DNA of 63,284 bases, the filler included, from Octopus bimaculoides (lineage: Eukaryota), in NCBI RefSeq assembly GCF_001194135.2. It is 9 parts of 9 records of this genome, joined end to end, with 100 filler letters (N's around TTAATTAATTAA, not from the genome) between each part and the next. Parts side by side here need not be neighbours in the genome. Positions count along the whole stretch, not along the records: positions 21,486 to 25,370 come from NC_068997.1; 8 more parts are not named here. The stretch is one strand, 5' to 3'. Position 1 is the first letter of the stretch. Each line of letters starts with the position of its first letter. The notes under the pieces are model-generated. The model ran no database searches. It was not told where the DNA came from and saw nothing but the letters and a program-made list of their open reading frames with translations. The position numbers were made by a program, and so were the translations under genes. Of the stretch, positions 1-63,284 are shown in pieces.

Positions 1-12960: not shown

Positions 12961-13590
12961 NNNNNNNNNNNNNNNNNNNNNNNNNNNNNNNNNNNNNNNN
13001 NNNNNNNNNNNNNNNNNNNNNNNNNNNNNNNNNNNNNNNNNNNNNNNNNNNNNNNNNNNNNNNNNNNNNNNNNNNNNNNNNNNNNNNNNNNNNNNNNNNN
13101 NNNNNNNNNNNNNNNNNNNNNNNNNNNNNNNNNNNNNNNNNNNNNNNNNNNNNNNNNNNNNNNNNNNNNNNNNNNNNNNNNNNNNNNNNNNNNNNNNNNN
13201 NNNNNNNNNNNNNNNNNNNNNNNNNNNNNNNNNNNNNNNNNNNNNNNNNNNNNNNNNNNNNNNNNNNNNNNNNNNNNNNNNNNNNNNNNNNNNNNNNNNN
13301 NNNNNNNNNNNNNNNNNNNNNNNNNNNNNNNNNNNNNNNNNNNNNNNNNNNNNNNNNNNNNNNNNNNNNNNNNNNNNNNNNNNNNNNNNNNNNNNNNNNN
13401 NNNNNNNNNNNNNNNNNNNNNNNNNNNNNNNNNNNNNNNNNNNNNNNNNNNNNNNNNNNNNNNNNNNNNNNNNNNNNNNNNNNNNNNNNNNNNNNNNNNN
13501 NNNNNNNNNNNNNNNNNNNNNNNNNNNNNNNNNNNNNNNNNNNNNNNNNNNNNNNNNNNNNNNNNNNNNNNNNNNNNNNNNNNNNNNNNN

Positions 13591-13639
<49 letters not shown>

Positions 13640-13784
13640 TTGGGTTTGAAAAGAGGGTGTCTGGAGAATGGTTATTTGAGAGGTTATTTGTCATTTTGAA
13701 TTTATAGGTGTATGTATATGTGTGTGTATGTAAATGCGTGTAAGCATGAATTTTTAAGCCAAACAAAATAAAGAAAGAAAGGAA

Positions 13785-13860
13785 GGATGAAAGAAAGAAT
13801 GAATAAAGAAAGAATGAATAAAGAAAGAATGAATAAAGAAAGAATGAATAAAGAAAGAAA
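13785..13860. repeat. Short tandem repeat, 15-bp unit aaagaaagaatgaat
   Basis: Four to five consecutive copies. Confidence 0.85.
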
Positions 13861-14205
13861 GAAAAAAAGAAAGAAAGGAAAACTGAAGAGGATGTTTTCT
13901 GAGTTGGTTGCAATTGATGACAGGTCAAAGATGTCAACTATTTAATAAATTTCTTTCTGTTATTGTGTGACTGACAAAAGTTTTTGGTCATTTGTTACAT
14001 TGCTCTGCATTTTAAAAAAAATAAATCAATTAAAAAAAAAAATAGAATCTTACAGTTTTATATTTANNNNNNNNNNNNNNNNNNNNNNNNNNNNNNNNNN
14101 NNNNNNNNNNNNNNNNNNNNNNNNNNNNNNNNNNNNNNNNNNNNNNNNNNNNNNNNNNNNNNNNNNNNNNNNNNNNNNNNNNNNNNNNNNNNNNNTGTTG
14201 TTGTT

Positions 14206-14366
14206 TTGGTTGGCGTTAGGAAGGGCATCCAGCTGTAGAAACTCTGCCAAATCAGACTGGAGCCTGGTGTTGCCATCCGGTTTCACCAGTCCTCAGTCAA
14301 ATCGTCCAACCCATGCTAGCATGGAAAGCGGACGTTAAACGATGATGATGATGATGATGATGATGA
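14206..14366 (+). mobile_element. RTE 3'-UTR copy
   Basis: ggttggcgttaggaagggcatccagctgtagaaactctgcc...cggacgttaaac(gat)n, matching 3597-3752. Confidence 0.85.
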
Positions 14367-14375
14367 TTATTATTA

Positions 14376-14710
14376 TTATTCAGGTCACTGCCTGGAATCG
14401 AACTCAGAATCTTGGGGTTAGTAGCCCGTGCTCTTAACCACTACGCTATATGTCCATGGGCATATGGAGTAATGGTTAAGAGCATGGGCTACTAGCCCCA
14501 AGATTCCCAGTTTGATTCCAGGCAGTGACCTGAATAAGAACAATAATGATAATAATAATAACATCGAAAAATACCTTAGGAATAAGAACCCAGGTTCGAA
14601 ATTTCTCCAAGATACCTGATGAAGGCTGGAGGGTATATCAGCCGAAACGTTGTGTTAACAACGAACAAGATGAGGACAAATATCCATCTAATGTAAATAA
14701 TGTAAATAAT
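14376..14710 (+). mobile_element. Composite non-autonomous element: head-to-head tRNA-like palindrome, (TAA)n, then a hammerhead-containing PLE-like tail
   Basis: 14376-14537 is an imperfect loopless palindrome centred on atatgtccat/gggcatat. Each arm has A-box-like (tggagtaatgg; tagcgtagtgg on the minus strand) and B-box-like (gtttgattcc; gttcgattcc on the minus strand) motifs. A CTGATGA...GAAAC motif follows, and the element ends tgtaaataatgtaaataat. Confidence 0.75.
14611..14656 (+). ncRNA. Minimal type I hammerhead ribozyme
   Basis: GATAC-CTGATGA-A-GGCTG-gagggtatat-CAGCC-GAAAC-GT-T-GTGTT: intact core, 5-bp stem II, palindromic ACGT stem III (dimer type), GUU cleavage site, and stem I GATAC/GTGTT with wobbles. 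This is the architecture described for Penelope-like element hammerheads. Confidence 0.7.
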
Positions 14711-14999
14711 AAAAATAGAATCTATCAAATTGTTTAGGAAGGTTTTTAAATGTGTTTTTCTGTATATGCTTGTAATAGTATGCCTGTGCGTTATTTGTCT
14801 AAGTGAATTTTTCCAGTTATTTTAGTAAAAGTAATGTGAAAATTATTAATTATAATATCAATTGGAAATTTAATTTTGTTTCACCTGGGAGAGCCATTTA
14901 AAAAACAAAAAAATTTGTTGTCTTTTATAAATATATTTTGTTTACATTTAATTTTGGTTGAAATTTGTTTTATAAAATGTTATTCCATTGCTTTTCGGT

Positions 15000-16030
15000 A
15001 TTTTGGATCATCCCTTGGTCATTTCTAGAAAGTAACGACCTCAAAGCTTCTGTTTCTGCCTATTTGCAGATGCTTCCTCAGTGGAATTTTATGTAATTTT
15101 TTGGCCTGATGTGTTGGGCATAGATTCTTACACATCAGCAAAGGGAACTTTTGGTTTTGCAAATGGGGCTGGGTAAGCAGTATATTAGATTCTACGTCTA
15201 TGCTCCCTCTGGTTTGTAAAGGATGGCAAGAGTAAAAGTTCAAATATTGGTGTGTCTGTTTCTAAGGATAATTCATTTTGAGACAGTGGTTGGGTTGTAT
15301 TTGAGAAAATTCATGTCATCCATATATTAAATGGTAAAGAACTCCTTCAGTCATGAATGACCATGGGATTGCTCTTAGAAAGTTACCCTCCAAGGCACAA
15401 GTCTGGGCAAGGTTGTCTATGAAAGACCAGCAGTCACCCATTCTTACCAGTCTCCCCTCTCCATGCCACTGATATTATTCAAGGGAAAGGCAAAGGCTGA
15501 TACAACTTGGTGATGTTGCAACTCATTTCTACAACTGAGTGAACTGGATCAATGTGAAGTAAAGTGCATTGCTCAAGAACACAACACAGCCCAGTCCAAG
15601 AATCAAACTCTCTACCTCACAGTTGTGAGCTCAACACTCTAACCACTGAGCGATGTGCCTTTACCATCTCATTTATAGCTTGGTATTAATGGGCATAAGG
15701 GTTTAAGGAGCATATCTAAAAGATGTCTTGGTTGTTGTGTTGGAGATTGTGGCCCAGCAAATATTGGTCTCAATTTGAGATCTGTGAGTCTTAATATTTT
15801 TATGTACTGATTCTTCTGTTCACTTATGGTTCCCTGTATTTCCATAGGGCAATGCATAGAAATTGCTTTCTTTAATTTCAAAGTTACGTAAGTAGTCCAT
15901 TTCTCTATCTGTGAAGGAGTCTGGGTATTGAGAAATTAATGTTTTGATTTAATTCAATATTGTTTTTTCTGGATTGCTTGTTTCTTCCTGATAGTAATGT
16001 GGGTCTGTTAGTTGTTCCAATATTTTGTCT
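15000..16030 (-). mobile_element. Decayed Penelope-like RT fragments interrupted by a SINE
   Basis: DLKLRPIFAGPQSPTQQPRHLLDMLLKPLCPLIPSY (15669-15881) matches the PLE RT LRPIxAGPxxPT motif. A further degraded RT C-terminal piece lies at 15025-15243. Confidence 0.7.
15340..15665 (-). mobile_element. tRNA-derived SINE (family E) inside the PLE RT
   Basis: Matches 47753-48093 along its length (cagtcatgaatgaccatgggattg...ctctaaccactgagc). Confidence 0.85.
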
Positions 16031-16034
16031 TTAT

Positions 16035-16250
16035 AAGGCAGCGAGCTGGCAGAAACAGCACACCAGGCTAAATGTTTAGTGGTATTTCGTCTCTCTTTAT
16101 GTGCTGAGTTCAAATTCTGCCAAGGTCAACTTTGCCTTTCATCCTTTCGGGGTCTATAAATTAAGTACCAGTTCCGTACTGAAGTCGATCTAAATGACTA
16201 CCCACCTTCCCCAAAAATTTCAGGCCTTGTGCCTAGAGTAGAAAAGAATA
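16035..16250 (+). mobile_element. tRNA-derived SINE (family D)
   Basis: aaggcagcgagctggcagaaac...gagttcaaattctgcc...cctttcggggtc..aattaagtaccag. Copies at 47283-47505, 49147-49376 (-), 49655-49888, 45790-45930 and 52690-52839 (-). Confidence 0.85.
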
Positions 16251-16350
16251 TTTTGTCTTTATAATAGTCCTTGTCCCTAATGACTATTGCCTCACTCTTA
16301 TCAGCTTCTTTTAGTATGATTGGGTTGTTGTTCTTCAGTGTTATTATCTA

Positions 16351-16390
<40 letters not shown>

Positions 16391-16940
16391 CATATATGTA
16401 TGTATCATGTATATGCTTTCTACGTATTTTACTTTGCTTAAAATATCAAACCTGTATTCATGATTCTCCAATCTTAGGTTAAAAACCAATTATAAATTTT
16501 AATTGTAACAACTATTTTCTATAGATTAAAGACAAAGAAATGTTATTGCATTGAAACTGCAAATACTTTACATTAGGGTGTGTAACCTATTGACCTGACT
16601 GATTTCTGAGAGTCATGTATGAGCAAATCTTCAGTGGTTGGTCAGAATAACAGAAACAAAGCAAAAATATAGAAAAGCAATGTTCATTCATAATGGTATT
16701 AGATGAAATGTCTAAATGTCTGAGATGAGTTGTTAATAAGATTGTAATTTTGCAGCTCATTAAGTTCATCTTTAATTACTAAGCCACTGGTGCACGTACA
16801 GTTAATGTTAAAAGTTTAGCTTATTGTATTTATTTTCTGTGCAAAAGGCAGCTATATTGAGCTGAGGCCAGTAATGGTCAGATTTGCAATTTTGTTTTTC
16901 TGTAGCTTGTGTTATCTATCTATCTATCTATCTGTCTGTC

Positions 16941-16978
<38 letters not shown>

Positions 16979-17025
16979 TACATACAGACAGACAGACAGA
17001 CAGACTGACTGACTGACTGACTCAA

Positions 17026-17069
<44 letters not shown>

Positions 17070-17210
17070 CTTTTGTATATATTTATGTACATGAATGTGT
17101 ATATATTTATGTATATATTTATGTACATGTGTATGCAATGTGTGTATGTATAAAGATACATATATGGATGTATTATATATATTATGTATATATATATATA
17201 TATATATATA

Positions 17211-17366
17211 GCCGTAGGAGTAGCTGTGTGGTAAGTAGCTTGCTTACCAACCACATGGTTCCGGGTTCAGTCCCACTGCGTGGCATCTTGGGCAAGTGTC
17301 TTCTACTATAGCCTTGTGAGTGGATTTGGCAGATGAAAACTGAAAGAATCCCGTTGTATATATGTG

Positions 17367-17397
<31 letters not shown>

Positions 17398-17613
17398 GTG
17401 TATGTGCTTGTGTATTTGTGTTCGTCCCCCAACATTGTTTGACAACCAATGCTGGTGTGTTTATGTCCCCGTAACTTAGCAGTCCGGCAAAAGAGACCGA
17501 TAGAATAAGTACTAGGCTTCCAAAGAATAAGTCCTGGGGTCGATTTGCTCGACTAAAGACGGTGCTCCAGCATGGCCACAGTCAAAAGACTGAAACAAGT
17601 AAAAGAGTAAAGA
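17211..17613 (+). mobile_element. tRNA-derived SINE (family C) with an internal microsatellite
   Basis: Head gtaggagtagctgtgtggtaagtagcttgcttaccaaccacatggttccgggttcagtccc, body ccttgggcaagtgtcttct, tail gtgctccagcatggccacagtcaaaagactgaaacaag. Further copies or fragments at ~3190, 11190, 24185, 25945, 39480, 49490, 51130, 54790, 58462, 61270 and 63190. Confidence 0.85.
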
Positions 17614-17909
17614 GTATATATATATGCACACACACATACACCCACTACTTGTGTATGTATATATTTATGTATATGAATATGCATATGTATGAGTATGTGT
17701 ATGTATGTATTATATATAAGTATGTGTGTGTGTGTATGTATGTATGTATTATATATATGTATATATATATATTTATGTACATATATGCATGCGTATATAT
17801 GTATTATATAGATGTATGTATATATATATTTATGTACATATATGTATGCATGTATATATATGTATGTATTGTATATGTATATATATATTTATGTACATAA
17901 GTATACATG

Positions 17910-17958
<49 letters not shown>

Positions 17959-18836
17959 NNNNNNNNNNNNNNNNNNNNNNNNNNNNNNNNNNNNNNNNNN
18001 NNTTAATTAATTAANNNNNNNNNNNNNNNNNNNNNNNNNNNNNNNNNNNNNNNNNNNNTATATATATATACGTATGAGAAAATGCACACGACGCGGGAAT
18101 ACATGTAATGAATATATTATATACGCACGAGTACATGTAAATGTGTACGCATATATAGACACCAGTGTATACGTATATAAATTTATATAAATCATATATG
18201 TACATATGTGTATATGTATAAGTGTGTGTGTGTATTTATGCAGATGTGTATACGGAAACATGGTACAATGTATCTTGCTACACACAGGCATTCTTGTATT
18301 TCAGTATGCACATATGCACATATGTAAGGAAACGTATGTATTACGTACGTCTATCATACATATACTAAAAAAGCGCACACCTATTACGTGTATAGAAATA
18401 TATATACCATGGTTTATTAGACTAAGTGCGTATACCTACTTAAGCAGACGTACACAGAAACGTACGCATGCGTTGGGGTCTTCTATTACTATCTTCATGT
18501 GTAAATATATATTTACTTATGCGTCTTTCTGCGTATATTCATATGTAGTTATACATAATCATTACGTAGACTCGTTTTATCTATCTATCTATCTCTTTCT
18601 GAGCTTCTAGACATAGAGCCGTTATTACTTTGGATATTTATGACGATTTATATATGTGTGTATGTATGTATGTGTGTGTATNNNNNNNNNNNNNNNNNNN
18701 NNNNNNNNNNNNNNNNNNNNNNNNNNNNNNNNNNNNNNNNNNNNNNNNNNNNNNNNNNNNNNNNNNNNNNNNNNNNNNNNNNNNNNNNNNNNNNNNNNNN
18801 NNNNNNNNNNNNNNNNNNNNNNNNNNNNNNNNATAT

Positions 18837-18877
<41 letters not shown>

Positions 18878-20088
18878 GAGAGATAGAGACAAAAACACAC
18901 AGACAGACATATATACATGTGTGTGTGTATGAGCATATATAGACTCATAGATAATTAGATATACATGTAAGCAGATGTACATGAATAAAGATTCTAAGCC
19001 TCCTCCAAATATAATAAATCATTTAGCAATATAAGCTGAATATAATATGTAATATATTCTACAATAGAGTCAACTTCAATGAAACATTTAGTTGTTACAT
19101 TAACGTATTAGTAAAGCAACAACTGGGTCTAAAGAAAACAGCTTTCTACGGAGCGCGAACACCAAAGCAAAGGTCATAGATAACACAATATCACATGATT
19201 TTAGCCAACCAACCACAATTATGTAGAATCGATTGAGACTTAGCTATAGGTAACAGCAATGAAAATCTTTGTGAAAGAATAAGTGAATAATGTAGCTTAC
19301 GTCTGTGTGAAATGTCAGTGAGATAATAATAATATAGATCCTGTGGTAGCCAAATATAATTGGAAGATTAAGAAGACCTGTCTGCTTAACAATAAATTCT
19401 AAAGAACAGCGAATATCTACAAAGTGGAAGTAATGTCCAAATGGGTTCCGAGGAAATGGAAACAGAAAATAGTTTCGTAATGATGTGTCAAGGCTGTTAC
19501 AGAATTCATTTTTCAACCACAATTCACCTTCGCGAATAAGGGAAAGAGAAACACAACAGCATTGTCAAGATACGTTTGGAAATTAAGAGAACAATGTGTT
19601 GACTATTTCACTATAGTCTGGTCGAATAACGAACATATCACATTCTGAAGGAATATCATTATAAACAACCAGCTGATACGTTAAGCTAAAATATTTAAAT
19701 AGTTTCGAAATGCAGAAGCAAGAATATAATTTAATATTGCTTCTGTCGCGATTTAATATTTTTTAAATAATAAATCACAACTGGCTTATGTTAATAATAA
19801 ATGATATCGCTTGTCAACTGGGTATTCGCGCCACCAGTGCCTGAGTAGTTACTGAGACTATGTATATCGCTAGCAGAAGAATTGCTGGTATTTCCAGCTT
19901 TCAGGAATCTACCATTGACAAGCCCAAGGTAGGCCGAAATCAAGTAGTATGGTAGTCGCGGTGACGGAGATAGCGGTGACTTATCTCTCGCTAGCGATAT
20001 AAACAAAAGTGCTCATATGCATCCACTTTTTTAGTGAGGCAAGTTTAACACTAAATATACACATATCTAGACATACAAGTAAGAGTAT

Positions 20089-20121
<33 letters not shown>

Positions 20122-21485
20122 ATACAATGTTGAAAGCGAAAGCCAATAAAATCACCACGCTAACCCGACCACAGACACCACTGCTGATACCAGCAGCACC
20201 ACCATCAACACCACCAGCAACAGCAGCAGCGGCACGATGACGACGACCGCCACCACCNNNNNNNNNNNNNNNNNNNNNNNNNNNNNNNNNNNNNNNNNNN
20301 NNNNNNNNNNNNNNNNNNNNNNNNNNNNNNNNNNNNNNNNNNNNNNNNNNNNNNNNNNNNNNNNNNNNNNNNNNNNNNNNNNNNNNNNNNNNNNNNNNNN
20401 NNNNNNNNNNNNNNNNNNNNNNNNNNNNNNNNNNNNNNNNNNNNNNNNNNNNNNNNNNNNNNNNNNNNNNNNNNNNNNNNNNNNNNNNNNNNNNNNNNNN
20501 NNNNNNNNNNNNNNNNNNNNNNNNNNNNNNNNNNNNNNNNNNNNNNNNNNNNNNNNNNNNNNNNNNNNNNNNNNNNNNNNNNNNNNNNNNNNNNNNNNNN
20601 NNNNNNNNNNNNNNNNNNNNNNNNNNNNNNNNNNNNNNNNNNNNNNNNNNNNNNNNNNNNNNNNNNNNNNNNNNNNNNNNNNNNNNNNNNNNNNNNNNNN
20701 NNNNNNNNNNNNNNNNNNNNNNNNNNNNNNNNNNNNNNNNNNNNNNNNNNNNNNNCGCCGCCGCCGCCGCCACCACCATCCGGATCACCATCCCCCGTAT
20801 CAGCAGCATAATCACTTAAAATGATATTACGTGGACATAAATAACAACAACGCCATCACACTGTATATACCCTCGCCGCCATACATTTACACATACATAT
20901 ATACATGCTCACACACTCACACACACATCTAAATACGTACATACATACATAGATACATACATATAAATACCGTGCACACACAGCCATACACACAAGTGGA
21001 AGTGGAGAAGATCAAGTGTGACGATAGCGGATATTTATGGCTTCTGAATAAATAAGGATCTGTTGTATCGATTATTATACAGACACACACACACATCCTC
21101 ACACATAGATGCGCACATACACGCATATACACATATATAAACACACGCTCACATTTACTGACAGGGAGACATATGAACGTATGCATTATGGTTATGTTTG
21201 CAAATGTGCGTGTCAATGTATGTATGAGTGTATATATGTGTATATATACATAAGTAAATCTGGTATATATATAAATGTTATATATATGTATATATATTTG
21301 TAAATCTGATAGATATATATCAATATATATATGTATATATACATTTGTAAATCTGGTGTATATATATATATATATATATATATATNNNNNNNNNNNNNNN
21401 NNNNNNNNNNNNNNNNNNNNNNNNNNNNNTTAATTAATTAANNNNNNNNNNNNNNNNNNNNNNNNNNNNNNNNNNNNNNNNNNNN

Positions 21486-22041
21486 CCAGCAGCAGCAGCC
21501 GCCGCCGCCGCCGCCTCCTCCGCACCATCCGTCGCACCCGCCGCCACCGCCGCTCACAACGTACGTGCCTCACCATCCTCACCAACAGCAGCAACAACGA
21601 CCACAACAGCATCATCATCATCATCAACAGCATCAGCAGCAGCAACACCACCATATGCAACAGCAGCAACATCATCATCAACAGCAACATCACCACCAGC
21701 AACATCAGCATCAACAACACCATCAACAACAACAACAACAACAACATCATCAACAACAACAATCTCATCCCCACCCTCATCACCATCATCAAACATCGTC
21801 ATCATCATCTCCTCAGCCTCCAAACGTGGGTTCGCCCCACGCTTACATGAACTCACACCTGTTGCATCATGTGACCGGATCCAATTCCCCTTACATTACT
21901 GGTTCGCTACTGGAGGACGCTAGCGGCGGTATACACTATCAGCTGACTCACACGTCCCAGTTAGGGGCGTGCGGTATACCCAGCGCTCACGAACTTCATC
22001 ATGATACCTATTCCTACATACCTAAACTAACGCATCTGTGA
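21486..22041 (+). CDS. Hox3: 3' part of the terminal coding exon of a probable Hox3-class homeobox gene (P/Q/H-rich linker and C-terminus); the 5' part including the homeobox is not visible
   Basis: Open frame from 21487 at the gap edge: QQQQPPPPPPPPHHPSHPPPPPLTTYVPHHPHQQQQQRPQQHHHH..., then unique GC-richer sequence TSSSSSPQPPNVGSPHAYMNSHLLHHVTGSNSPYITGSLLEDASGGIHYQLTHTSQLGACGIPSAHELHHDTYSYIPKLTHL, TGA at 22039-22041. Terminal PKLTHL* is the conserved C-terminus of Hox paralogy group 3 proteins (vertebrate HOXA3/B3/D3 end in EAPKLTHL). No homeodomain seen, so the identity rests on this motif. Confidence 0.62.
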
Positions 22042-22063
22042 AAGAGACGCGCGCGCGCACACA

Positions 22064-22094
<31 letters not shown>

Positions 22095-22179
22095 TCATAC
22101 ACAGACAAAACAGACAGTGTGTTTTTTCTTTGTGCTGTATTGTTTGTTTGTTTCTGTGAATTATTATCATTATTATTAC

Positions 22180-22212
<33 letters not shown>

Positions 22213-24499
22213 TAATTGTAAAATTGTACTTATACATACATACGTGTATATATATGTGTATGTATGCATATGTATCTATATATATATATATATGTATGTG
22301 TGAGTGTGCGCGTGTGTATATATAAGAGTGTGTATATNNNNNNNNNNNNNNNNNNNNNNNNNNNNNNNNNNNNNNNNNNNNNNNNNNNNNNNNNNNNNNN
22401 NNNNNNNNNNNNNNNNNNNNNNNNNNNNNNNNNNNNNNNNNNNNNNNNNNNNNNNNNNNNNNNNNNNNNNNNNNNNNNNNNNNNNNNNNNNNNNNNNNNN
22501 NNNNNNNNNNNNNNNNNNNNNNNNNNNNNNNNNNNNNNNNNNNNNNNNNNNNNNNNNNNNNNNNNNNNNNNNNNNNNNNNNNNNNNNNNNNNNNNNNNNN
22601 NNNNNNNNNNNNNNNNNNNNNNNNNNNNNNNNNNNNNNNNNNNNNNNNNNNNNNNNNNNNNNNNNNNNNNNNNNNNNNNNNNNNNNNNNNNNNNNNNNNN
22701 NNNNNNNNNNNNTTTTTTTTTTTTTTTTTTTTTTGAAAAACAAATTTTAATGAAAAGACGTTGAAAAATAATTATTTAATTAATGAAATAATAAAAAGAA
22801 AAGAATTAATTTCTAAAACATGCAAAGTAAAATATACTAGAACCTGTACAACATGGACGAAATGATAAATGTTAATAATGTTAATTATTATTAATAAGAA
22901 CAAAACAGTAGTGGTGAGGATGACGATTGTGAGGAGAAGGAGGAGGAAGAGAAGAAGGAAAAAGAGAAAGAGATGTAAAACTTCAAAGATGGCAATGACA
23001 AAAATGATAATAATAGTAATAATAATAATAATAATATTAACGAATAAAATGGTGATGATAATAGTAATAATAATAAAATATAAAAGTGAAAGAAAGGCTG
23101 ATGAGTATGATGATGATGATGATGATAATGATAATTGTAATTTTCATTGCAAATGCAACGGACAATGAGTTTACTGAGATATAAAGAAAAAAGGAAAGAA
23201 AATATACAGAAATAAATAAAGACAATTAATTATATACATTAAAACAAACAACAACCCACAAATAAAAACAGACAAAACTCAAAGAGTAAGAACGAGAGCA
23301 GATGGAGGTAGGTAGGGAAGAAAAGAGGTGAAGTCTGAGTTGAAGAATCTCTATGTAATAAATTTATGTTAAAAATAAAACAACAGCCACAATCTAAAGA
23401 AAAAATGCAACAGAATAATAAAAGATATATAAAAAACCAGACACCTGTTTCTCTGTCACTCATCATTAACGTTTATATTTATATGTATGTTTATAAGTAG
23501 AAATGTAAAGGAAACATATCAGCGAGTGTGCTTAGTAAGCAGACGTTTAAGACACGTTTCAAAAAGCATAAGCAAATACCATGGTTTTTTTTTACACTGT
23601 TACCTCTAATTAACACCGATTCAAAATTTATGTTTGCTAAAAGCACACGCTTATGAGTTTACCATACATTTCTACTTATTCTCCAACTGAGTAGTGCTTC
23701 TCTTATGTGCATGTGTGTGAGTGTGTATGTATATCATATTTTATCATTTAGTTATTTCAGTTATTATACTACTAGCTTAAAAGCTGCACTCCATGCAGAC
23801 TTTTAAAGTTGCTCCTGTGGAGGGCTAATTGGGCTTGCTGCCCTAGGAGCTAAATAGCATGACTATAGTACATTTATAATGATTATATGCCCCGGTGGTG
23901 TTTGATCAGAAGTTAAGGGCGGATGAGAATTAATTTTGTAATGCAATCATTCTATTGTTCCAGTCCCAAGATGAATTCCAACCGTTTCTCAATTTATACC
24001 AAAGTTCTTATCTCGACCTAAAATTAATGAAGCGAATCAGCCAAGTTTCACCTGCTAGTAATAGCAACTCAAATGCTTTTTAATCAGATCCCGGATGTTC
24101 AAGAACCAAATGAAGGGCAGAATTTTCAATGTAGAGTGAAATACAGGGGTCCAGGACAGAATTTAAAGTTTATTGTTATATATGGTCATGCTGGGATATC
24201 GCCTCGAAGAGTTTCGTCGAACAAATCTACTCCAGTATTCTCTTTTTAAGTTTGGTACTTATTCTGTTGTATTCTTCTGCCAAACCATTAAGTTAAGGGG
24301 CACATAAGCGAAACAACACCGGTTGTAAAGCAGTGGTGAGGAAAAACAGACACACATAAAGCATACNNNNNNNNNNNNNNNNNNNNNNNNNNNNNNNNNN
24401 NNNNNNNNNNNNNNNNNNNNNNNNNNNNNNNNNNNNNNNNNNNNNNNNNNNNNNNNNNNNNNNNNNNNNNNNNNNNNNNNNNNNNNNNNNNNNNNNNNN

Positions 24500-24564
<65 letters not shown>

Positions 24565-24815
24565 CTTGTACCCAGATATGCATCTATATATACATGTAGA
24601 TGTAGGTATGTACATACATGTACGTATATATGCATATAGTCACATATTATTTGTATTATTATATATATATATAAGTTTCGTAGCTACTTCAGCATAGCTG
24701 TTCGGTTCGAACGGACTTTATTTCAGTTTTTTTAACCCCGAGGGGACATCTTTAGCTGGTAACGATGCATACCTGCATCTAATACATTGCGAACAGGGGA
24801 GTGAANNNNNNNNNN

Positions 24816-24858
<43 letters not shown>

Positions 24859-25333
24859 CATTCACGCATATATAGATATACAAACACATATGTATATATA
24901 TACACACATACACACATATATATATATGTATATATATGTATGTATGTATGTATGAATGAATATGCGTGAAGGAGTAGAGAACAGACTGTGCGAGGGAGAA
25001 GGTTTTGAAGAAATGAATTAAAACGGGAAGCAAGGAAAGAAAGCTAAGAAAACAGAGATAAGAATCTAATCACACTTACACATACGTATGCACACACACA
25101 CACACACACAATTGTACTCACGTATCTAACACATCTGTATGTAAGCATATGTATATAATTACATATGTAAACATATATGTCTGTGTGTCTCTGATCAACA
25201 TGCAGCTTTCTCGGTGGGGTATTTCCTCCTCAGCTGTCGAGTGACGATCACAACTGATATGTAGTTGTGTGAGTGTATACGTACGGCTATACTTATCTAT
25301 AAATATGCATATGTGTATGTATATATATATATA

Positions 25334-25370
<37 letters not shown>

Positions 25371-25470
25371 NNNNNNNNNNNNNNNNNNNNNNNNNNNNNN
25401 NNNNNNNNNNNNNNTTAATTAATTAANNNNNNNNNNNNNNNNNNNNNNNNNNNNNNNNNNNNNNNNNNNN

Positions 25471-25531
<61 letters not shown>

Positions 25532-51915: not shown

Positions 51916-52656
51916 GATATAGATATATACATATATATGTATATGTATACATTGATCTTATATGATGGCTTTCTTTCAATTTCCGTCAACCAGATGCACT
52001 CACATCTTTGGAATATCATAGCTATGAGATAATGCATGATCAATTCAATGTGTATAAAATAAGTATTACATTTGATAGGGATAACCTGAATACTAAAGGG
52101 TCAATTCAGCGAAGGGGGTATACTGAGGGAAAAATAAACAAAAGAAAAAAACTACAACTACAACAACCACCACACAACAACTTCACCTTTGCTACCACCG
52201 CTACCACCACCGTCCTAATAATAATACTTCTAATTTTAACCAAATTCCTAAATTCATTAGATAAGCAGTATGATAGTACCCACCCCCACCCCCACCACTA
52301 CCACTACGACTGCTACTACCATCATCCCCACCACCATATGGTCTGTACATAGTCAGTTGCCCAAGATGAAATAGCAGCCAGAATTCTCTTCAAGCCACAC
52401 TTTACTGAAATAAACAACATCCTGGTATTGCAGCATCTTCAATGTTATCAGATAAAGAATTAAACTGTAAGCTTTGTGTAATACGCCCACATATACACAC
52501 TCACCCATCCACCAGGACCCAAATTATCAGTGGCACCAATAAAATCAGTGCTCAAAACCACCACTACTATAACAACCACTATCACAATCAGCTCACTATT
52601 TCTCAAAGATTTTATCTTTACCTAAACTGAAGCAACTAAAATTAATAATAATAATC

Positions 52657-52703
<47 letters not shown>

Positions 52704-53594
52704 CCTTTCTACTAAAGGCACAAGGCCTGAAATTTGCGGGGAGAGGGCTAGTCGATTACATGGAGCCCAGTGTTTCACTGGTACTTAATTTAAGAACCCT
52801 GAAAGGCTGAAAGGCAAAGTTGACCTCAGTGAAATTTGANNNNNNNNNNNNNNNNNNNNNNNNNNNNNNNNNNNNNNNNNNNNNNNNNNNNNNNNNNNNN
52901 NNNNNNNNNNNNNNNNNNNNNNNNNNNNNNNNNNNNNNNNNNNNNNNNNNNNNNNNNNNNNNNNNNNNNNNNNNNNNNNNNNNNNNNNNNNNNNNNNNNN
53001 NNNNNNNNNNNNNNNNNNNNNNNNNNNNNNNNNNNNNNNNNNNNNNNNNNNNNNNNNNNNNNNNNNNNNNNNNNNNNNNNNNNNNNNNNNNNNNNNNNNN
53101 NNNNNNNNNNNNNNNNNNNNNNNNNNNNNNNNNNNNNNNNNNNNNNNNNNNNNNNNNNNNNNNNNNNNNNNNNNNNNNNNNNNNNNNNNNNNNNNNNNNN
53201 NNNNNNNNNNNNNNNNNNNNNNNNNNNNNNNNNNNNNNNNNNNNNNNNNNNNNNNNNNNNNNNNNNNNNNNNNNNNNNNNNNNNNNNNNNNNNNNNNNNN
53301 NNNNNNNNNNNNNNNNNNNNNNNNNNNNNNNNNNNNNNNNNNNNNNNNNNNNNNNNNNNNNNNNNNNNNNNNNNNNNNNNNNNNNNNNNNNNNNNNNNNN
53401 NNNNNNNNNNNNNNNNNNNNNNNNNNNNNNNNNNNNNNNNNNNNNNNNNNNNNNNNNNNNNNNNNNNNNNNNNNNNNNNNNNNNNNNNNNNNNNNNNNNN
53501 NNNNNNNNNNNNNNNNNNNNNNNNNNNNNNNNNNNNNNNNNNNNNNNNNNNNNNNNNNNNNNNNNNNNNNNNNNNNNNNNNNNNNNNNNNNNNN

Positions 53595-53625
<31 letters not shown>

Positions 53626-53754
53626 CTGAGAGAGAGTGAGTCTGATGATGGTTTAACTGACTGAAACTTCAAGGCACTGTTCCCACCTGACTAAAACTTT
53701 TAAAAACTGGGCATCTGCAAGTATATGAGAGGATCTCAAATTGACAACTCATAA

Positions 53755-53793
<39 letters not shown>

Positions 53794-54093
53794 ACGAATC
53801 TTGAGACCTATGCAGTAGTTACATCCTTACATCTTCATTTCATATCACATTTGTTGAATAATTTTCTCCCTTAATCCCTTCCATTCTGTACGATATCATT
53901 GTTATGTCCCCATTTCAACCCTTTGTATGCAATAAAAAGACAAATTCAATTATTAACCAACTGAATATCAATAAAATATAATACCAATCGATTTCTAGAG
54001 ACAATATAATCATTAGTCCCCTTCCCTCAAATTTCTGTCCTTGTTCCTACATAAGATATTATTATTATTATTATTACTGTTGTTGTTGTTGTA

Positions 54094-54128
<35 letters not shown>

Positions 54129-54161
54129 CAATTGTTTCTTTTCTTTCCAATCTTCTTACAG

Positions 54162-54318
54162 ACCTATTCAGGTCTCTTCTGTGTGGCTATCAACCCCTAC
54201 AGACGTCTCCCCATTTATGGTCAAAACCTTGTTGACAAGTACAGGGGCAAAAGGAAAGCTGAAATGCCTCCCCATTTGTTCTCCGTTGCTGACAATGCCT
54301 ACCAGTACATGTTGCAAG
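54162..54318 (+). CDS. Mhc: Muscle myosin II heavy chain, motor-domain exon (157 nt)
   Basis: tcttcttacag|ACC TAT TCA ... ATG TTG CAA G|gtaagt gives [52 protein letters not shown], a myosin head sequence typical of mollusc/squid striated muscle MHC, with canonical intron positions. Confidence 0.97.
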
Positions 54319-55360
54319 GTAAGTTATGCCACTTTTGCTTTTCTCATGAATTTGAGTTTTTATTTTGTCCAAGCCTCTGATTCACAAAGTGAATGTGAAT
54401 TTACAATGAAAAATACATGACAATCTGTCTGCTTATTTTGAACAAAACAACAACAGTATTTGAACAAGTTGTTCATCATTTGGCAGGCATACACCTTATT
54501 GATTATTTTTCAGAGAGACTGCCCACGTTGCTCAGTTAAATTTGATGCTATCAATGTTTTACTGATATAAGCTAACACTTATCTCCACAAGTATCTCACT
54601 TGTTTCACATGTAATTTGTAAGCCATTCAGATGTCCTGATCAGGTACAGATATTCTACATCTAATATAGAGAAATGAAGTATTATATTTCAACTTGATCT
54701 TCATGACAAGAATTACCCCACAAGACCTAGCATTGAACATGTCTTACATATATGATAAACTACGCACTTGTACCATATATATGAATGGCACAGGTGTGGT
54801 TGTGTAGTAAAAGGTTTGCTTCTTAACCACATGGTTCCACATTCAGCCCCACCGTGTGGCACCTTGGGCAAGTGTCTTCTGCTGTTGCCTTGGGCCAACC
54901 AAAGCCTTGTGATTGGATTTGGTAGATAGAATCTAAAAGAAGCCAATTGTACATACATACATACATACATACATACATGCATGCATAGATAGATAGATAG
55001 GTAGATAGATAGATAGGTAGATAGATAGATAGATAGATAGATACCTTATACATTTTTACCAATCTCTTATATTGTTATTAATGTTCCTTTCTAGCAATAG
55101 TTACTCTTGTGGCAACAGTAAAGAAATTATAATTCAGCTCAGTTGAGTTGAGTTCAAATTCCAACGAAGTCAACCTAGCAATACAACTCTCTGGAATTGA
55201 TAAAATAAAGTACCAGTCAGGTACTTGGATAGATCAAATCAAATCTTCACCTGAAAATTTGTGTCCTTGTCCCTAACATAAAAATATTATCGTGTTTTCA
55301 TAACATATGGTCATTCTAAGCAATCTTATGAATTTTCTTTTTCTTCTTTTCTACTCACAG

Positions 55361-55388
55361 ATCGTGAAAACCAGTCCATGTTGATCAC
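55361..55388 (+). CDS. Mhc: Muscle myosin II heavy chain, 28-nt exon preceding the P-loop
   Basis: ttctactcacag|ATCGTGAAAACCAGTCCATGTTGATCAC|gtgagt gives (D)RENQSMLI(T), in phase with exon 54162-54318. The next exon (GESGAGKT) was not found in the visible sequence. Confidence 0.95.
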
Positions 55389-56725
55389 GTGAGTATTCCC
55401 TCTTTGATAACATTACCATTCTCAGACAGAACATTGCATGTTCAATCCACAGGCTTTTATGAAAATCAAATATCCTTCCGCATTTCTGTAAAGTTGGTTT
55501 CAAAGCTATCATTGTAATATTTTTGGCTGCTGCATAGAAGCTACCCCATTGCCAGTGTGGTAACTATACAGAACATCCCTCACCGGTTCATGAAGTCCTT
55601 ATTTTACAAACATTAACATATTTGATAATAAGGATCTTTGGCTATTACATGTAGCAAAGTCAACTGACTACATGAGGAGCTTCTCACTGGATCATGTGGT
55701 CTCTATCTTACATACTTCAGGGAGTTTATTGTGCGAGTTCTTCTTCAAAAATGGTCCAAATATGATTGAACTTTCAAATTACACATAGCTTAATTGATTT
55801 CTGTGTGTGAGAGGCCACCATCTGCATGAAGAAACTCAGTGTTAATATAGTTAATATAATAAGCCAGGAAAGTAAGTCAGTATCTTAGAACTGATTCAAC
55901 TATTTGTGCTTTGATACAGAAGTCAAGTACTGCATTTTCTATTATTCTTTATCAATTCAAATAATGAGGTTTTCCCCCATGAATTAATCATTAAGCTTTT
56001 AGCTTACTTTTTATCCTTGTTACTGGTGTAGTTTTCTAAATTAGAATTTCTTGGCTCGATACATTAATTATGTCATCACTCATTTAATTATGTTATTACA
56101 CATAACTCAACATTATGGATTTGCGGATGGGTAGTTTGCTGAGAAGTGGCAGCCAATCAGCTTTCTTCTTTTATAATGACCTCTTCTTGTTACAGGTGAC
56201 ATGAGACAAGGGGGAAATGGTATGGTGGTGAGTGACATAATCGGCAGAGTGTCACATCAGACACAAGAACAATGTGCTCTGTTCATTTATGTCCCTTGAA
56301 ATCTCAACATGTGTTGTTTGAGATTAAAGGGCCAGTGACAATGTTAGAAAATGATGGATTTGCAGAATCATTAGAGCATCCATCAAAATGCCTTGTGGTA
56401 TTTATTTTGGGTCTTTGCATCCTCCTGAAGTCAACTTTGCCTTTTATCCTCCCAGGGTTGATGAAATAAATATCAATCAAATATCATCTGCAACTGAATC
56501 GACTAACCCATTCCAATACATATGCAAAATAATTTTCTGGGCCTATAATTGTACTTATAAGAATTCCTGGGATTGACAAAATAAAGTACAATGTACTGGG
56601 ATGGATAGAATAAAATAATTCCATACCTAAAAATTATTATTATTATCTTGTTTAACACAGCAACTCTGCTGGGGAATGTAACAAAGTGTCACCTGTCCAC
56701 AACCAGTGGACTAGAGTAACATGCT

Positions 56726-57247
56726 TCATTCATATTTCAAGAACTCTGCAGGGAATTCCAACAGTTTCAAGCAACACAACACTGTTTTCTGTAGATGCTC
56801 CCTCTTTACATATACCCCTATCTTTTCAATCCAGTATCCAGAGGGGGCAGTATAATTGACTTCCTTGGCTTTTACCTTCCTAGTGGTCATTTCAAAAAAA
56901 GTAAACTCTGCCGATTTATGCACTAGAGAGAAGGGGATCAATGATTCAATCAATAAAATGCCCTTCTCCTCAACTCTTTGTACATCACTACTACCCACCC
57001 CAAAAAACTGCTTATGGTAGTCTATGTTGTTACAGGTGTTCAGCTGAAAATGTGTCTTTTCCAGTGCAATGCATGCTAGGAATGCAGCATTGTTACATAG
57101 CTGCATTGCTGAGTTGTTGCATATGTTAGCTATCACATGATTGCTTTGGGCTGAAGCAGAAGAAGCAGCAGGTAAAGAAAAAAGAAGCAAAAAAAGAGAA
57201 CAAATAAAAATAAAATATAATGAAACAATGGTTATGTGATGCTGCAT
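56726..57247 (-). CDS. Candidate small secreted Cys-containing protein, antisense to the presumed myosin intron (173 aa from the ATG at 57247; the open frame extends to 57466)
   Basis: Stop-free frame of 246 codons in non-repetitive AT-rich DNA. MQHHITIVSLYFIFICSLFLLLFSLPAASSA resembles a signal peptide and is followed by C-x7-C-x7-C-x12-C and a distal CC. No family recognised. Confidence 0.3.
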   Translation of the reverse strand: MQHHITIVSLYFIFICSLFLLLFSLPAASSASAQSNHVIANICNNSAMQLCNNAAFLACIALEKTHFQLNTCNNIDYHKQFFGVGSSDVQRVEEKGILLIESLIPFSLVHKSAEFTFFEMTTRKVKAKEVNYTAPSGYWIEKIGVYVKREHLQKTVLCCLKLLEFPAEFLKYE

Positions 57248-57902
57248 GTTGCAGTCTGCAAAAAATATTGGACAAGCTTGATCAGTGAGCAATGTGTTTT
57301 TCAGATGTTGCAAATGGCTATGATTGGGGTTATGGAATGAAGACAGGGAGAAGAAGCCTTTACGGCCAGGCACACACACACGAATACACTTACAAACCAG
57401 GCATGTGAAAGCATGAATTGAATGATGGAATGAACCATCAAACACTTGAATGAAATATGTATCCATGAATATACATACCTACATTTATATACATATATGT
57501 ATATATATATATATATATATNNNNNNNNNNNNNNNNNNNNNNNNNNNNNNNNNNNNNNNNNNNNNNNNNNNNNNNNNNNNNNNNNNNNNNNNNNNNNNNN
57601 NNNNNNNNNNNNNNNNNNNNNNNNNNNNNNNNNNNNNNNNNNNNNNNNNNNNNNNNNNNNNNNNNNNNNNNNNNNNNNNNNNNNNNNNNNNNNNNNNNNN
57701 NNNNNNNNNNNNNNNNNNNNNNNNNNNNNNNNNNNNNNNNNNNNNNNNNNNNNNNNNNNNNNNNNNNNNNNNNNNNNNNNNNNNNNNNNNNNNNNNNNNN
57801 NNNNNNNNNNNNNNNNNNNNNNNNNNNNNNNNNNNNNNNNNNNNNNNNNNNNNNNNNNNNNNNNNNNNNNNNNNNNNNNNNNNNNNNNNNNNNNNNNNNN
57901 NN

Positions 57903-57954
<52 letters not shown>

Positions 57955-59435
57955 TACACACACACACATATGTATACATATATCATATACACAAATATAT
58001 ATAGATATGTATACATATGTTTACATATACATATATTTACATATATGTAAGCGTATATATGTATATATATCTTGACACCTCCAAGTGACACTTATCAGTA
58101 AACATCTTATGCTTTAAGTCATGCATGTCATGAAGCATGCTGTATAGCTACGTTATACATACATGCCACGTGCTTGAGTGTAGAAACACAACATCCAAAA
58201 GCATCGTCTTGTTGATATATATATATTTCAGTTTGAGTTTGTATTGCCAGCCCCCATTAAATGTTGTTGTGTATATATTCCGTTCTAATACTACATTAGT
58301 TAATATTCTTAGTACAGTAGTTAGTATTAATGGCTGTAATTGTTGTTGTTGTTTAACCCCAGGTCAGTCCTGATCCAGTAGACCTATGATCAATGATGTT
58401 CCAGCTGTGATCATCTCATCTTTTATTCAGACATAGTTTATGAAGGATTATCAAATGTATTATTGTGGCTGTGTGGTAAGAAGCTTGCTTCCCAACCACA
58501 TGACTCAGGGTTCAGTCCCACCATGAGGCACCTTGGGCAAGTGTCTTTTTCTATAACCTCAGGCTGACCAAAACCTTGCAAGTAGATTTGGTAGACAAAC
58601 TGAATGTAGCCCTTTGTGTGTGTGTGTATACACACACACACACACACACACACATACACATATGTAATATCTATGTGTGTGTGTCTTTGCATCTGTGTTT
58701 GTGTTCTACCACCACTTAACCAGTGTTGATGTGTTTATGTCCCCGTAAACTTAGCAGTTCAGCAAAAGAGACTTGATAAGGATAAGTACTAGGCTTAAAA
58801 ATATATGCCCTGGTGTCAATTTGTTTGACTAAAACCCTTCAAGGTAGTGCCCCAGCATGGCCACAGTCAAATGACAGAAATAAATAGAAGATAAAAGATA
58901 AGTGACTACAATAGTTATTTAGCCCCAGGTCAGTTCTGACCCAGCAGGCCCATAATTAACGATGTTCCAGCTATGGCCATCCCCTCTTTCATTCAGAATC
59001 AGTGTGTCTAGGAATACTTTATCTAATCAATGATTTCCAGTAGCAGAGGTTGCAATCGAAGATATTTTGCTAAAATGTCTTGCAGTAAATTCAGGTCCAG
59101 AAATGAACCATTAGAATACAAAGCAATCCTCTCAAACACAGAACCAGCTATGTGTTAAACAATGCTTAGAGGCAAAACAAAGGGGCCAACTATATGCATG
59201 GCTATGGTTCTTGTATTCCTCATTTAAATCTAGGCTTGTCTGTCAATATCTAAATGATAAGATAAATGTCACTTGTTATCCTTTCATTTCATTGTAGTTT
59301 CTTCCCTCATGTTAAATATGTTTTTATGTTATATTACTCCTCTTTTTATCTCACTTGTCTATGTATGTATCTGTTCCTCTAGTTGAATGTGTGTGTGCTA
59401 ATATATATCATATATTTTTATACACATATATACAT

Positions 59436-59472
<37 letters not shown>

Positions 59473-60678
59473 NNNNNNNNNNNNNNNNNNNNNNNNNNNN
59501 NNNNNNNNNNNNNNNNTTAATTAATTAANNNNNNNNNNNNNNNNNNNNNNNNNNNNNNNNNNNNNNNNNNNNTGTGTGTGTGTGTGTTTCTCTCCTTAAT
59601 TCTTTTTGTGTTGCTTTCAGTTGATGAGCGTCGCTCGAAATGTCAAAGACTTTCTCTAATCCCGAGCGTTAAACTAATACATCCATTTGTTGTTTACACC
59701 ACCTGTCTTCGTCTGTTGTTTTTTTCGTAAATTCTCGCATATATATATATACATTTACAGGTAGTTGATATAATTACCTGTAAATACATTACTGGCAGTT
59801 TATTGCTCTTTTAGCGTGCTTCCTTTTCGGATATATGATCCACTGACAAAATTGTGTATTAGGTCCTTTCGAAAACCACTTGACAAATGGTGGTCACTTG
59901 TTTATGTCCCTGTAACTTAACAGCTCGACAAAAAAGACTCGACAGATTAAGTACCAGAAATAACGTATATATTGGAGTTCATCTAATAAAATCATTTACG
60001 GTTTGAGCTCTCGTACCCGAAGAGAAATGACTGAAACAAAAGCATATGGTTGTGTGTGTGTATGTGTGTGTATTTAGAGAGAAATGGACGAATTAGTGAT
60101 ACTAAATGATGAAAATCAACAATATGACAAAGAAAAAAAAATCAACGCGGTAGAGTCTCATATATGTAATATAATGAGTTGAAAAACTTCCACGCACACA
60201 CAGGCACACACTCGCATGCACATNNNNNNNNNNNNNNNNNNNNNNNNNNNNNNNNNNNNNNNNNNNNNNNNNNNNNNNNNNNNNNNNNNNNNNNNNNNNN
60301 NNNNNNNNNNNNNNNNNNNNNNNNNNNNNNNNNNNNNNNNNNNNNNNNNNNNNNNNNNNNNNNNNNNNNNNNNNNNNNNNNNNNNNNNNNNNNNNNNNNN
60401 NNNNNNNNNNNNNNNNNNNNNNNNNNNNNNNNNNNNNNNNNNNNNNNNNNNNNNNNNNNNNNNNNNNNNNNNNNNNNNNNNNNNNNNNNNNNNNNNNNNN
60501 NNNNNNNNNNNNNNNNNNNNNNNNNNNNNNNNNNNNNNNNNNNNNNNNNNNNNNNNNNNNNNNNNNNNNNNNNNNNNNNNNNNNNNNNNNNNNNNNNNNN
60601 NNNNNNNNNNNNNNNNNNNNNATGTGTCTGGTTGGGGGAGGGCAGTATGCAACTAGTTACTTCATAGGAGCAGATATT

Positions 60679-60728
<50 letters not shown>

Positions 60729-61431
60729 TTCTCTTGCCGCTGTTACAATTATTTTGTCCTTACTAACTCAGCCCGAATTAAGCATTTCAATCTATGATCA
60801 TCCCGTCTTTTATCAACGAGTCTCAGTATAACAACCGGGACTACACAGTTCCATATGTCCTTTAAGACAGTGGGTGTAATGTGAGCGACATTTAGCTACT
60901 GTTTCTAGCAGATCGAGCAATCTCACAGCAGTTCGCCCGTAGACAGCAGAGGTAATAGTAGCAGTATAAGTGGTAAATATAGTGGAAGAGGCAGGGGCTT
61001 GTATGAGATTGAGTGAACAGTAGCAGAAGTGTGTGGCGACAGTAGGAGTGATAGCGATCGTGAAAGTAGCAGTAGGAGTAGGAATGATAGTTGTGGTGGC
61101 ATTGAGATGTGTCAGTGTTATGAAGATAGTAGCGGCAGTTCAATGTTACGAAACAGTTAGTATGAGGAATAGTGGGAGTAGATATAGTAGAGGGGAAGTT
61201 GTAGTAGTAGGAGTGAGTAGCGGTAACAGAAATGCCACTAAAATACATCTCCCTTTCTCTTTGTTTTGTGTCAGTGTGGTAAAAGAACCTTGCTTCCTAA
61301 CCATGTGGTCTTCGTTTCGATCCTACTGCGCGGTTCGTACTTTGGGCGGGTGTTATCTGCAATAGCCCCGGGCCGACCAAAGTATTGGAAGCTGATTTAG
61401 TAGACGGAAACTGAAAGAAGCCCGTTGCACC

Positions 61432-61645
61432 AGCGATCCCGTCTGGAATGAGGAGCATATATTGCCATAGCATGAGATTCAAGGGCCCACAGCTATTTAA
61501 CACCTTACCAAAACATCTGAGGGGTCTTCATGGAGTAGAGGTAGATATTTTCAAGAAACAATTTAACCTCTGCTATCCAAGGTCCCAGATGAACTTCTAT
61601 CAAGGCAGGAGACTCAAAAGAGGGCAGCAAAAGTCATTCACATAA
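61432..61645 (+). mobile_element. LINE (CR1/L2-group-like) ORF2 C-terminal fragment embedded between SINE parts
   Basis: HSMRFKGPQLFNTLPKHLRGLHGVEVDIFKKQ resembles the ...GPxLFNxLPxxIR...FKxxLD tail of CR1/L2-group LINEs. Confidence 0.6.
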
Positions 61646-62375
61646 GATTGGCCATTGAAAATGTGATTACACTGGCGGTGCTCCAGCATGGCTACAGCCT
61701 TAGGGCTGACATATATAAAAGAATACAAGAATACACACACACATATATAGGGATAGAGAGAGAGTGAGAAAGAGAGAGATCGTGGCACACTGTCGGTTAT
61801 GACGACGTGGATTCCAGTTGATCCGATCAACGGAACAGCCTGCTCGTGAAATTAACGTGTAGCTGGCTGAGCACTCCACAGACACGTGTACCCTTAACGT
61901 AGTTCTCGGGGAGATTCGGCGTGACACAGAGTGTGACAAGGCTAGCCCTTTGAAATACAGGTACAACAGAGACAGGAAGAAAGAGTGAGAGAAACTTGTG
62001 GTGAAAGAATACAGCAGTATTCGCCACCNNNNNNNNNNNNNNNNNNNNNNNNNNNNNNNNNNNNNNNNNNNNTTAATTAATTAANNNNNNNNNNNNNNNN
62101 NNNNNNNNNNNNNNNNNNNNNNNNNNNNTATGTTATATATATTATATATTACATATATTACATATATATATTATATATATTATATATTTTTTATATATAT
62201 ATAATATATAATATTATATTATATATATATATATACAATATATATATAATATTATATATATATATATAATAATAATATTATGTATATATTATATAATATA
62301 TATATATATTATATAATATATGTATATATTATATATATTATATATATAATATATAAAATATGTGTATATAATATA

Positions 62376-62455
<80 letters not shown>

Positions 62456-63284
62456 TATATACATGTTGCGTTTAATCATACATACACACATATATATGTA
62501 CTTATGTATCACCAAACGAGATTGGAATTTTTGTTTTGTTGGATATTATTTATTCACCATAATACATGTGTTTGTAGAATAAACACATGAGACATCTATT
62601 AGAAATTCAACAGTGAATCAATCTTCCAGATTCATAAGTAATAACTCAACAAACACCATTTACCAGGATTTTTCAGCTGTTACACATACCTCACGCAAAT
62701 ATATCATCTACGTACAATTTTGGGTGACTGGAATATGCAGATATGCTTCATGAGGATACAGCTTGGATAATAAGACTATCTACATTCTATATATATCATA
62801 TGACATTATATTACATGTACTGCCACGATTTTAATTCAGTATTTATCATAGCTGTCCGACGAACGGGAACGTGAAACTCTGGGTAACAGTCTTTGATTAT
62901 TTTGCAGCTTTAATAAAAAGGTTATTACTCTACCTTTGGTATTCGAGCACTATTTTCTCCACTTTGTTTTGCACTTATGTACACATCTGTGTCTTATACT
63001 TACATATATACATACATGCATACATGCATACATACATACATACATGCATACATGCATACATACATACATACATATATAATACATACATACATATATATAT
63101 ATAACAATAATTTTAGGGATAAAAATCCAAATTTACCGGTAAAAATTTGGTTCTTTTCTCTAAAATTATATATATATATATATATATACTTGCTGGGTCA
63201 CCACCTTGAAGCAATTTTCAAAAGCACTTATTCTATCGGTATCCCTTGACAAACCGCCAGATTACGGAGGCGTAAACAAACCAA

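What the first reader, a model, noticed from the sequence alone, without database searches (positions are those of the whole stretch)
21486..22041. Orphaned Hox3-type terminal exon whose homeobox falls in an assembly gap
Seen: a 184-codon open frame starting at a join edge and ending YSYIPKLTHL*. Known: PKLTHL* is the conserved C-terminus of Hox3 proteins, and homeobox-based searches miss a gene whose homeobox is unassembled. Inference: this is the 3' end of a cephalopod Hox3 that is likely unannotated or mis-annotated as a low-complexity protein in this assembly. My recollection that Hox3 was hard to find in early octopus assemblies is unverified.
Basis: partly seen in the sequence, partly recalled or inferred. 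Interest (0 to 1): 0.8.

Follow-up and report, generated by a model that had tools for sequence, protein, structure and literature searches.

The report
Probable Hox3 last exon, orphaned
This short scaffold carries a real, conserved protein-coding last exon that most likely belongs to the animal's Hox3 body-patterning gene, but the DNA-binding homeobox probably lies on a separate exon elsewhere rather than in the adjoining gap, and octopus Hox3 is already known.

Summary
Positions 21487-22041 (+) are open from the piece's left edge for 184 codons and end YSYIPKLTHL-TGA.

About 40% of the frame is a Gln/His run, and such repeats stay open by chance. The last 85 codons are real coding sequence. 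The only true relative among 1.84 billion representative proteins (P0001, contig L001) is 77% identical there. The final 35 codons differ by 21 synonymous and 3 non-synonymous changes.

The Hox3 assignment is probable but rests on one feature: the terminal hexapeptide PKLTHL. It matches the end of vertebrate HOX3 proteins (Pfam DUF4074). The tail itself gives no DUF4074 hit, and no homeobox could be linked to it.

The claim that the homeobox lies in frame in the adjoining gap is probably wrong. In L001 the same exon starts at a splice acceptor about 190 codons before the stop. It contains no homeobox, and the 1.9 kb upstream has none either. An insect Hox3 locus has the same layout.

O. vulgaris Hox3 has since been cloned, so this is mainly an assembly and annotation point. 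Interest is low to moderate.

The parts
21487..22038 (+). 3' part of a terminal coding exon (184 codons), open to the piece's left edge. It is the probable last exon of Hox3.
   Evidence: Translation; orthologous exon in L001/P0001; purifying selection.
21487..21570 (+). Pro/His-rich stretch (QQQQPPPPPPPPHHPSHPPPPPLTTYVP). The piece starts inside a (CAG)n(CCG)n repeat, a likely reason the assembly broke here.
   Evidence: Sequence. P0001 has a comparable Pro/His/Gln-rich stretch (HQQQPPPPHHPH...SSYVPQHHHQ), but alignment in this region is ambiguous.
21571..21792 (+). Gln/His run of 74 residues (37 Q, 30 H) encoded by imperfect CAA/CAG/CAT/CAC repeats. It is largely absent from the relative, so it is a lineage-specific expansion.
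   Evidence: TRF rows at 21570-21809; composition; gap opposite it in the alignments.
21793..21933 (+). Moderately conserved tail segment (SSSSPQPPNVGSPHAYMNSHLLHHVTGSNSPYITGSLLEDASGGI).
   Evidence: Aligned to P0001 with small indels.
21934..22038 (+). Most conserved block, HYQLTHTSQLGACGIPSAHELHHDTYSYIPKLTHL. The last 15 residues are identical in the relative, and the terminal PKLTHL is the PG3-type C-terminal hexapeptide.
   Evidence: 32 of 35 residues identical; 21 synonymous against 3 non-synonymous codon differences; the last 8 residues align to the HOXA3 end.
22039..22041 (+). TGA stop codon.
22042..22337 (+). Start of the 3' untranslated region. It is made of (CA)n, (ATT)n and TA/TG microsatellites and runs into a 375-N gap (22338-22712). 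No AATAAA occurs before the gap.
   Evidence: There is no similarity to the 3' flank of L001.

Best explanation
Positions 21487-22041 are the 3' part of the last coding exon of this animal's Hox3 (paralogy group 3) gene. The exon encodes only the region C-terminal to the homeodomain. That region has a Pro/His/Gln-rich low-complexity segment, here expanded by a roughly 74-residue Gln/His run, followed by a conserved 35-residue end that finishes with PKLTHL-COOH. The homeobox is not on this exon. It lies on an upstream exon separated by an intron longer than 1.9 kb in the relative, and beyond this short scaffold, which broke in a CAG/CCG repeat. How it would work is inferred, not shown. The low-complexity part would act as a disordered transcriptional-activation or interaction region. 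The invariant C-terminal peptide would act as a short linear motif for a partner protein, retained in PG3 proteins of both protostomes and deuterostomes.
For: Shown:
- The frame is open and ends YSYIPKLTHL*.
- One true homologue exists among 1.84e9 representatives: P0001, E = 1.6e-23, 77% identity over the tail, ending in the same 15 residues.
- There are 21 synonymous against 3 non-synonymous codon differences, and 23 of 27 base differences fall at third positions.
- In L001 the exon begins at an acceptor after an in-frame stop, and tblastn finds no homeobox in L001 or in the piece.
- PKLTHL is identical to the end of the human HOXA3 tail (recalled from memory). Pfam recognises that tail as DUF4074 at 96 bits, profile 1-63/63, ending two residues before the C-terminus. 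DUF4074 is described as the C-terminal domain of HOXB3 (PMC10042887).

Architectural precedent in protostomes:
- In Ranatra chinensis (L015) a canonical Hox3 homeobox exon ends at a donor after AKGLLAG. About 0.8 kb downstream, an in-phase exon of about 170 codons, rich in His, Gln and Pro, ends SSEQLTQL*.
- L002 and L003 also have an intron just after the homeobox.

By residue frequencies, my estimate of the chance that a given C-terminus reads PKLTHL is about 3e-8.
Against: - No homeobox, hexapeptide or Hox-cluster neighbour could be tied to this exon.
- The tail does not reach Pfam DUF4074 at E <= 10.
- hhalign aligns only the last 8 residues to HOXA3, with probability 5.8%.
- No full-length protein joining a homeodomain to this tail was found in either protein collection.
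- The organism behind the window and behind L001 could not be verified.
- The HOXA3 sequence was recalled from memory, although Pfam validated it.
- The exon structure is inferred from one relative, not from a transcript.
Confidence: 0.72

Rival explanations
1. One reading: Hox3 with the homeobox and the tail on one exon, as in vertebrate HOX3 genes. The homeobox would then lie in frame immediately upstream, in unassembled sequence.
For: The frame is open to the very edge of the piece. From general knowledge, vertebrate HOX3 genes encode the homeodomain and the whole C-terminal tail on one exon.
Against: In L001 the orthologous exon is bounded upstream by an in-frame stop and a good acceptor. 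It starts APVFGLYNNN..., without homeodomain residues, and 1.9 kb upstream holds no homeobox. Three invertebrate Hox3-type loci have an intron right after the homeobox.
Confidence: 0.1
2. The last exon of an unrelated, lineage-restricted low-complexity protein whose C-terminus happens to read PKLTHL.
For: Apart from 6-8 terminal residues there is no detectable similarity to any Hox3 tail or any Pfam family. The only homologue, P0001, is itself an exon-sized fragment without a homeodomain.
Against: An exact six-residue match placed exactly at the C-terminus is improbable by chance (about 3e-8 per terminus, my estimate). Those residues are invariant across a divergence that has nearly saturated synonymous sites. 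The His/Gln/Pro-rich tail exon ending in LTxL is also seen downstream of a canonical Hox3 homeobox in an insect.
Confidence: 0.12
3. A Hox3-derived duplicate, or an alternative transcript that uses this exon without the homeodomain.
For: Nothing here excludes it. No transcript evidence is available.
Against: Strong purifying selection with full conservation of the end fits the functional single-copy gene. Only one relative per source was found. There is no frameshift or premature stop.
Confidence: 0.05

Closest known systems
Vertebrate HOXA3/HOXB3/HOXD3 C-terminal region (Pfam PF13293, DUF4074)
   Same: The extreme C-terminus is PKLTHL-COOH. It lies at the end of a long tail, rich in Pro, Gly and His, downstream of the homeodomain.
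   Different: There is no domain-level similarity: no Pfam hit at E <= 10, and hhalign aligns only 8 residues. From general knowledge, vertebrates encode the tail on the homeobox exon. Here it appears to be a separate exon.
Cephalopod Hox3 genes already described (Octopus vulgaris, Euprymna scolopes, Sepia officinalis)
   Same: This is the expected gene. Hox3 is expressed in O. vulgaris embryos (PMC10509229), and homeobox plus 5' sequences are known for Sepia and Euprymna (PMC4186843).
   Different: The published Sepia fragment covers only the 5' region plus the homeodomain. No published C-terminal sequence could be obtained for comparison. The O. vulgaris probe primers do not match this piece.
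Hox3-type locus of the water stick insect Ranatra chinensis (L015, CM082409.1)
   Same: A homeobox exon ends a few codons after the homeodomain. After an intron comes a terminal exon of about 170 codons, rich in His, Gln and Pro, ending in xLTxL-COOH (SSEQLTQL*).
   Different: The intron is only about 0.8 kb. The end is QLTQL, not KLTHL. No other sequence similarity to the window's tail was seen.
P0001 / L001 (Logan contig from run SRR25158130, organism not identified)
   Same: It is the orthologous exon: 77% identity over the last 85 residues, an identical last 15 residues, and the same stop position.
   Different: It lacks the 74-residue Gln/His run and has an Asn-rich N-terminal part instead. 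Its 5' exon boundary is visible, whereas the window's is cut off.

Membership tests
Hox paralogy group 3 (Hox3) | ANTP-class homeodomain with PG3-diagnostic residues in the same protein | tested here: inconclusive
   tblastn with a PG3 homeodomain finds nothing in the piece or in L001, including the 1.9 kb upstream of the orthologous exon. The upstream exons are not available in any source I could reach.
Hox paralogy group 3 (Hox3) | [quoted passage not shown] | not testable with these tools
   It would lie on upstream exons, outside the piece.
Hox paralogy group 3 (Hox3) | Extreme C-terminus PKLTHL-COOH | tested here: met
   The window ends ...YIPKLTHL*. This is identical over six residues to the end of the recalled human HOXA3 tail, which Pfam scores as DUF4074 at 96 bits. 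The comparison sequence came from memory and was validated only by that Pfam score.
Hox paralogy group 3 (Hox3) | Genomic position in the Hox cluster between Hox2 (or Hox1) and Hox4 (or Hox5), on the same strand as the Hox3 homeobox | not testable with these tools
   The piece is 3.9 kb with three internal gaps. No animal genome collection was searchable.
Hox paralogy group 3 (Hox3) | A transcript joining the homeobox exon to this exon | not testable with these tools
   No protein with both a homeodomain and this tail was found in the 1.84e9-representative search or in the word-indexed searches.
Pfam PF13293 (DUF4074, HOX3 C-terminal domain) | Score at or above the gathering threshold (22.3 bits) against the profile | tested here: not met
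   No hit at E <= 10 for the 184-residue, 85-residue or 44-residue versions, nor for P0001. The positive control, the HOXA3 tail, scored 96 bits.

The most novel reading that the evidence does not exclude
PKLTHL-COOH would be an ancient bilaterian short linear motif of PG3 Hox proteins. It has survived unchanged in a protostome and in vertebrates while the rest of the tail has diverged beyond recognition. In this lineage, and in at least one insect, it sits on a dedicated homeobox-free terminal exon. That layout would make homeobox-only surveys systematically truncate Hox3 gene models.
Probability: 0.5. Interest if true: 0.35.

Novelty: new member of a known kind. Interest (0 to 1): 0.27.

Why it matters
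If the piece comes from an early octopus assembly, it shows that the reported absence of Hox3 there (PMC5831810) was an assembly artefact and not a gene loss. That agrees with the later cloning of O. vulgaris Hox3 (PMC10509229).

It also gives annotators a practical handle. The conserved 35-residue end can be used to find and complete Hox3 gene models whose last exon lies far from the homeobox.

The unchanged terminal hexapeptide between a protostome and vertebrates points to a small, testable functional motif in PG3 proteins.

None of this changes the current picture of cephalopod Hox genes.

Tried and rejected
- **Word-indexed protein searches with the tail.** The tail alone and the tail alignment A2 found no homologue. 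These searches did not even return P0001, so the index appears incomplete for such proteins.
- **Third protein search, with a PG3 homeodomain consensus.** It returned only fragments of 111 aa or fewer. None was recognisably cephalopod and none carried a tail.
- **Other family and structure searches.** Pfam and PDB sequence search found nothing for the tail.
- **Exact look-ups.** Eight possible products of the window ORF are not in the 15-billion-protein collection.
- **JGI metagenome scan with A2.** 138 pattern matches, none confirmed.
- **Annelid-type Hox3 homeobox contigs from host-associated metagenomes (L005-L014).** They have no KLTHL-type exon within reach.
- **L002 tail against P0001.** No similarity, so L002 could not be used as a bridge.
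- **Literature.** No held paper prints KLTHL in a Hox context. Motif-oriented Hox papers said nothing on a PG3 C-terminal motif. The run accession SRR25158130 appears in no paper. The Albertin 2015 paper is not held, and the 2022 paper does not mention Hox.
- **O. vulgaris Hox3 probe primers.** They do not match the piece.
- **RNA searches.** All Rfam hits are microsatellite artefacts far below their gathering scores, and ARAGORN finds no tRNA.
- **Structure prediction.** Not attempted, because the region is low-complexity and has only one homologue.

Full report
**1. What is there**

The piece spans 21486-25370. It is a short, gap-ridden stretch with N runs at 22338-22712, 24367-24499 and 24806-24815, and it is full of microsatellites.

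Translating 21486-22041 gives a frame with stops. Translating 21487-22041 gives 184 sense codons and a TGA, ending HELHHDTYSYIPKLTHL*, with no stop back to the piece's edge.

The first bases are (CAG)4(CCG)n. The scaffold therefore ends inside a trinucleotide repeat, which is a plausible reason why a short-read assembly stopped there.

**2. Is it more than chance?**

The length of the open frame is not informative by itself.
- Residues 29-102 (21571-21792) are 37 Gln and 30 His out of 74, encoded by CAN repeats.
- Other frames and the opposite strand are open there too.

The last 85 codons are different. An exhaustive HMMER search of them against 1.84 billion representative proteins found one true relative:
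- P0001 is 187 aa, with E = 1.6e-23 and 77% identity, and it ends in the identical 15 residues LHHDTYSYIPKLTHL.
- The three other listed hits are repetitive, unrelated proteins.
- P0001 is encoded on a 2,970-bp Logan contig, L001, from run SRR25158130.

Over the ungapped last 35 codons the two DNAs are only 74% identical, yet 32 of 35 residues are the same.
- There are 11 identical codons, 21 synonymous differences and 3 non-synonymous differences.
- Differences by codon position are 4, 0 and 23.

This is a translated sequence under strong purifying selection, compared across a divergence that has nearly saturated silent sites.

**3. Exon structure**

In L001 the reading frame is closed upstream by a stop. 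That stop is followed by a typical acceptor, ttgctattcaccag|GCG, at about L001 1904. The exon then reads APVFGLYNNNN... for about 190 codons to the stop.
- The 1.9 kb upstream is AT-rich and has no long frames.
- tblastn with a PG3 homeodomain finds nothing in L001 or in the window piece.

So in the only orthologue available, this is a self-contained terminal exon without a homeobox.

The window's Pro/His-rich start has a compositionally similar counterpart in the middle of P0001, although the alignment there is ambiguous. If the two correspond, the octopus-type exon should continue for perhaps 60-80 codons beyond the piece's edge and then meet an intron. This is an inference.

**4. Is it Hox3?**

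The positive evidence is the terminal hexapeptide.
- I wrote out the human HOXA3 C-terminal region from memory and checked it against Pfam.
- It scores 96 bits on PF13293 (DUF4074), with the profile matched from position 1 to 63 of 63 and ending two residues before the C-terminus.
- A paper describes DUF4074 as the C-terminal domain of HOXB3 (PMC10042887).
- The last six residues of that sequence, PKLTHL, are identical to the window's.
- From ordinary residue frequencies, I estimate the chance of this hexapeptide at a given C-terminus at about 3e-8.
- These residues are invariant between the window and L001.

The negative evidence:
- The tail does not hit DUF4074 even at E <= 10.
- Profile comparison aligns only the last eight residues.
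- No protein joining a homeodomain to this tail was found.

Gene-architecture precedent helps the Hox3 reading.
- In the insect Ranatra chinensis (L015), an annotated, canonical Hox3-type homeobox exon ends at a donor after AKGLLAG.
- About 0.8 kb downstream, an in-phase acceptor opens an exon of about 170 codons, rich in His, Gln and Pro, that ends SSEQLTQL*.
- Two further invertebrate Hox3-type contigs, L002 and L003, also have an intron just after the homeobox.

A homeobox-free, His/Gln-rich last exon ending in xLTxL is thus what a protostome Hox3 can look like. I put the Hox3 assignment at about 0.7-0.75.

**5. Context in the literature**

- A 2016 review states that eight of the eleven Hox genes were identified in the O. 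bimaculoides genome, "with the exception of Hox2, Hox3 and PG-4" (PMC5831810).
- Hox3 has since been identified and its expression described in O. vulgaris (PMC10509229).
- Hox3 is reported in squid genomes (PMC6962438; PMC7708342).
- The Sepia Hox3 clone covers only the 5' region plus the homeodomain (PMC4186843). I found no published cephalopod Hox3 C-terminus to compare with.
- The O. vulgaris probe primers do not match the piece, which is uninformative.

**6. What could not be established**

- The organism of the window and of L001.
- Whether the source assembly annotates this exon. Eight possible products are absent from the protein collection.
- The transcript structure.
- The genomic neighbourhood.

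**7. How it probably works (inferred)**

The exon supplies the part of a Hox3 transcription factor that lies C-terminal to the homeodomain.
- One part is a disordered Pro/His/Gln-rich region, with a lineage-specific Gln/His expansion that is largely absent from the relative.
- The other part is a strongly constrained 35-residue end, whose final PKLTHL is likely a short linear interaction motif.

No function of this motif is known to me.

**8. Verdict**

This is a genuine, conserved terminal exon and probably belongs to Hox3. Cephalopod Hox3 is already known, so the finding matters mainly for annotation, plus a small point about an ancient C-terminal motif.

Noticed in passing
L015 10001-11630 (Ranatra chinensis CM082409.1): A canonical Hox3-type homeobox exon has its donor after AKGLLAG. 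About 0.8 kb downstream, an in-phase terminal exon rich in His, Gln and Pro ends SSEQLTQL*. The record annotates only the 101-aa homeobox fragment as a partial hypothetical protein.
   Followed up: partly
L002 1705-4493 (Logan SRR26425195, organism unknown): A compact four-exon Hox3-like gene: an N-terminal exon, a hexapeptide exon (QIFPWM), a homeobox exon and a long tail exon. There is an intron about 8 codons after the homeodomain. The contig ends inside a (CAG)n run, another assembly break in a poly-Gln repeat.
   Followed up: partly
window 21571-21792: A Gln/His run of about 74 residues that is largely absent from the relative, i.e. a lineage-specific trinucleotide-repeat expansion inside a developmental transcription factor. 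Its length may be polymorphic.
   Followed up: partly
window 24140-24366: A non-repetitive stretch ending ...ccggttgtaaagcagtggtgaggaaaaacagacacacataaagcatac at a gap, followed by (TG)n. It looks like the tail of a SINE-type repeat. ARAGORN and Rfam find no tRNA-like part.
   Followed up: no
window 22035-22320, 24509-24970, 25093-25370: There are 48 sub-threshold Rfam hits (mir-297, mir-3149, mir-466 and others). All sit on TA/TG microsatellites, at 19-49 bits against gathering scores of 49-101. They are artefacts.
   Followed up: yes
window 23780-23900: A GC-richer, non-repetitive island (aaagctgcactccatgcagac...gggcttgctgccctaggagctaaatagc) in otherwise AT-rich, low-complexity sequence downstream of the gene. 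It has no ORF and no Rfam hit, and its nature is unknown.
   Followed up: no
L005-L014 (JGI and ENA host-associated metagenomes): A family of Hox3-type homeobox exons ending ...WFQNRRMK(Y/H)KKG at an apparent donor site. They recur in many metagenome samples and are presumably host (invertebrate) DNA.
   Followed up: partly
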